A stretch of 64,000 bases of DNA from an uncultured delta proteobacterium (lineage in GTDB: Bacteria; Myxococcota; UBA727; VGSZ01): assembly GCA_963775425.1 (NCBI GenBank), contig CAVZJB010000016.1, positions 160,001-224,000 on the forward strand. Reading direction: 5' to 3'. Positions within the stretch are counted from its first letter, which is position 1; every line of letters starts with the position of its first letter. Below the pieces are notes generated by a model. That model was not told where the DNA came from. It worked only from the letters and a program-made list of their open reading frames with translations, and did no database searches. A program made the translations under genes and the position numbers. Of this stretch, positions 1-64,000 are shown piece after piece.

Positions 1-2
1 CG

Positions 3-758
3 TCACAGCCGCTGCCCCGGGCGCCAACGCAGGACCGCGTCGAGGTGCTCGTCGAACCACGCGTCGGCCTCCTTGGCCCCGGCGAAGAGCGCTTCATCCG
101 CGCGAAAGGCGCGCGAGTGGACCACGCGGCGGCCCCCGTGCGCGCGCTCCTCGCCGTGGACCTGGTGGAGCATCTCGTGGTGGACCACGCGCGCGACCGC
201 CAGGGCAGGGACGTCCCGCTGGTCGAGCACCGGGTGGATCACGATGCGGCGCGCGCGGGCGTCGTAGCTGCCGAAGGTGATGCTGCGGCGCTTCTTGCGC
301 GACGGCGAGCCGGCCTGGCCCCACCCAATCTCGGCGTCGACGACGCCCGCGAAGTAGTCGCGGTTGAGGCCGTCGTACATGGGCAGGAGGTCGTGAACGC
401 ATCCGCGGTGCGCGCCCTTCGGCAGCGGCTTCACCGCCATCTCGAGCAGGTGCTCCTGCGCGTCGACGAAGGCGTCGACGACCCGGCCGCTCTTCTTGTC
501 GCCGTGGGCGAGGAAGTGCCCGACGGCCTTGCGCACGGGCTCGGGCGCGTCGAGGAACATCTGGTGCGCGCGCACCGTGCGCACGCCGCCCTTGGTCGCC
601 TGCGACAGCAGCACCGTCCGGTTGTCCGTGATGACGACACGCGCCCCGGGCATGGCGTGCTGGATGGCGTCGACGAGGCGCTTGGTGCGCGAGACGGGCC
701 GCTCCGGGGCGGCGGGCGCGTCGAACGGGAGGGCGAGCTGGAAGAACGCCTTCGTCAC
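3..758 (-). CDS. SprT-like/M48-related zinc metallopeptidase domain protein
   Basis: HHEMLH (HExxH) followed by VHSRAF and a [14 protein letters not shown] segment; GTG start at 758 chosen instead of the ORF-track 830. Confidence 0.7.
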
Positions 759-835
759 GGGCGGCAGCGTCGCACGAAAGCCGCGGCCGGGTCCACGCGG
801 TTGACACGGGCAGGCTCCGATCCGAGACAAAGCCC

Positions 836-2167
836 ATGTCGGATCCCGGCAGCACGCTGGCCCTCCTCACCATCATCCTCTTCTTCGCGGCGTTCGCCGT
901 GCTGGGCTTCGTCTACCTGCGCAAGAAGCGCGCGGAGCGGATCGACGTCCTCGCCCGGGAGCTCGAAAAGCCCGTCGAGGAGGACGCGCCGCAGTTGCCG
1001 GAGCCGGGCGCCGAAGCGCCCGTGCCCCGGCCGGCCACCTCGAGCCCGGAGGGCGCGCCCAAGGCCGACGCCCTCGCCGCCGCCGAGCGCGACGCGCTCC
1101 TCAAGCGCGCCCAGGAGGACGAGGCCCGCCGCGCCCGCGAGCGCCTCGAAAAGGACGAGGCCGACGCCGCCGCGATCGCGGAGGCCAAGGCCAGGGAGAC
1201 CAGCGCCGCGGCCGCCGCCGACGAGGCCCGCGCCCGCGCCAAGAACCTGCGCGTCGCCCTGAGCGCCACACGGGAAGGCATCGTCGGCAAGCTCCACAAG
1301 GCCATCGGCGGCAAGCAAATCGACGCCTCGGTGATGGACGACGTCGAGGCCGTGCTCTTCGGCGCCGACATCGGCGCGCGCACCGCCAACCGCCTCGTGG
1401 AGGCCGTGAAGCAGCGGCTGTCGGCGAAGGAGCTGTCGTCGCTCGACAAGGTCGAGGACACGCTGCGCGACGAGGCCAAGGGCATCCTCGCCGCCGTCGA
1501 GAACAAGCCGCTCGCGCTCGAGGGCGACAAGCCGCGGGTCATCCTCGTCCTCGGGGTCAACGGCTCGGGCAAGACCACCACCATCGGCAAGCTCGCGGCG
1601 CAGCTCAGGGCCGACGGCAAGAAGGTGCTCCTCGGCGCCGGCGACACCTTCCGCGCCGCCGCCGCCGAGCAGCTCGAGGTGTGGGCCAAGCGCGCCGACG
1701 TCCCCGTCGTCAGCGGCGCCGACGGCGCCGACCCCTCGAGCGTGCTGTTCGACGCCTGCAAGCGCGCGAAGACGGAGGGCTTCGACGTCGTCCTGTGCGA
1801 CACCGCCGGCCGCCTGCACACCAAGGTGAACCTCATGGAGGAGCTCAGGAAGGTGGCGCGCAGCATCGGCAAGGCCGTCGAGGGCGCGCCCCACGAGGTG
1901 CTGCTCGTCCTCGACGCCACCGTCGGCCAGAACGCCATCGCGCAGGCCAAGGAGTTCGGCGGGGCGGCGCCGCTCACGGGGATCGTGCTGACCAAGCTCG
2001 ACGGCACCGCCAAGGGCGGGGTCGTCCTCGGCATCATCGACGAGATGAAGGTGCCCGTCCGCTACATCGGTGTCGGCGAGAAGATCGGCGACCTGCGCCC
2101 GTTTTCGCCCGAGGACTTCCTGTCGGCCCTGTTCGCCGACGACGGCGCCCGCGCCGCCGCGGAGTGA
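836..2167 (+). CDS. ftsY: Signal recognition particle receptor FtsY with N-terminal TM anchor
   Basis: [41 protein letters not shown] motifs. Confidence 0.97.
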
Positions 2168-2222
2168 GCCGGCGCCGGGAGAGGGCCGGCGCGCCACGTC
2201 GGGGCTCTGCTAGATTCGCGGC

Positions 2223-3761
2223 ATGAGGCTCGGCAGCTACGAGGTCGTGCGCCCGCTCGGGTCCGGCGGGATGTCGGACGCGTTCCTCGCGCGTTCACCG
2301 ACGGGCCGCGTCGTCGTCCTCAAGCGTCCGCGCAGCTACGACCCGGAGCTCCTGGCGCGCATGCGCGACGAGGGCCGGCTCGGGGCGCGCATCTTCCACA
2401 CGAGCCTCGTCGAGACGCTCGACGCGTTCGAGCACGAGGGCCTGCCGGTGCTCGCGCTCGGCTTCGTCGAGGGCGTCACCGTCGACGAGCTGCGGCGCGC
2501 GGCGCCGCTGCCCGCGGGGGCGGTGGCGCGCCTCGGCTGCCAAATCGCCGAGGCGCTCGGCGCCATCCACGCGGCCCTCAGCGACGACGGCGGCCCGCTG
2601 CGCGCGGTCCATCGCGACGTCAGCGCGCGGAACATCCTCGTTACCCGGGACGGCGACGCGGTGCTCATCGACCTGGGCATCGCTCGCACCGACGAGCTGC
2701 GCGACGCGCGCACCGAGACGGGCATGGTGCTCGGGACGCTGCGTTACATGGCGCCGGAGCTCATCGACGGCGTACCGGCGTCGCCGGCGTCGGACTTCTA
2801 TTCGCTCGGCTGTGTGCTCATCGAGGCGGCCACGGGCGTGCCCGTCTTCACCGGCGTCCCGAGCGAGATCGCGGCCGCCATCGTCACCAAGGGCGCGATG
2901 GCGTCGGACGCCGCCAAGCGCATCGAGCCCCGGCTCGCCGCCGTCCTCACGCGCATGACGGCGATGTCGCCGGCCGCGCGCTTCCAGGAGGCGCACGAGC
3001 TCTCCGCCGCCCTGCGCGGCGTCGAGGACGGGCCGGCCAAAGGCGACCTCGGCCGCCGCGCGGCGCGCGCGATGGCGAAGGCCGAGGCCGCCGCCGCCGC
3101 CGCCGAGGCCGCCGGCCCGGCGCCGGCGCCCGTGTCGCTCGCGCAGGCGCCCGCGCCAATCGCGCCGCCGCCCGGGACGGGCGGAGGGACCACCGATGTC
3201 CTCGGCGCGACCGCTCCGTCCGTCGAGCCGTCGTCCCCTTCGCGGCCGTCCCCTTCGCCGCCGCCGTCGCTGTCGTCGCTGCCGCCGCCCGCCTCGTTCC
3301 CGCCGCCGCCGCCGTCGCTGGCCGGGCCGCTGGCGGGACCCATCGGCGTGCCGCGGCCAAACGACGCGCCGCTCGAGCTGGCGATGGCGCCGCGACCGCC
3401 GAAGAACCGCACCATCCAGGGCAGCAACGAGTGGTACCCGCGGCCGCAGCGCGACTACAGCGCGCTGGGCAACGCCCTCAAGACCGTCGTCGTCCTGGCG
3501 GTGCTCCTGGTGGGGGGCACGCTCGCGTGGCGCTGGTACGACGGAAAGCAGCAGCAGGAGACGCAGGACGCGCTCGAGCGCAAGGCCGAGCAGGAGGCGG
3601 GGCTCATCCGCAAGGCGCTGGCCGACACCGACGAGTGCCGCGCCGCGGGCGCGCTCTGGGCCTACAAGGACAAGCGCGGCCACGACGTCATCGTGGACTC
3701 GCTCGGCAAGGTGCCCAAGCGGTACCGAACGACCGCGCGCTGCGCGGTCCCCGCACACTGA
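2223..3761 (+). CDS. Membrane Ser/Thr protein kinase with Pro-rich linker, TM helix and small C-terminal domain
   Basis: LGSGGMS, VVLK, HRDVSARN, DLG, GTLRYMAPE; TM VVVLAVLLVGGTLAW. Confidence 0.9.
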   Translation: MRLGSYEVVRPLGSGGMSDAFLARSPTGRVVVLKRPRSYDPELLARMRDEGRLGARIFHTSLVETLDAFEHEGLPVLALGFVEGVTVDELRRAAPLPAGAVARLGCQIAEALGAIHAALSDDGGPLRAVHRDVSARNILVTRDGDAVLIDLGIARTDELRDARTETGMVLGTLRYMAPELIDGVPASPASDFYSLGCVLIEAATGVPVFTGVPSEIAAAIVTKGAMASDAAKRIEPRLAAVLTRMTAMSPAARFQEAHELSAALRGVEDGPAKGDLGRRAARAMAKAEAAAAAAEAAGPAPAPVSLAQAPAPIAPPPGTGGGTTDVLGATAPSVEPSSPSRPSPSPPPSLSSLPPPASFPPPPPSLAGPLAGPIGVPRPNDAPLELAMAPRPPKNRTIQGSNEWYPRPQRDYSALGNALKTVVVLAVLLVGGTLAWRWYDGKQQQETQDALERKAEQEAGLIRKALADTDECRAAGALWAYKDKRGHDVIVDSLGKVPKRYRTTARCAVPAH

Positions 3762-3767
3762 GCGAGC

Positions 3768-4166
3768 TCAGCCTTCGCCCTGGCGCTTCTGCTCGCGCTC
3801 GAGCTCTTCCTTGTACGTGACGCTGTAGCGCGTCCACGGACGGAGCTTGAGGCGGGCGTAGCCGATGGGCTCCTCGGTGCCTTCACACAGGCCGTAGGTG
3901 CCGTTCTTCACCTTGTCGAGCGCGCGCTCGACCTCCCGCAGCAGCTTGGCGTCGCGGTCCATCAGGCGGGTCTCGAGCGCGACCTCGGCGTCTTCGCTCG
4001 CCTGGTCGGCCTCGTCGCCGGTGCCCGCGCGTTGCTCGCCCTGCTGGCTGCCCGACCGGCGGTTCTTGAGCGCGGCCATGAGCTCTTCGCGCTTGGAGTG
4101 GAGCGCCGCGATGAGCTCCTTTTGCTGCGCGGGGGTCAGATCTCTTTCACGGGGACGGGCCGCCAT
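3768..4166 (-). CDS. dksA: DksA/TraR family transcription factor, one-Cys variant
   Basis: DEADQA coiled-coil tip (DxxDxA); ERALDKVKNGTYGLC..PIGYARL..RPW; GGAGG RBS upstream of ATG 4166. Confidence 0.88.
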   Translation of the reverse strand: MAARPRERDLTPAQQKELIAALHSKREELMAALKNRRSGSQQGEQRAGTGDEADQASEDAEVALETRLMDRDAKLLREVERALDKVKNGTYGLCEGTEEPIGYARLKLRPWTRYSVTYKEELEREQKRQGEG

Positions 4167-4194
4167 TGCGTGCCTCCATCTTGAGGGGCGCAGC

Positions 4195-4223
4195 AATATA
4201 GGGACGACCCGGGTCTACCGCAA
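4195..4223 (-). promoter_or_regulatory. Putative sigma70 promoter of dksA
   Basis: TTGCGG-N17-TATATT on the minus strand followed by a GC-rich discriminator (GCTGCGC). Confidence 0.55.
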
Positions 4224-4226
4224 GGA

Positions 4227-6158
4227 TCAGTCGATGTCTTCGAGGTAGGTGTAGCCGGCGAGGCCCTCTTCGTAGCGCCGCATGAAGGCGGCGGACTGCT
4301 CGAAGCTCATCCGGCCGGCCCGGACCGCCCGCTCGGCGGCCTGGCGCACCCGGCGCACGAGCTCTGCGCGGTCGTACTCGACGTACTCGAGGACCTCGCC
4401 GACGCGGTCGCCCTCGACGACGTGCTCGAGCTGGTAGCCGCGCCCGCCTTCGGGCAGGGCCACGTGCACCACGTTGGTGTCGCCGAAGAGGTTGTGGAGG
4501 TCCCCGAGGGTCTCCTGGTACGCCCCGACGAGGAACGCGCCGAGGAAATAGGGCTCGCCGTTCATGGCGTGCAAGCGAAGCGTGGGCTTGACGTCGCGCA
4601 GGTCGATGAAGTTGTCGACCTTGCCGTCGGAGTCGCAGGTGAGGTCGGCGAGGATGGCCTCGCGGTGCGGCTCCTCGTCGAGCCGGTGCAGCGGCACGAT
4701 GGGGAAGAGCTGGTCCACGGCCCATGAGTCCGGCAGCGACTGGAACACGGAGAAGTTGCAGTAGAAGGTGTCCGAGAGGGTCTTCTTCAGGCCCGCGAGG
4801 TCGTCGGGGACGTAGTCGAGCGCCTCCGTGGTGCGCTGGACCTTCTCGCAGACCGCCCAGAAGAGGTCCTCGACGCGCGCGCGGGTGCGCAGGTCGATGA
4901 CGCCGGCGGAGAAGAGCGTCTCGGCCTCGTCCTTGATGGTGACGGCGTCGTTGTAGCTCTCCTGGAACGTCTTGTTGTTGACGCCCTGGTACGCCTCCCA
5001 CATCGCCTCGATGGTGGCGTGCTCTCCCGCCGCGGGCTTCATGTCCGGCTGCACCTTGGGGTTGGCCATCTCGTTGGTGCCGAGGACGTTGAACACGAGC
5101 ACCGCGTGGTGCGCGACGAGCGCGCGGCCGGCCTCGGTGACGATGTTGGGGTGGGGGACCGAGGCCTGGTCGCAGGCGTCCTGGATCGCGGAGACGATGT
5201 CGGCCGCGTACTCCTGGTTCGAGTAGTTCCTCGACGAGTGGAAGTTGGTCTTGCTGCCGTCGTAGTCGACGGCGAGGCCGCCACCGACGTCGACGTAGTT
5301 CAGGTTCTCGGCGCCCATCTTCCGGAGGTCCTGGTAGACGCGCGAGGCCTCGCGGATGGCGTCCTTCACGGAGCGGATGGCGGTGATCTGCGAGCCGATG
5401 TGGAAGTGCAACAGCTCGAGGCAGTCGAGCATGTCGCGCTCGCGCAGCACGTCCACGGCGCGGCAGATCTCCGACGCCGACAGCCCGAACTTGCTGCGCT
5501 CGCCGCTCGACTCCTGCCACTTGCCGGCGCCCTTCGACGACAGGCGCGCGCGGATACCGATGTGCGGCCGCACGCCGAGGAGCCTGCCGAGCTGGAGCAC
5601 GAGCTCCAGCTCCGCGAAGCGGTCGAGCACGAGGAACGGCTTGAGGCCTATCTGTTGTGCCTGCAGCGCGGTCTCGACGTACTCGCTGTCCTTGTAGCCG
5701 TTGCAGATCAGGAGGCGCTCGTCGCCGTCGAGGAGCGACATGGCGACGAGGAGCTCGGCCTTGCTGCCCGCCTCGAGGCCGAGGTTGTACTTCTTGCCGG
5801 CGCGGACGAGCTCCTCGACGACGTGGCGCTGTTGGTTGACCTTGATCGGCATCACGCCGCGGTAGCTGCCCTGATAGCCGTATTCCTGAATGCGCGCGTT
5901 GAAGGCGCCGGTGAGGTCCGCGACGCGGCTCTCGAGGATGTCGTTGAAGCGCAGCAGGATCGGGGCATTGATCCCCCGCTTGCAGAGGTCGTCGACGAGG
6001 TCCTTGAGATCGATCTCGTCGCCACCGCCGTTCGGCTCGCCCCGCGGGCGGACCGTCAGGTGCCCGCGCTCGTTGACGCCGAAGTACGGGCTGCCCCAGG
6101 CGGGGATGTGGTACAGCTCGGCGCTGTCTTGCACGGTCCACCGTCAATCCATCGACAT
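4227..6158 (-). CDS. speA: Biosynthetic arginine decarboxylase; in-frame TGA at codon 5 (6146-6144), uninterrupted ORF from GTG 6134
   Basis: PIKVNQ PLP-lysine motif, LEAGSKAEL, HFHIGSQI, DVGGGL, DLTCDSDG, GAYQETLGDLHNLFG; AAGGAG RBS 8 nt before ATG 6158. Confidence 0.95.
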
Positions 6159-6251
6159 CTTGCGCACTCCTTCGCCGACGCTACGTCACACACTCACGCC
6201 GCGAACGCAAACCGTCATGCGCTAAGCTTCTTGTTGCCGGAGGAACCTCGC

Positions 6252-8009
6252 GTGCTCTCGCTGCCGTTGCTCTTTGCGCTCGCGCTCCCCCCCGACCCCT
6301 CCGCCGGCGCCGCCGTCGTCGAGGACCCACCTGTCTTCCCGTTGAAGGACATCAAGGCCGGCCTGCACGGCACGGGCTACACCGTCTTCGAGTCACGCAA
6401 GGGACTCGAGTCGTTCGACGTCGTCATCCTCGGGGTGATGCAGGGCTACCTCGGCCCCGGCGAGGACCTCATCATCGCGCGCCTCGAGGGCAAGCAGATC
6501 GAGCGCACCGGTGTCATCGCCGGCATGTCGGGCAGCCCCGTGTACATCGACGGCAAGCTCGTCGGCGCCGTCGGCTACCGCTTCGGCCAGTTCACCAAGG
6601 ATCCCATCGCGGGCATCACGCCCATCGAGCGCATGATGACGGCGGCGACGCCGTCGCCGCATCGCTCACCGGCGTCGCCGCGGGTGGCCGGTGCGATGAC
6701 GGCGTGGGGGCAGGGCGAGCCCATCGCCACCCCCATCAGCATCTCGGGGCTGTCGCCCGCCATCCTCGAAGCGTTCCGCCCCGAGCTGCAAAAGCGCGGC
6801 TTCGGGCCGGTGGTCGCCGCCGGCGGCGCCGGCTCCGCCCGCGATCACAAGCCGATGCGCCTGTACGCGGGCGGCCCCATCGCCGGCAACCTCATCGAGG
6901 GCGACATCAACATGGGCGCCATCGGCACGGTGACCTGGGTGAAGGGCGACCGCTTCCTCGCCTTCGGCCACCCCTTCCTCGGCACCGGCGAGACGTCGAT
7001 GCCCGTGGCCGACGCCGAGATCATCACCACCGTGGCGTCCGACGCCGGGAGCTGGAAGATGGGGCAGCCCACGGCGCCCGTCGGCATGCTCTCCGACAAT
7101 CGCCTGCACGCCATCGCCGGCACCATGGGGGAGACGCCGCCGCTCGTTCCGCTCACCGTCAAGATGGAGCTCGCCAGCCCTCGGCGCGCCGCCGACGCCA
7201 AGAAGATGCTGCGCTACCAGGTCTTTCAGCACGAGACCGACACGCCGCTGTTCGTCGCCATCGCGGTCGCCAACACGCTCGCCAACCGCGTCGCCGCGGA
7301 GAAGTCCGGCGGCACCGTCGACGTCACCCTCGACGCCAAGCTCGACACCGGAGACACGCTCCCCTACACGTTCCGCGCCGCCGACGAGGGGCAGGGCTTC
7401 GAGATGCCGGTGGCGTTCGGCGTGCTCGGCCTGCTGAACGCCGCCATCGACCAGGACTTCGTGAAGGCCAAGCTCGCCTCCGTCGACGTCACGGTGAAGA
7501 GCCGCTCCGTCGTCGACAAGGCCCGCGTGGTCTCCGTCGACGCCACCCGTCCGCTGGTCGCCGGCAAGCCAGGCGAGGTGCGGGTGCGGCTGCAGACGTG
7601 GCAGGGCCCCATCGTCGAAAAGCGCGTCGCGGTCCGCGTGCCCGCGGGCGTCTCGGCCGGCGCCTACCAGCTCGTCGCCGCCGGCCAGCAGGACGCCGCG
7701 CACGTCGAGAAAGAGGGCGGGCTCGTGCCGCTGTCCACCAACTTCAAGGGCTACCTGCAAAACCTCCTCGCGGCGCCGCCGCCGGGGTCGCTGTCGGTCT
7801 ACCTCGTCGCCGACGAGCCCTCTTTGCGCATCGAGGGGAAGCCCCTGCCGAACCTGCCGGCGTCGCTGCAGGGCCTGCTCGCCGACGGCGGCGGCCTCTC
7901 CGGCGGCACCGTCGAGGCCAAGGCCGCGCGCATCTCGCGCATCGTCGAGGACGGCGTCATCGTCGGCCAGAGCACCGCCAAGGTCCACGTCCGCGACGAC
8001 GACGAGTAA
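6252..8009 (+). CDS. Secreted SpoIVB peptidase S55-domain protein
   Basis: Signal peptide; GVIAGMSGSPVYIDGKLVGAV; GTVT..FLAFGHPF; GGAGG before GTG 6252. Confidence 0.85.
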   Translation: MLSLPLLFALALPPDPSAGAAVVEDPPVFPLKDIKAGLHGTGYTVFESRKGLESFDVVILGVMQGYLGPGEDLIIARLEGKQIERTGVIAGMSGSPVYIDGKLVGAVGYRFGQFTKDPIAGITPIERMMTAATPSPHRSPASPRVAGAMTAWGQGEPIATPISISGLSPAILEAFRPELQKRGFGPVVAAGGAGSARDHKPMRLYAGGPIAGNLIEGDINMGAIGTVTWVKGDRFLAFGHPFLGTGETSMPVADAEIITTVASDAGSWKMGQPTAPVGMLSDNRLHAIAGTMGETPPLVPLTVKMELASPRRAADAKKMLRYQVFQHETDTPLFVAIAVANTLANRVAAEKSGGTVDVTLDAKLDTGDTLPYTFRAADEGQGFEMPVAFGVLGLLNAAIDQDFVKAKLASVDVTVKSRSVVDKARVVSVDATRPLVAGKPGEVRVRLQTWQGPIVEKRVAVRVPAGVSAGAYQLVAAGQQDAAHVEKEGGLVPLSTNFKGYLQNLLAAPPPGSLSVYLVADEPSLRIEGKPLPNLPASLQGLLADGGGLSGGTVEAKAARISRIVEDGVIVGQSTAKVHVRDDDE

Positions 8010-8049
8010 CGGCGCCGTCGACGACCTCGCAAGGAACCGGAGAAGACAA

Positions 8050-10164
8050 GTGAAGCGAATCGCAGTCGTCCTCGTCGCCCTGGCCGCGGCCATGCCGGCG
8101 GCGGCCAGCCAGAGCCAGGTGCACGTCGTCGAGGGGTTGAAGGACCTGATGGACGGGGACCTCGACGGGGCCCGCATCTCCCCCGCCGGCGTCGTCACGG
8201 TCGCGCCGCAGACGTCGGTGATCGCCGAGGGGCTGACGGGCCCCGTGCTCGCCGTCGCCCGCGGCGGCGACGGGCAGCTCTACGCCGCCAGCGCCAGCCC
8301 CGGCCGCGTGTGGCGCATCGTCGACGGCAAGGCCCCCGAGTCCGTCTTCGAGACCGAAAAGCCGCTCGTCACCGCGCTCCTCCCCGTCGGCAAGGACAAG
8401 CTCGTGGCGCTCACCGCCCCCGACGGCGGCGCAGAGGTCATCGACCTCAAGACCAAGAAGCACGACACCGTGCTCGCCAAGGACGCCAAGATGCTCCTCG
8501 CGGGCGCGGTCCTCGACGGCACCGTCTACGCCGTCGGCGGCGGCGAAGAGGGCGTGTTGATGAAGCTCGCCCCGGGCGCCAAGGCCTTCGAGGTGCTCGC
8601 GCGCACCAAGGAGGCCCAGCTGCGCTCGGTGGCCGTCGGCCGCGTCGGGGGCGCGCTCAAGATCGTCGTGGGCGGCGGCGAAGAGGGCGTGGTCTACGAG
8701 GTCACCGCCGGCAAGGTGCGCGCGCTCGTCGACGCGGCGCCGTCGGAGATCACGTCGCTCGCGCTCGGCAGGGACGGCACCATCTACGCCGCCGCCGTCG
8801 ACGGCGAGGGCAAGCTCAGCAAGGGCGCCGTCAGCAAGGTCAAGGACGACGACGACAAGAAGGACAAGAAGGATCAGAAGGCGCGCAAGGTGAAGAGCGC
8901 CGAGATCTGGCGCATCGATCCGCACGGCCGCGCCACGGTGCTGTGGCAATCCAAGGACCACGGCGCGTACGCGCTGGCCCTCTATGATGGCGAGCTCGTC
9001 GCCGGCACCGGCCCCGAAGGGCGCATCTACGAGCTCGACCCGGCGGGAGGCCGCCCCGCGGGCATCCTCACGCGCATCAAGGATCACGACGAGGTCACCG
9101 CGCTCCTCGTCGACAAGACCGGCCTCGTGTTCGGCACCGCCCACGCCGCGGCGGTGGCGCGCGCGGCGTCGTCGAAGGCCGCGCGCGGGACGTACCTGAG
9201 CGGCGCGCTCGACGCGTCGGCGCTCGCCCGCTACGGCTCCGTCACCGCGCGCAGCCGCGGCTCCGTCGAGCTCTCGGTGCGCACCGGCAACACCAAGGAG
9301 CCCGACGACACGTGGTCGTCGTGGGCGTCGTCGCCGTCGGCGGCGCCGGCGGGCCAGTACGCCCAGGTGCGCGCGCAGCTCTCGGGCGCGGCGTCGCTCG
9401 AGGGCCTGACGCTGAGCTATCTCGTCGACAACCGCGCCCCCGACATCGACCGCGTCGAGGTGCTCGCGCCCGGCTGGAAGGTGATCGCGAGCCAACACGA
9501 CGCGTCCGAGACGCGCTCGGTGACGTTCAACGAGAAGCCCTTCGCCAAGTTCCTCGACCGTCGCGGCGGACAGAACCCCACGCTCGAGGACCGGCCCTTC
9601 GGCAAGCAGAGCTTCGACAGCGGCTACCGCACCGTCTACGCCTACGTCGAAGACGCCGACAAGGACGCGCTGCGCTACCGCTTCTTCCTCGGCAAGGTCG
9701 ACGCCGCCGGCGGCGTGAAGAAGTGGACGCCGCTCAAGGAGTGGTCCGACGAGCCGTTCGTGAGCTTCGAGGCGAGCCGCCTCGCCGACGGCGACTACAA
9801 GGTCAAGGTCGAGGTCGACGACCTCCCCACCAACGGCCCCGCCCGCAAGCTCACCGACGAGGACGTGAGCCCCGCGTTCGTGGTGAGCCACGCGCCGCCG
9901 CGCCTGTCGGGCGCGCAGGCCCGCCGGGACAAGAACGGCATCCACGTGAAGCTCGACGTCGCCGGCGCCCTGCCGCTCACCGTGGTCCGTTGCTCCGCCG
10001 GCGGCGACGACTGGGTGCCGCTCAATCCCAAGGACGGCATCATCGACGGGCCGCGCGAGAGCTTCGACGTCGAGCTCGACGCAGGCGGCAAGCTCGACGC
10101 GGTGTCCTGCGAGGTCTACGACGAGGCCTTGAACTTCAACCGCATCGACATCCCCGTGAGTTGA
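8050..10164 (+). CDS. Secreted beta-propeller (WD40/NHL-like) protein with C-terminal Ig/Fn3-like region
   Basis: Signal peptide; repeated beta-blade patterns (DGQLYAA, DGTVYAV, DGTIYAA); DGDYKVKVEVDD. Confidence 0.7.
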   Translation: MKRIAVVLVALAAAMPAAASQSQVHVVEGLKDLMDGDLDGARISPAGVVTVAPQTSVIAEGLTGPVLAVARGGDGQLYAASASPGRVWRIVDGKAPESVFETEKPLVTALLPVGKDKLVALTAPDGGAEVIDLKTKKHDTVLAKDAKMLLAGAVLDGTVYAVGGGEEGVLMKLAPGAKAFEVLARTKEAQLRSVAVGRVGGALKIVVGGGEEGVVYEVTAGKVRALVDAAPSEITSLALGRDGTIYAAAVDGEGKLSKGAVSKVKDDDDKKDKKDQKARKVKSAEIWRIDPHGRATVLWQSKDHGAYALALYDGELVAGTGPEGRIYELDPAGGRPAGILTRIKDHDEVTALLVDKTGLVFGTAHAAAVARAASSKAARGTYLSGALDASALARYGSVTARSRGSVELSVRTGNTKEPDDTWSSWASSPSAAPAGQYAQVRAQLSGAASLEGLTLSYLVDNRAPDIDRVEVLAPGWKVIASQHDASETRSVTFNEKPFAKFLDRRGGQNPTLEDRPFGKQSFDSGYRTVYAYVEDADKDALRYRFFLGKVDAAGGVKKWTPLKEWSDEPFVSFEASRLADGDYKVKVEVDDLPTNGPARKLTDEDVSPAFVVSHAPPRLSGAQARRDKNGIHVKLDVAGALPLTVVRCSAGGDDWVPLNPKDGIIDGPRESFDVELDAGGKLDAVSCEVYDEALNFNRIDIPVS

Positions 10165-10309
10165 TTGTGAGCGCGCTTCGCGCGCGGCTCCCTCTCGCCG
10201 CGTTCGAATCACGGGGCTTGACGTCGTCGACCACTCCGCGCGCCCGGGAGAGGCAGGGCGCCTCCCTGGAGCGGGTTGCGCGTCCGGCCTCGGGCCGCCA
10301 TCGGGGGGC

Positions 10310-11389
10310 ATGCCGTGGTCGACACCCGCTCGCCGCCCCCCCGTCAGCGCGCTCGCCGTCGTCGCTCTCGCCGCCCTCGCCGTCGCGGGATGCCAGAAGC
10401 GGCCCGCCGACTGCGAGCTCGCCCCCGCGCTCGCCACGCTCGATAAGGCCGCCACCGGGGGCCTCGCGAAGAAGGCCGTGGCGGAGGCGGACGCCCTCGC
10501 CAACAGGGCCCTCGACGACGCCAACGCGCAGGACAGCCGCCCCGGCTTCCTGCGCCGCTACGACGGCGCCCTGTGCCTGAAGGCGAAGGCCAAGCTCGCC
10601 GACGCCCAGCGCGCCGTGGAGCGGGCGGACAAGGCCAAGGCTCCCGTCGAAGCGTCCTTCAAGGAGGCGCGGGCGTCGCTCGACGACGCGCTCAAGCACG
10701 TCGAGGCCGGCATCGAGTGGCTCGACGCGATGCCGCCGCCGCCGGGCGCGGGCCCCAAGGACGCCGCCGGCCCGCGCGACCTCGTAGGCGAGTCGCGCGC
10801 CCTGCAGCAGGCGGTGAAGAACGACGAGGATCGCATCGAGCGCGCCGCCCACGACGCCGAGCTTGCCGGGTGGGACGTGCCGCCGGAGATCGCGATGGCG
10901 CTGTCGCGGGACGCCGACAGGCGCCTGCCGGTGGCCAAGGACATCGAGAAAAACGCCAAGAAGGCCGCGCTCGATCGCTGCCACGAGAAGCGCACCGACG
11001 TCACCGGGATCCGTCTCGCGGAGCCGTTCGTGGTGATGACCGCGCCGAACGCCACCCTCGTGTTCAGGAAGGACACCGACGGCAAGTGCCACCCGGTGCA
11101 CGTCGAAAAGCGCGCCCTCGACGTCGGCACGCTGCGCGTGTGGAAGATCGTGCGCCCGCGCGTGGAGCCGGTGCTCGTCGGCTGGACGCCGAAGCGCGCG
11201 TGGTTCGTGACCGTCGACGGCGGCTTCGCGTCGTTCGCGCACACCGCGCGCACGCCGTGCAAAGCCGGCGGCACCTGCGACGCTCCGAAGCTCGGCGAGT
11301 CCGTCGAAGCCACGTGCACCTGCGGCGACGGCAGCCGCTTCACCGCCCGCTACGCGTGGGACGGCCACGCCCCGTTTCCCGAACCGTAA
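10310..11389 (+). CDS. Hypothetical lipoprotein
   Basis: Lipobox LAVAGC; helical N-half, Cys-containing beta C-half; genome-typical codon usage. Confidence 0.6.
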   Translation: MPWSTPARRPPVSALAVVALAALAVAGCQKRPADCELAPALATLDKAATGGLAKKAVAEADALANRALDDANAQDSRPGFLRRYDGALCLKAKAKLADAQRAVERADKAKAPVEASFKEARASLDDALKHVEAGIEWLDAMPPPPGAGPKDAAGPRDLVGESRALQQAVKNDEDRIERAAHDAELAGWDVPPEIAMALSRDADRRLPVAKDIEKNAKKAALDRCHEKRTDVTGIRLAEPFVVMTAPNATLVFRKDTDGKCHPVHVEKRALDVGTLRVWKIVRPRVEPVLVGWTPKRAWFVTVDGGFASFAHTARTPCKAGGTCDAPKLGESVEATCTCGDGSRFTARYAWDGHAPFPEP

Positions 11390-11471
11390 GGCTCGCCCGC
11401 GCCGCGCGAAACGCCGGCGCCCGCACGACGACGGTGGTTGCGCCGCGCGGCGTGGGCCGCGATCAGGACGC

Positions 11472-11852
11472 ATGCCGTGGTCGAAGCTCGCCCGCCGCCT
11501 GCGCGCCCGCGAACAGAAGCTCGCCGCCCGGTCCTCGACGGTGGACCGGCGCGTCGTCGCCCGCGCGCGGTTTTCGATGTGGCTCGTCGACGTCGCCCGC
11601 GTCGCCGTCGTGCTCGCCGTGGTCCTCGCGTGTGTGCGCGCCGGCGGCTTGTCCCCCATCGTCTCCGTCGGCGCAGGGCTCGCCGCGTACGCGATCGCCA
11701 GCCTCCCTCGCATGGCCGCCTGCGACGCCATCCTCGGCCGCGCGCTCGCCACAATCTCCCCGCGCACCGCCGCGTCCCTCGCGTCCGCCGGCGCTTCGCC
11801 CATCCCCGGCCCCGTCGATCGCGACGCCGTCGACTTCGACGACGCGGCCTGA
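11472..11852 (+). CDS. Small hypothetical membrane protein
   Basis: Two hydrophobic segments; shares upstream motif and MPWS start with the preceding gene. Confidence 0.5.
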   Translation: MPWSKLARRLRAREQKLAARSSTVDRRVVARARFSMWLVDVARVAVVLAVVLACVRAGGLSPIVSVGAGLAAYAIASLPRMAACDAILGRALATISPRTAASLASAGASPIPGPVDRDAVDFDDAA

Positions 11853-11905
11853 TCCCGCCGCGCGCCCGCGCGGTCGCCCGGCGCAGGGCTCGGCGCGCGC
11901 AGGGC

Positions 11906-12985
11906 TCAGCGCACGCCGGGCGCGTGGGGCAGGTCGGGGCGGGCGGCGCCTTTGCTCAACAGCGCAAAGCCGATCATCTTGTAGAGCAGCCGGGCGCCGA
12001 CGTTGCCGTCCCAGGACGAAGCGAGCGCGTCGTCGGACAGGGCGGGGTCGGGCGCGACCTCGACGAGGTCCATGCCCACGATGCGCTTGCCCGCGGCGAC
12101 GACGGCGTCGAGGAGCGCGACGATCTCGTCGAAGGACAGGCCGCCCGGCACGGGCGTCCCCGTGTGCGGGCACAGGCCCGGGTCGAGCCCGTCGATGTCG
12201 AAGCTCAGGTAGATGTTCTCGGGGAGCTCGTTGGCGATGGCGCGGCACACCGTGGCCCAGTCGCCGCGCTGCCGCGCAGCCCGCAGGTGCGCGTCGAAGT
12301 ATGTGGTCACGCGCCCCGGCTGCGCCTTGATGAAGTCGAGCTCGCTCTCGCAGAAGTCGCGGATCCCGACCTGGACGAGCCGCACGAGCGGCATGCGGTC
12401 CATCACGTTTCGCATGATGGACGCGTGCGACCACGTGAAGCCCTCGTACGCCGGCCGCAGGTCGGCGTGCGCGTCGAGATGCAACACGCCGAGGGGGCGC
12501 TCCCCGACGTGCGCGGCGCAGGCGGCGATGGCCCCGTAGGGCACCGAATGATCGCCGCCGACGACGACGGGGATCTTGTTGTCGCGCAGCAGCGCGCTCG
12601 CCCGCTCCGTCAGCTCCTTGTTGATCGCGGCGCCCGCCTCGTCGACGAGCGCGCGATCCGCCGCCGGCGCTTCGCGCCCCGCCACGACGGCCTCCATGCA
12701 CCGCTGCGCCGCCGCCCGCGCCGCGGCGTTCTTGTCCCGCGCGGCCGCCACCGGCGCGGCGAGCGCGATGCCCGCCTCGTATGGGCGTCCGACGTCCGCG
12801 TCGAGCAGGTCCACCTGGCGGCTGGCGGCGAGCAGCGCCGCGGGCCCCCGCGCCGTCCCCGCGCTGTATGAGACCGTGGCCTCGAAGGGCACGGGCACAA
12901 TCACCACGAGCGCGTCTGCGATCGGTGTCACAAGCCCGTACATTTCCGAATCGGGCGACGAGGGGGCGTTTACGTCGAGCGTCAT
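11906..12985 (-). CDS. speB: Agmatinase (ureohydrolase family)
   Basis: GGDHS, DAHADL, SHAS, SFDIDGLDP, TGTPVPGG; speA nearby. Confidence 0.88.
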   Translation of the reverse strand: MTLDVNAPSSPDSEMYGLVTPIADALVVIVPVPFEATVSYSAGTARGPAALLAASRQVDLLDADVGRPYEAGIALAAPVAAARDKNAAARAAAQRCMEAVVAGREAPAADRALVDEAGAAINKELTERASALLRDNKIPVVVGGDHSVPYGAIAACAAHVGERPLGVLHLDAHADLRPAYEGFTWSHASIMRNVMDRMPLVRLVQVGIRDFCESELDFIKAQPGRVTTYFDAHLRAARQRGDWATVCRAIANELPENIYLSFDIDGLDPGLCPHTGTPVPGGLSFDEIVALLDAVVAAGKRIVGMDLVEVAPDPALSDDALASSWDGNVGARLLYKMIGFALLSKGAARPDLPHAPGVR

Positions 12986-13076
12986 CAGATCCCCCCATGA
13001 CACGTCGTTCGCGCCATGGAAACGTTCACCCCGTCATGACGGTCCGCACGCCCATCCTCGCTGCGCTGGTCGGCCC

Positions 13077-13853
13077 ATGAGCCCCGAGGCCTCGGAGCAC
13101 CGAACCTCCTTCTGGGAGAACGACGACGCGTGGCAGGTGACCTGGCCCGCGGCCATCGCGTTCGCGATGCTGTTTCACGGCGTCGCGTTCGTGATGAGCG
13201 AGAAGGCGCCCCAGCAGGTGCACAACGTCCCGATCACCATGGCCATCGCCATGCCGCCGCCGCCGCCCCCGCCGCCGCCGCCGCCGGAGCCGCCGCCGCC
13301 CCCGCCGCCCAAGAAGAAGCCGCCGCCGCCGCCCAAGGTGAAGGAGCTGCCGCCGCCGCCCAACGAGACGCCGCCGCCGGACCCGACGCCCGTCGAAGAG
13401 GTGAAGCCGGTGACGGGCGTGACCAAGGAGTCGGTGGTCGCCGCCAACAACGGCGGACCGCAGGTGCGCGTGGGCAACACCACCTACGGCGACCCCGACA
13501 AGGAGAAGCTCACGCCGCCGCCCCAGGTGCAAGAGCCGGTGCTGCAGCCCTTCGACCTGGCCGGCTACCGACAGAGCGTCTACCAGACCATGAACCACGA
13601 GAAGCGTTACCCCCGGCGCGCGCGCGTGCTCGGCCTCGAGGGCAAGTGCCTGGTCACGCTCATCATCAACCGCGACGGCTCGCTCGCGCGCCCGCCGCGC
13701 CTGTTGAAGGGCACCGGCCACGACGCGCTCGACGCAGAGTGTCTGCGCATGGCCAAGGCGCACGCCTTTCCGCCCATCGTCGGCGACGTCGAGACGCCCT
13801 TCAGGATGACGCAGGCCATTGCCTTCAGCCTGCTCGACGGCGACCGCTACTGA
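13077..13853 (+). CDS. TonB family energy transducer
   Basis: N-terminal TM with His, poly-Pro linker, YPRRARVLGLEG..GHDALD TonB_C motif. Confidence 0.85.
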   Translation: MSPEASEHRTSFWENDDAWQVTWPAAIAFAMLFHGVAFVMSEKAPQQVHNVPITMAIAMPPPPPPPPPPPEPPPPPPPKKKPPPPPKVKELPPPPNETPPPDPTPVEEVKPVTGVTKESVVAANNGGPQVRVGNTTYGDPDKEKLTPPPQVQEPVLQPFDLAGYRQSVYQTMNHEKRYPRRARVLGLEGKCLVTLIINRDGSLARPPRLLKGTGHDALDAECLRMAKAHAFPPIVGDVETPFRMTQAIAFSLLDGDRY

Positions 13854-13901
13854 CGCGGCGCGCTCGCTGCGCCGCCTGCACCGGCCGGCTACACTCACGC
13901 G

Positions 13902-14462
13902 GTGTGCCGGGCGGCCCTCCTCCTCGTCGTTTTTGCGGTCGCCGCATGCGCGTGCGCGGAAGACGTCAACCTGCGCGTCGAGGCGCCGCACACGCAGGTG
14001 CTCCTGAACGGCACCGACATCGGCGCCGTCCCCGACGAGGGCGCCAACGTCGCCATCCGCCCCGCGATGACCCCGCTGCGCTACGAGGTGCGCGACGGCG
14101 GCAGGAGCGTCGTCGGCGAGATCCCGCGGACGGAGCCCGTGTGGTGGCTCGTCGCCGCGGGCGTCGCGGGCGCCGCGTGCGGCGCGCCCGCCCTCGCCGC
14201 CGCCGGCTTCTGCATCGCCAACCCCGCCGTCCTCGGGGCGCCGCTCGTCTTCGCGCTCACCGGCGACGTGTCGGCGCTGACGGCGTCGTGCGTGGCGCCG
14301 TCGTGGTTGACGCTGCCGCTTTCGACGTCGTGCGGCGCGGTGGGCCTCGCGCCGCTCGGCCTCGCGTTCATGGCGGAGAACGTGCCGCCGAAGGTCGTCA
14401 TCCAGGCGGCCGCGCTCAGCTCGCCCCAGGCGGCGAGCAGCCGCGGGGGCGTGAGGTACTGA
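13902..14462 (+). CDS. Hypothetical exported/membrane protein
   Basis: Signal/lipobox-like N-terminus, short PEGA-like beta segment, hydrophobic C-half; TGATG overlap with next gene. Confidence 0.55.
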   Translation: MCRAALLLVVFAVAACACAEDVNLRVEAPHTQVLLNGTDIGAVPDEGANVAIRPAMTPLRYEVRDGGRSVVGEIPRTEPVWWLVAAGVAGAACGAPALAAAGFCIANPAVLGAPLVFALTGDVSALTASCVAPSWLTLPLSTSCGAVGLAPLGLAFMAENVPPKVVIQAAALSSPQAASSRGGVRY

Positions 14463-15727
14463 TGCGCGCGCCCGCCCTCGCCGTCGTCGCCGTCCTCGTC
14501 CCGGTCCTCGCCGTCGGGTGGGTGGGGTGCGCCCCGTCGGGGCCCGTGGTCGTCGAGGCGCTCGTCGCGGACCCGTCCGCCGACGACGGCGTCCGCCTCG
14601 ACGACGTCGAGCTCACCACCCTGCTCGACATCAACACGGGGAGGGGCTCGCTGTTCGACGCCCGCGGCGGCCTGCAGATGGCGGGGCTCACCGTGAGCGA
14701 CTCCGCCAAGGCCGACGACAGCTTCACCGTCATGCGCGACAAGACGCGCGGCGACGGCGGCAGCTCCATGGCGCCGAACATGAGCTTCGACGGCACGCGC
14801 TACGTCGCCGAGGACCTCGACACGCTCACGTACTTCACGGCGTGGCACGCGCTCGAGCAGGCGTGGCTGTTCGCGCGCGACGACCTGAAGGACACGTCGC
14901 CGGCGGTGAAGGAGCACTCGTTGCTCGGCATCAACTCGTCGGTGGTGGCCGCGGACCTCCTGCCGCTGCCCATCCTCACCGCCGACAACGCCGCCTACGC
15001 CGCTCCCCTCGACGCCTGGCTGACGCTGCGGGCGGTGACGCAGGACGGGGTGCCGTTCGCCATGGCGCTGCCCGTCATCGCGCACGAGTTCCACCACCGC
15101 GTCTTTCACAGGAACGTGTTCGCGAGCGACGCCGCCTTCGAGGTCTGGAAGAGCCGCGTGCTCGACCAGACGCAGCCGCAGCGCACGGCCACGCGCATCC
15201 TCCAGGGCGTCGACGAGGGCCTCGCCAATCTCTACTCGCTCGCCGCCACCGGCGACCCCGACGGCTTGAAGCGCACCTTCACCCTCGCCGGCGGCCGCTT
15301 CGTCGCCGAGGGCGAGCGCCGCGCGCTCGACGGCGAATTCGCCGACGCCGCGACGTACGACGGGCTGAGAACGAACACCCTCGACGCCAAGTTCCTGCGC
15401 GCGTGCAACTCCGCGGGCAGCGACGACCTCTTCGCCGAGGACGGCTTCAACTTCTACTGCCTCGGCACCGTGCTCGCGCGAGCCCTGTGGGACGGCAGCG
15501 ACAACGACATCGCCACCCTGCGCGCCGACGTGCTCCCGGCCGTGGACCGCGCGCTCCCCCGCGTGGGCGACACGCTCGCCGCGGGGACGCTCTTCGACGT
15601 CGACGTGCTCCTCGCCCCGCTGGTCGACGAGCTGCCGCCCGGCGCTCGCCGCGACGCGGTCTGCGCCCGCCTCGAGGAGCGCTTCACGAGCGTCCTCGAC
15701 GCCGGCAAGGTCCCCGGGTGCCTCTGA
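14462..15727 (+). CDS. Lipoprotein, putative gluzincin-type zinc metallopeptidase
   Basis: Lipobox WVGC; DNAAY; AHEFHH; downstream DEGLAN third-ligand motif. Confidence 0.7.
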   Translation: MRAPALAVVAVLVPVLAVGWVGCAPSGPVVVEALVADPSADDGVRLDDVELTTLLDINTGRGSLFDARGGLQMAGLTVSDSAKADDSFTVMRDKTRGDGGSSMAPNMSFDGTRYVAEDLDTLTYFTAWHALEQAWLFARDDLKDTSPAVKEHSLLGINSSVVAADLLPLPILTADNAAYAAPLDAWLTLRAVTQDGVPFAMALPVIAHEFHHRVFHRNVFASDAAFEVWKSRVLDQTQPQRTATRILQGVDEGLANLYSLAATGDPDGLKRTFTLAGGRFVAEGERRALDGEFADAATYDGLRTNTLDAKFLRACNSAGSDDLFAEDGFNFYCLGTVLARALWDGSDNDIATLRADVLPAVDRALPRVGDTLAAGTLFDVDVLLAPLVDELPPGARRDAVCARLEERFTSVLDAGKVPGCL

Positions 15728-16353
15728 CGCGGCCCTCGACGCCCGCCGGGCGGGGCCCTCCGCGCGTCGTCGGCCTCCTCGCGGTGCTCCTGACGTCGAC
15801 GGCGTCGTCGTCGGCGGCGGCGGCGGCGCCCGCGCCGACGACGGAGCGCGCGCCGGCGGTCGAAGGCTTCACCCTCGAGGTGCCGCTGGTGCTCACGGCG
15901 AGCGCGCCCGCGTCGAACGTGGGGACCTCGCTGGTGCCCTGGCTCTCCGTGCGCGCCGGGGCGCTGTTCCCGCTCGCGCCGGGCGGCTCCGCGTGGGGCT
16001 TCGACGTCGCGCTCCTCGGCTCGTGGGCGCGCGACGGCACCAACGCGGTCGCCGCCACCCGCGCGCTGCTCGCCGTGGAGGGCAGGGGCCTCGTGTCACC
16101 GGGGCGGCTGTCGTCGACGTACTCGGCTTTCGTCCCCTACGGCTTCGTGGGGCTGCTCGGCGGCGGCGGCGTCGTCGACATCGAGGCGTTCAAGGACAGC
16201 CGCGTCGGCGCGCTCGGCACCTGGGGCGCGCGCGCCGGCGCCGGCGGCCGCGTGGAGATCCACCAGGTGACGACGACGCTCGAGCTCGCCGCCGGCGTCC
16301 GCGATCTCAAGCTCGAGGTGTCGTCGTCGTTCGCGATCGGCGTCCGTTTCTAA
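15724..16353 (+). CDS. Putative small outer-membrane beta-barrel protein; start uncertain (CTG 15724 or GTG 15784)
   Basis: Signal-like segment, amphipathic beta strands, C-terminal AIGVRF with terminal Phe. Confidence 0.55.
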   Translation: MTRPSTPAGRGPPRVVGLLAVLLTSTASSSAAAAAPAPTTERAPAVEGFTLEVPLVLTASAPASNVGTSLVPWLSVRAGALFPLAPGGSAWGFDVALLGSWARDGTNAVAATRALLAVEGRGLVSPGRLSSTYSAFVPYGFVGLLGGGGVVDIEAFKDSRVGALGTWGARAGAGGRVEIHQVTTTLELAAGVRDLKLEVSSSFAIGVRF

Positions 16354-16384
16354 CGGCCGCGCCGACGCTCCCTCCGGTCGCTGA

Positions 16385-16986
16385 TCAGGGTGACGGACGC
16401 GCGCGCCGGGCGGGGCCGCGCGTCGACAGCGTGCGCTCGACCATCGCGCGGAAGGGGACGAGGAGCGCCTCGGCGACGGCGGGGCCCTCGAGGATCTCGA
16501 GGGCGCGCGCGATCGCCTCGAGCGTCGCGAGCCCCCCGGGCGCCGCTCGGCGCGCAGCAGGTACCCGGTGGGCGGGCCCGCCGGGAGCACGGCGCACGGC
16601 AGCCCCGACAGCCCGGGGACGCGCGCGGGCATCTTGCGCGTCTGGCGCCAGGTGCCGTCGGGCACCACCAGCGTGACCGGGCCGGGCCCCGCAGCCGCGC
16701 CCTCGAGCGGGACGGCGCCGGCGGCGGGGAACAGCAGCAGCGGGCGCTCCCCGGGGCCGAAGGTCACCGTCGCGCGCGGGCCGTCGCCGACGCGGTGGAC
16801 GGCGCTGTTCACGAGGCAGCGCGCCGCCAGCAGGCCGGTGTTCGTGGTCTTCTTCAGCTCGTCTTCGTGGATCACGAGCACCAGGCGGGTCGGCGTCTCG
16901 ATGCGCGGCACCAGGGCGCAGATGCAGCCGTCGTCGAGCATCTTGCACGCGACGCAGCGGCGGTGGCCGTTTTCCCGCCGGCTCAC
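16385..16986 (-). pseudogene. DTW-domain tRNA-uridine aminocarboxypropyltransferase, frameshifted near 16532-16540
   Basis: CVAC..CIC, IHEDE..TTNTG, LLFP, DGTW in one frame; LATLEAIARALEILEG in the -1 frame; junction at CCCGGGGGG. Confidence 0.85.
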
Positions 16987-17030
16987 GGCGCTTGCCTTGG
17001 CGACGTCGCCGCGATACCCGTCTGCACAGC

Positions 17031-17104
17031 GGTGCTGTGCCCGAGTGGCCAGGGAGCGGTCTGCAAAACCGCGTACGCCGGTTCGATTCCGGCCAGCACC
17101 TCCA
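17031..17104 (+). tRNA. tRNA-Cys(GCA)
   Basis: Acceptor GGTGCTG/CAGCACC, anticodon arm GCGGT-CTGCAAA-ACCGC, T arm GCCGG-TTCGATT-CCGGC, U73, encoded CCA. Confidence 0.97.
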
Positions 17105-17154
17105 CCATCCCATCGATCTAGCAGCAGGCGCGCGCCTCTGATACGCGCCCGCTG

Positions 17155-18243
17155 ATGAGCCCCATTCGCATCGCGGTCGTCCCCGGGGACGGCATCGGCA
17201 AAGAGGTCGTCGCCGAGGGGGAGAAGCTCCTCGAGCTCGTCGACGCCAAGCTGGATCTCGGCCTCGTCCTCGAGCGCAAGGACTGGGGCGCCGAGCGCTG
17301 GCTCAAGGACAAGGTGGGCCTGCCCAAGGGCGCCCTCGACGAGCTGCGCGCCACCACCCGCGCCGTGTACTTCGGCGCCCTCGGCGACCCGCGCGTCCCC
17401 GACATGGCCCACGGCCGCGAGATCCTCCTCGGCATGCGCCAGGGGCTCGACCTGTACGCCAACTTCCGCCCCGTGAAGTGTCCCCACGAACGCATGTCGC
17501 CGCTGAAGGGCAAGGGCCCCAAGGAGATCGACATGCTCGTGTTCCGCGAGAACACCGAGGACATGTACGTCTCCGTCGGCGGCACCTTCAAGCAGGACAC
17601 CGCCGACGAGGTGGCCCAGGACGTCAGCGTCAACACGCGCAAGGGCGTCGAGCGCATCTTGCGCTACGCGTTCGAGGTCGCGCGAAGCCGCCCGCGCCAC
17701 GACGGCGTGAAGCGCGTGACGATGACCGACAAGCACAACGCCATCCGCTTCGGCGGCGGGCTGTGGAAGCGCACCTTCGAGGCGGTGAAGAAGGACTTCC
17801 CCGACGTCGAGACCGATCACCTGTTCGTCGACGTCTGCGCCATGGAGATGGTGCGAAAGCCGGAGCGCTTCCACGTGGTCGTCGCCAACAACCTCTTCGG
17901 CGACATCCTCACCGATCTCGGCGCCGCGCTCATGGGCGGCCTCGGCCTGGCGGCGTCGGCCAACGTGAACCCCGGAAAGATCGGCCTGTTCGAGCCGGTG
18001 CACGGAAGCGCGCCCGACATCGCGGGCAAGGGCATCGCCAACCCGCTGGCGGCGTTTTCGACGGCGGCGCTGCTCCTCGACTTCGTGGCGCCCACAAAGG
18101 CGGGCGGCGCCGTGAAGGCCATCGACGCCGCCGTCGCCGCCTGCGTCGCCGACGGCCCGCACACGCCGGACCTCGGCGGCGACGCCACCACGGCGGCCGT
18201 GACGGAATTCGTCCTCGACCGCGTGCGCGCGGCGTTCGCATGA
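17155..18243 (+). CDS. Isocitrate/isopropylmalate/tartrate dehydrogenase family protein
   Basis: PGDGIGKEV, LDLYANFRP, RENTED, NLFGDILTD, FEPVHGSAPDIAGKGIANP. Confidence 0.92.
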   Translation: MSPIRIAVVPGDGIGKEVVAEGEKLLELVDAKLDLGLVLERKDWGAERWLKDKVGLPKGALDELRATTRAVYFGALGDPRVPDMAHGREILLGMRQGLDLYANFRPVKCPHERMSPLKGKGPKEIDMLVFRENTEDMYVSVGGTFKQDTADEVAQDVSVNTRKGVERILRYAFEVARSRPRHDGVKRVTMTDKHNAIRFGGGLWKRTFEAVKKDFPDVETDHLFVDVCAMEMVRKPERFHVVVANNLFGDILTDLGAALMGGLGLAASANVNPGKIGLFEPVHGSAPDIAGKGIANPLAAFSTAALLLDFVAPTKAGGAVKAIDAAVAACVADGPHTPDLGGDATTAAVTEFVLDRVRAAFA

Positions 18244-18268
18244 AGACAGCGGCGCTAGACTCGCTTTC

Positions 18269-19384
18269 ATGAACGGGGCCGTGGAGCGCACCACCGGGAA
18301 GGCGCCGTCGGCGGCGCCGGTAGGGACGCCGGCGCTGCAGGCGCGCCCTGCGCCGCCGCCGGATCCCGAGGAGCGCGACGCCCGGCGCCGCTTCGCGTTT
18401 CGCGCGAGCGCCGTCCTCATCGCCGCCGGCGTCGTCGCGTTCGGGGTCGCGCTGGCCGTCGTCGCGCCGCGCGGCCAGGCGGCGGCGCGCCGGGGCGTCG
18501 CCGTCTTGGTCGACGTCCCCGTGCGCGCCGACATGCGCGCGGCCCGGGCCGCGGCGATCCTCCAGGCGGCGGCGCGTGCGCCGGACCGCCTGCCGCTCCT
18601 GCTGCTCGAGCCGCGCACCGTCGACGAGATCACCACCGGCGACCGGCCGCTCGAAGCGGAGCGCCTGACGAACGACGGGGGCGTCCGCCGCTTCGAGGCG
18701 AACGTCGACGTCGACGCCGTCGCCGCTCGGCTGTGTGCGCGCGTCGCGGCGAACCACGACGCCACCCTGCAGGTCGCCCTCGCCGACGGCGGGGGCGCAC
18801 CCGACGCCGGCGACCGCCTGGCGCGCGCGTTGGCCGACGCGTGCATCCGCGCCTCCGCCGTCACGGCGACGCCGCGCGAGGGCGAGATCGGAGCGGGCGA
18901 GCGGCGCGTGCCCGGCAATCCCCTCCGTCGCTCGACGCAGGCGCGGTGGCTCGTCGAGGGGACCGTGGCGCGCGACGCCTCCGGCGAGCTCCGCGGCGCC
19001 TTGCGCCTGCGCGAGGTCGTGCCCGACCGCGCCGTCGACGTCGTCTCCGCCCGCACCGGCGTCGGCGACGCCGCCGCCATCGTGGCCTGGCGCGACGCCT
19101 TCGTGCACGCCATCGCGGCCTCGTGGCGCCCGCGGCCCTTCACGATCACAATCAAAGGCCTGCACGGAGACGACGACGCCGGCGTGGGCGACGCGCTCCG
19201 CGGGCTCGCCGTCCTTTCGGAGGTCCGCCCGCTGCCCGGTCGCGACGGCGCCGCCGCCTTCGACGTCGTGTCCTTCGCCGATCACGAGACGCTCGCGGAC
19301 GCGATCGACGGTGTGCACGCCGGTGCCGGCGCCATCGTGGTGCTCGAGGTGTGGGACGGCAACATCGTCGGCCGGCTGCGGTGA
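18269..19384 (+). CDS. Hypothetical membrane-anchored protein
   Basis: One TM helix near the N-terminus; fits between flanking genes; TAGACT 7 nt upstream of ATG. Confidence 0.55.
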   Translation: MNGAVERTTGKAPSAAPVGTPALQARPAPPPDPEERDARRRFAFRASAVLIAAGVVAFGVALAVVAPRGQAAARRGVAVLVDVPVRADMRAARAAAILQAAARAPDRLPLLLLEPRTVDEITTGDRPLEAERLTNDGGVRRFEANVDVDAVAARLCARVAANHDATLQVALADGGGAPDAGDRLARALADACIRASAVTATPREGEIGAGERRVPGNPLRRSTQARWLVEGTVARDASGELRGALRLREVVPDRAVDVVSARTGVGDAAAIVAWRDAFVHAIAASWRPRPFTITIKGLHGDDDAGVGDALRGLAVLSEVRPLPGRDGAAAFDVVSFADHETLADAIDGVHAGAGAIVVLEVWDGNIVGRLR

Positions 19385-19457
19385 TTTCTCCGCGCCGGCC
19401 GACGGCGCGCGATCCGTCCTGACGAGACGCGGCGAGGCCGCTAGGATAGCCGAGCCC

Positions 19458-20156
19458 ATGGACGCCTCGTTCATCCAACGCCTCGTGTTCAACGAGGTGA
19501 CCATCCTCATCCCGCTCATCCTCGCCATCGCGGTGCACGAGTGGGCCCACGTCGCCATGGCGCGCTTCCTCGGCGACAGCACCGGCACGGCGATGGGCCG
19601 GTTCACGCTGAACCCCCTCGTGCACATCGACCCGGTGTGGACGCTGCTCGTACCGGCGGTCTTCGTCTTCATGCAGACCGGCGCCACGTTCCCGGTGCCC
19701 TTCTTCGGCGCCGGGCGCCCGGCGCCCTACAACCCCGTGAAGCTCGACCGGAAATTCCGCGGCAAGCGCGTCAGCATGCGCACGGGCTCCGCGCTCGTCG
19801 CCGCCGCGGGGCCGGCGTCCAACGTCGTGCTCGCCGCGCTCGCCGTCGTCGCCGTGGTGGCGCTGAACCAGGCGGGCATGTCCGTCTACGCGCCGCACTC
19901 TGCGGCGTCGCTCCTGTTTCGCTTCGCCCTCTTGAACATCGGGCTCGCCATCTTCAACATGATCCCCATCCCGCCGCTCGACGGGAGCAAGGTGCTCGAG
20001 GGCGTGCTCCCGCGGGCCGTGGCGGATCGCTACGCCGTGATCGCCCAGCAACTGTCGTGGGTCCTCCTCATCGCCCTCTTCGCCGGCGGAGCGCGCTACG
20101 TCCTGGCGCCGATCCAGGGCTTCGTCATCGACCTGTTGCTCCTCGTCGTTCGCTGA
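19458..20156 (+). CDS. Site-2 protease family (M50) protein
   Basis: HEWAH, TLNPLVHIDP, AGPASN, FNMIPIPPLDG. Confidence 0.93.
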   Translation: MDASFIQRLVFNEVTILIPLILAIAVHEWAHVAMARFLGDSTGTAMGRFTLNPLVHIDPVWTLLVPAVFVFMQTGATFPVPFFGAGRPAPYNPVKLDRKFRGKRVSMRTGSALVAAAGPASNVVLAALAVVAVVALNQAGMSVYAPHSAASLLFRFALLNIGLAIFNMIPIPPLDGSKVLEGVLPRAVADRYAVIAQQLSWVLLIALFAGGARYVLAPIQGFVIDLLLLVVR

Positions 20157-20172
20157 AATACCCCCTGACCCG

Positions 20173-21120
20173 ATGAGCGAGCCCACGACGCCGAAGTCGG
20201 CGCCTCCGCTGGCGGCCATCAAGGCCGGCACGGAGGACCTCTACGTCGAAGCCCGCGGCGCTTTCGGCGAGGGCGACGTCAAGGACTACATGCCCTCCCC
20301 CGAGAGCGATCACCTCCGGGTGAGCCTCTCGCAGTTCGAGGGCCCGCTCGACCTGCTGCTGCACCTCATCGGCAACCACGCGCTGCAGATCTTCGACATC
20401 CCCATCAAGGTGATCGTCGCCGAGTACATGAAGGCGCTCGACGACATGCGCGAGCCGAACCTCGACGTCGCCGGCGAGTTCCTCGTGATGGCGGCGCAGC
20501 TCGCGCACATCAAGTCGAAGATGCTCCTGCCTCGCGAGGAGCGCCCCACGGAGGTCGAGCCCGAGCTCGATCCCCGCGCGGAGCTCGCCCGCCGGCTCCT
20601 CGAGTACCAGCGCTTCAAGGACGCGGCGCTGCGCATCAACCAGCTCCCGATGCTCGGCCGTGACGTCTTCGACCACGCCGGCGCCGTCGCGTACGACGGC
20701 CCCGTCGACGAGGTCGTGGAGGACGTGCGCACGGCCCTGAACCTCGCGGCCGTCGACCCCTTCGACCTCATCCGCCTGCTCGACCAGATGCTGAAGAAGC
20801 AGCAGAAGCTGGTGGTGCACGAGGTGCTCGTCGAGCGCATCTCGGTGGGCGCGCGCATCAACGAGATGGTCGACCTCCTCGTCGAGAGGGCCCGCGGCGC
20901 GTCCTTCGCCGAGCTGTGCGATTCGTTCGGCCCGCGCAGCAAGCGCGGGATCATCGTGACGTTCCTCTCCATCCTCGAGATGACCCGCCTGAAGCTCGTC
21001 CGCGTCGCGCAGGACGCCGAGGGCAACATCACCATCGAGCCCGTGATGGACAACCTCAAAGCCGACGATGAGCTCGCCGTCGTCGACGACTACGACAAGC
21101 AGCCCGAGGAAGCCGCATGA
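20173..21120 (+). CDS. scpA: Segregation and condensation protein A
   Basis: FEGPLDLLLHLI, EFLVMAAQLAHIKSKMLLP, IVTFLSILE. Confidence 0.95.
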   Translation: MSEPTTPKSAPPLAAIKAGTEDLYVEARGAFGEGDVKDYMPSPESDHLRVSLSQFEGPLDLLLHLIGNHALQIFDIPIKVIVAEYMKALDDMREPNLDVAGEFLVMAAQLAHIKSKMLLPREERPTEVEPELDPRAELARRLLEYQRFKDAALRINQLPMLGRDVFDHAGAVAYDGPVDEVVEDVRTALNLAAVDPFDLIRLLDQMLKKQQKLVVHEVLVERISVGARINEMVDLLVERARGASFAELCDSFGPRSKRGIIVTFLSILEMTRLKLVRVAQDAEGNITIEPVMDNLKADDELAVVDDYDKQPEEAA

Positions 21121-22358
21121 CCGACCCCGCCGACGCTCCCCCCGACGACGCCGACGACGAGATCGAGGCCGACGACGAGGTCGAGGCCGACGACGAGGTC
21201 GAGGCCGACGACGAGGCCGATGACGAGGCCGAGGCCGACGACGACGGCTTCGATGAGGACGACGAGGACGGCGACGCGGTGCTTGCTGACAACGGCGACG
21301 CAGCCGACGCACCCGAAGCAGCCGAAGCAAGCGCTGCAGACGCCGTCGACGCCGCCTCCGTCGACGCCGCCTCTGGCGAACCCGCCGAGAGCGTGCCTGC
21401 CGAGCCGGGCGCGACCGAAGCTGACGGCGGTGCCGTCGAGGCACAGGTCGCCGGAGCCGAGGCCGCGGTCGAGGCGAACGGCGACGTCCCCCCTGAGCCC
21501 GGCACCGGCGACGAGGGCCCCGCGTTCGTCGCCGAGGAGTGGGTGTTCGGGGCGCTCGAGGCGCTGGCGTTCGCGTCGAACGAGCCGTTGTCGCCGTCGC
21601 GGGCGCGCGAGGTGATCGCGGGCGAGATGGCCACGATGGAGTCCATGGAGGGCAAGGCACAGCCCACGCTCGCCGACGTCAAGGCGTGCTTCCGCACGCT
21701 CCTCGAGCGCTGGAGCAATCCCACGCGCGCCGTGGCGCACGGCTTCCGCCTCGTCGAGGTCGACGGCGGGCTGTGTTTCCGCACCGTCGCCGCCAACGCG
21801 CGCTTCATCCGCCGCATGCAGATGGGCAAGCCGCAGAAGCTCTCGCGCGCCACGCTCGAGACGCTGTCGGTGATCGCGTACAAGCAGCCCGTGACCAAGC
21901 CGCAGATCGAGGAGGTCCGCGGCGTCGACAGCTCCGGCGCGCTCAAGACGCTCCTCGACAAGAAGCTCATCCGCGTCCTCGGCAAGGCCGAGGAGATCGG
22001 GCGCCCGCTCCTGTACGGCACCACCAAGACGTTCCTCGAGCTGTTCGAGATGAATTCGCTCACCGACCTGCCGACGCTCAAGGAGCTGCACGAGCTCGAG
22101 CACGGCGTGGTCGAGGCCCCCGCCGTCGACGACGATCGTCCGGCCGTGGTCATGGACCTGTTCAACGCCGACCAGGTCAGCGCCGTCTCCGCCGAGACCG
22201 AGCGCGAGAGCACCGAGGCCATGGAGGCCCTCGAGCGCGCCCTCGGCGAAGCCAAGGACGTCGCGAAGCGTGCCTCCACCCTCGTCTTCGGCATGAACGT
22301 CGACGAGGAAGGCGAGCAGAAGGGCGACGACAAGCCCAAGACCGACGACAAGGGGTGA
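21117..22358 (+). CDS. scpB: Segregation and condensation protein B with long acidic N-terminal extension
   Basis: LSRATLETLSVIAYKQPVT..IEEVRGVDS, GRPLLYGTT..FLELF; ATGA overlap with scpA. Confidence 0.95.
   Translation: MTDPADAPPDDADDEIEADDEVEADDEVEADDEADDEAEADDDGFDEDDEDGDAVLADNGDAADAPEAAEASAADAVDAASVDAASGEPAESVPAEPGATEADGGAVEAQVAGAEAAVEANGDVPPEPGTGDEGPAFVAEEWVFGALEALAFASNEPLSPSRAREVIAGEMATMESMEGKAQPTLADVKACFRTLLERWSNPTRAVAHGFRLVEVDGGLCFRTVAANARFIRRMQMGKPQKLSRATLETLSVIAYKQPVTKPQIEEVRGVDSSGALKTLLDKKLIRVLGKAEEIGRPLLYGTTKTFLELFEMNSLTDLPTLKELHELEHGVVEAPAVDDDRPAVVMDLFNADQVSAVSAETERESTEAMEALERALGEAKDVAKRASTLVFGMNVDEEGEQKGDDKPKTDDKG
21156..21260 (+). repeat. Imperfect 12-18 bp tandem repeats encoding (V)EADDE
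   Basis: gaggccgacgacgaggtc and variants at the start of scpB. Confidence 0.75.
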
Positions 22359-22402
22359 CACGGTTCTCCAGCACCGACGGGAGTCGGAGCGAGGCGGGGT
22401 AG

Positions 22403-23140
22403 ATGGTCGAAGAGAGATTGCAGAAGGCGTTGGCCAGGGCAGGCGTGGCGTCGCGCCGCGCGGCCGAGCAGATGATCGTCGCCGGGCGGGTCCGGGTGAA
22501 CGAGAAGGTCGTCACCGAGCTCGGCACCAAGATCGATCCGGGGAAGGACGACGTGCGCGTCGACGGGCGCCGCATCCAGGTCACGAGCCCGGACAAGCAG
22601 GAGAAGGTTTACTTCCTCCTGAACAAGCCCGCCGGCTTCCTCACCACCACCAAGGACGACCGCGGGCGAAAGACCGTCATGGACCTCGTCATCGGGGCGT
22701 CGCAGGCGCGCATCTATCCCGTCGGCCGCCTCGACTTCGACGCCGAGGGCGCGCTCCTGCTCACCAACGACGGCGAGCTCGCGAACCTCCTGACGCACCC
22801 GCGCTACCACGTGCCCAAGACGTACCTCGCCAAGGTGAAGGGCTCGCCGAGCGAGGACAAGCTCGACAAGCTGCGCCGCGGCATCTACCTCGAAGACGGC
22901 CCGACCAAGCCCGCCCACATCGAGGTCGTCGAGAAGGCCAAGGTCAACACGTGGGTGGAGATCACGGTGACGGAGGGTCGCAACCGGCTGATCAAGCGGA
23001 TGTTCTGGCGCATTCAGCACCCGGTCTTGAAGCTGGTCCGCACACGCTTCGGCGCCCTCGACACCGAGAAGCTCCGGCTCGGCGATTACCGGGAGCTGTC
23101 CAAGAAGGAGATGCAGGAGCTCCGCCAGTTCATCGCGTGA
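22403..23140 (+). CDS. rluB: RluB/RsuA-family pseudouridine synthase
   Basis: S4 domain ERLQKALARAGVASRR; NKPAG; VGRLDFDAEG; EGRNR; follows scpAB. Confidence 0.9.
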   Translation: MVEERLQKALARAGVASRRAAEQMIVAGRVRVNEKVVTELGTKIDPGKDDVRVDGRRIQVTSPDKQEKVYFLLNKPAGFLTTTKDDRGRKTVMDLVIGASQARIYPVGRLDFDAEGALLLTNDGELANLLTHPRYHVPKTYLAKVKGSPSEDKLDKLRRGIYLEDGPTKPAHIEVVEKAKVNTWVEITVTEGRNRLIKRMFWRIQHPVLKLVRTRFGALDTEKLRLGDYRELSKKEMQELRQFIA

Positions 23141-23198
23141 ATGACCGCCTGTGAGACAGGCGGCGGAATTCGTTGCTGCTCCCGTAGACTCGCCCGGC

Positions 23199-25175
23199 GT
23201 GACCAAGCCGCCGAGCACCGACGAGATCATTCGGCAGGAGGCGCTCGACCTCCTCGCCAACGCGGATCTGACCGAGGTCTTCGACGCCTTCCAGGGCACG
23301 CTCGACACGCGCCCTACGCCGCTGCCGATCCCGCGGCGCCTGGGGCGGTACCTCGTGCGCCGCCGCCTCGGGATGGGGGGCATGGCCGAGGTGTTCCTCG
23401 CCGACAGGCAGGGGCCCGCGGGCTTTTCGAAGAAGGTGGTCCTCAAGCGGCTGCTGCCGCACCTCGCGATGGACGAGAGGTTCGTCGAGCTCTTCGCGCG
23501 CGAGGCGCGCATCGTCGCCGGGCTCTCGCACCCGAACGTGGTTCAAGTCTTCGAGCTCGGCGAAGAGGGCGGGCAGTACTTCCTGGCGATGGAGTACATC
23601 GACGGCATCACCCTTCACCAGCTCGCGCGGCGCCTGTGGGGCGCGAGCAAGCCGCTGCCGCTCGAGGTGAGCCTGCGCGCCGTCGCCGACGCCGCCCTCG
23701 GGCTGCACCACGCGCACGAGCGGGGCATCGTTCACAGGGACGTCAGCCCCGACAACCTCATCATCACCAAGGGCGGCATCACCAAGGTGCTCGACTTCGG
23801 CATCGCGCGGCCGGAGGACGCGGAGTCATTGACCAAGACCGGCGAGGCCAAGGGCAAGGTGGCTTTCATGGCGCCGGAGGTGCTCCGCGGCGAGCGCCCC
23901 GATCGCCGCGCCGATCTCTACGCGCTCGGGGTGTCGCTGTATTGGCTGCTCACCGGGCGGCGGCCGTTCGCGGGCGCGTCGGACTACGTCACCATGGATC
24001 TCGCGCTGCGACACGAGGCGGCGCCGCCGAGCGAGGTGGCGCCGTCGGTGCCGCCCGAGATCGACGCGCTCGTGATGAAGCTCCTCGACAAGGACCCCGA
24101 CGCGCGGTTTCAGACGGGCGAGGAGCTGCACCGCGCGCTGTCCGACCACCTCGCCATCGACACCGCGCTGTCGCAGTGCGTGGTGGAGCACGCGCTCGCC
24201 TTGCCGGAGCGCCCCGTCGGCGAGGTCGACGATCCGTGCGACGCCCCCATCAGCACCGCCTCCGCGGCCCGGCCCCGCAAGAGCCGGGCGCTCCGCATCC
24301 CGCTCGCGGCCGCGGCGCTCGTGGTGCTCGGCGTGACGTTCGCGATCGTGGCGTCGTCGAGCGGGGACACGTCCTCGGCTGACCCGTTCGCGCGCGCCGC
24401 GTCAGCCCCCGCCGCCACCACCGCAGGCGCAGCCGTCGCCGCGGCCGACGAGCACGCGGCCGGCGACGCCGCAGCCGACGCCGCAGCCGACGACCAAACA
24501 GCCGGCGACCAAACAGCCGGCGACCAAACAGCCGACGCCGCAGCCGCCGACGACGCAGCGGCCGGCGCCCCAGCCGACGCCGCAGCCGCCGACGACGCAG
24601 CCCACGCCGCAGCGGCCGGCGCCCCAGCCGACGACGCAGCCGCCGACGACGCAGCCCACGCCTCGGTCGCCGACGACGCAGCCCACGCCGCAGCGGCCGG
24701 CGCCCCAGCCGACGACGCAGCCGGCGCCACAGCCGACGACGCGGCCGCAAGCCATCGCGCTGCGGCCGGCCCCTCGGCGCGCGCGGCGAGGCTGCGGGTG
24801 AAGGCGCCGGCGCGCATCGTGTGGCGGAGCATGCGCGGGCGGCCCTTGCTGCGCGGCAGCGGGACGCTCGCGCTCCCCGCCGGCGCGAAGCACGTCGTCG
24901 CGTTCGACCCGGAGGTCTGGGCGTCGACCATCGTCCCCGTCGGCCGCCCCGTCGACTACGACCGCCTGCCGCACGGGACCCTCGACGTCCGCGCCCTCCC
25001 GTACGCCCACGTCTACCTCGGCCACGCCGACCTCGGCGTCACCCCGTTGAAGCCGAAGGCCCTCGTCGCGGGCATCTACTGGGTGAAGCTCGTCTACGGA
25101 AAGAAGGTCGTCAGCCGGCGCGTCCGCGTCCCCCCCGGGCGCGTCGGGCGCCTCGCGGTTCGCATGACCGACTGA
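23199..25175 (+). CDS. Membrane Ser/Thr protein kinase with Ala/Asp-rich repeats and PEGA-like C-terminus; alternative start GTG 23151
   Basis: LGMGGMAEV, VVLKR, HRDVSPDN, DFG, GKVAFMAPE; TM; LGVTPL PEGA-like motif. Confidence 0.92.
   Translation: MTKPPSTDEIIRQEALDLLANADLTEVFDAFQGTLDTRPTPLPIPRRLGRYLVRRRLGMGGMAEVFLADRQGPAGFSKKVVLKRLLPHLAMDERFVELFAREARIVAGLSHPNVVQVFELGEEGGQYFLAMEYIDGITLHQLARRLWGASKPLPLEVSLRAVADAALGLHHAHERGIVHRDVSPDNLIITKGGITKVLDFGIARPEDAESLTKTGEAKGKVAFMAPEVLRGERPDRRADLYALGVSLYWLLTGRRPFAGASDYVTMDLALRHEAAPPSEVAPSVPPEIDALVMKLLDKDPDARFQTGEELHRALSDHLAIDTALSQCVVEHALALPERPVGEVDDPCDAPISTASAARPRKSRALRIPLAAAALVVLGVTFAIVASSSGDTSSADPFARAASAPAATTAGAAVAAADEHAAGDAAADAAADDQTAGDQTAGDQTADAAAADDAAAGAPADAAAADDAAHAAAAGAPADDAAADDAAHASVADDAAHAAAAGAPADDAAGATADDAAASHRAAAGPSARAARLRVKAPARIVWRSMRGRPLLRGSGTLALPAGAKHVVAFDPEVWASTIVPVGRPVDYDRLPHGTLDVRALPYAHVYLGHADLGVTPLKPKALVAGIYWVKLVYGKKVVSRRVRVPPGRVGRLAVRMTD
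24440..24750 (+). repeat. Coding low-complexity tandem repeats (AGDQT-type x3; AADDAAH / AAGAPA units)
   Basis: gacgaccaaacagcc/ggcgaccaaacagcc 15-mers and recurring gcagcggccggcgccccagccgac. Confidence 0.8.
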
Positions 25176-25199
25176 CCGATCTCGGGATAGCGTGCGCGC

Positions 25200-25814
25200 A
25201 TGCGCGCCCTCCTCGTCTTCGCCGTGCTCGCCTCCGCCGCCGCCCACGCCGCCGCCGACGCACCCGCACCCGCAACCGCACCTGCGCCCGCACCCCGTGC
25301 GGTCTCCGTCCCCGTCCCGGTCAACCCGCCGACGCGCCCGGCGGCGAAGGAGACGACGGCCCACGCGCGCACGCACGCGGCCGCCGTCGTCGGCATCAGC
25401 GGCGCTGCCGTGAACCTGGTCGGCTACGCGGCGCTCATGGGCGGCGCCTTCCTCACCGCCGGCTATATCGGCACCGGCGCCTTGCTCATCCCCATCATCG
25501 GCATGCCCGTCATCGTCGGGCTCGCCGTATACATCGCGTCGACGTTCGTCACGGACGCCCCCGGCGCCCTCGCCAACACCGGCGGCGCGCTCCTCGGCCA
25601 CTACGTGGGGCTCTTCCTCGGGCTCGTGTCCGGCATCGGCGCCGGCATCGCGTACCAGGCGGCCAACAAGAGCGACGTATCGGGCAACGACTTCAACGTG
25701 AACCTGCTGACGTTCGGCGGTGTCGGAGCCCTGGTGGGCGGCGCCCTCGGCGGAACCGTCGGGACCGCCGTCGGCGGCGGCGCCGTAGCGGCGCTGACCG
25801 TGGGTGACGAATAG
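25200..25814 (+). CDS. Hypothetical Gly/Ala-rich membrane protein
   Basis: Signal peptide, several hydrophobic GxxxG-rich helices. Confidence 0.65.
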   Translation: MRALLVFAVLASAAAHAAADAPAPATAPAPAPRAVSVPVPVNPPTRPAAKETTAHARTHAAAVVGISGAAVNLVGYAALMGGAFLTAGYIGTGALLIPIIGMPVIVGLAVYIASTFVTDAPGALANTGGALLGHYVGLFLGLVSGIGAGIAYQAANKSDVSGNDFNVNLLTFGGVGALVGGALGGTVGTAVGGGAVAALTVGDE

Positions 25815-25853
25815 GCCGACACCGGGGTAGGGTCCCCGCCGAGAGGTATTCGC

Positions 25854-26795
25854 GTGAAGAACACGTTCGCGTTCATCGTCGGCGCGCTGGTCCTCGTGGC
25901 CGGTGGGCTCTACATCGTGTTGGGCTTGCAGGATCGCGCCGAAGAGGCCGAGATGTGGCGCGACATCAACGACGCCCGGACCGAGACCGCGCGTCAGCTC
26001 CCCATCTTCATCCAGGCCGCGGACGACAAGATCGGCTACGACCGGCAGCAGTTCATGCGCAAGCACCTCGACCGCATCGAGGAAGCCTTCAAGAAGTACC
26101 CGGGACAAAAGCCGAAAGAGGACGCCTTCATCCTCGACCTCGAGGAGAAGGCCAAGGCCGGCAAGAAGGACAAGGCCAAGACCGCCGAGTACCGCGAGCG
26201 CTACGACTACGTGAAGAAGGTTTGGAACGACTACCTGAAGACCGGCACGTACAAGCCGGTGCTCACGGGGTATTCGCACGGCATCCGCATGGACATCCTG
26301 TCCATGAAGCAGAGCAACGACGGCGGGCAGCAGGGCATCCGGATGGACGTCCTGTTCTACGGCCCCGTGAAGGATCAGTTCACGGCGGGCCCGCTCAGCA
26401 TCAAGAGCGCCATCGAGGTCGACGACCCCAAGCACCCGAACAAGCCCAAGGTGGGCCTGATGAAGGTCGACGGCACGGCGACGCCCTACGTCCTCGTCGA
26501 CAAGCCGTGGGAGTGGATCCCCGAGTGGCCGCCGGGCGTGATGGTCGGCTACTACATCGGCCTGCCGCTCTTTCACCCGAAGGCCTCCAAGTACAACTTC
26601 GAGATGCACTTCAACACGCGTGACGAGGGCGGCAGCACCATCCCCGTCGACTTCGCGTGGAAGGACCTCCCCGTCGATCCCAGCATCCGCGGCGCCCCCG
26701 GCTCCTCCTGGGACGCGCCCGTCGAGGCCGTCGACGAGGAGCAGCTCAAGGAAGAGGGCCTCGTCGAGGACAAGGACAAAAAGAAGGACAAATGA
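25854..26795 (+). CDS. Hypothetical N-terminally anchored protein
   Basis: TM at N-terminus, strong codon bias, ATGA overlap with next gene. Confidence 0.75.
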   Translation: MKNTFAFIVGALVLVAGGLYIVLGLQDRAEEAEMWRDINDARTETARQLPIFIQAADDKIGYDRQQFMRKHLDRIEEAFKKYPGQKPKEDAFILDLEEKAKAGKKDKAKTAEYRERYDYVKKVWNDYLKTGTYKPVLTGYSHGIRMDILSMKQSNDGGQQGIRMDVLFYGPVKDQFTAGPLSIKSAIEVDDPKHPNKPKVGLMKVDGTATPYVLVDKPWEWIPEWPPGVMVGYYIGLPLFHPKASKYNFEMHFNTRDEGGSTIPVDFAWKDLPVDPSIRGAPGSSWDAPVEAVDEEQLKEEGLVEDKDKKKDK

Positions 26796-27061
26796 GCATC
26801 AAGGACAAGGGGATGCAGCTCGGGATGAAAGCCATGGGCAAGCTCATGGAGAAGCCCGAGCGCGCCGAGCGGGTGATGAAAGCGGTGCAGAAGGTCCAGC
26901 AGGGCAGGGAGGCCGTCGACGAGGCCGCCGCCCGCATGCTGAACCTCTCGCAGCTCCCCGCGAAGAGCGACCTCAAGGAGATCGGTCGCCAGGCGGGCCG
27001 GCTCAAGCGTGAGGCCAAGAAGATCCTGGCGCTCCTCGACGACATCGAAGAGAAGCTGTAA
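26792..27061 (+). CDS. Small coiled-coil hypothetical protein
   Basis: AAGGA RBS; MSIKDKGMQLG..LNLSQLPAKSDL..LDDIEEKL. Confidence 0.7.
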   Translation: MSIKDKGMQLGMKAMGKLMEKPERAERVMKAVQKVQQGREAVDEAAARMLNLSQLPAKSDLKEIGRQAGRLKREAKKILALLDDIEEKL

Positions 27062-27070
27062 CCACGCGGC

Positions 27071-28840
27071 GTGACCACGCTTCGTGCACACGCCACCCTG
27101 GTCGCCGGCGCGCTGTGGGCGGCGCTCGCGGTCGCGGGGTGTCACGGCAAGGACGGCAAGCACGCCGCGCCGCACAAGCCGCTGGTGGCCCGGCGCGCGT
27201 CGCCGCCCAAGCAGCCGCTCGCGGCGCTCGCGGCCCGCGTGCCCCCGCGCACGGGGAGCTGCGCCCAGGTCAAGAGCGTCAAGGACAAGCGCGAGGCCCG
27301 GCGCGTCGCCGACGCCGTGGAGAAGGCGCTGTCGGTGCCCGTCGACGTCGTCAAGGCCGACCTCGGCGCCCGCGGCGTCTGGTGGCGCGTCTGCGTCGGC
27401 GACGAGGACAGCGAGGCGCGCCTGGTGGCGCTGGCGACGAAGTGGACGGCGCCCGGCGGCCCGCTCGATCGCTGGCTCGACCCGCAGCCCGGGGGCGCGC
27501 CGCGCTTCTTCGTCCTGTCGCACGACGACGCCGACCGCCGCCGGGGCACGCCCGCGCAGGCGCGCGCGCTGTTCTCCTTCAGGCTGAAAAGCGGCGCGCC
27601 CGCGGTGTTCTTCGGCGGGCCGGCGCAGAGCGCGCTCGCCATCGCCTCCACGGCGCTCACCGAGAGCGGGGCCACCGACGTCGTCGCCATCGGCCCCAAG
27701 GGCAAGCGCGCGCTGTTCGACGACGCCCCCGCGCCGGGCTGCGCGGCGTGCGAGGTGGCGCTCAAGGAGTCGGCCGTGACCGCGCGGCGCGTCATGGGCG
27801 CCGGCGACGTCGATCCCGCGCCCGGCGAGGAGCTGCTCGTCGAGGAGCGCACCGAGGGAGGCGTTCGCCTGCTCTCCGTCGCCGAGCTCGCGAACGGCGC
27901 GCTGCACCGAACGGCGTCGCTCGTCCTGCAGAGCGTCGGCCGGCCGGGCTATGCGTCGACGGGGACGGCGTCGGTGGTGCAGGCCGACCTCGACCGTCAC
28001 AAGGAGATCGCCCTCGCGACCACCGAGCTGCTCACCGACGGCGACGCCGCCTGCTCGGTGGCGCAGCACGTCGCCATCTACGACCTGCGCAAGGGCAAGG
28101 GCCTGGTGCGCATCGACCCGCTCAAGCTGCCCGCCGAGCCCGCCGACGCCGTCGTCAACGTCATCACCGTGCTCGACGCGTACGGCGACCACGCCGCCGC
28201 ATCCAGGGCGTGTGCCGCGCAGCTCGCGCACGATCCGCAGGCGGGCACGGCGCAGCTCTGCTTGCAGCGCGTGCGCCGGCTCATCGACGCCGACGCCCTC
28301 GTCGACGCCGTGAACGCCGCGGGTCTGCTGGCGGAGACCTCGGAGGCGCTGCGGCCGGTGGTGGCGGGCCCGTTTCACGACGCGGCGGTGGCGCTCGACA
28401 AGGACCCGCGCCTGTTCGCCGGCGAGGTCGACTGCAAGACCTCACCGCTCGTCGACAAGCTCTCGTCCAGACCGCTCGACGCCTCGGCCAAGCTCGCGCG
28501 TGACAAGGCGCGCGACCGCCTGCTCTTGTCGGACATCGACGACGCCGTGTTCGTGACGGGGGCGCGCGACTTCGGCGCCGACACCCCCCTCGGCGTCATC
28601 ACCGCCCGCTGGCTCGAGCGCGCGAAGGTCGCGCTGCCGGCGCGCTACGCGGCGGTGGAGGCGCTCCTGCTGCCGCCGGCGCCCCCGCCGCCTCCCCCGC
28701 CGCCGCCCGACGCTGGCCCCGCCGACGCGGGCCCCGCCGACGCCGGCCCCGCCGACCCCGCCGACGGGGGCGGCGGGGCAGGGCTCGTGGCGGGAGACGG
28801 TGCGGCCCGGGATGGAGCGGCCGGGGACGGCGGGCCGTGA
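27071..28840 (+). CDS. Hypothetical lipoprotein with possible SPOR-like N-terminal domain
   Basis: Lipobox VAGC; QVKSVKDKREA..DLGARGVWWRVCVG resembles SPOR. Confidence 0.6.
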   Translation: MTTLRAHATLVAGALWAALAVAGCHGKDGKHAAPHKPLVARRASPPKQPLAALAARVPPRTGSCAQVKSVKDKREARRVADAVEKALSVPVDVVKADLGARGVWWRVCVGDEDSEARLVALATKWTAPGGPLDRWLDPQPGGAPRFFVLSHDDADRRRGTPAQARALFSFRLKSGAPAVFFGGPAQSALAIASTALTESGATDVVAIGPKGKRALFDDAPAPGCAACEVALKESAVTARRVMGAGDVDPAPGEELLVEERTEGGVRLLSVAELANGALHRTASLVLQSVGRPGYASTGTASVVQADLDRHKEIALATTELLTDGDAACSVAQHVAIYDLRKGKGLVRIDPLKLPAEPADAVVNVITVLDAYGDHAAASRACAAQLAHDPQAGTAQLCLQRVRRLIDADALVDAVNAAGLLAETSEALRPVVAGPFHDAAVALDKDPRLFAGEVDCKTSPLVDKLSSRPLDASAKLARDKARDRLLLSDIDDAVFVTGARDFGADTPLGVITARWLERAKVALPARYAAVEALLLPPAPPPPPPPPPDAGPADAGPADAGPADPADGGGGAGLVAGDGAARDGAAGDGGP

Positions 28841-29910
28841 AGATCACGGCCAACCAGATCACCGTCGCGCGCATCCTGGCGCTGCCCTTTCCCTGCTGGG
28901 CGCTGATCGTGCGACCGCACCAGCCGTGGATGTGGGTGGCGTTCGTGTTCGGCGTGCTCGTCGGGGCCACGGACTTCGTCGACGGTTGGCTCGCGCGCCG
29001 CGACGGTCCCACCGTGCTCGGCTCCCTCCTCGACCCGGTGGCGGACAAGCTGTTCATCGCCATGCTGCTGTTGCCGCTGGTCGCCTCCGACGAGTGTCCG
29101 GGCTGGGCGGCGGGGGCGCTGTTCGTTCGCGAGCTGTTGATCACCGCGCTGCGCACCTCGCTCGCGGTGCGCAAGCGAAGCCTGAAGACGAGCCAGCTCG
29201 GAAAGCTCAAGACCGTCGTGCAGATGGGCGGGATTGCGACGTACTACCTCACGCTCTTCGTGCCCCGCGACGTGATGCCCTGGGTCCACCTCGCCTGCGC
29301 GTCGGGGATGCTCGTGTTGTGCTTCGTGTTCGGCGCCAGAAACGCGCGGCGCGGAAAGGGATTCCTGCCGCCGACGTGGCTGCTCGGCGGCACGCCCCTG
29401 TGGTTCGCGGTGTTCGCGCTCGCGCTCTTCCTCGAGCCGCGCGACGTGGGGTTCTGGCAGTTCATCACCATGGTCGTGCTCACGTGGGTGAGCGGCGCCG
29501 ATTACCTGTGGGGGGCCGGCCGCGCGCTGGTCCAGGAGGGGCTGCGGGTCGGCGACGTGCTGCGCGCGGCGTCGTCGGTGGTGCAGGGGCTCGCGCTGGT
29601 CCCGCTGCTCCCGGAGACGCCGGCGATCGTGGTGCCGACCATCGTCGCGCTCTGCTCCGAGCTTTCCTACGGCGGCATCGACAACGGCGTGGCGGCGGAG
29701 CGCGCGCGCTTCGCCAAGGGCTCGCCCGTACCCTCGATGCTCGCCGCCGTCGTCGTCGGCGCGCTGGCGCGCTACGGGCACGTGTCGCCCGAGGTGCTCC
29801 TGTGGCTCGCGTGGGGCATGGCCGCGGTGTCCTTCGGAAACGGCCTCGTCGCGTTCCTGCTCGATCGCGACGTCTTCCTGGCCACGCCCGACCGCCCCGT
29901 CCCCACGTAG
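28837..29910 (+). CDS. CDP-alcohol phosphatidyltransferase (PgsA-like) with extra C-terminal TM helices
   Basis: ANQITVAR; TDFVDGWLARR..GSLLDPVADK; RELLITALR; GKLKT. Confidence 0.9.
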   Translation: MKITANQITVARILALPFPCWALIVRPHQPWMWVAFVFGVLVGATDFVDGWLARRDGPTVLGSLLDPVADKLFIAMLLLPLVASDECPGWAAGALFVRELLITALRTSLAVRKRSLKTSQLGKLKTVVQMGGIATYYLTLFVPRDVMPWVHLACASGMLVLCFVFGARNARRGKGFLPPTWLLGGTPLWFAVFALALFLEPRDVGFWQFITMVVLTWVSGADYLWGAGRALVQEGLRVGDVLRAASSVVQGLALVPLLPETPAIVVPTIVALCSELSYGGIDNGVAAERARFAKGSPVPSMLAAVVVGALARYGHVSPEVLLWLAWGMAAVSFGNGLVAFLLDRDVFLATPDRPVPT

Positions 29911-29937
29911 CCCGTGCACGGCGGCGGTCGTTTTTTT
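29889..29937 (+). terminator. Putative intrinsic terminator
   Basis: cgaccgcc...ggcggtcg stem with inner cacg/cgtg pairing around the stop codon, followed by T7. Confidence 0.55.
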
Positions 29938-29983
29938 GGAGCCCGGTGGAGCCGGCGGTACTCCTTCTGTCACCGGAGGCCCC

Positions 29984-30583
29984 ATGCACCACACCTGCGA
30001 GCACTGCGACACCCGCTACGACATCCCCGACGACAAGGTCGCCGGCCGCTTCTTGAAGGTCCGCTGCAAGCGCTGCCAGCGCACCATGCACGTCGTCGGG
30101 CTCGTCCCCGAGACCGGCGCGTGGTGGGCCGCCATCGGCGCCGCACCGCGCGGGCCGTTCTCCGAAGACGACGTGCGCTTCCTGTGCGGCGCCGGCGACA
30201 TCCACGGCCGCACCCGCATGTGGTGCCGCGGCATGCCCGGCTGGCAGCGTGTCTGCGAGTCGGAGACGCTCGCCTGGGTCTATCGCGAGGTCATCACGGC
30301 CACCGCCGAGGACGCGGGCGACCCCTTCGGCCGCGCCGCGCTCCTGTCGGACGGCCACGGCTACTTCCCCGACCCGACGCTGCAAAGCGGCATCATCCTG
30401 CTCGACGAAGAGGCCCAAAGGAGCCTCGCCGCGCTGGCCAGGAAGAGCGCCGGGCGCGACGCGCGGGGCAAGGCCGTCGGCACCCGCGCGTGGCCGTCGC
30501 TGTTCGCCCCCGCCGTCGCCGCCGTCTTCGGCGCTTTCGCCGGCGCCGCCGGCATCCTGTGGTTCATCGCGTCGCAGGTCTGA
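29984..30583 (+). CDS. Zinc-ribbon (MJ0042-type) plus GYF_2 (DUF4339) protein with C-terminal TM
   Basis: CEHC..YDIPDDKV..KVRCKRC; WW..GPFS..MWCRGMPGW; GGAGG RBS. Confidence 0.82.
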   Translation: MHHTCEHCDTRYDIPDDKVAGRFLKVRCKRCQRTMHVVGLVPETGAWWAAIGAAPRGPFSEDDVRFLCGAGDIHGRTRMWCRGMPGWQRVCESETLAWVYREVITATAEDAGDPFGRAALLSDGHGYFPDPTLQSGIILLDEEAQRSLAALARKSAGRDARGKAVGTRAWPSLFAPAVAAVFGAFAGAAGILWFIASQV

Positions 30584-30674
30584 CGCGGCTCGAGAGTTGA
30601 ACCGCAAAAACAAATGGGTCGCGAAGCGGCGGGCGTGCCGGCACTGAGCCTTTCCCGCTATGCGGATCACTTCT

Positions 30675-31331
30675 CTAGAGGCGGAGCTGGGCGGCGCCGA
30701 GGATCGCGAGCGAGCTCGGGTCCTGCAGGAGCACCACCACCGCACTGGCCTCTTCGAGCGGGGCCGTCCCCGACGTCGCCGTGGACGACAGCGTGGACGT
30801 CGTCACCGAGCGGACGGCGCGGTCATGGTGCAGCGTGCGCCCCGCGTTTTCACCGCGCGGGATGCGGTGCACCACGTCGTCAATGACGAGCGCCACCGTG
30901 AGCGCGGCGCCGGGCGCGGGCTTGTCGAGCTTCCACGACAGCGTGTCCCCGGCGCGCGACAGCTCCACGTCGACGGCGGCGGGCGCCGCGAGCGCTCGCT
31001 TCACGGCGGCGCGCGCGGCGTCGCCGTCGGAGCCGATGAGCTGCGCGCGGCCGTTCACCACCATCTGCGGGGTGTAGTCGCCGCGCGCGAGCGCCCGCGC
31101 GTAGCGGTGCTGACGCGCCGAGGCCTGCGGCGACGACAGCGGGTCCTTCCAGCCGAGCCCGTCCCAGTAATCGACGTGGAAGCCCAGGGCGATCACACGC
31201 GGATCGCGCGCCAGCTCGCTCAAGACCGCGTCGGCGGGCGGGCAGGACGAGCAGCCCTCCGAGGTGAACAGCTCGACGACGGCGACGGGGTGCGCGGCGG
31301 CCAGCGCCAGCGCGGGGAGGAGCGGAAGCAT
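30675..31331 (-). CDS. DUF1223 thioredoxin-like secreted protein
   Basis: VVELFTSEGCSSCPPAD, FHVDYWDGLGWKDP, YTPQMVVNG, RGENAGRTL. Confidence 0.9.
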   Translation of the reverse strand: MLPLLPALALAAAHPVAVVELFTSEGCSSCPPADAVLSELARDPRVIALGFHVDYWDGLGWKDPLSSPQASARQHRYARALARGDYTPQMVVNGRAQLIGSDGDAARAAVKRALAAPAAVDVELSRAGDTLSWKLDKPAPGAALTVALVIDDVVHRIPRGENAGRTLHHDRAVRSVTTSTLSSTATSGTAPLEEASAVVVLLQDPSSLAILGAAQLRL

Positions 31332-31411
31332 ATGCCCCCGTATACGAGCCGGCCGTTCGCGGTGTGACGGTCCCCGGCGACGCCGCCGCAGGGCCGTGAT
31401 AGGCCGACGGC

Positions 31412-32203
31412 ATGAAGATCGTCGTCGCCGCCGCCTGCGCCGCCCTCGTCTCCACCGCGGCCCACGCGGGGATCTACATGGAGCACGAGGCCGTCCTGCC
31501 GAACCCGGCGGACATGACCAAGTCCATCAAGCAGACCCTGCACTCCTGGCAGGAGGGCAAGCGCTACAAGCGCGAGAGCCCGCTCAAGAACGAGACCGTC
31601 ATCATCGACCTCGAAAAGGGCGAGGTGTACGGCGTCAACAGCGCCAAGAAGACCTACTGGAAGCTCTCCGCCGACAAGTATCAGCAGCTCGCGGTGGTCT
31701 CGCTCGTCGTCATGGGCGTGAAGCTCACCCCCCAGGGGCAGCCCGTCGTCCCCGATCCCATGTTCGCGCCCACCGGCCAGACCGCCACCATCGAGGGCAG
31801 GAAAGCCACCGAGCTCAAGGTGGCGGCGCCGCTGCCGCCGGGCGTGACGACGTCGATCTGGGTGAGCAAGGACGTCCCCGTGGATCCTTCGCGCCTCGTC
31901 GACATCATGCGGCTCAGCCTCGGCGACCCCAAGGGCCCCGCGTACGAGACGCTCTTTCGGCAGTGGGCGTCTTTGAAGGGCTACCCGGTGCAGAACGTCA
32001 CCCAGATCCGCACGCCGCAGGGGCTCATCACGACGTCGGAGACGCTCCTGACCTACCGCGAGATGAAGATCCCCAAGAGCGAGTTCGAAGTGCCCAAGGG
32101 CTACGCGCTCATCGAGGATCCGCTCACCGAGCTGCAGAAGCGCGCGGGGCAGATGCCCGGGGCGCCCGTCGGCATCGGCGCCCCGCTCGGCGGACAGCAC
32201 TGA
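31412..32203 (+). CDS. Secreted DUF4412-like protein
   Basis: Signal peptide; IIDLEKG..KKTYW, TGQTATIEG, IWVSKDVP, FEVPKGY. Confidence 0.7.
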   Translation: MKIVVAAACAALVSTAAHAGIYMEHEAVLPNPADMTKSIKQTLHSWQEGKRYKRESPLKNETVIIDLEKGEVYGVNSAKKTYWKLSADKYQQLAVVSLVVMGVKLTPQGQPVVPDPMFAPTGQTATIEGRKATELKVAAPLPPGVTTSIWVSKDVPVDPSRLVDIMRLSLGDPKGPAYETLFRQWASLKGYPVQNVTQIRTPQGLITTSETLLTYREMKIPKSEFEVPKGYALIEDPLTELQKRAGQMPGAPVGIGAPLGGQH

Positions 32204-32228
32204 TGCGGGCCGCGCCGGGACGCGCCGC

Positions 32229-33908
32229 GTGAGCGTGCGCACCATCGTCGTCATCGGCGGCGCCGGCGGCGGGCCGGCCGCGGCGGCGCGCGCGAGAGAG
32301 GTCGACGAGCACGCCCGCATCGTGCTCGTCGAAAAGAAGCCGCGCGTGGCGTGGGTGCACGCCGGCCTGCGCCACCACCTCGAGGGCAAGGTGCAGCGCC
32401 TGCGCGACCTCGACGACGAGCGCGCCACCTTTTTCCACGAGCGCCACCGCGTCGAGGTCCGCACCGGCACCGAGGCCGTGCGCATCGATCCCGAGAGTCA
32501 CCGCATCGCGCTGCGCGCGGTCGGCGCCGCGGCCGGCGCCGAGGCCATCCGCTACGACGCCGCCATCTTCTCGGGCGGCGCCGACATCGTCCCGCCCGAC
32601 GTCGACGGCCTCGAGGGCCCCCGCGTGATCGGCTTTCGCACCGCCGACGACCTCGCCGCCATCGAGCGGGCCGTCTCACACGGGGCCAAGCGCGCCGTCG
32701 TCCTCGGCGCCGGCCCCACCGGTGTCGACGCCGCCGCCGGGCTCGCCGCCGCCGGTCTGCACGTGGACGTCGTCGAGCGCGCGCCGCGCATCCTGCCGTC
32801 GCTGTCGGCGCTCGGGGCGCGCGCGGCGCAAAAGCACCTCGTCGCGGTGCGCGGCGTGCGCCTGCACCTCGACGACGAGGTGATCGCGGCGCGGAGCGCC
32901 GGCGGCCCCGGGCTCACGCTCGAGACGCGCGCGGGGGTGACGCTCGCCGCTGACCTCGTCGTCGTCGCCACCGGGCTCGTTCCGAGCACCGCGCTCCTCG
33001 AGGACGCGGGCGCGTCGCTCAACGCCGACGGCTCGGTGCGCACAAGCCCCGACATGCAGACCACGCTGCCCGCGGTGTTCGCGTGCGGCACCGCCGTCAG
33101 CGTGCTCCACGCCGTCACCCGCGCGCCGCTGTGGAACCCGCAGGCGGCCCTGGCGACGCGCACGTCGCAGATCGCGGGGCGCAACGCGGCGCTCGTCGAC
33201 GGCGCGCCGCGCGAGCTGTTGCCGCCGCTGGCGGGGGGCGCGCTGTACCGCGTGGGCGAGAGCCGCTTCGCGCGCACGGGGCTGTCGGAGACGGAGGCGC
33301 GGGCGTTCCTCGGCGACGACGGCGTCGTCGTCGTGACCATCCACGGCTACGCCGGCGAGCCATGGATTGGGGGAGACCCGCTGTGCGTGCGCCTCGTCGT
33401 CGACAAGAAGCGGGACGCCGTGGTCGGCGGCGAGATCTGGGGCCGCGAGGGCGTGCCCCGGCGCGTCGACGTGCTCACCGCCGCCGTGGAGGCGGGCTGG
33501 TCGCCGGCGCGGCTCTCCGACGTCGACATGGCCTACGCCCCGTCCCTGGGCCCCGCCGTCGACCCGCTGCACACGGCCGCGCGCATCGCGGCGCTCACGC
33601 TCGTCGGCGAGGCGCGGCCGGTGTCGGCGGAGGCGCTGGCGGCGCGGCTCGCCCGCGGCGAGGCGCTCCAGCTCGTGGACGTGTCGCGCACCGGCCGCGA
33701 CACCGCGTGGCCCGAGGGCACGAGGCGGATCGCCCTCGAGAGCCTGCGCGAGCACCTCGGCGAGCTGCCGCGCGACAGACCCATCGTCCTCGTCAGCCGC
33801 ACCGGGCAGCGGGCATTTCAGGCCTACCGCATCCTCGTGCAACGCGGGTTCGACCTCGTCGAGCACCTCGACGGCGGCTGGCTGTCGTTCGCCCTCATGC
33901 TCGATTGA
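32229..33908 (+). CDS. CoA-disulfide reductase-like flavoprotein with rhodanese domain; catalytic Cys residues absent
   Basis: VIGGAGGG.AAAARAR, VLGAGPTG, ARTGLSE, DMAYAP, VDV, HLDGGW. Confidence 0.85.
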   Translation: MSVRTIVVIGGAGGGPAAAARAREVDEHARIVLVEKKPRVAWVHAGLRHHLEGKVQRLRDLDDERATFFHERHRVEVRTGTEAVRIDPESHRIALRAVGAAAGAEAIRYDAAIFSGGADIVPPDVDGLEGPRVIGFRTADDLAAIERAVSHGAKRAVVLGAGPTGVDAAAGLAAAGLHVDVVERAPRILPSLSALGARAAQKHLVAVRGVRLHLDDEVIAARSAGGPGLTLETRAGVTLAADLVVVATGLVPSTALLEDAGASLNADGSVRTSPDMQTTLPAVFACGTAVSVLHAVTRAPLWNPQAALATRTSQIAGRNAALVDGAPRELLPPLAGGALYRVGESRFARTGLSETEARAFLGDDGVVVVTIHGYAGEPWIGGDPLCVRLVVDKKRDAVVGGEIWGREGVPRRVDVLTAAVEAGWSPARLSDVDMAYAPSLGPAVDPLHTAARIAALTLVGEARPVSAEALAARLARGEALQLVDVSRTGRDTAWPEGTRRIALESLREHLGELPRDRPIVLVSRTGQRAFQAYRILVQRGFDLVEHLDGGWLSFALMLD

Positions 33909-33962
33909 CCGCGCGCCGCCGCGGCCGGGAGGCACGGCGGGGCGTGTGTTAGCGTGCCCACC

Positions 33963-34508
33963 ATGCTCATGCGCACCCTGCCGTTCGCGGCCCTCCTCCT
34001 CGCCACGTCATCCGCCGCCTTTCCGCAGTTCGAGACCAAGGTCCCGAACGGGCGCTCCATCGGCTGCCTCACCTGCCACACGCACTCCGGCGGCGGCGAG
34101 GGCTGGAACGACTTCGGCCAGGAGATCCTGCGCGAGGGCGGCGCCAACCCCGACGCCAACCCCAACAACCAGAACCTCGGCTACAACGGCGAGGGCCCGC
34201 AGTGGGGCAACCTCTGCGACCTCGACAGCGACGGCGACGGCGCCAGCAACGGCACCGAGCTCGCCGACCCCGGCTGCGGCTGGGCCCCCGGCGACGCCGA
34301 CCCCAGCGGCACGGTCTCCGCCCCCGGCGACGCCGCCAGCCTCCCCGGCGACCCGGGCGACACGAACAACCCCGACAACGGCCGCGAGCCGCTGCCCGGC
34401 GACACCGGCAACGCCGACCCCGGCGGCTGCGCGTCGACCGGCGCCGGCGGGCCCGCCGCCCTCGCGCTCCTCGGTCTTGGCCTCGTCTTCGTGCGCCGCC
34501 GGCGCTGA
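33963..34508 (+). CDS. Secreted temptin-like protein with CxxCH motif and MYXO-CTERM-like tail
   Basis: FPQFETKVPNG, CLTCH, GGG..NDFG, LCDLDSDGDGASNGTELADPGCGW; tail GGC..ALALLGLGLVFVRRRR. Confidence 0.75.
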   Translation: MLMRTLPFAALLLATSSAAFPQFETKVPNGRSIGCLTCHTHSGGGEGWNDFGQEILREGGANPDANPNNQNLGYNGEGPQWGNLCDLDSDGDGASNGTELADPGCGWAPGDADPSGTVSAPGDAASLPGDPGDTNNPDNGREPLPGDTGNADPGGCASTGAGGPAALALLGLGLVFVRRRR

Positions 34509-34516
34509 ACGCGCCG

Positions 34517-35092
34517 TCAGCGCTGCGAGAGCTTGGCCAGCACCGGCATCGAGAGCACGCCGAAGGCCGACAGCGCGGCGGTGACGGCGACCATGCGCCA
34601 CAGGACGTCGTCGCCGCGCTCGAGCACGATCATGAACGTGAGCAGGCCGGCCCAGGCGTAGATGGCCGCGCGGGTGACGGCGCGGACGGGGCCGAAGCGA
34701 TCGTCGAGCGTGACGAGCAGCAGCAGCGACGCGAGGCAGGCGGCGAAGGCGTCGATGCTGGTGATGCCGAAGGCCTTCCACCACACCGTCAGGCGCGCGA
34801 TCTCCGTCCACACGCCGAGGAGCAGGAGCACGCCGGCGGCGAACGCCACGACGAGGCCCGCGCGCGCCCCCAGCGAGGTCGGCTGCCGGCGCACCACCGA
34901 GGCGCAGGCGAGCCCCATGCCGGCGTAGACAGCGACGCCGTACGACGAGACCAGCATCCGCACCTGGCGCGGCGAGAGGTCGCCGCCGAGCGCGGCAAAG
35001 ACGGAGAGCACGCAGCCGACGACGAGCAACACGAGCACGAGCCGCCACAAGACGCGCTCGAACGACGAGGAAGCCCCGTTTCCAGTCTCCAT
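34517..35092 (-). CDS. Hypothetical integral membrane protein (about 6 TM)
   Basis: Consecutive hydrophobic helices; GGGAGGGGG upstream of ATG. Confidence 0.7.
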   Translation of the reverse strand: METGNGASSSFERVLWRLVLVLLVVGCVLSVFAALGGDLSPRQVRMLVSSYGVAVYAGMGLACASVVRRQPTSLGARAGLVVAFAAGVLLLLGVWTEIARLTVWWKAFGITSIDAFAACLASLLLLVTLDDRFGPVRAVTRAAIYAWAGLLTFMIVLERGDDVLWRMVAVTAALSAFGVLSMPVLAKLSQR

Positions 35093-35118
35093 GTGCCCCC
35101 TCCCATCGCGGCGCGGAC

Positions 35119-35745
35119 TCAGCCGGAGTCCGCCTGGCTCTGGATCCACTCGTCGACGTTGCCGTCGTGGTCGCGGTCGATGCCGACGCGGTCGAGCTTG
35201 CCGCCCTCGTAGTACTCCCAGTAGTCGACCTTGCCGTCGTAATCGAGGTCCGCCTCTTCGCGCGTGAGCACGCCCTTGTCGAAGTAGCGCCACATGTCGA
35301 CCTTCTTGTCGAAGTTGGTGTCGTACTCCTTGCGAACGATGACGCCCTTTTCGAAGAACACGACGAGGTCGATGCGGCCGTCGAAGTCGTTGTCGAGGCG
35401 CTCTTCCTTCAGCTCGCCCTTGTCCGTGAGGTTGCGGATGAGGTCGATGCGACCGTCGAAGTTGACGTCGTTCTCCTTGCGCACGACGACGACTTCGTTG
35501 TCGATGACCTTGGTGAATTGATAGCTGTCGGGGCGGCCGTCGCGGTTGAGGTCGAACTCGTGCTTGTGGCAGCAAGAGGGGTCGAACGCGTCGTCGGCGA
35601 GCCGCGTGGCGCCGACGCTGCCCTCGGCGGACGCGGCGGGAGCGTCGGGCTTCTTGGCCGCGTCGTCGGTGGTGCACCCGGCGCCGAAGACGCACGCGGC
35701 GGCGGCGAGCACGCCGGAAAACATGACGATGCGGGGCGCGTTCAT
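35119..35745 (-). CDS. CglD-like lipoprotein with tandem DxNxDGxxD Ca-binding repeats
   Basis: Lipobox GAGC; DLNRDGRPD, DVNFDGRID, DNDFDGRID, DTNFDKKVD, DLDYDGKVDYWEY, DRDHDGNVD. Confidence 0.7.
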   Translation of the reverse strand: MNAPRIVMFSGVLAAAACVFGAGCTTDDAAKKPDAPAASAEGSVGATRLADDAFDPSCCHKHEFDLNRDGRPDSYQFTKVIDNEVVVVRKENDVNFDGRIDLIRNLTDKGELKEERLDNDFDGRIDLVVFFEKGVIVRKEYDTNFDKKVDMWRYFDKGVLTREEADLDYDGKVDYWEYYEGGKLDRVGIDRDHDGNVDEWIQSQADSG

Positions 35746-35800
35746 GCCGTGAATCTCGGCCTTGCCGTCGCTGCCGTCAAGCCGTACACCGAGCCGGCCC

Positions 35801-36778
35801 ATGCGCGTCTTGGTCACCGGCGGCGCCGGTTTCATCGGGTCCCACCTCGTCGATCGCTTCGTGGAGCTCGGTCACGATGTGACCGTGCTGGATGACCTCT
35901 CGTCGGGCACCCGCGACAACATCGCCGCCGCGCTGGAGCGGGGCGCGCGCCTCGTCGTCGCCGACGTGCGCACGTGCTCCGACGTCGTGAAGCACGCCGC
36001 GCCGCAGATCGTGGTGCACCACGCGGCCCAGATGGACGTGCGGAAGAGCGTGGCGGATCCCGCGTTCGACGCCGACGTCAACCTCGTCGGGCTGTGCCGC
36101 GTCATGGAGGGGGCGCGCGCCGGCGGCGCCCTCGAGCACGTGGTGCTCGCGTCGTCGGGCGGGGCCATGTACGGCGAGATCGCGCCCGACGAGCCGCCGG
36201 CCGCCGAGTCCCACGCCGTGAGGCCCGAGAGCCCGTACGGCCTCGCCAAGGCGGTGAGCGAGCAATACCTCGACTGGTACCAGCGCATGTACGGCATCAC
36301 GTCGACGTCGCTGCGCTACGGCAACGTCTATGGTCCGCGACAGAACCCGCACGGCGAGGCGGGCGTCGTCGCCATCTTCTGCGGCCGCATCCTCGAGGGA
36401 AAGACGCTCACCGTCTTCGGCGACGGCAAGCAGACCCGCGACTACGTCTACGTCGACGATGTCGTCGCCGCCAACGTGCTCGCCGTGGACAAGCGGCCGC
36501 ACGGCGGGTTCAACGTCGGCACCGGCGTGGAGACCGACGTGAACACCCTCGCCCGCACGCTCGTGGCCGCTTCGAGCGAGCCGGCTACGAGCGCGGCCGC
36601 GGGAGGGTCGCCGGTGCAACACGCCCCGGCGCGCCCCGGGGAGCAGCAGCGCAGCGTCATCGACCCGCGCGCGTACGGCACCGCCACCGGCTGGGGCGCG
36701 CGCGTCGACGTCACCGAGGGCTTGCGGCGCACGTTCGCGTGGTTCGCGGGGCGCGCCGCCAACGCCGGAGCGGGCTGA
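35801..36778 (+). CDS. NAD-dependent epimerase/dehydratase (GalE-like)
   Basis: [16 protein letters not shown] (YxxxK), [23 protein letters not shown]. Confidence 0.93.
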
Positions 36779-36779
36779 C

Positions 36780-38575
<1,796 letters not shown>

Positions 38576-38576
<1 letters not shown>

Positions 38577-39835
38577 TGAAGAAGCTGCTCCACAAATGGC
38601 GGCGGATGCTGACCCCGGGGCACGGCATCGCCACGCTCGTCTTGCTCGTGATCGTGTACGAGCTGTGGGGCAAGGTCTTCGAGGAGGGCGGCACGGGGAG
38701 CAACGTCGTGCTCGGGCTGCTCGTCGCGGTCGCCGTCATCTACCTGGGCGCCACCAACCTCGGCCCGTCCGTCGACGACGCCATCCTGCCCAAGAAGAAC
38801 CGGGCGCTGCGCAAGCGCAAGCGCACCGCGTGGGAGCTCGCCGACGACGTCGAGCGCGCCATCAAGGAAGACGGCAAGAAGCGCGCAGCCAAGCGGAAGC
38901 TCACCGCGGAGATCGCGGAGAAGCTCGCGGCCGCCGTCGGCGAATTGCGCACCGCCGCCGACGGCGACAGCGTCGAACGGCTCGACAAGGCCACCACCGC
39001 CGTCGACAAGCTCGTCGAAGGCTCCTTCGGCACCGAGAAGGGCTCCGCGGCCGTCTTCGCGCAGGTGCGCAGCCTCGGGATCGCGTTCGCCATCGCGGTG
39101 GCCCTGCGCCTGTTCCTCGTGGCGCCGTTCCAGATCCCCTCGGGCTCGATGATCCCCACGCTCCTCATCGGCGACCACCTCTTCGTGTTCCGCGCCATGT
39201 ACGGGCTGCAGTCGCCGGTCGGCAAGACGCCGACGTACTGGGCGCGCTGGGCCATGCCCAAGCCGGGCGACGTCATCGTGTTCGAGGCGCCGCCGTGGGT
39301 GGGGATGAACGCGGGCGACGACTGGATCAAGCGCGTCATCGCGCTGCCCGGCCAGCGCGTGAAGCGCGTGGACACCACGGTCTACGTCGACGACAAGCCC
39401 TACACGCAGCTCGGTGACGGCAAGATGATGCGCTACATGGACTTCCGGGAGCTCGGGCCGAGCCACGGCACATGGGAGCAGCGCACGGCCACCTACCACC
39501 AGGAGGACGCGGCCGGCGTCATCCACGACACCTTCACAGACATGCCGCCGACGACGGGGAGCTGGCCGTCGCCGGGCGAGCCGCTCCCCAACCAGGAGGG
39601 GCTCACGTGCACCGACAGCGAGTGCACCGTGAAGGACGGCTTCGTGTTCGTCATGGGCGACAACCGCGACAACTCGGCCGACGGGCGCCGCTGGGGCGCC
39701 GTCCCCGTCGACAACATCAAGGGCAAGGCCCTGTTCATCTGGGTCAGCGTCGACGGCTCCGAGGAGAGCGTGCACCTCGGCAAGTTCACCCTGCCGCGCT
39801 TCCGCTGGGATCGCCTGTTCCGCTGGATCCACTGA
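38576..39835 (+). CDS. lepB: Signal peptidase I with extended N-terminal region
   Basis: IPSGSMIPTL, IKRVIALPG, MGDNRDNSADGR; TGATG coupling to lepA. Confidence 0.95.
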
Positions 39836-39853
39836 CGGGGACGAGCCCCGCGC

Positions 39854-41056
39854 CTACTCGGCGGTGGCGTTGAGGATGAGGTCGGTGGCGACGAGGCCGA
39901 CGGAGGCCGCGCCGAGGACGCCGGCGGTGGCGTACAAGACGTTGGCGGCGAGCGCCTTGCCTTCGATGCCCTGCTGGAGCGTGAAGAGCGTCTGGCTGTC
40001 GACCGGGTTGACGAAGGAATAGCTGTCCGCCTTCTGCTTCGTGTACAGGCCGAGGAAGGTGCCGACGGAGCCGTCGAAGTCGTCCTGGGCGTCGAGGCCG
40101 ACGCCGATGGCGGCGACGGCGGCGATGATCGTGGCGCCGCCCGTGACGGCGGCGACCGGCCACAGGGTGATGCGCGCGTCGACGAGGTCCGCGGTGACCT
40201 CGACGGGCGTGGCCTCCTCGACGCTCACCACGGACTTCCACTCCGCCTTGCCGCCCTTGCGCACGCGGATCTCGTGGCTGCCCGGGTCGAGCTGCACCGT
40301 GGTCTGCGCCGCGGTGGTGAGCTCCTTGCCGTCGACGATGATGGTGGCATCGCCGTCCTCGGCCGCGACCTTGATCAAGACGGGGACGCGCGGGTCGACG
40401 GCGCGGCCGGTGAGCACCAGCGACGTGAGCTGCTTGGCCGCGTAGTAGTAGAGCTCGCGGTTGGCAGGCACCTTGCGCTGCTGCTGGGCGATGCGCGAGC
40501 CGTCGCGCGCGTTCACCGCGAGGATCGTGATGAGGTAGTCGTCGCCGACCTTGGCGACGGAGCCGCCGAGGATGATGGACGCCTCGACGGTCTTGCCGAT
40601 GTCCGTCATGCAGCCCTCGGACTCGCAGCCGAGCATCGCCTGGTTGGACGCGGCGTCGAGGACGAGCTTGATCTGCGTGGCGGTGACGGTCTCGCCGAGG
40701 TGGCTCTGGACGGCCTGGCCTTGCACGGCCTGCGTGATGGCGTTCGTGACCTCGGGGCCCGCGCCCTTGTCGACGAGGTCCATGGCGAGGAGGCGCGGCT
40801 TGGTCGGCGGCGGCAGCGGCGACTTCTTCTCGGGCGCGGCGGGCGCGGCGGCGTCGGCGGGCGCGGCGGCGTCGGCGGGCGCGGCGCCGTCGGCGAGCGG
40901 GGCGGCGGCGGCAGCGCCGTCGGCGGGCGGGGTGGCGGCGGCAGCGCCGTCGGCCGGTGGCGTCGTCGTCGCGGCGGCCGGCGCGGCGGGCGCAGCGTCA
41001 CCGGCGGCGGGCGGGGTGGCGGAGACGGCGAGGGCGACCAGGGCGAGGTGCAGCAT
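39854..41056 (-). CDS. Secreted PEGA-domain protein
   Basis: Signal peptide, Ala/Pro linker, GCESEGC motif, ATIIVDGK..LDPGSHEIRVRKGG, hydrophobic C-terminus. Confidence 0.75.
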   Translation of the reverse strand: MLHLALVALAVSATPPAAGDAAPAAPAAATTTPPADGAAAATPPADGAAAAAPLADGAAPADAAAPADAAAPAAPEKKSPLPPPTKPRLLAMDLVDKGAGPEVTNAITQAVQGQAVQSHLGETVTATQIKLVLDAASNQAMLGCESEGCMTDIGKTVEASIILGGSVAKVGDDYLITILAVNARDGSRIAQQQRKVPANRELYYYAAKQLTSLVLTGRAVDPRVPVLIKVAAEDGDATIIVDGKELTTAAQTTVQLDPGSHEIRVRKGGKAEWKSVVSVEEATPVEVTADLVDARITLWPVAAVTGGATIIAAVAAIGVGLDAQDDFDGSVGTFLGLYTKQKADSYSFVNPVDSQTLFTLQQGIEGKALAANVLYATAGVLGAASVGLVATDLILNATAE

Positions 41057-41163
41057 GGCCGACACAATCGCGCCAATCGGGGGTCGACGACAAGGGGCGA
41101 ACGCTTTCCGCGTCAGGCGAGGCGCTTGTCGGCGGCGCCGGAGCGGTTGCATGCTGTCGTGAC

Positions 41164-41916
41164 GTGCTCCTGCCGGTGCTCCTGTCGCTCGCCGCGTTCC
41201 CGTTGCCGCACAGCCCCGGCGACGGCGTCGTCCGCCTGCGCTCGGACACCTTCGCCGCCGGCTGGGCCTACGACGACGACGGCAACCTCGTCGACGACCC
41301 CGGCTTCACCACCGAGACCGTGAGCGCCTCCGCCGAGGTCGGCGTCGCCCCGCACCTCACGCTCGACGCCACCCTGCCGCTCGTGTTCGTCCCCGAGCCC
41401 TCGGGCGGCGACTTCGACGTCGGCGGCCTCTTCACGCTCCTCGAGGCCCCCATCGACCTCGCCGTCTCCCTCGACGTCAAGGCACCCTTGTACGAAGGCG
41501 TCCCGTCCGTCCGCGGCCGCACCCCCGCCGGCAAGCCCGCCGTCGGCGACGGCCAGACCGACATCACCACCGCCGCCGTCCTCGTCGCGCGCCTGCCGTT
41601 CGACGGCGCCATGGACCTCTACGCGGGCTACCGCTTCCGCGGCGGCGACGTCACCGACGCCGTCGTCGGCGGCGGCCGCGTCGGGATCTGGGCCTTCGAC
41701 CGCCGCTTCTTCCTGAGCGTGCTCCTCGACACCGTCATCACCTTCGCCGCCCGCCCCGACGAGGTCACCGGCCGCGGCTACGCCGCCTTCGGCCCCAAGC
41801 TCAGCGTGCGCGTCATCGACCGCGCCTTCCTCGACGTCTCCGCGCTCTACGTCGGCCGCGGCACCAACAGCGCCGGCGGCGCGGCGCTCGGCTTCGGGGC
41901 GTCCCTGCAGTTCTAG
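41164..41916 (+). CDS. Putative outer-membrane beta-barrel protein
   Basis: Signal-like start, amphipathic strands, GDGQTD loop, terminal GASLQF. Confidence 0.6.
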   Translation: MLLPVLLSLAAFPLPHSPGDGVVRLRSDTFAAGWAYDDDGNLVDDPGFTTETVSASAEVGVAPHLTLDATLPLVFVPEPSGGDFDVGGLFTLLEAPIDLAVSLDVKAPLYEGVPSVRGRTPAGKPAVGDGQTDITTAAVLVARLPFDGAMDLYAGYRFRGGDVTDAVVGGGRVGIWAFDRRFFLSVLLDTVITFAARPDEVTGRGYAAFGPKLSVRVIDRAFLDVSALYVGRGTNSAGGAALGFGASLQF

Positions 41917-41952
41917 GTGTGACGCTTTGGAGCGGACCGCTCGCCCATCACG

Positions 41953-42531
41953 CTAGGGCCCGGCGAGGCGGCCAAGGTCGAAGGTCGCCCCGATGAAGAA
42001 CGCGGTCTGCAGCGGGAAGTCCACGGGGCTGCCGTCCGCGAAGGCCGGCTGGCCGGGCAGCGACAGGCCCTTCGGCCCGTAGAGGACCAGGGGCAGGGCG
42101 ACACGCGCCTCGAGGCCGGCGAAGTCGGCGACGGGCAGCCGCAGGCCGAGGCTGGCGAGGGCGCCGGCGCGCAGCTCGGGGGGCCCGCCGGCGACGGAGA
42201 CGCCGGCGAGGGGGCCGACGGCGGCGAGCGCCTGGACGTCGGTGTCGTCGAACGAATAGACCAACGACAGCGCGCCGGCGAACAGCCCGAGCGGGCTCGG
42301 GGCGGCGTCCAATCCGCCGAAGCCCAGCAGCAGGCCCTCCGGCCGCAGCGCGAACGGGCCGGGCAGGGGGATGTCCAGGTAGGCGGCCGCGGCCGCGCCG
42401 TGGTTTCGGCCGTCCGGCTGGCTGCGGAACGCGTAGCCGGCGTCCACGCCGGGCGTCCACACGGCGGCCCGGGCCGGCGCCGCCGGCAGGGTGACGGCGA
42501 CGGCGACGACGGCGACGGCGGCCGCGTTGAC
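41953..42531 (-). CDS. Putative outer-membrane beta-barrel protein; start codon not identifiable
   Basis: Signal-like AVAVVAVAVTLPAAPARA followed by beta strands ending IGATFDL; 5' coordinate approximate. Confidence 0.5.
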   Translation of the reverse strand, partial: VNAAAVAVVAVAVTLPAAPARAAVWTPGVDAGYAFRSQPDGRNHGAAAAAYLDIPLPGPFALRPEGLLLGFGGLDAAPSPLGLFAGALSLVYSFDDTDVQALAAVGPLAGVSVAGGPPELRAGALASLGLRLPVADFAGLEARVALPLVLYGPKGLSLPGQPAFADGSPVDFPLQTAFFIGATFDLGRLAGP

Positions 42532-42555
42532 CGCCCCGTGAAAGCGGCTTAAGCG
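42527..42555 (+). promoter_or_regulatory. Putative leaderless sigma70 promoter
   Basis: TTGACC-N17-TAAGCG-N6-ATG(42562). Confidence 0.5.
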
Positions 42556-42561
42556 GCGCGC

Positions 42562-43428
42562 ATGGCCAAGAAGATCAAGCGGAAACAGGAACAGACTCCG
42601 GAGGAGAAGGCGAAGGCCGCCGAAGAGGCGGCGCGCTCCGCCGCCGGAATCCAGGACGAGTTCCAGGCGCGCGGCTTCGAGCTCGTGGAATGGATTCATG
42701 AGAAGCAGGCCTACGTCCTCGGCTTCATCGCGCTCGTCATCGCCGGAGGCCTCGCGTACGGCGTGTACACCGTGGTGTCCGCCCACCGCAACAGCACGGC
42801 GTCGGACGCGCTCCACGAGGGGCTCGAGGCGTACGAGGCGCCCATCGGCGACGAGAAGCCCGAGGGCGACGGCCCGCACTTCGCCGACGCCACCGCGCGC
42901 GAGAAGGCAGCGCTCGCCGACTTCGAAAAGACCGCCAAGGAGCACGCGGGCACGGGCGCCGCGAGCATCGCGCACCTGTACGCCGGCCACACGGCCTTGA
43001 AGCTCGGCGAGTACGACGCCGCGGTCGCGCAGTACCAGGCGTACCTCGACGCCACGAGCAAGGACGACCCGCTGCGCTTCGCGGGGCTGTCGGGCATCGC
43101 GGCCGCCCTCGACGGCAAAGGCGATCACAAGGGCGCCATCGCCAAGCTCGAGGAGCTCGTGGCGCTGCCCGACAAGATCGACGAGGACGCCGCGCTCCTC
43201 GAGCTCGGCCGCCTCTACAAGCAGGACGGCAACACCGACGCGGCGCGCACGTCGCTCGAGCGCCTCGACAAGGACTTCCCGGACTCGTCGCTGAAGAGCC
43301 GCGCCGACAATCTTCTGGCCTCGCTGCCGCCGGCGGCGGCCAAGCCCGACGACGACAAGAAGGCCGCGGGCGACGACAAGAAGGCCGGCGACGACAAGAA
43401 GGCCGGCGACGACGGCGCCGCGCCGTGA
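42562..43428 (+). CDS. YfgM-like membrane-anchored TPR protein
   Basis: DEFQ..WI, TM helix, TPR helices; directly upstream of a BamB-like gene. Confidence 0.8.
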   Translation: MAKKIKRKQEQTPEEKAKAAEEAARSAAGIQDEFQARGFELVEWIHEKQAYVLGFIALVIAGGLAYGVYTVVSAHRNSTASDALHEGLEAYEAPIGDEKPEGDGPHFADATAREKAALADFEKTAKEHAGTGAASIAHLYAGHTALKLGEYDAAVAQYQAYLDATSKDDPLRFAGLSGIAAALDGKGDHKGAIAKLEELVALPDKIDEDAALLELGRLYKQDGNTDAARTSLERLDKDFPDSSLKSRADNLLASLPPAAAKPDDDKKAAGDDKKAGDDKKAGDDGAAP

Positions 43429-44618
43429 GCCGGGCGAAGGGGTTGGCGCTCCTCGCGGGCGTCGCTCTCCTGTGCGGCGCCGCGTCGCCCGAGGCGCGAC
43501 AGGTCTACGCCAAGATCTGGCGCGCGCAGGTGGTGCAGGGGTACCCGTGCTTCCTGTCGGCGTTCCTGCCGCCGTCGGACAACGAGCACTGCATCTCGTG
43601 GACGCGCCGGGAGACGGCGGGCCCCGCGTTCCACCCGGAGACCGGCGTCGTCGTCGTCGGCGGCAGCGACAAGATGCTTCACGCCCTCGACGCCCATGAC
43701 GGATCGCTCATGTGGAGGGTGCCCACGCCGGGCGCGGTCGTCTCGCAGCCGACGCTGTTCGACGACGGCGTCTTCTTCGGCACGGACGACGGCCACGTCG
43801 TACGCGCGGACGTCACGTCGGGCCGCACGCGCTGGGACGTCGTCGTGGACGCCGAGGTCGACGAGCCGCCGGTCATCGACGACGACCTCGTCCTCGTCGT
43901 CACGGGCGCCGACACGCTGTACGCGCTGCAGCGAAAGACCGGCGAGGCCGCGTGGTCCTACAAGCACCCGCTGCCGCAGGGCATCACGCTGCGCGGCCAG
44001 TCCAAGCCGCTCGTCACCGTGGTGCCGACGTCGGACGGCCCCAAGCGCCGCGTGTTCGTCGGGCACGCCAGCGGACGCTTGACCATCCTCGACAGGGACA
44101 CCGGCACCGTCGTCGACGAGCTCAACATCTCCGGCGACGCGCCCTTCGGCGACCTGGACGCCGACCCCTTCGTGCAAAACGGTCACCTCGTCGTCGCCTC
44201 CAACACCCGCGGCGTCCTCGCGCTCGATCTGCAGTCGGGCGCGGAGCTGTGGCGGCAACCGGAGACGGGCATCGTCCGGCTCGCGCGCGGCGGAAACCAC
44301 ATGATCGTGGCCGCCGGCGCCAAGAAGGTGCTCGGCCTCGACGCGCGCTCCGGCGCCATCCGCTGGCGCTTCACGTTCGACCGCGGCGCGCCCACGCGCA
44401 TCGTGGTGAAGGGCGGGCGCGCGCACGTCGGCAGCGACCGCGGCTCGCTGTACATCCTCGACTTGTTCTCGGGCCGTCCGCTCCAGTACGTCGGCTCCGG
44501 CGTCGGCTTCGCCGCCGATCCGTTCCTCTGGAACGATATGCTCTTCGCCACGACCACCGCGGGGGACGTGATCGCCATGAGCAACGCCTTCCGCGGTTTG
44601 GTGCAAGACCGGCACTGA
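43425..44618 (+). CDS. PQQ-like beta-propeller protein (BamB-like)
   Basis: Repeats ALDAHDGSLMW, ADVTSGRTRW, ALQRKTGEAAW, ALDLQSGAELW, GLDARSGAIRW. Confidence 0.85.
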   Translation: MSRAKGLALLAGVALLCGAASPEARQVYAKIWRAQVVQGYPCFLSAFLPPSDNEHCISWTRRETAGPAFHPETGVVVVGGSDKMLHALDAHDGSLMWRVPTPGAVVSQPTLFDDGVFFGTDDGHVVRADVTSGRTRWDVVVDAEVDEPPVIDDDLVLVVTGADTLYALQRKTGEAAWSYKHPLPQGITLRGQSKPLVTVVPTSDGPKRRVFVGHASGRLTILDRDTGTVVDELNISGDAPFGDLDADPFVQNGHLVVASNTRGVLALDLQSGAELWRQPETGIVRLARGGNHMIVAAGAKKVLGLDARSGAIRWRFTFDRGAPTRIVVKGGRAHVGSDRGSLYILDLFSGRPLQYVGSGVGFAADPFLWNDMLFATTTAGDVIAMSNAFRGLVQDRH

Positions 44619-44631
44619 CCGAGGAGCCCGT

Positions 44632-45063
44632 GTGACGGGAGCGCCGCGTTCAAAGAAGCACATCCGGGTCGTCGCGGCGCTCATCCGCCAGGGCGGCAAG
44701 GTGCTCCTGACGCAGCGAAAGCCCGGGAAGCACCTGGGGCTGTCCTGGGAGTTTCCGGGCGGCAAGGTCGAGGCCGGCGAGACCGACGACGAGGCCTTGC
44801 GCCGCGAGATGCGCGAAGAGCTCGGGGTGGTGGTGACCGTCGGCTCGCGCTGCTTCGAGACCCGGCACCAGTACGGCGCCCGTGAGATGCACCTGTTGGT
44901 GTACCGCTGCCGGCTGATCGAAGGGGTCCCGCAGGCGCTCGACGTCCACAACTGGGAGTGGGTCGAGGAGCGCCGCATCCAGGAGCGCGAGTTCCTGCCG
45001 GCGGACATGCCGCTCGTCCACGGGCTGGCGCACGGGCTGATTGGCGACGACCCGCCCGCCTAG
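44632..45063 (+). CDS. MutT/NudG-like Nudix hydrolase
   Basis: WEFPGGKVEAGETDDEALRREMREELG Nudix box; FLPAD. Confidence 0.92.
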   Translation: MTGAPRSKKHIRVVAALIRQGGKVLLTQRKPGKHLGLSWEFPGGKVEAGETDDEALRREMREELGVVVTVGSRCFETRHQYGAREMHLLVYRCRLIEGVPQALDVHNWEWVEERRIQEREFLPADMPLVHGLAHGLIGDDPPA

Positions 45064-45151
45064 CCCGCTGCACCCCTCGAACCCGGCACCGCGCCCGACT
45101 GCGCTGCACACCCGCGAACCCGGCACCCGCGCCCGCTGCACCCCCCGAACC
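45064..45151 (+). repeat. About 2.7 copies of an imperfect 30-38 bp direct repeat
   Basis: gctgcac(c/a)ccc..cgaacc occurs three times, twice followed by cggcacc(c)gcgcccg. Confidence 0.7.
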
Positions 45152-45155
45152 ACCA

Positions 45156-45183
45156 AGTTAACATAAGATGCATTATCGAACAT
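45156..45183 (-). other. dif-like XerC/XerD recombination site
   Basis: Minus strand ATGTTCGATAA-TGCATC-TTATGTTAACT: 11-6-11 layout; XerD arm differs from E. coli TTATGTTAAAT by one base; AT-rich island between convergent genes. Confidence 0.85.
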
Positions 45184-45283
45184 TCACGCCGCATGAGACC
45201 GACCGACCCAGCGCGGGCTCAGGTCAGCCGCGTGCGGGCTCGGGCCGGCCCCGGGGTCAGCGGGGGTCAGACGAGCGCGAGCG

Positions 45284-45670
45284 TCAGCGGCCCATGCGGT
45301 GGCACTTGATGCACTCGGTCTTCGGCGGGTGGTGGCGGCCGCGGCACGGGGCGGCGCCGGGAACCGGCGGGTCCGAGCACACGGCGTGGCACGAGATGCA
45401 CCCGCTGTTGATGTGCTCCTCCACGGCCTTCTTGTCGTAGACGAAGCCCGGCGTGCTCGCCGGCGCCGCCAGGTCGACGGCCGGGTCCGTCTCCACGCCG
45501 ATGAGCTCGTTTTTCAGGTTGAAGCGCAGCGTGTGCGGCGCGGTGCCCTTGGGCATGTCCGGCGGGTGCCCCTGGGCCCCGAGGATGATGAACGTCGTGA
45601 GCACGCCGCCCATGACGACGAAGAACACGATGCTGGCGATGGCCTTTCGGCTCAGAACAGTCCGGCTCAA
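45284..45670 (-). CDS. Small membrane-anchored diheme c-type cytochrome
   Basis: TM helix; PPDMP..PH; CISCH and CIKCH; 4-bp overlap with upstream gene. Confidence 0.75.
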   Translation of the reverse strand: MSRTVLSRKAIASIVFFVVMGGVLTTFIILGAQGHPPDMPKGTAPHTLRFNLKNELIGVETDPAVDLAAPASTPGFVYDKKAVEEHINSGCISCHAVCSDPPVPGAAPCRGRHHPPKTECIKCHRMGR

Positions 45671-46827
45671 AACGGCGACCCCTCGACGAAAGCGTCGGTG
45701 TGTTGCAGGCCCGCCAACGCGCCGCGCACGGTGACTGTTCCCGCGACCCAGCTCTGACCGAGCGCGGGGTTGACCGCAACCGGTCCGAACCAGCCGACGT
45801 GCTCCCCATTGAACGAGACCCGCACCATGGCGGTCATCGGCGGCCCCGCGGCCCCCGGCACCACGGCCACCCGCACGACGTCGCCGTCGCGGGTGTCCAC
45901 GCGCAACGCCTCGTCGCCGCGCACCGCCGGCGCGCGGCTCTGAAACAGCGGCTCACAGCCCGCCGCAGGGTCCGCGAACGAGCACAGCACCGGCTCCTCG
46001 CGGTCGAGCTCGACGGCGAGATGGAGCTGCCCCGGGTCCGGCCCCGAAAACGCCAGGCCGAGCTCGAGGCCGGCGCCGTCGTCGCCGGTGCCGACGACGC
46101 CGAAGCCGCAGCGGTGGGCGACGCCGTCGGCGTCGGCGAGGTCGAGCCACACGATCTCCGCGCCGTGCACCAGCGGCACCGCCACGTCGCTCACGCTGGT
46201 CACGCCGTTTCCCACCAGCACGTGCGGCGACGGCAGCCCGACCACCGGCTCCGTGAACACGAACGCCCGCGCCGCCGGCCTGTCGAACGTCGCCGACATC
46301 GGCAGCGTCAACAGCCGGCCCGCGTCCGCCTCGTGGTCCGCGGCGATGGTCGCGCCCTCGTACGCGTTCGGCGGCCCGTGGAGCTCCTCCTCGATGGAGT
46401 GCAGGCCGCCCGCCGACGTGAGCGAAGCGGCGATGTGGAAGTCCTGCCCGACGGCGCGCAGCCCCGGGATGGTCACCTGCGACGTCACGGACTCCCCGGG
46501 CCCCTTGCCCTGGACCTCCACGTCGTGCGGCAGGAACGGCGCGCACGGATCGCCGGGGTGGTTCACGGCGCGATCGACGTGGACGGTGGCGCTCGGCCCG
46601 GCGAACGTGACCTCGACGACTGCGGTGAACACGTCGTCGACGCTGTCGCCGGGCTGCGGCGACACCCACCGGATCTGGCCCGCCTGGCTCGTGACGCACA
46701 GCCCGTCGGCGCTGCAGTCGAAGCCCACGTTGCAGTCCCGGTTGTGCGAGCACTCGGGCCGGCACCCCCCGGCGACGGCGGCGGCGGCGAGCCCGGCGGC
46801 GACGACGACGGCGCGCGCGCGCGTCAT
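45667..46827 (-). CDS. Hypothetical lipoprotein with N-terminal Cys-rich repeat
   Basis: Lipobox AGGC; CSHNRDCNVGFDCSADGLC; Ig-like WVSPQPGDSV; ATGA overlap. Confidence 0.7.
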   Translation of the reverse strand: MTRARAVVVAAGLAAAAVAGGCRPECSHNRDCNVGFDCSADGLCVTSQAGQIRWVSPQPGDSVDDVFTAVVEVTFAGPSATVHVDRAVNHPGDPCAPFLPHDVEVQGKGPGESVTSQVTIPGLRAVGQDFHIAASLTSAGGLHSIEEELHGPPNAYEGATIAADHEADAGRLLTLPMSATFDRPAARAFVFTEPVVGLPSPHVLVGNGVTSVSDVAVPLVHGAEIVWLDLADADGVAHRCGFGVVGTGDDGAGLELGLAFSGPDPGQLHLAVELDREEPVLCSFADPAAGCEPLFQSRAPAVRGDEALRVDTRDGDVVRVAVVPGAAGPPMTAMVRVSFNGEHVGWFGPVAVNPALGQSWVAGTVTVRGALAGLQHTDAFVEGSPF

Positions 46828-49655
46828 GTCCCGCACCCCGCCCGGTACGTGACGGCGACGTCGGCGCCGGCCGGCGGGTCGTCGTCGAGGAACACGTCGC
46901 GGCCGTCGACCGTGAAGCTCACCGGGGCGCCGTTCACCGTCACCGTCACCGTCGAAGGATCGGGATCGGCGCCCACGCGGAAGCGCCGCTGCAGGCCGAA
47001 GGTCGCCTGCCCGACCTGCGACAGTTGCGTGCCCCAGGCGTCGTCCTGGATGTTCAGCACGACGCCCGCGAACGCCGACGCCACGGCCTCGTAGCGCGGC
47101 GAGAACGCCGGCGTGACCACCACCGACACGAGCACCGGCGTGTTGTCGAGGTTTCCGCCCTTGAGCCCGCCGAGGAGCTCTATGTAGCTGTCGACGGGCC
47201 GGACCAGGCTCGCGTCGAAGCCCGCGAGGGATTCGTCGCCGCCGTTGTCGTCCTCGTCGGACACGATGACCACCGAGAGCGCGGCGTTGCCGCGCAAAAA
47301 GCCGGCGTTGTCCGTGTCTGCGAAGTCGGACAGCGCCCGCCTCATGGCCTCCAGGCCGAGCTCGATGCCCGCGCCGTCGACGCCCACGCGCGCCTGGTCG
47401 GCGAAGGTGGCCGAGACGTTGTGGCTGTTGCGCGTGAGGAACGGGCCGACCTCGGGCCCGCCGGTGCCGTTGATGACGTCGGTGGTGGTGACGGCGATGT
47501 GGAAGTCGACGCTGCCGGCGAACGCGGAGTCGATGAAGGTGTCGAAGTTTTGCGCGAGCCGATCCTGGTCGTCGGCCATGGAGCCCGAGTTGTCGACGAC
47601 GAACAGCACGTCCACCGCCTGCACGTCGGCGGCCGTGAAGTGCTCGGTGATGTCCTCGCCTTGCGGCACCACCGTGAGCTCCACGCGCACCGCGGCCTCG
47701 ACGATGTCGGTGACGGCCTGCACGGCGGCGTCGTACACGCCCGGGGCCGCGGCAAAGGACGACACCCCGACGCTCACGGAGCCGCCCGCCACCACCGAAG
47801 CCGGCAGGTGCCCCACGCCGAGCGCGAACGGCGCCGCCGGGTCGTCGAGCACGATGTCGTTGACGACGACGGTGTCGCTGCCCGCGTTCACGAACGTGGC
47901 GGTGCGATCGGCGGCGGTGCACCCCTCGACGACGGGGCCTATCGACAGGAGCGCCGGCTCGCCCACGAGCGTGCCGGTCACCCCGCGCGCCGTGGCCGAC
48001 ACCAGGAGCGGGCCGGGCGTCCCCGCGTAGGTCACCGAGGCGAACGCGCTGCGCTGGCCCTCCTCGGCGGCGTGGTACGCGAACGAGATGGGCGCGCTCC
48101 GGCCCGGGTCGATGGTGCGCGCGTTGACGGCGGAGAACGAGAAGCCGGGATCGAAGGCGAAGCCGGGCGCGCGGCCGGCGTCGTCGAGGACGCAGGGCGC
48201 GTCGCCGATGTTCTGCACCACGACGCTGCCGGTGGCCCCCTGCCCGATCTTGATGGAGCCGAGCGCCGCGTTGGGCGCGGGCGCGCGAGGCTGGCAGCCG
48301 GTGGTCCCCGACAGGAAGGACATGGGCAGCGTGACGTCGTCGAGGCCGGCGGCCGAGGCCACCACCCGCCCCGCGGCGCCGCCCGCGTCGGCGTCGGCGG
48401 GGGCGGCGGTGGCGCGCACGGTGAACAGGAGGCTCTCCCCAGGCAAGAGCGGCCCCGTGGGCGGCGCCGCCAGATCGAAGGCGAAGGCCTGGCCCACCAC
48501 GGTCACCGCGCCGACGTCGGCGGCGACGGTGCCGACGGAGCGAACGACGACGTCGAGCGTGCGGCTGTCGCCCGGATCGAGCACCCCGAAATTGGCGACC
48601 TGCGGCAACAGCTCGATGGCGGGGCCGTCGCTCGAGCCCTCGATCGGCACGAGCACGTCGCTCGAGACGGGGTCGTTGCTGCGCACGCGGAGCGTGGACT
48701 CGAGCGCGCCGAGGGCGTGCGCGGGCGCGTAGCGGAGCGTGAGCGTGGCGACGCCGCGCTCGTGGATGACGACCGGGAGCGTGACGTCCTCGGCGGAGAG
48801 CTGGTCGCCGTGGGCCGTGAGCAGATCGACGCTGGTGATGACGAGATCGCCGACGCCGCTGTTGCGCGCGGCCAGGACCACCGTGCCGGTGTCGCCGACG
48901 GCGACGGCGCCGAAGTCCGCGGTGCGTGGCTCGATGTCGAGCCGCGGCGCGGTGCCGAGGCCGGAGAGCGCGACCTCCGGGCCACAGTCCGGACCGCAGA
49001 TCTCGAGCACGGCGCGGCCGGAGAAGCTGCCGCCGTGGGCGGGCGCGAAGGTGACGGGCACCGAGACGGCGGCGCCGGGCTCGACGCGGACGTCGACGCG
49101 GGTGGCACCGCCCGCGGCGAAGCCCTCGCCGCTGACGACCAGGGGCGCGTCGAGGGCGGCGTCGCCGGTGTTTTCGACGCGCACCGGGAGATTGGCCGAG
49201 CGCAGGGCGTCGATGGAGCCGAAGTCGAGCGCCGCCGGCGACACGACCACCTGGGCGGGGGCCGCGTGGCCGGTCAGGGGAACGGTGACGTCGCCGTCGG
49301 GCCCGTGGACCACGAGGCTGCCCTGGAGGTCGCCCTCCACCTGGGGCCGGAACACGACGTCCTCGCTGCAGAAGGCCCGGGGGGCCAGGGGCAGCGCGCA
49401 GGGCGCGGCCTCGAGGAAGCCGTCGCCGGACAGCTCCGGGGCGGCGTCGGGGGCGTACGGCCCGTTGCCGTCGTTGGCGATGGCCACGGCCCGGTGCGCG
49501 GCCGCGCCCACGGGCACCGAGCCGAAATCCACGGACCCGGGCGCGATGCGCAGGGTGACGACCACGGCGGACACCGGATCTTCGCCGCATCCCCCGGAGG
49601 CGAGGAGCGCCCCGGACACCAGAATCACGGGCGCGAAGCGCGCGGCGGGCCGCAT
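46824..49655 (-). CDS. Lipoprotein with repeated Ig-like (choice-of-anchor D/ASH-type) domains and C-terminal VWA domain
   Basis: Lipobox SGGC; repeats P..(L/V)DFG.V..N.G; VDVLFVVDNSGSM MIDAS; IAVTTTD; VIVSDEDD. Confidence 0.85.
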   Translation of the reverse strand: MRPAARFAPVILVSGALLASGGCGEDPVSAVVVTLRIAPGSVDFGSVPVGAAAHRAVAIANDGNGPYAPDAAPELSGDGFLEAAPCALPLAPRAFCSEDVVFRPQVEGDLQGSLVVHGPDGDVTVPLTGHAAPAQVVVSPAALDFGSIDALRSANLPVRVENTGDAALDAPLVVSGEGFAAGGATRVDVRVEPGAAVSVPVTFAPAHGGSFSGRAVLEICGPDCGPEVALSGLGTAPRLDIEPRTADFGAVAVGDTGTVVLAARNSGVGDLVITSVDLLTAHGDQLSAEDVTLPVVIHERGVATLTLRYAPAHALGALESTLRVRSNDPVSSDVLVPIEGSSDGPAIELLPQVANFGVLDPGDSRTLDVVVRSVGTVAADVGAVTVVGQAFAFDLAAPPTGPLLPGESLLFTVRATAAPADADAGGAAGRVVASAAGLDDVTLPMSFLSGTTGCQPRAPAPNAALGSIKIGQGATGSVVVQNIGDAPCVLDDAGRAPGFAFDPGFSFSAVNARTIDPGRSAPISFAYHAAEEGQRSAFASVTYAGTPGPLLVSATARGVTGTLVGEPALLSIGPVVEGCTAADRTATFVNAGSDTVVVNDIVLDDPAAPFALGVGHLPASVVAGGSVSVGVSSFAAAPGVYDAAVQAVTDIVEAAVRVELTVVPQGEDITEHFTAADVQAVDVLFVVDNSGSMADDQDRLAQNFDTFIDSAFAGSVDFHIAVTTTDVINGTGGPEVGPFLTRNSHNVSATFADQARVGVDGAGIELGLEAMRRALSDFADTDNAGFLRGNAALSVVIVSDEDDNGGDESLAGFDASLVRPVDSYIELLGGLKGGNLDNTPVLVSVVVTPAFSPRYEAVASAFAGVVLNIQDDAWGTQLSQVGQATFGLQRRFRVGADPDPSTVTVTVNGAPVSFTVDGRDVFLDDDPPAGADVAVTYRAGCGT

Positions 49656-49744
49656 TCGAGCATCGTACCACTCTGCCCACTTGCAGGTTGGGCCCCGATG
49701 GTGCTTTCGTCCCGCGACGGCGGGGACCGAGCGGGAGTGCGTCG

Positions 49745-50080
49745 ATGGAAGAGGTCGAGATTATCGGGACCTTCGACAGCGAGGAGACCGCGCGCGCCGT
49801 GGCCAAGGCGCTGAATGCGTTCTTCACGTGGCTGATGGAGGGCGACCGCGAAGGCGACGTGCCTCCGTTCTTCGACGACTTCGGTCTGTCCACGGAGGAC
49901 TACGTCATCGACGAGGGCGACATCGACTGGCCCGAGCCGCCGCGCGCGCGCGTGCGAGGACCCAAGGTTGCCATCGCGGCCGAGACCAGCCAGACCATCG
50001 ACACGCTGTCGGAGCTCATCGAGGCGCTCGGCGCGTTCGACGTGTACCAGGCAGACGACGAAGACGAAGACGAGGACTGA
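49745..50080 (+). CDS. Small acidic hypothetical protein
   Basis: GGGAG RBS; genome-typical codon usage; D/E-rich. Confidence 0.7.
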   Translation: MEEVEIIGTFDSEETARAVAKALNAFFTWLMEGDREGDVPPFFDDFGLSTEDYVIDEGDIDWPEPPRARVRGPKVAIAAETSQTIDTLSELIEALGAFDVYQADDEDEDED

Positions 50081-50084
50081 CACC

Positions 50085-51230
50085 ATGCGTACCCTGATCC
50101 TGCTCCTGTCCCTCGCCGCCGCCGTCGGCTGCACCAAGCACGACAACGACAAGCCCGCCGAGCCGAAGAAGCCCGCCGCGCCCGAGGCCCCCAAGGGCTC
50201 CGATCCGCTCTGCGTGGGCAAGCCCACGACCACGCCGGAAGAAAAGATGGAGATCGCGGGCAAGACCTACGACCGCAAGGGCTCCACCATCACGCTCGAA
50301 GGCAACGACGCCGACGACGAGTTCATCCTCGGCCAGATCAGCGACGTGAAGGATCACAACCCCGACAACGCCGCCAACCTGCAGGTGTTGCTCGGCTGGA
50401 TGAAGAACGAGAAGGTCGACGCCATCGCGGTCACCGGCGACCTCGGGGAGACCGAGGACTCCATCGAGAAGGTGCTGCACGACGTCGCCGGCGTCGGCGT
50501 CCCCGTGCTCGCGATCATCGGAAACCGCGAGTGCCGCGATCACTGGGATCAGGCCGTGAAGGCGGTGCAGAAGGACTTCAAGAACGTCATCAACATGAAC
50601 CTCGTGCGCGTGTTCAACACCGACGACGCGTCGGTGGTCTCCATGCCCGGCTACTACAACCGCGCGTACCTCCACTGCGCCGACGGCTGCGAATACACGC
50701 CCGACGACGTGAACGCCCTCCCCGACGTCGCCAAGGCCGCCACCGGCCCGGTGAACATCCTCATCTCGCACGGGCCGCCGCTGCAGGCGGGCCCCCTGGC
50801 CATCGACCGCATCCACGAGGGTGCCAACGTCGGCGACCCCGCGCTCGCGGAGCTGCTGCAGAAGAACCCGACGCTCTTCCCCTTCGGCCTGTTCGGCAAC
50901 ATCCAGGAGGCCGGCGGCTACGCCACCGACCTGAGCGGCAAGACCCGCGTCGCCGCCGAGACCTACGTCGACTCGTTCTACCTGAACCCCGGCCCGGCGG
51001 ACGCCGTGCGCTGGGTGATGCTCGACGGCACGGAGTCGGTGGGCATGGCCGGCCTCGTCAAGGTCAAGGGCAAGCAGGCGTCGTACAAGGTCTACCGGAT
51101 CAAGCCCGGCGAGGCGAAGGTCGCGCCCGCGGCCGGCGACAAGGCCGACGGCGACAAGGTCGGCGACGCCAAGGGCGGCGACAAGCCCGAGAAGCCCGCG
51201 ACGCCGTCGCCCGCCGCCGGAACGCACTGA
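50085..51230 (+). CDS. Lipoprotein, calcineurin-like metallophosphoesterase fold with degenerate motifs
   Basis: Lipobox AVGC; ISDVK, TGDL, IGNRE, ISHGPP, FGNIQE, LNPG. Confidence 0.75.
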   Translation: MRTLILLLSLAAAVGCTKHDNDKPAEPKKPAAPEAPKGSDPLCVGKPTTTPEEKMEIAGKTYDRKGSTITLEGNDADDEFILGQISDVKDHNPDNAANLQVLLGWMKNEKVDAIAVTGDLGETEDSIEKVLHDVAGVGVPVLAIIGNRECRDHWDQAVKAVQKDFKNVINMNLVRVFNTDDASVVSMPGYYNRAYLHCADGCEYTPDDVNALPDVAKAATGPVNILISHGPPLQAGPLAIDRIHEGANVGDPALAELLQKNPTLFPFGLFGNIQEAGGYATDLSGKTRVAAETYVDSFYLNPGPADAVRWVMLDGTESVGMAGLVKVKGKQASYKVYRIKPGEAKVAPAAGDKADGDKVGDAKGGDKPEKPATPSPAAGTH

Positions 51231-51237
51231 GCGCACG

Positions 51238-53187
51238 GTGAGCGTCGTGCGCCTCCTCGCCGCCGCTGCGATGGCCCTCGCGCTGTCGCCGCCGGCGTCG
51301 GCGCAGTCCGACGATCTCGGCGACACGCACACGCCGCCGCCGTCCCTCGAGGACCTCGGCGTCGTCACGGACGCGTCGGACGCCGGGGCCAAGCCGAAGA
51401 AGGACGCAGACGGCAAGGGCGCAAAGAAGGGCGGCGCCAAGGGCGCGCCAGGGAACAAGGAGGCCGGCAAGGAGACCGGCAAGGAGGCTGGGGCGTCGGA
51501 CGCCGCGACCGAGGCGCCCGCCCCGAAGGACGGGCCGCCGCCCACGGACACGCCGCCGTCGACGTCAACGCCGCCGTCGACGCCCAGGCCCACGCCGAGC
51601 ACGCCGGCGGGCGACGCCCCGAAGGCCGCCCCGAAGGTCCATGCGGCGCCCAGGCACGTCGAGCAAAAGGCCAAGCCGGAGCCCGCGCGGCCGGCGCCGC
51701 GGGCGGCGCCGAAGGTCGAGGAGAAGAAGCCCGCGGGGCCGCCGCCGGAGATCGTGCAGAAGGCCGAGAAGCTCGAGGACGAGGTGAACGGGCTCCTCGC
51801 CGCCGAGCCCGGCGACGCCCACGCGCTCGAGTCCGTCTCCACGCAGTGGGTCGACGACAAGGTGCTCGGCGCCCGGCCCGATCTGCGGGCGCTGTTGAAG
51901 CTCGCGCGCGCCCGCGCGCTCACCATCCAGGGCCGCTTCGACGAGGCCGCGTCGGCGCTCTCGGACGCCAAGAGCCTCGCCGACGGCGCCCCCCGGCGCG
52001 CGCAGCGGCGGCTGACGGCGCAGGTGCGCTACCGCGTGGCGCAGCTCGAGGAGGTGCGGACGCCGCCCGCGGCCGCGTGTGGCGCCCTCGGGCTGTCGCG
52101 CGTCGCGACCTACGAAGGCCGCGAGGCGCGCGACCGGCTCCAGCGCCTGGCCGCCCGCTACAAGGCCGCGGTGCAGACCGGCGACAAATTCTGGGGGCGG
52201 CGCGCGGCGTTCAAGACCGCGGCGCTGTATGACGACCTCTACCGCGCGGCGGTGGCGCCGGCGCAGAAGAACCTGCGCGGGGTGTCCCTGCCCCGCCCGT
52301 TCGCGGTCGGCAGCGTCGACTCGCGCGCGGTGGTCTCCGCGGTGCTCGGCGGCGCCTGGCCCGCGGAGATCTCGCGGCTGTACAGCGAGATCATCGGCTC
52401 CATCGACGCGCGCGCCCCCGACGACATCCTGCTCGCGCAGGTGAAGAAGCGCTCCGCGGCGTTCGCGCGGCTGAAGCTCCCCGACGGCGAGAAGGCCGAG
52501 AACCCCTGGTTCAAGGACGAAACGCCCGGGCTCGTTCGCTTCAACGGGCGCTTCGAGAAGAAGAACCCCGACGGGAGCTGGTCGCAGCTCGCGCCGGCCG
52601 ACGCCAAGGAGGCGCTGAAGGCCAACCTGGAAAAGCCCCTCGGCACCGTCGACAACGCCTACGCCCTCGCCGCGCTCGCGGAGACGGGGCCGGCGCCCGC
52701 GCCGGACAAGATCCTCGCCGCCCTCGCGCACAAGGACGACCGCGTCGTGCTCGCCGGACTGCTCGCGGCGGAGCGCGCGCCCACGCCGGCGCTCCTCGAG
52801 CCGCTCATCGCCGTGGCCACGCGGCCGCAAAAGGGCGAGGCCTTCGCCACGCTGCAGGCCTCGCTGTTCGGGCTGCGCGAGCGCTCGCTGCTGGCTCTGC
52901 GGGCGCTCGCCTCCAAGGACCGCGACGTCGCGGCCAAGATCCTAGACGACGCCCGCCTGCCCGCCCGCGAGCGCGCCTGGATCGTCGCCGAGGTCGGCGA
53001 CAGCCGCCTCGAGCGCACGCTGCAAGGCCTCGCGTCCGACCGCGACCCCGTGGTCGCGGCCACGGCGCTGTACGCCCTCACCCTCGCCGACGGTCGCAAC
53101 TTCGGCTACCTGCGCCAGAGCGACAACGGCGTCGTCGGCTGCGTCTCCCGCGCCATCGCCGCCATCGACGCGTCCCGCCCGCACTAG
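51238..53187 (+). CDS. Secreted hypothetical alpha-helical (TPR/HEAT-like) protein
   Basis: Signal peptide, Pro/Lys-rich disordered region, helical repeats. Confidence 0.65.
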   Translation: MSVVRLLAAAAMALALSPPASAQSDDLGDTHTPPPSLEDLGVVTDASDAGAKPKKDADGKGAKKGGAKGAPGNKEAGKETGKEAGASDAATEAPAPKDGPPPTDTPPSTSTPPSTPRPTPSTPAGDAPKAAPKVHAAPRHVEQKAKPEPARPAPRAAPKVEEKKPAGPPPEIVQKAEKLEDEVNGLLAAEPGDAHALESVSTQWVDDKVLGARPDLRALLKLARARALTIQGRFDEAASALSDAKSLADGAPRRAQRRLTAQVRYRVAQLEEVRTPPAAACGALGLSRVATYEGREARDRLQRLAARYKAAVQTGDKFWGRRAAFKTAALYDDLYRAAVAPAQKNLRGVSLPRPFAVGSVDSRAVVSAVLGGAWPAEISRLYSEIIGSIDARAPDDILLAQVKKRSAAFARLKLPDGEKAENPWFKDETPGLVRFNGRFEKKNPDGSWSQLAPADAKEALKANLEKPLGTVDNAYALAALAETGPAPAPDKILAALAHKDDRVVLAGLLAAERAPTPALLEPLIAVATRPQKGEAFATLQASLFGLRERSLLALRALASKDRDVAAKILDDARLPARERAWIVAEVGDSRLERTLQGLASDRDPVVAATALYALTLADGRNFGYLRQSDNGVVGCVSRAIAAIDASRPH

Positions 53188-53207
53188 CGCGCGAGCCGCG
53201 CCCGCGG

Positions 53208-54260
53208 TCAGCGGGGGGCGTAGCCGAGCTTGCGCAGGCCCTTGGCGTTGGTGGTCCAGTCGGGCTCGACGCGGACGAGGAGCTCGAGGTGGACCTTGCA
53301 GCCGAGGAGCTTCTCGAGCTCCTTGCGGGCGCGCTCGCCGATGGCCTTGATGCGCTGGCCCTTCTTGCCGATGACCATGGCCTTCTGGCTGTCGCGCTCG
53401 ACGTGGATGACCGCGGAGACCGTCACGAGCGGCTTCTTCTTGTCCTCGCGGCGGCTCTCGTCGACGGCCTCGACGACGACGGCGGCGCGGTAGGGGAGCT
53501 CCTGGCGCAGCTCGAGCATCACCTTTTCGCGGATGAGCTCGGCCGCGATTTCCCGCTCGCTCGTGTCGGTGACCGCGTCGGGCTCGAACAGGAACGGGCC
53601 CTCCGGCATGCGCGCGGCGAGGTCGTCCACGAGCACGTCCACGCCCTGGCCCTTGGCCGCCGACAACGGGATGAGCGCCGCGAAGCGGTCGCCCTTGCTC
53701 CACGCGTCGAGGAGCGGCAGCAGCAGGCGCTTGTCCGCGACCGTGTCGACCTTGTTGACCACGAGCACCACCGGCACCTTCAGCGCCCCGGCCCGCTCGA
53801 GCTGCTCGAGCGCCGCGACGTCGGCGGGGTGGATCCGCCCGGCGGCGGCCGCCCCTGCGGGTGACCCCGCGGCGGCGTCGGCGCCCTTCGGCCCTCCCCT
53901 CGGCCCTCCCCTCGGCCCTCCGTTGTGTCCCTTGTCGCGCGGCGCGCCCTTGTGGCGGGGGCCGCTCACGGCCTCGACCACGAACGCGACGACGTCGACG
54001 CCCTTGGCCGCCTCGATCGCTTCGCCGATCATGAAAGCGTGCAACCCGCGGGTGGGCTTGTGGAGCCCGGGGGTGTCCACGAAGACGATCTGCGCGTTGC
54101 CCCGCGTCTCCACGCCGCGCAGCGCCCGCCGGGTGGTCTGGGGCTTGTGCGTCGTCGCCGCCACCTTCTGTCCGAGGATGGCGTTCAAGAGCGTGGACTT
54201 GCCGACGTTGGGCCGCCCCATGATTGCCACGGTTCCGCAGCGCGTGGTGGTGGTGCTCAT
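53208..54260 (-). CDS. era: GTPase Era
   Basis: [36 protein letters not shown] motif. Confidence 0.96.
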
Positions 54261-56890
54261 ACGACCACGTTCACGAGCTTGGGTGTGCCCGCCTTGTCGC
54301 GCGGCACGATGATCTTCTTGGCGGGCTTGCCCTCCATGAAGCGCTGCACCGTGGACTCCGCCAACGCGGCCGCCTGGACGGTGGCGTCGTCGGCGTCCTT
54401 CTTCACCGTGATCTCGCCGCGGCGCTTGCCCTGCACCTGCACGCCGATGGTGACGGCGTCGTCGACGCAGAGCGCCTCGTCGTGGGGCGGCCAGCCCTGC
54501 TGGCACACGAGCCCCTGCCCGCCCAGGCGCTGCCAGAGCTCCTCGGCGACGTGCGGCGCATACGGTGACAACAGTTTGGTGAACGTCGAAGCGACCTCCT
54601 TCGGCACCGACGGCGCCGCGGTGGCGTCGTTCACCAGCTCCATCATCGCGGAGATGGCCGTGTTGAAGCGGAGCGCCTCGGTGTCCTCCCGCACCTTCTT
54701 GATGGTGCGGTGGAGCTTCTTCCACAGCGCCTCCGCGCTCGGCCCGGGAGCGTCCGTGAGCCGCCCGGAGAGGGCGCCCGTCTCCTCGTCGACCACGACG
54801 CGCCACGCCCGCGCGAGGAAGTTCCGCACGCCCACGATGCTGCGTGGGTTCCAGGGCTTCACCTGGTCGAGCGGCCCCATGAACAGCTCGTACAGCCGCA
54901 GCGTGTCCGCCCCGTGCTCGCGCACGACGTCGTCGGGGTTGACCACGTTCCCCTTCGACTTGGACATCTTTTCGACCTGGCTCGTGAGCGCTTCACCCGT
55001 GGCCTTGAGGTACGGCTTGCCGTCCCTCTCCTCGACGTCGTCGTAGCCCCAGTACTTGCCGCGCGCGTCCTGGAACGAATACGCGAGGATCATCCCCTGG
55101 TTGAAGAGCTTCTGGAACGGCTCCGCCGTGGACACGACGCCGCAGTCGAACAGGACCTTGTGCCAGAAGCGCGCGTACAGCAGGTGCAGCACGGCGTGCT
55201 CGACGCCGCCGACGTAGAGGTCGACGGGCATCCAGTGCTTCTCGAGCGCGGGGTCGACGAGCGCCGTGTCGTTGCCCGGATCGATGAAGCGCAGGTAGTA
55301 CCAGCACGACCCGGCCCACTGCGGCATCGTGTTGAGCTCGCGCGTGGCCGTGCGCCCGTCGGGCAGCGTCACCCGCGCCCACTCTGCGGGCGCCCGGCCG
55401 AGCGGCGGCTTGCCGTCGCCCGTGGGCTTGTACTCGTCGATGGGCGGGAGTGCGACCGGCAGGGCATCCTCGCCGACGGCGACGACCTCGCCGTCGTCGG
55501 TGTGCACGATGGGGAACGGCTCGCCCCAGTAGCGCTGGCGGGAGAAGAGCCAGTCGCGCAGCTTGTACTGCACGCGCCGGTCGCCCTTCCCGCTGTTCTC
55601 GAGCCAGTCGATCATGCGCGCCTTGGCGTCGGCGGTGCCGAGCCCGTCGAGGGAGACCTCGCCGTTTGCGCTGTTGACGGCGGCGCCGTCGTCAACGAAC
55701 GCGCACTCCTCGATGGACGGGGGCGCCTCGACGACCGCGTCGCCGCCCGCCCCGTGGCCCACGGGGCGCGCGACCACCTCCTTGATGGGGAGCTTCATGG
55801 CGCGCGCGAACTCGTGGTCGCGCGCGTCGTGCCCCGGCACGGCCATGATGGCGCCGGTGCCGTAGGTCATGAGCACGTAGTCGGCGACCCAGATCGGGAT
55901 CTTCTGCTCGTTCGCCGGGTTCACGGCGTAGGCGCCGGTGAAGGCGCCGGTCTTCACCTTGGCGAGGTCGGTGCGCGCGAGGTCCGTCTTCTGCTTCGCC
56001 TGGGCGACGTACGCGTCGACGGCGTCCTTGTGCGAAGGCGCCGTGATGACGTCGACGAGCGGGTGCTCGGGCGCGAGCACGCAGTAGGTGGCGCCGAACA
56101 GCGTGTCCGGCCTGGTGGTGAACACGCGGAAGGAGGCGTCCCTGGCGCTCGGGTGCTTGACGTCATGGGCGACGACGACGGGGAAGTCGATCTCCGCGCC
56201 CTCGGACCTGCCGATCCAGTTGCGCTGCATCTCCTTGACGCCGTCGGGCCAATCGAGGCCGTCGAGGTCGTCGAGGAGCCGCTGTGCGTAGACCGGGATC
56301 TTGAGCATCCACTGCTTCATGGTCCTGCGCTCGACGGGGTCGCCGGTCTCGACGTACTTGCCGTCCTTGACCTCCTCGTTGGCGAGGACGGTGCCGAGGG
56401 CAGGGCACCAGTTGACCGGCACCTCGGAGAGGTACGCGAGGCCCTTGTCGTGGAGCTTCAGGAAGATCCACTGCGTCCAGCGGTAGTACCTCGGGTCCGT
56501 CGTGGAGATCTCGCGGCTCCAGTCGTAGCTGAGCCCGAGCGACTTGATCTGCCGGCGGAAGTTGTCGACGTTGTCCTTGGTGATGACCGCGGGGTGGCGT
56601 CCCTCGCGCACGGCCGCGCGCTCGGCGGGGAGGCCGAAGGCGTCCCAGCCCATCGGGTGCAGCACGTAGTGCCCGGTCATGCGTTTGAGGCGCGCGACGA
56701 CGTCGGTGGCGGTGTAGCCCTCGGGGTGTCCGACGTGCAGCCCTGCCCCCGACGGATACGGGAACATGTCGAGCACGTAGAACTTGGGCTTCTTGGCGAG
56801 CGTGGCGAGGTCGCGCGGCGCCTCGAACGCCTTCTGCTCCTCCCACGCACGTTGCCACTTGGGCTCGATCTGGCTCGGGTCGTAGCGCAT
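54257..56890 (-). CDS. leuS: Leucine--tRNA ligase
   Basis: [48 protein letters not shown]. Confidence 0.98.
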
Positions 56891-56948
56891 GTCCCGTCGA
56901 TACACGCGCGCGGCGTCGTCGTCGACACCGAAGGCGCGCGTCGAACCG

Positions 56949-57923
56949 CTACGGCAGGATGTCGCCGCCGAGGGAGAGGATCGCCTCGGTGAGGATGTCG
57001 GCGTCGTCGCTGCGGCCCTCGGCGCGCAACCGTTCGGCGAGCGCGCGCAGGCGCGTGTCGAGCGGCGCGGGCCCCGGGGCCGGCAGGCTCTCGGTGGAGG
57101 CGGCGTTGAACGCGGCGACGAGGTCCTGCCCGAGGTCGCCGCTGGACGGCGCGGCGGACCCGCCCCAATCCACGCCGTCACCGCCGGGGACGGGCGGCGG
57201 CGCATGCGGGAGGAAGTCACCCGCGTCGAGCGCGGGGTCGCTCATCGGGCTCGGCGCGGGCGCCGCGATGTCGATGCCGTCGAAGATGCTGTCGAGGCTC
57301 GTCCCCTCGCCCGCCGGCGCGGGCGGCGGCGCCCCGCTGCCGACGCTCGGGTCGAGGGCGGGCTGCTCGAGGCTGAACGAGATGTCGGTGTCGATGACGA
57401 TCTCGTCGGGCGGCGGCGGCATGCCGATGTCGCTCGGGGGCGCCATCGAAAACGGCGGCGGGACCGCGAAGGGGCTCTGGGGTTGCGGGGTGCCGAGCGG
57501 GCTCGTCGACGGCGGCGCCCCGAGGGGCGCCGTCGAAAACGGGTTCGACGGCGGCGGCGGCGGGGGGAAGCCCGGCGACGACGACGGCGGCGGCGACGCC
57601 GTGGGCGGCGACGGGAACGCCGGCGACGCGCTCGCCGGCGGCGACGACGACGGCGGCCGCCCGGGGAACCCCGGCGGAGGGGTGAAGCCGGGCGAGGACT
57701 TCGCCGGCGAAAACGGGGTCGGGCTCGATGCCGGCGCGGGCGTGCGCTGCTGCGGCGGCAGCGTGAACGGGCTCGTGGTCGGGCGCTCCGCGGGCCTCGG
57801 CGGCGCCGGCGCAGCGGCGGGGGGCGCGACGGCGGCGCCGTCGCGGGGCCACTCGTAGCCGCAGGCGAAACAGTTCCGTCCATCAGCGACGCGGCCACAC
57901 TGCGGACAACGAACGAGCGCCAT
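56949..57923 (-). CDS. Hypothetical protein: N-terminal zinc ribbon plus long Pro/Ser-rich region
   Basis: CPQC..CFAC; TATGGT 6 nt upstream of ATG; short helical C-terminus. Confidence 0.7.
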
Positions 57924-58021
57924 GCGCTCACCATAGCGGAAGTCGCTTCCAGGTCGGAACAACCCGACTTTCTCCGTCGACCGCCGCTCGCCCGCGGCTG
58001 CCCGCGCGCCGCCCCCGCCGC

Positions 58022-58444
58022 CCCCGACGGCGCGCGCGCGCGCGGAGGACGCGCGCGTCGCAGGTGTAAACCCGCGGCGCTTCGACGGTTTCTGGCGGTG
58101 AGCGGCGGAGGTGGGCTGCGGCGCTCCTCGACGGGAAGCGGCGCGTCGATCCCGTGGACGAGCTTCGTCGTGCAAGACGGCCTGCGCGCGAGCCTCGCGT
58201 CGGGAGCGGCGCCGCTCACGCTCCTCCTCGGCGACACGCGGCGGATCCCCATCGGCGCCCACGGCGTGGACTTCGAGCGCCTCGATCGCCACGCCGCCGG
58301 CGACCCCCTGTGGGACTTCGAGCGGCCGACGCGCTGAGCCCCCCTCACGCCGCCGAGTCGAGGCCGCCCCCGGCGGCGCGCCGCTGAAGACGCGAGCGCC
58401 GCAGGTGTAACCCCGCGGCGCTTCGACGGTTTTGTGGTGGTGAG
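58022..58444. repeat. Direct repeat pair (about 58022-58102 and 58367-58444) including the tRNA-Met 3' end
   Basis: gcaggtgtaa(a/c)cccgcggcgcttcgacggttt..tgg(c/t)ggtgag at 58060-58102 and 58401-58444. Confidence 0.85.
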
Positions 58445-58511
58445 GGGGAGAGTTGAACTCCCGACCTGTGGATTATGAGACCACCGCTCTAACCAACTGA
58501 GCTACCTCACC
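58435..58511 (-). tRNA. tRNA-Met(CAT), probably elongator
   Basis: GGTGAGG/CCTCACC acceptor, TAGCTCAGTTGGTTAGAGC D arm, CTCATAA loop, GGGAG-TTCAACT-CTCCC, ACCA; G1-C72 paired, no C4/C5 typical of Ile2. Confidence 0.93.
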
Positions 58512-58565
58512 GCGCAACCTTTCTTAGCATGGCGTGTGAGCCGGTCTAGTCGTAGCTTTCAAGCT

Positions 58566-59042
58566 ATGCGCACCGGCCCCTTCGCCCCCGTCCCCCGCCG
58601 CCTGCTCATCGTCGCCGCGGGCGCCGTGGGCACGGCCGCGTTCCTCTACCTCCGCAACAAGGTGCTCGCCGAGCGGGACGGCCGCCGGCGAGAGCGCCAC
58701 AAGGACGACGCGCCGTCCCCCAACGGGGGCTCCGGCAGCGCGTCGACGGCGGCCGAGGGCGAGGCGCAGAGCGGCTCGGTGCGGGAGCTGTCGCTCTTCC
58801 TCGCCGGCGAGTCCTGGTACGACGAGATCGGCTGGCAGGGCATCTGGGAGCGCGAGGGCATCGAGTCCCCCGAGGGCTGGCTGCGCACCACCGGCAAGGA
58901 CGTCCTCGTCGACGAGCGCAAGAAGCTCGAGGCCCACCCTGCCCTGCTCGCCGGCTGCCGCCGGCGCTGGATCGTGGTGTGTCGCTACGCCGGCGTCGAC
59001 GTCGGCGACGCCGCCGCGCTCTGGAACAGCACCGAAGCTTGA
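58566..59042 (+). CDS. Hypothetical membrane-anchored protein
   Basis: N-terminal TM; TAGCTT 7 nt upstream of ATG. Confidence 0.6.
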   Translation: MRTGPFAPVPRRLLIVAAGAVGTAAFLYLRNKVLAERDGRRRERHKDDAPSPNGGSGSASTAAEGEAQSGSVRELSLFLAGESWYDEIGWQGIWEREGIESPEGWLRTTGKDVLVDERKKLEAHPALLAGCRRRWIVVCRYAGVDVGDAAALWNSTEA

Positions 59043-59094
59043 GCAGCCCCCGCGCGACGACGTCGCGGCGCCCGGAGCCACGGCGTCGTGGCGC

Positions 59095-62010
59095 TCAGAA
59101 CGAGTTGCCGACGTTGAATTCGAACGAGTAGGGCTGGTCCCCGGCGGCGAAGCCGAAGGTGCCGGCGGGCCGCGGCGTGAGCGGGAAGCCGAGCTCGAAG
59201 CGCAGCGGGCCGATGGGGGAGAACCAGCGGATGCCGGCGCCCACGGAGTAGAACAGGCCGAGCGGGAGCTGCGTGCGCGGATCCCAGCAGGGGCCACCGG
59301 CGCACGTGGAGGACTTGAGCAGCGGGTTTTCGCCGTTGCCGATGTAGAAGAAGTTCTCGTCGGGGCCGTAGACGTTGCCCGCGTCGAAGAACAGCACGCC
59401 GCGGATGCCGACCTGCTCGAGGATGGGGAACTCGAGCTCGAGGTTTTCGAAGATCTCCTTGTTCCCGCCCGTGAGGAAGTCCGTGAGCGGGCTCGAGGGA
59501 TCGCCGATGGCGCCGACGCGCGCGACGGGCGAGATGGAGCGGAGGAAATAGCCGCGGATGGTGTTGAGACCACCCATATAATAGTTCTCGAAGACGAGAT
59601 TGCTGGTGCTGTTGATGAACCCGACCTCGGTGTTGGTCTTCAGCACGATCCCTTTGACGGGAAGAATATTGTCGAAGTTCCAGTAGGCGCGGGCCGTGAG
59701 CGTGTACCGCTGGAAGTCGTTGGCGTCGCCGTTTCTGTACAAGAAACCGAGGCCGTCCTTCACGCCGGCGCCCTCCAGGCTGTCCTTCACCCACTTCTCG
59801 GCCCCGGGCATGAGCGCCGAGCCCAACAGCGGGCTCGCCAGCTCCACGGAGCCCTGGAGGAACCAGCCCGCCGACGGAAACAGACGGTTGTTGCGCTGGT
59901 CGAAGACGACCGCGCCCTTCACCGAGGTGGTCCAGTGCGGCAGGTGCGTCTGCAGCGCCGCCAGCCGCGCGTTGAAGTTGGTGTCCCCGATGACCACCCG
60001 CTCCATGTTCGCCGAGAGGAAGAGCTGCAGGTTCTCGAAGTTTGGGATGTACGGCAAAAGCGCCGGTGACGCCTCCGACAACATGTCTTTGGTGAGCGGG
60101 GTCAGCGGCTGACCGATGGGATAGCCGATGGTGGCGTCGGCGCCGGTGGAGTCGCGCGCGAAATCGAGGAAGAACTGCGACGTGTTGAACAGCGAAAACG
60201 CCAGCGTCACCGGCTCTTGGTTGATGGTGAAGGCGTAGGGATCGATGTAGCGGAAGTCAAAGATGCGGCGCAGGCCGGACCACTGCACCGAGCCCGACAC
60301 CGTGGTGCCGAGGCCGAGGAAGTTGTTGTAGGCGATCTGCCCGGTGAACAGGATGTTCTCGACGTTGGAGAAGCCGGCGCCGAGCTGGAAGGTGCCGGTG
60401 GACTTCTCCTTCACGTCGAAGACGAGGATCATGCGGTCGGGCTTGCTGCCCTGGCGCGTGGTGACGTTCACCTTCTCGAAGAAGCCGAGCGCGTTCACCC
60501 GCTGCTCGCTGATGCGCAGGGCGCTCGCCGAGTACCACTCGCCCTCGTAGATGCGCAGCTCGCGGCGGATGACGCTGTCCTGCGTCTTGTTGTTGCCGGT
60601 GATCTCGACGCGCTCGACGGTGACGCGCGGGCCGCTCTCGATGTTGAGCGCGAGGTCGACGCTGTCATCCTCCTCGTGCACCACGGTCTCGGGCTGGATG
60701 TTGACGTACGCGTAGCCCTTGTCGCGGTAGCGGTCGGCGATGGCGTTGACGTCGATGGCCACCTGCGTGCGCGAGAAGACGTCGCCGGACTTGACGTGGG
60801 TGCGCGACAACAGGTCCGAGCGCAGGAAGGTGATGCCCTCCTTGGCGGCGGCGGCCTCCTCGGGCTTGTCGATGATGAGGTCGCCCTTCACCGTCAACGA
60901 GCGCAACGTGTAGCTCTTGCCCTCGGTGACCGGGATCTCGACGGCGATGCGCGTCTTGTCCGCGGAGAGCTGCACGCGGGGCTTGCCGACCTTGACGTTG
61001 ATGTAGCCCTTGTCCTGGTAGATCTGCTCGATGGCGAGGAGGTCGGTGTCGAGCTGCTCCTCTTTGTACGTGCCCCACTCGTTGAGCACGCCGAGGGGGT
61101 GGGCCTCGTGGGTGCGCATGTACTGCGTGAGGTCGTCGGCGGGGACGTGCTCGTTGCCAACGAAGGTGAGGGTCTCAATCTTGACCTTCTGGGCCTCCGT
61201 GATCTTGAAGATGACGTCGACGAACTCGCCCTCGCCCTGCTTGTCCGGCCGCGCCGGCGCGGCGTCCTTCTGGTCCCCGGGCTCCGGCGCCGCGGGCTTC
61301 TTGAAGAGGTCGAGGAGGCCCTCCTCCTCGTGGGGCTTGGCGGTGCCGGTGGAGGGGCGAATCTCGTAGCTGACCTCGGCGAGGAAGTAGCCCTTGTCGA
61401 CGTAGAGCTTCTGGATCTTGGAGACGTTGGCGCGCACCTTGGAGATGTCGAGCACCTGGAAGGGCTTGATGTCGACGACGTCGGAGATGTCGTCCTTGGA
61501 GATGTCCTTGTTGCCCTCGAAGATGACCTCGTCGATGGCCGGCTTCTCCTTGAGGTCGAAGACGATGACGATGCTGCCCTTCGGGCCCGGGCGCGAGCGG
61601 ACGACGACGTCGTCGAAGATGTCCATGGCGTAGATGCGCCGGATGTCGGCCTGGATGGTGCGCGCGTCCGGCTTCTTGTCGATGCGCGTCTGCACCTGCA
61701 CGAGGACGGCGTCGGGCTCGATCTTCTTGGCGCCCTGGATGCGCACCTCGCTGATGTAGCCCGGGCGCGGCTTGTCGCTGAGGAGCACCCCGCGCTCCTT
61801 GGCCCGCTCGCGCGCCTTCTCCTCGGCGGGCGTGAGCGGCTCGGGCAGCGGCTCGAGCGCCTCCTTGGGCCGGACGTACTGCTCTTCCTTGGGCTTTTGC
61901 GGCCCCTGCCCCGGCCCCGGCGTCTCACCGCCCGGACCGAACGGGTCCTCGCCTACCTGGGCGAAAGCAGGGGCGCTCAAGACGAGGGCGGCGATGGCGA
62001 GAGCGCGCAC
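59095..62010 (-). CDS. bamA: Outer membrane protein assembly factor BamA
   Basis: POTRA repeats (GNNKTQDSVIRRE, LGFFEKV, VKEKSTG), IRGY, WFSPIGPLRF, terminal Phe. Confidence 0.96.
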   Translation of the reverse strand: MRALAIAALVLSAPAFAQVGEDPFGPGGETPGPGQGPQKPKEEQYVRPKEALEPLPEPLTPAEEKARERAKERGVLLSDKPRPGYISEVRIQGAKKIEPDAVLVQVQTRIDKKPDARTIQADIRRIYAMDIFDDVVVRSRPGPKGSIVIVFDLKEKPAIDEVIFEGNKDISKDDISDVVDIKPFQVLDISKVRANVSKIQKLYVDKGYFLAEVSYEIRPSTGTAKPHEEEGLLDLFKKPAAPEPGDQKDAAPARPDKQGEGEFVDVIFKITEAQKVKIETLTFVGNEHVPADDLTQYMRTHEAHPLGVLNEWGTYKEEQLDTDLLAIEQIYQDKGYINVKVGKPRVQLSADKTRIAVEIPVTEGKSYTLRSLTVKGDLIIDKPEEAAAAKEGITFLRSDLLSRTHVKSGDVFSRTQVAIDVNAIADRYRDKGYAYVNIQPETVVHEEDDSVDLALNIESGPRVTVERVEITGNNKTQDSVIRRELRIYEGEWYSASALRISEQRVNALGFFEKVNVTTRQGSKPDRMILVFDVKEKSTGTFQLGAGFSNVENILFTGQIAYNNFLGLGTTVSGSVQWSGLRRIFDFRYIDPYAFTINQEPVTLAFSLFNTSQFFLDFARDSTGADATIGYPIGQPLTPLTKDMLSEASPALLPYIPNFENLQLFLSANMERVVIGDTNFNARLAALQTHLPHWTTSVKGAVVFDQRNNRLFPSAGWFLQGSVELASPLLGSALMPGAEKWVKDSLEGAGVKDGLGFLYRNGDANDFQRYTLTARAYWNFDNILPVKGIVLKTNTEVGFINSTSNLVFENYYMGGLNTIRGYFLRSISPVARVGAIGDPSSPLTDFLTGGNKEIFENLELEFPILEQVGIRGVLFFDAGNVYGPDENFFYIGNGENPLLKSSTCAGGPCWDPRTQLPLGLFYSVGAGIRWFSPIGPLRFELGFPLTPRPAGTFGFAAGDQPYSFEFNVGNSF

Positions 62011-62057
62011 GACGGATCCGGGTTAGCCGCGCCGGGCGGCGGTGACAACAGGCCCGT

Positions 62058-63596
62058 TCACGTGACCAGCCGACGGGCGAGCATGGTGGCGAGGGACATG
62101 ATGGTGATCTGCGGATTGGTCCCGAGCGTTGTCGGGAAGATCGACCCGTCCATGACGTAGAGGCCGTCGAGCGCGCGACCGTTCTTGTCGACGACGCCTT
62201 CGCCCTCGACGCCCATGCGGCAGGTGCCCTGCGGGTGGGACGCGTAGACCTGAAGCATGTCCCTGGCGCTCTGCACGCGGTCGATGGCGGCGAAGGCGGA
62301 GGCCTCGTCCGAATAGAAGGCGAACGGCGCCGTGGTGGGGGCGACCCGCTTGGCCCCCGCGGCGAACCACGTGCGCACGAGCATCTTCGCCCCTTTCCTG
62401 ATCGCGTCGAAGTCCTCGTCGTGGAGCTTGACGGAGATGTCGGGACGAAACGTCGTCGTCCCCTTCTTGAGGCGCACGCGGCCGCCGCCGCGATCGCGGA
62501 TCATGGCGCCGGCGAGCACGAGCTTTTTGTAGTCGAGGGCGCCCTCGGGGTGGCCCGCGCGCCCGAGCAGGCCGTACAGCTCGACGGGGCCGAGGCCCTG
62601 CGCCTCGAGGGTGATGCGGTCGTCGCCCGGGACGTGGCCGTAGTAGCCCTGCGGCACGCCGTCCCAGAGGTTCACGACGTCGGGCATCTCGCCGAAGACG
62701 CCGAAGCCCGGGTGCAGCGCCAGGTGCTCCCCGAGGTGCTCGTTTTGCACGCCGCTGTTTTCGAGCACGAGCGGTGTGCCGAGGGCGCTGCCGGAGATGA
62801 TGACGAGGTCGGCCTTGACCTTGAGCGTGCCGCGCGGCTCCTCGGTGGCCGGGTCGACGACGACGGCCTCGACGCCGCGCGCGCGACCGCCCTCGATGAT
62901 CACGGCCTGCGCGCGCGCGCGGCACAGGATGCGCGCGCCGAGGTTCACGGCCTCGGGCAGGAGGGACTTGTCGACGCTGGCCTTGGCGCCCGAGGGACAG
63001 CCGAGGTGGCAGACACCGCAGCCGAGGCACGTGGGCGCGTTCCGGGTGATCCACCCGTGCTCGGCGAGCCCGAGGCGCGTGAGGCCGTCGCGCATGACGG
63101 CGTTGTTCCTGCGGCCGATGCCCTCGTGCACCGGAGCGACGCCGAGCCGCCGCCAGATCTCGTCGACGAACGGCGCCATGGCGTCCGGCAACAGGTGCGG
63201 CGCGTCCACGGCCTTGGCCCACTCGTTCAGGCGCTCGACGGGCGGCCGGAAGCAGATGCCCTCGTTCAGCACCGTGGAGCCGCCGACCACGCGGCCCTGC
63301 GGGATGACCATGACGGCGTCGCCCTGCGCGGATTGCGGGCCGTGCGCGGCGTACAGGTGCGCCGTCGACCACGAGAGCTTTTTTCGCTGGAAGTCCGGCT
63401 GGGCGTACGCGCCGCCGGCCTCGAGGAACAGCACCCGCTTGCCCGCCCGCGCGAGCTCCGCGCCCGCGGCGGCGCCGCCGGCGCCGGTGCCGACGACGAC
63501 GACCTCGGTCTCGACGGTGCCGGGCTGCGCGACGGACACGGCGCCGACCTGCGAGACGCTGGGCGCGTTGGGCGCGACGAGGAGCGGCGGGCTCAT
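62058..63596 (-). CDS. GMC family FAD oxidoreductase
   Basis: VVGTGAGG, GRVVGGSTVLN, SHPQGTCRMG, DGSIFPT..GTNPQITI. Confidence 0.92.
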   Translation of the reverse strand: MSPPLLVAPNAPSVSQVGAVSVAQPGTVETEVVVVGTGAGGAAAGAELARAGKRVLFLEAGGAYAQPDFQRKKLSWSTAHLYAAHGPQSAQGDAVMVIPQGRVVGGSTVLNEGICFRPPVERLNEWAKAVDAPHLLPDAMAPFVDEIWRRLGVAPVHEGIGRRNNAVMRDGLTRLGLAEHGWITRNAPTCLGCGVCHLGCPSGAKASVDKSLLPEAVNLGARILCRARAQAVIIEGGRARGVEAVVVDPATEEPRGTLKVKADLVIISGSALGTPLVLENSGVQNEHLGEHLALHPGFGVFGEMPDVVNLWDGVPQGYYGHVPGDDRITLEAQGLGPVELYGLLGRAGHPEGALDYKKLVLAGAMIRDRGGGRVRLKKGTTTFRPDISVKLHDEDFDAIRKGAKMLVRTWFAAGAKRVAPTTAPFAFYSDEASAFAAIDRVQSARDMLQVYASHPQGTCRMGVEGEGVVDKNGRALDGLYVMDGSIFPTTLGTNPQITIMSLATMLARRLVT

Positions 63597-64000
63597 GTCG
63601 GGCTCCCGAGCACGCAGCCCTCGGTGTGGCCGACCGCCGCGAGCGCTCTTTCGTCCTCGAAGAACGGCATGCCGACGAGGGTGCGCAACAGCGACGCGAT
63701 CAAGCGGCGCTCGAGCCGCGGGCTGCCTTCGAACGCGGCGAGCTCGCGGACGCGCTCGTCGACGGGGAGCGCCGAGAACGTCGACGTCGACGACAAAGAC
63801 ACGCGCGGCCACTGATCGAACGCCGTCAACAGCGCGCGCAACAGCCGGCGGTCCTCGGGCAAGAGCGACGCGACGTAGCGATCGGCGCCGTCGACGACGT
63901 CGACGTCGGCGGCGGAGACGCCGAGCACGTTTCCCGGCGGGAAGTGCGCCTCGGCGAGCGCTTGCACGACGCCGGCCTCGCGCGCCGAGAGCGCGACGCG
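63593..64000 (-). CDS. Gluconate 2-dehydrogenase subunit 3-like accessory protein, 5' end outside window
   Basis: ADVDVVDGADRY..FSALPVDER..VGH pattern; ATGA overlap with GMC gene. Confidence 0.6.
   Translation of the reverse strand, partial: RVALSAREAGVVQALAEAHFPPGNVLGVSAADVDVVDGADRYVASLLPEDRRLLRALLTAFDQWPRVSLSSTSTFSALPVDERVRELAAFEGSPRLERRLIASLLRTLVGMPFFEDERALAAVGHTEGCVLGSPT

Follow-up and report, generated by a model that had tools for sequence, protein, structure and literature searches.

The in-frame UGA at codon 5 of speA in an uncultured delta proteobacterium looks like a one-off nonsense mutation or a sequencing slip, not a conserved polyamine switch

Introduction

Polyamine-responsive translational control is exemplified by the enterobacterial speFL leader, which encodes an arrest peptide, and by the +1 frameshifting of antizyme, and in both cases the elements are conserved across relatives and carry dedicated sensing sequences. 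In E. coli, UGA is naturally leaky, being read by tRNA-Trp in a context-dependent manner, and UGA followed by C is a poor terminator. Translation can also restart after early nonsense mutations, as in the classical restart mutants of lacI and of phage T4 rIIB. According to the review PMC5972666, bacterial ribosomes that have terminated can begin again at a start codon close by, over a reported reach of more than 40 nt, and efficient re-initiation depends on a Shine-Dalgarno (SD) sequence.

Here we analysed a stretch of 64,000 nucleotides (the window) from an uncultured delta proteobacterium, in which speA carries a UGA in frame close to its 5' end. The initial annotation of the window had seen in this stop either regulated readthrough or a four-codon upstream ORF (uORF) that opens a hairpin for re-initiation, and had kept nonsense mutation or base-call error as a fallback. 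We compared the locus with its counterparts in related genomes and public collections, with the SpeA family, and with the rest of the contig and genome.

Results

On the minus strand, AAGGAG (6172-6167) is followed by an 8-nt spacer (6166-6159) and by ATG (6158-6156), TCG, ATG (6152-6150) and GAT, after which the frame meets TGA (6146-6144) and goes on with CGG, TGG (6140-6138), ACC, GTG (6134-6132), CAA, GAC, AGC, GCC, GAG, CTG and TAC. The extracted sequence matches what the initial annotation had read from AAGGAG-N8-ATG to the L-Y codons, and also bears out that ATG 6158 is in frame with speA and is served by a strong SD; the 3' end of the 16S rRNA in this genome is ...GGATCACCTCCTTTCT. Downstream of the TGA, the same frame runs through full-length speA to a stop at 4227-4229. 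The table-11 ORF list gives one speA ORF (4227..6134, 635 aa), which starts at GTG, and there is no in-frame ATG, GTG or TTG between TGA 6146-6144 and GTG 6134. A consensus scan of 5900-6500 for promoters and terminators found none. The features of the locus are as follows.

6167..6172, minus strand: Shine-Dalgarno AAGGAG, 8 nt 5' of ATG 6158; relatives have GGAGG or GAGG in the same place
6156..6158, minus strand: ancestral speA start ATG, aligned in 9/9 same-family genomes and 4 further loci
6144..6158, minus strand: remnant four-codon frame M-S-M-D-stop, equal to ancestral speA codons 1-5; relatives have M-[STA]-[LIM]-[DE]-R
6144..6146, minus strand: in-frame TGA in place of ancestral codon 5; relatives encode Arg there, as CGT or CGC, and two positions differ from CGY
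6138..6140, minus strand: TGG, the invariant N-terminal Trp, lying between the stop and the sole downstream start and untranslated from any table-11 start
6132..6134, minus strand: GTG, ancestral Val-9 and the only available start or restart, 9 nt past the TGA
6129..6147, minus strand: weak bulged hairpin TTGACGG-TGGA-CCGTGCAA, -4.6 kcal/mol
4227..6134, minus strand: speA ORF under table 11, stop codon included, 635 aa, free of internal stops and sharing 77-81% identity with orthologues of the same family

We surveyed speA in 41 genomes, namely this one (G000) and 40 relatives. The gene was present in 33 of the 41, including all ten other genomes of the same family, and gave no match in 7 of the 21 genomes of family f6, which belongs to the same order. 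Of the 30 loci returned, 27 supplied a 5' end for comparison; L026 and L028, without N-terminus, and L030, a distant paralogue, were left out. Trp stood at the aligned place in 26/26 relatives, in none of which did a stop interrupt the stretch from the likely start to this Trp, and codon 5 in the same-family genomes (9/9) was CGT (n = 5) or CGC (n = 4), with the SD (GGAGG/GAGG) and the ATG placed as in the window. A degenerate DNA pattern with codon 5 left free, searched against public collections, matched ten loci in the genome collection and four in the metagenome collection, and all 14 had CGT or CGC at this codon; ten of them repeated known loci by codon string (L044 being a repeat of L035) and four were new. 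Over the distinct loci of relatives that share this ribosome-binding site and ATG, Arg occupied codon 5 in 13/13 and a stop or uORF was seen in 0/13. The initial annotation had itself stated that a sense codon and no uORF in close relatives would refute its reading of the UGA as a regulated readthrough site or part of a uORF switch, and this is what the alignment of speA 5' ends for a conserved in-frame stop returned.

Protein comparisons gave the same picture on both sides of the stop. The 26 closest complete protein calls (nearest clusters at 76-85% identity) start M-x-x-[DE]-R-R-W. The window's SpeA forms a singleton cluster on one contig, its next-best match in the protein search being 85% identical, and no SpeA relative from the same species was found by this search. 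The N-terminal Trp, which is the first invariant column in an alignment of 65 sequences, is shared by 117 of the best 120 homologues (116 by pattern match and P0075 by eye); it is missing only from the protein of the window itself and from two 5'-partial calls starting with V, which look cut at the contig end. As the initial annotation had pointed out, this usual Trp lies upstream of GTG 6134 and is dropped by a GTG start. At the DNA level, conservation among five family members has a sharp onset at ATG 6158, with unconserved sequence before it. Because relatives read through the region and conservation starts at the ATG, we take ATG 6158 as the ancestral start and the putative uORF as codons 1-4 of speA itself. 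The codon aligned with GTG 6134 is GTG, GTA or GTT in relatives, and since all of these encode Val, GTG 6134 did not evolve as a start.

The hairpin proposed to cover both the UGA and the GTG can indeed form, with local energies of -4.6 kcal/mol for the 19-mer and -5.3 kcal/mol for a 24-nt window, but it is not specific to this site: the same window folds to -6.2 kcal/mol in relatives with a sense codon (L002-L004), versus -5.3 kcal/mol here. When the 101-nt context is folded to minimum energy the hairpin is missing, and this fold is no better than those of shuffled sequences (z = -0.63; 42/200 shuffles fold as well), and an Rfam scan of 5900-6600 at E <= 1 gave no match. The hairpin is a by-product of the conserved R-W-T-V codons. 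UGA-C had been put forward as a weak stop context. TGA ends 3339 of the 4254 long coding ORFs of this genome (78%; ORFs with a coding-type GC pattern), and TGA-C is the single commonest stop context (1240/4254 ORF ends), so that a "weak context" marks nothing special at speA. A literature search on leak at bacterial UGA-C yielded no directly usable bacterial source. With the in-frame stop kept in 0/13 relatives' loci, with no site-specific stimulatory structure, and with a short frame that is speA codons 1-4 and not a separate conserved upstream ORF of the speFL kind, the locus falls outside the programmed recoding and leader-peptide classes, because neither the stop nor a uORF is conserved. 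As a conserved recoding or leader device it is refuted by Arg at codon 5 in all 13 relatives' loci.

Decoding of this UGA as an amino acid, whether by selenocysteine insertion, a suppressor tRNA or an altered code, would agree with the conserved, open frame that flanks the TGA on either side, and with nothing else. An ARAGORN scan of the genome returned 60 tRNA genes plus a single tmRNA gene, and none of the 60 is a tRNA with a UCA anticodon or a tRNA-Sec. TGA ends most ORFs, as counted above; no other in-CDS TGA was met in 106 orthologues, and relatives have Arg, not Cys, at the site. We therefore consider the probability of such decoding to be close to nil.

The reliability of the TGA itself was approached through public sequence data and through the contig that carries it. 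The assembly is of metagenome type (18 contigs, 94.55% complete). A public read index listed eight runs, the best with a word share of 0.29 and none of those listed an RNA holder. Contigs of four runs were compared with the window. Two contig pieces from a soil run (X1) are identical to the window at 5758-5908 and 5984-6134, and among the pieces listed none that is identical covers 6144-6146; related contig pieces (X3 record 24, X4 record 32) span 6069/6070-6159 with six differing letters each. In an assembly test, ORFs from 400 kb of the same-family genome G006 were aligned by tblastn-fast to contig C16 only, giving 106 orthologue pairs and 42,337 aligned residues, with a stop in six of the best alignments (a looser ORF filter gave 9/118). 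On inspection, speA codon 5 was the only one of the six inside conserved coding sequence: the stops of g6_263, g6_81 and g6_38 lie upstream of the conserved start Met, that of g6_203 falls in the last C-terminal residues, and that of g6_63 belongs to an extension that crosses the 3' end of lepA out of frame. Alignments split between different frames occurred only twice, both with ORFs that fail the codon-position GC filter. The assembly of contig C16 is thus not error-prone, which favours a real substitution at codon 5. Among Arg codons of this genome, CGA makes up 3.0% and AGA 0.6%; since TGA and CGY are two positions apart, either explanation, real mutation or error, needs a codon as rare as CGA, either as intermediate or as the true codon.

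The gene is the biosynthetic arginine decarboxylase SpeA. Profile search gave its product 876.9 bits against NF003763 (cut-off 369) and 773.2 bits against TIGR01273 (cut-off 624.1), and the name speA used in the initial annotation therefore holds at both curated cut-offs. Coverage of the SpeA profile is full (residues 2-635 against profile positions 1-624), and position 1 of the TIGR01273 profile is the Trp codon upstream of GTG 6134. The precomputed Pfam domains of the window's protein (P0001) are PF02784, PF17810 and PF17944, the set of a fold-type III PLP decarboxylase, PF02784 scoring 127 bits at C16:165112-165858, and the structure matches include 3n2o (E = 2.3e-157) and 3nzq (E = 5.3e-157). 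Two further genes of the window are relevant here.

3768..4196, minus strand: dksA-like gene directly downstream of speA; TIGR02420 81.7 bits, under the 115.5 cut-off
11906..13003, minus strand: intact agmatinase-like ureohydrolase without stops; PF00491 193.7 bits, TIGR01230 169.2 bits, just under the 174.3 cut-off

The dksA-like neighbour also follows speA in the same-family genome G006 (g6_80, g6_81). The agmatinase-like gene, about 6 kb from speA, likely encodes the next enzyme after SpeA. Across its 635 codons, the body of speA has dN/dS values of 0.23-0.38 against relatives, compared with 0.24 and 0.37 when intact genes are paired across genera. Besides speA, PF02784 occurs in the genome only in lysA, and PF01276 and PF01862 have no match in this 94.55% complete genome; judging by these family searches, the assembled genome seems to have no recognisable way into polyamine synthesis other than speA. 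An intact speA body, its place as sole entry and an intact agmatinase-like gene together make a long-dead gene unlikely.

Between TGA 6146-6144 and GTG 6134-6132 lie 9 nt, a distance that suits termination followed by restart. The only SD-like element before GTG 6134 is GGTGGA, which has one mismatch to GGAGG and ends 3 nt upstream; its duplex with the anti-SD was calculated at -7.4 kcal/mol, an untidy calculation with irregular pairing. The alignments with 3nzq and 3n2o begin at query residues 9-11, and because the solved homologues align only from there, a product started at GTG would keep the whole structurally documented core. An AlphaFold2 model of a relative (P0004, mean pLDDT 83.1) places the Trp just before a confidently predicted helix at 9-15, the first ten-residue block having a mean pLDDT of 72. 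Since a GTG start loses a Trp otherwise found in 117/120 homologues, the shortened enzyme may be impaired.

Discussion

We tentatively favour, at somewhat less than an even chance, a lineage-specific nonsense substitution at speA codon 5, after which restart at GTG 6134 would supply residual SpeA. Codon 5 would have passed from CGY through CGA to TGA in this lineage only, the CGA intermediate being unobserved. Ribosomes would load at the ancestral SD and ATG 6158, read four codons and terminate at the UGA; some of them could then restart at GUG 6134, 9 nt on, as an accidental result of the mutation and not as a conserved control, and would make SpeA minus its first eight residues, including the invariant Trp, to which natural leak at the UGA might add a small amount of full-length SpeA. 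Termination followed by restart at GUG 6134 would be the most economical route to SpeA protein and is the one we prefer. This reading supposes a correct base call, a restart that does take place and a shortened enzyme that is still active; against it stand the two nucleotide changes from CGY, by way of an unobserved codon that makes up 3.0% of Arg codons, and a restart codon without a good SD, leading to an enzyme that may be impaired.

The fallback of the initial annotation, a nonsense mutation or a base-call error, was right. Its second half, a consensus or base-call error over a true sense codon (for example CGA for Arg) with speA starting normally at ATG 6158, is the main rival, possible but on balance less likely. 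It would fit a metagenome-type assembly of 18 contigs, and because the protein is a singleton on one contig, no independent assembly confirms the TGA; the identical public contig pieces listed end at 6134, short of it, and an apparent sole entry gene for polyamines, kept by all family relatives, would be unlikely to lose its invariant Trp. However, the same contig showed no other in-CDS stop in 106 orthologues and 42,337 residues, a one-step origin of TGA is open only to the rare CGA or AGA or to a non-Arg codon, and starting from the relatives' CGY it would take two errors within a single codon. If the nonsense mutation is real, speA might instead be a very recent pseudogene with no useful enzyme, as a stop at codon 5, a sole downstream start without a proper SD, a GTG-start product without the invariant Trp, and the seven f6 genomes of the same order that have no speA match would allow. 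We regard this as unlikely: no second lesion was met in 635 codons, dN/dS is as in intact orthologues, three family searches turned up no other decarboxylase for arginine or ornithine, the agmatinase-like partner gene is undamaged, and speA is kept in 10/10 other same-family genomes.

A programmed readthrough of the UGA, or a regulatory uORF of four codons that opens the hairpin for polyamine-responsive re-initiation, would make sense of the strong SD serving the short frame, of the 9 nt from stop to restart codon with a small hairpin able to span both, of a speA that is otherwise intact and apparently needed, and of UGA-C as the poor terminator of E. coli work. It is nevertheless very unlikely, since neither stop nor uORF occurs in any of the 13 distinct relatives' loci, all with Arg, the hairpin is equal or stronger where there is no stop, the context fold (z = -0.63) and Rfam give it no support, TGA-C is the commonest natural stop context (1240/4254 ORF ends), and GTG 6134 is an inherited Val codon and not a new start. 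Similarly remote is a private version of such control, in which the TGA would be real and fixed, the mini-ORF newborn in this lineage, and SpeA made by reinitiation at GUG 6134 or by UGA leak, with the only arginine decarboxylase lowered or conditionally tuned as a result.

Taken together, the locus looks like an ordinary one-off nonsense mutation or a sequencing slip and not like a conserved polyamine switch; the case has little import outside annotation. Provided that the TGA is correctly called, the start region has been lost from the one arginine decarboxylase gene recognisable in this genome, which should be annotated as a GTG-start gene minus the invariant Trp or as a possible pseudogene. 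Reconstructions of polyamine synthesis for this lineage should carry a caveat on speA. An in-frame stop beside a strong ribosome-binding site is no evidence of recoding unless it is common to relatives.

Comparison with known systems

With speFL and antizyme, the locus shares a polyamine-pathway gene preceded by a very short frame; it differs in that the short frame here is the decapitated N-terminus of speA, absent as such from 13/13 relatives' loci. The natural UGA leak of E. coli offers the same codon followed by C, the difference being that UGA-C is here the most used terminator and its context is nothing special. The likeness to the lacI and T4 rIIB restarts, and to bacterial termination-reinitiation and 70S scanning, lies in an early stop, an in-frame GUG within about 10 nt and an N-terminally shortened product. 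Compared with the termination-reinitiation described in PMC5972666, the restart codon here is without a good SD, and the restart is predicted from sequence. Within the SpeA family (TIGR01273/NF003763; PDB 3nzq, 3n2o, 3nzp), in which all complete relatives have the N-terminal Trp, the locus stands apart in that a stop at codon 5 severs the ancestral start and leaves a table-11 product without the N-terminal Trp, and it belongs with the family by its full-length match.

Genes around speA and elsewhere on the contig

The features considered here, in window coordinates except for the last, are as follows.
3768-4196, minus strand: DksA-like zinc-finger gene matching TIGR02420, directly downstream of speA
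6290-8006, plus strand: long ORF of ~570 aa with the ends chosen in this analysis, the divergently oriented neighbour of speA
10139-11803, 13029-13991 and 14084-15109, minus strand: three more long ORFs
11906-13003, minus strand: intact ureohydrolase gene, whose top match is agmatinase TIGR01230
36780-39835, plus strand: ordinary lepA-lepB (signal peptidase I) pair
C16:1149819-1150700 (C16 being the contig that holds the window): second arginase-family gene of the source genome

The ureohydrolase gene shares its strand with speA, at a distance of ~6 kb, and its agmatinase score (169.2 bits) is slightly below the curated cut-off of 174.3. The DksA-like product scored 81.7 bits against TIGR02420, below the cut-off of 115.5, and the speA-dksA gene order is also present in the same-family genome G006. 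The divergent ORF had no match among NCBIfam profiles at E ≤ 0.001, nor did the three minus-strand ORFs match any NCBIfam profile; these three may be wrong-frame shadows in DNA of 72% GC.

Internal-stop calls in the orthologue screen

Comparison of G006 ORFs with C16 returned an "internal stop" at lepA-lepB, which we rejected as false since it arose from an upstream in-frame extension of lepB that overlaps the 3' end of lepA. The G006 ORF g6_182, rejected by the codon-position GC filter of the screen, aligned to C16:269099-270302 in two pieces (frames -1 and -3, 48-57% identity), a split that could mean that the frame has shifted, that the region is divergent or that the ORF was called in the wrong frame.

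tRNA complement and public soil sequence

Across the whole source genome, ARAGORN made 61 calls, comprising 60 tRNAs and a single tmRNA with the tag peptide ANDNVELALAA. Among these calls, tRNA-Arg(TCG) is represented by three genes and tRNA-Met(CAT) by five, and one unusual call reads "tRNA-???(cc)". Because low-depth contig pieces from one public soil-metagenome run (X1) are identical to window positions 5758-5908 and 5984-6134, the window's strain, or a very close one, may be present in that soil sample.
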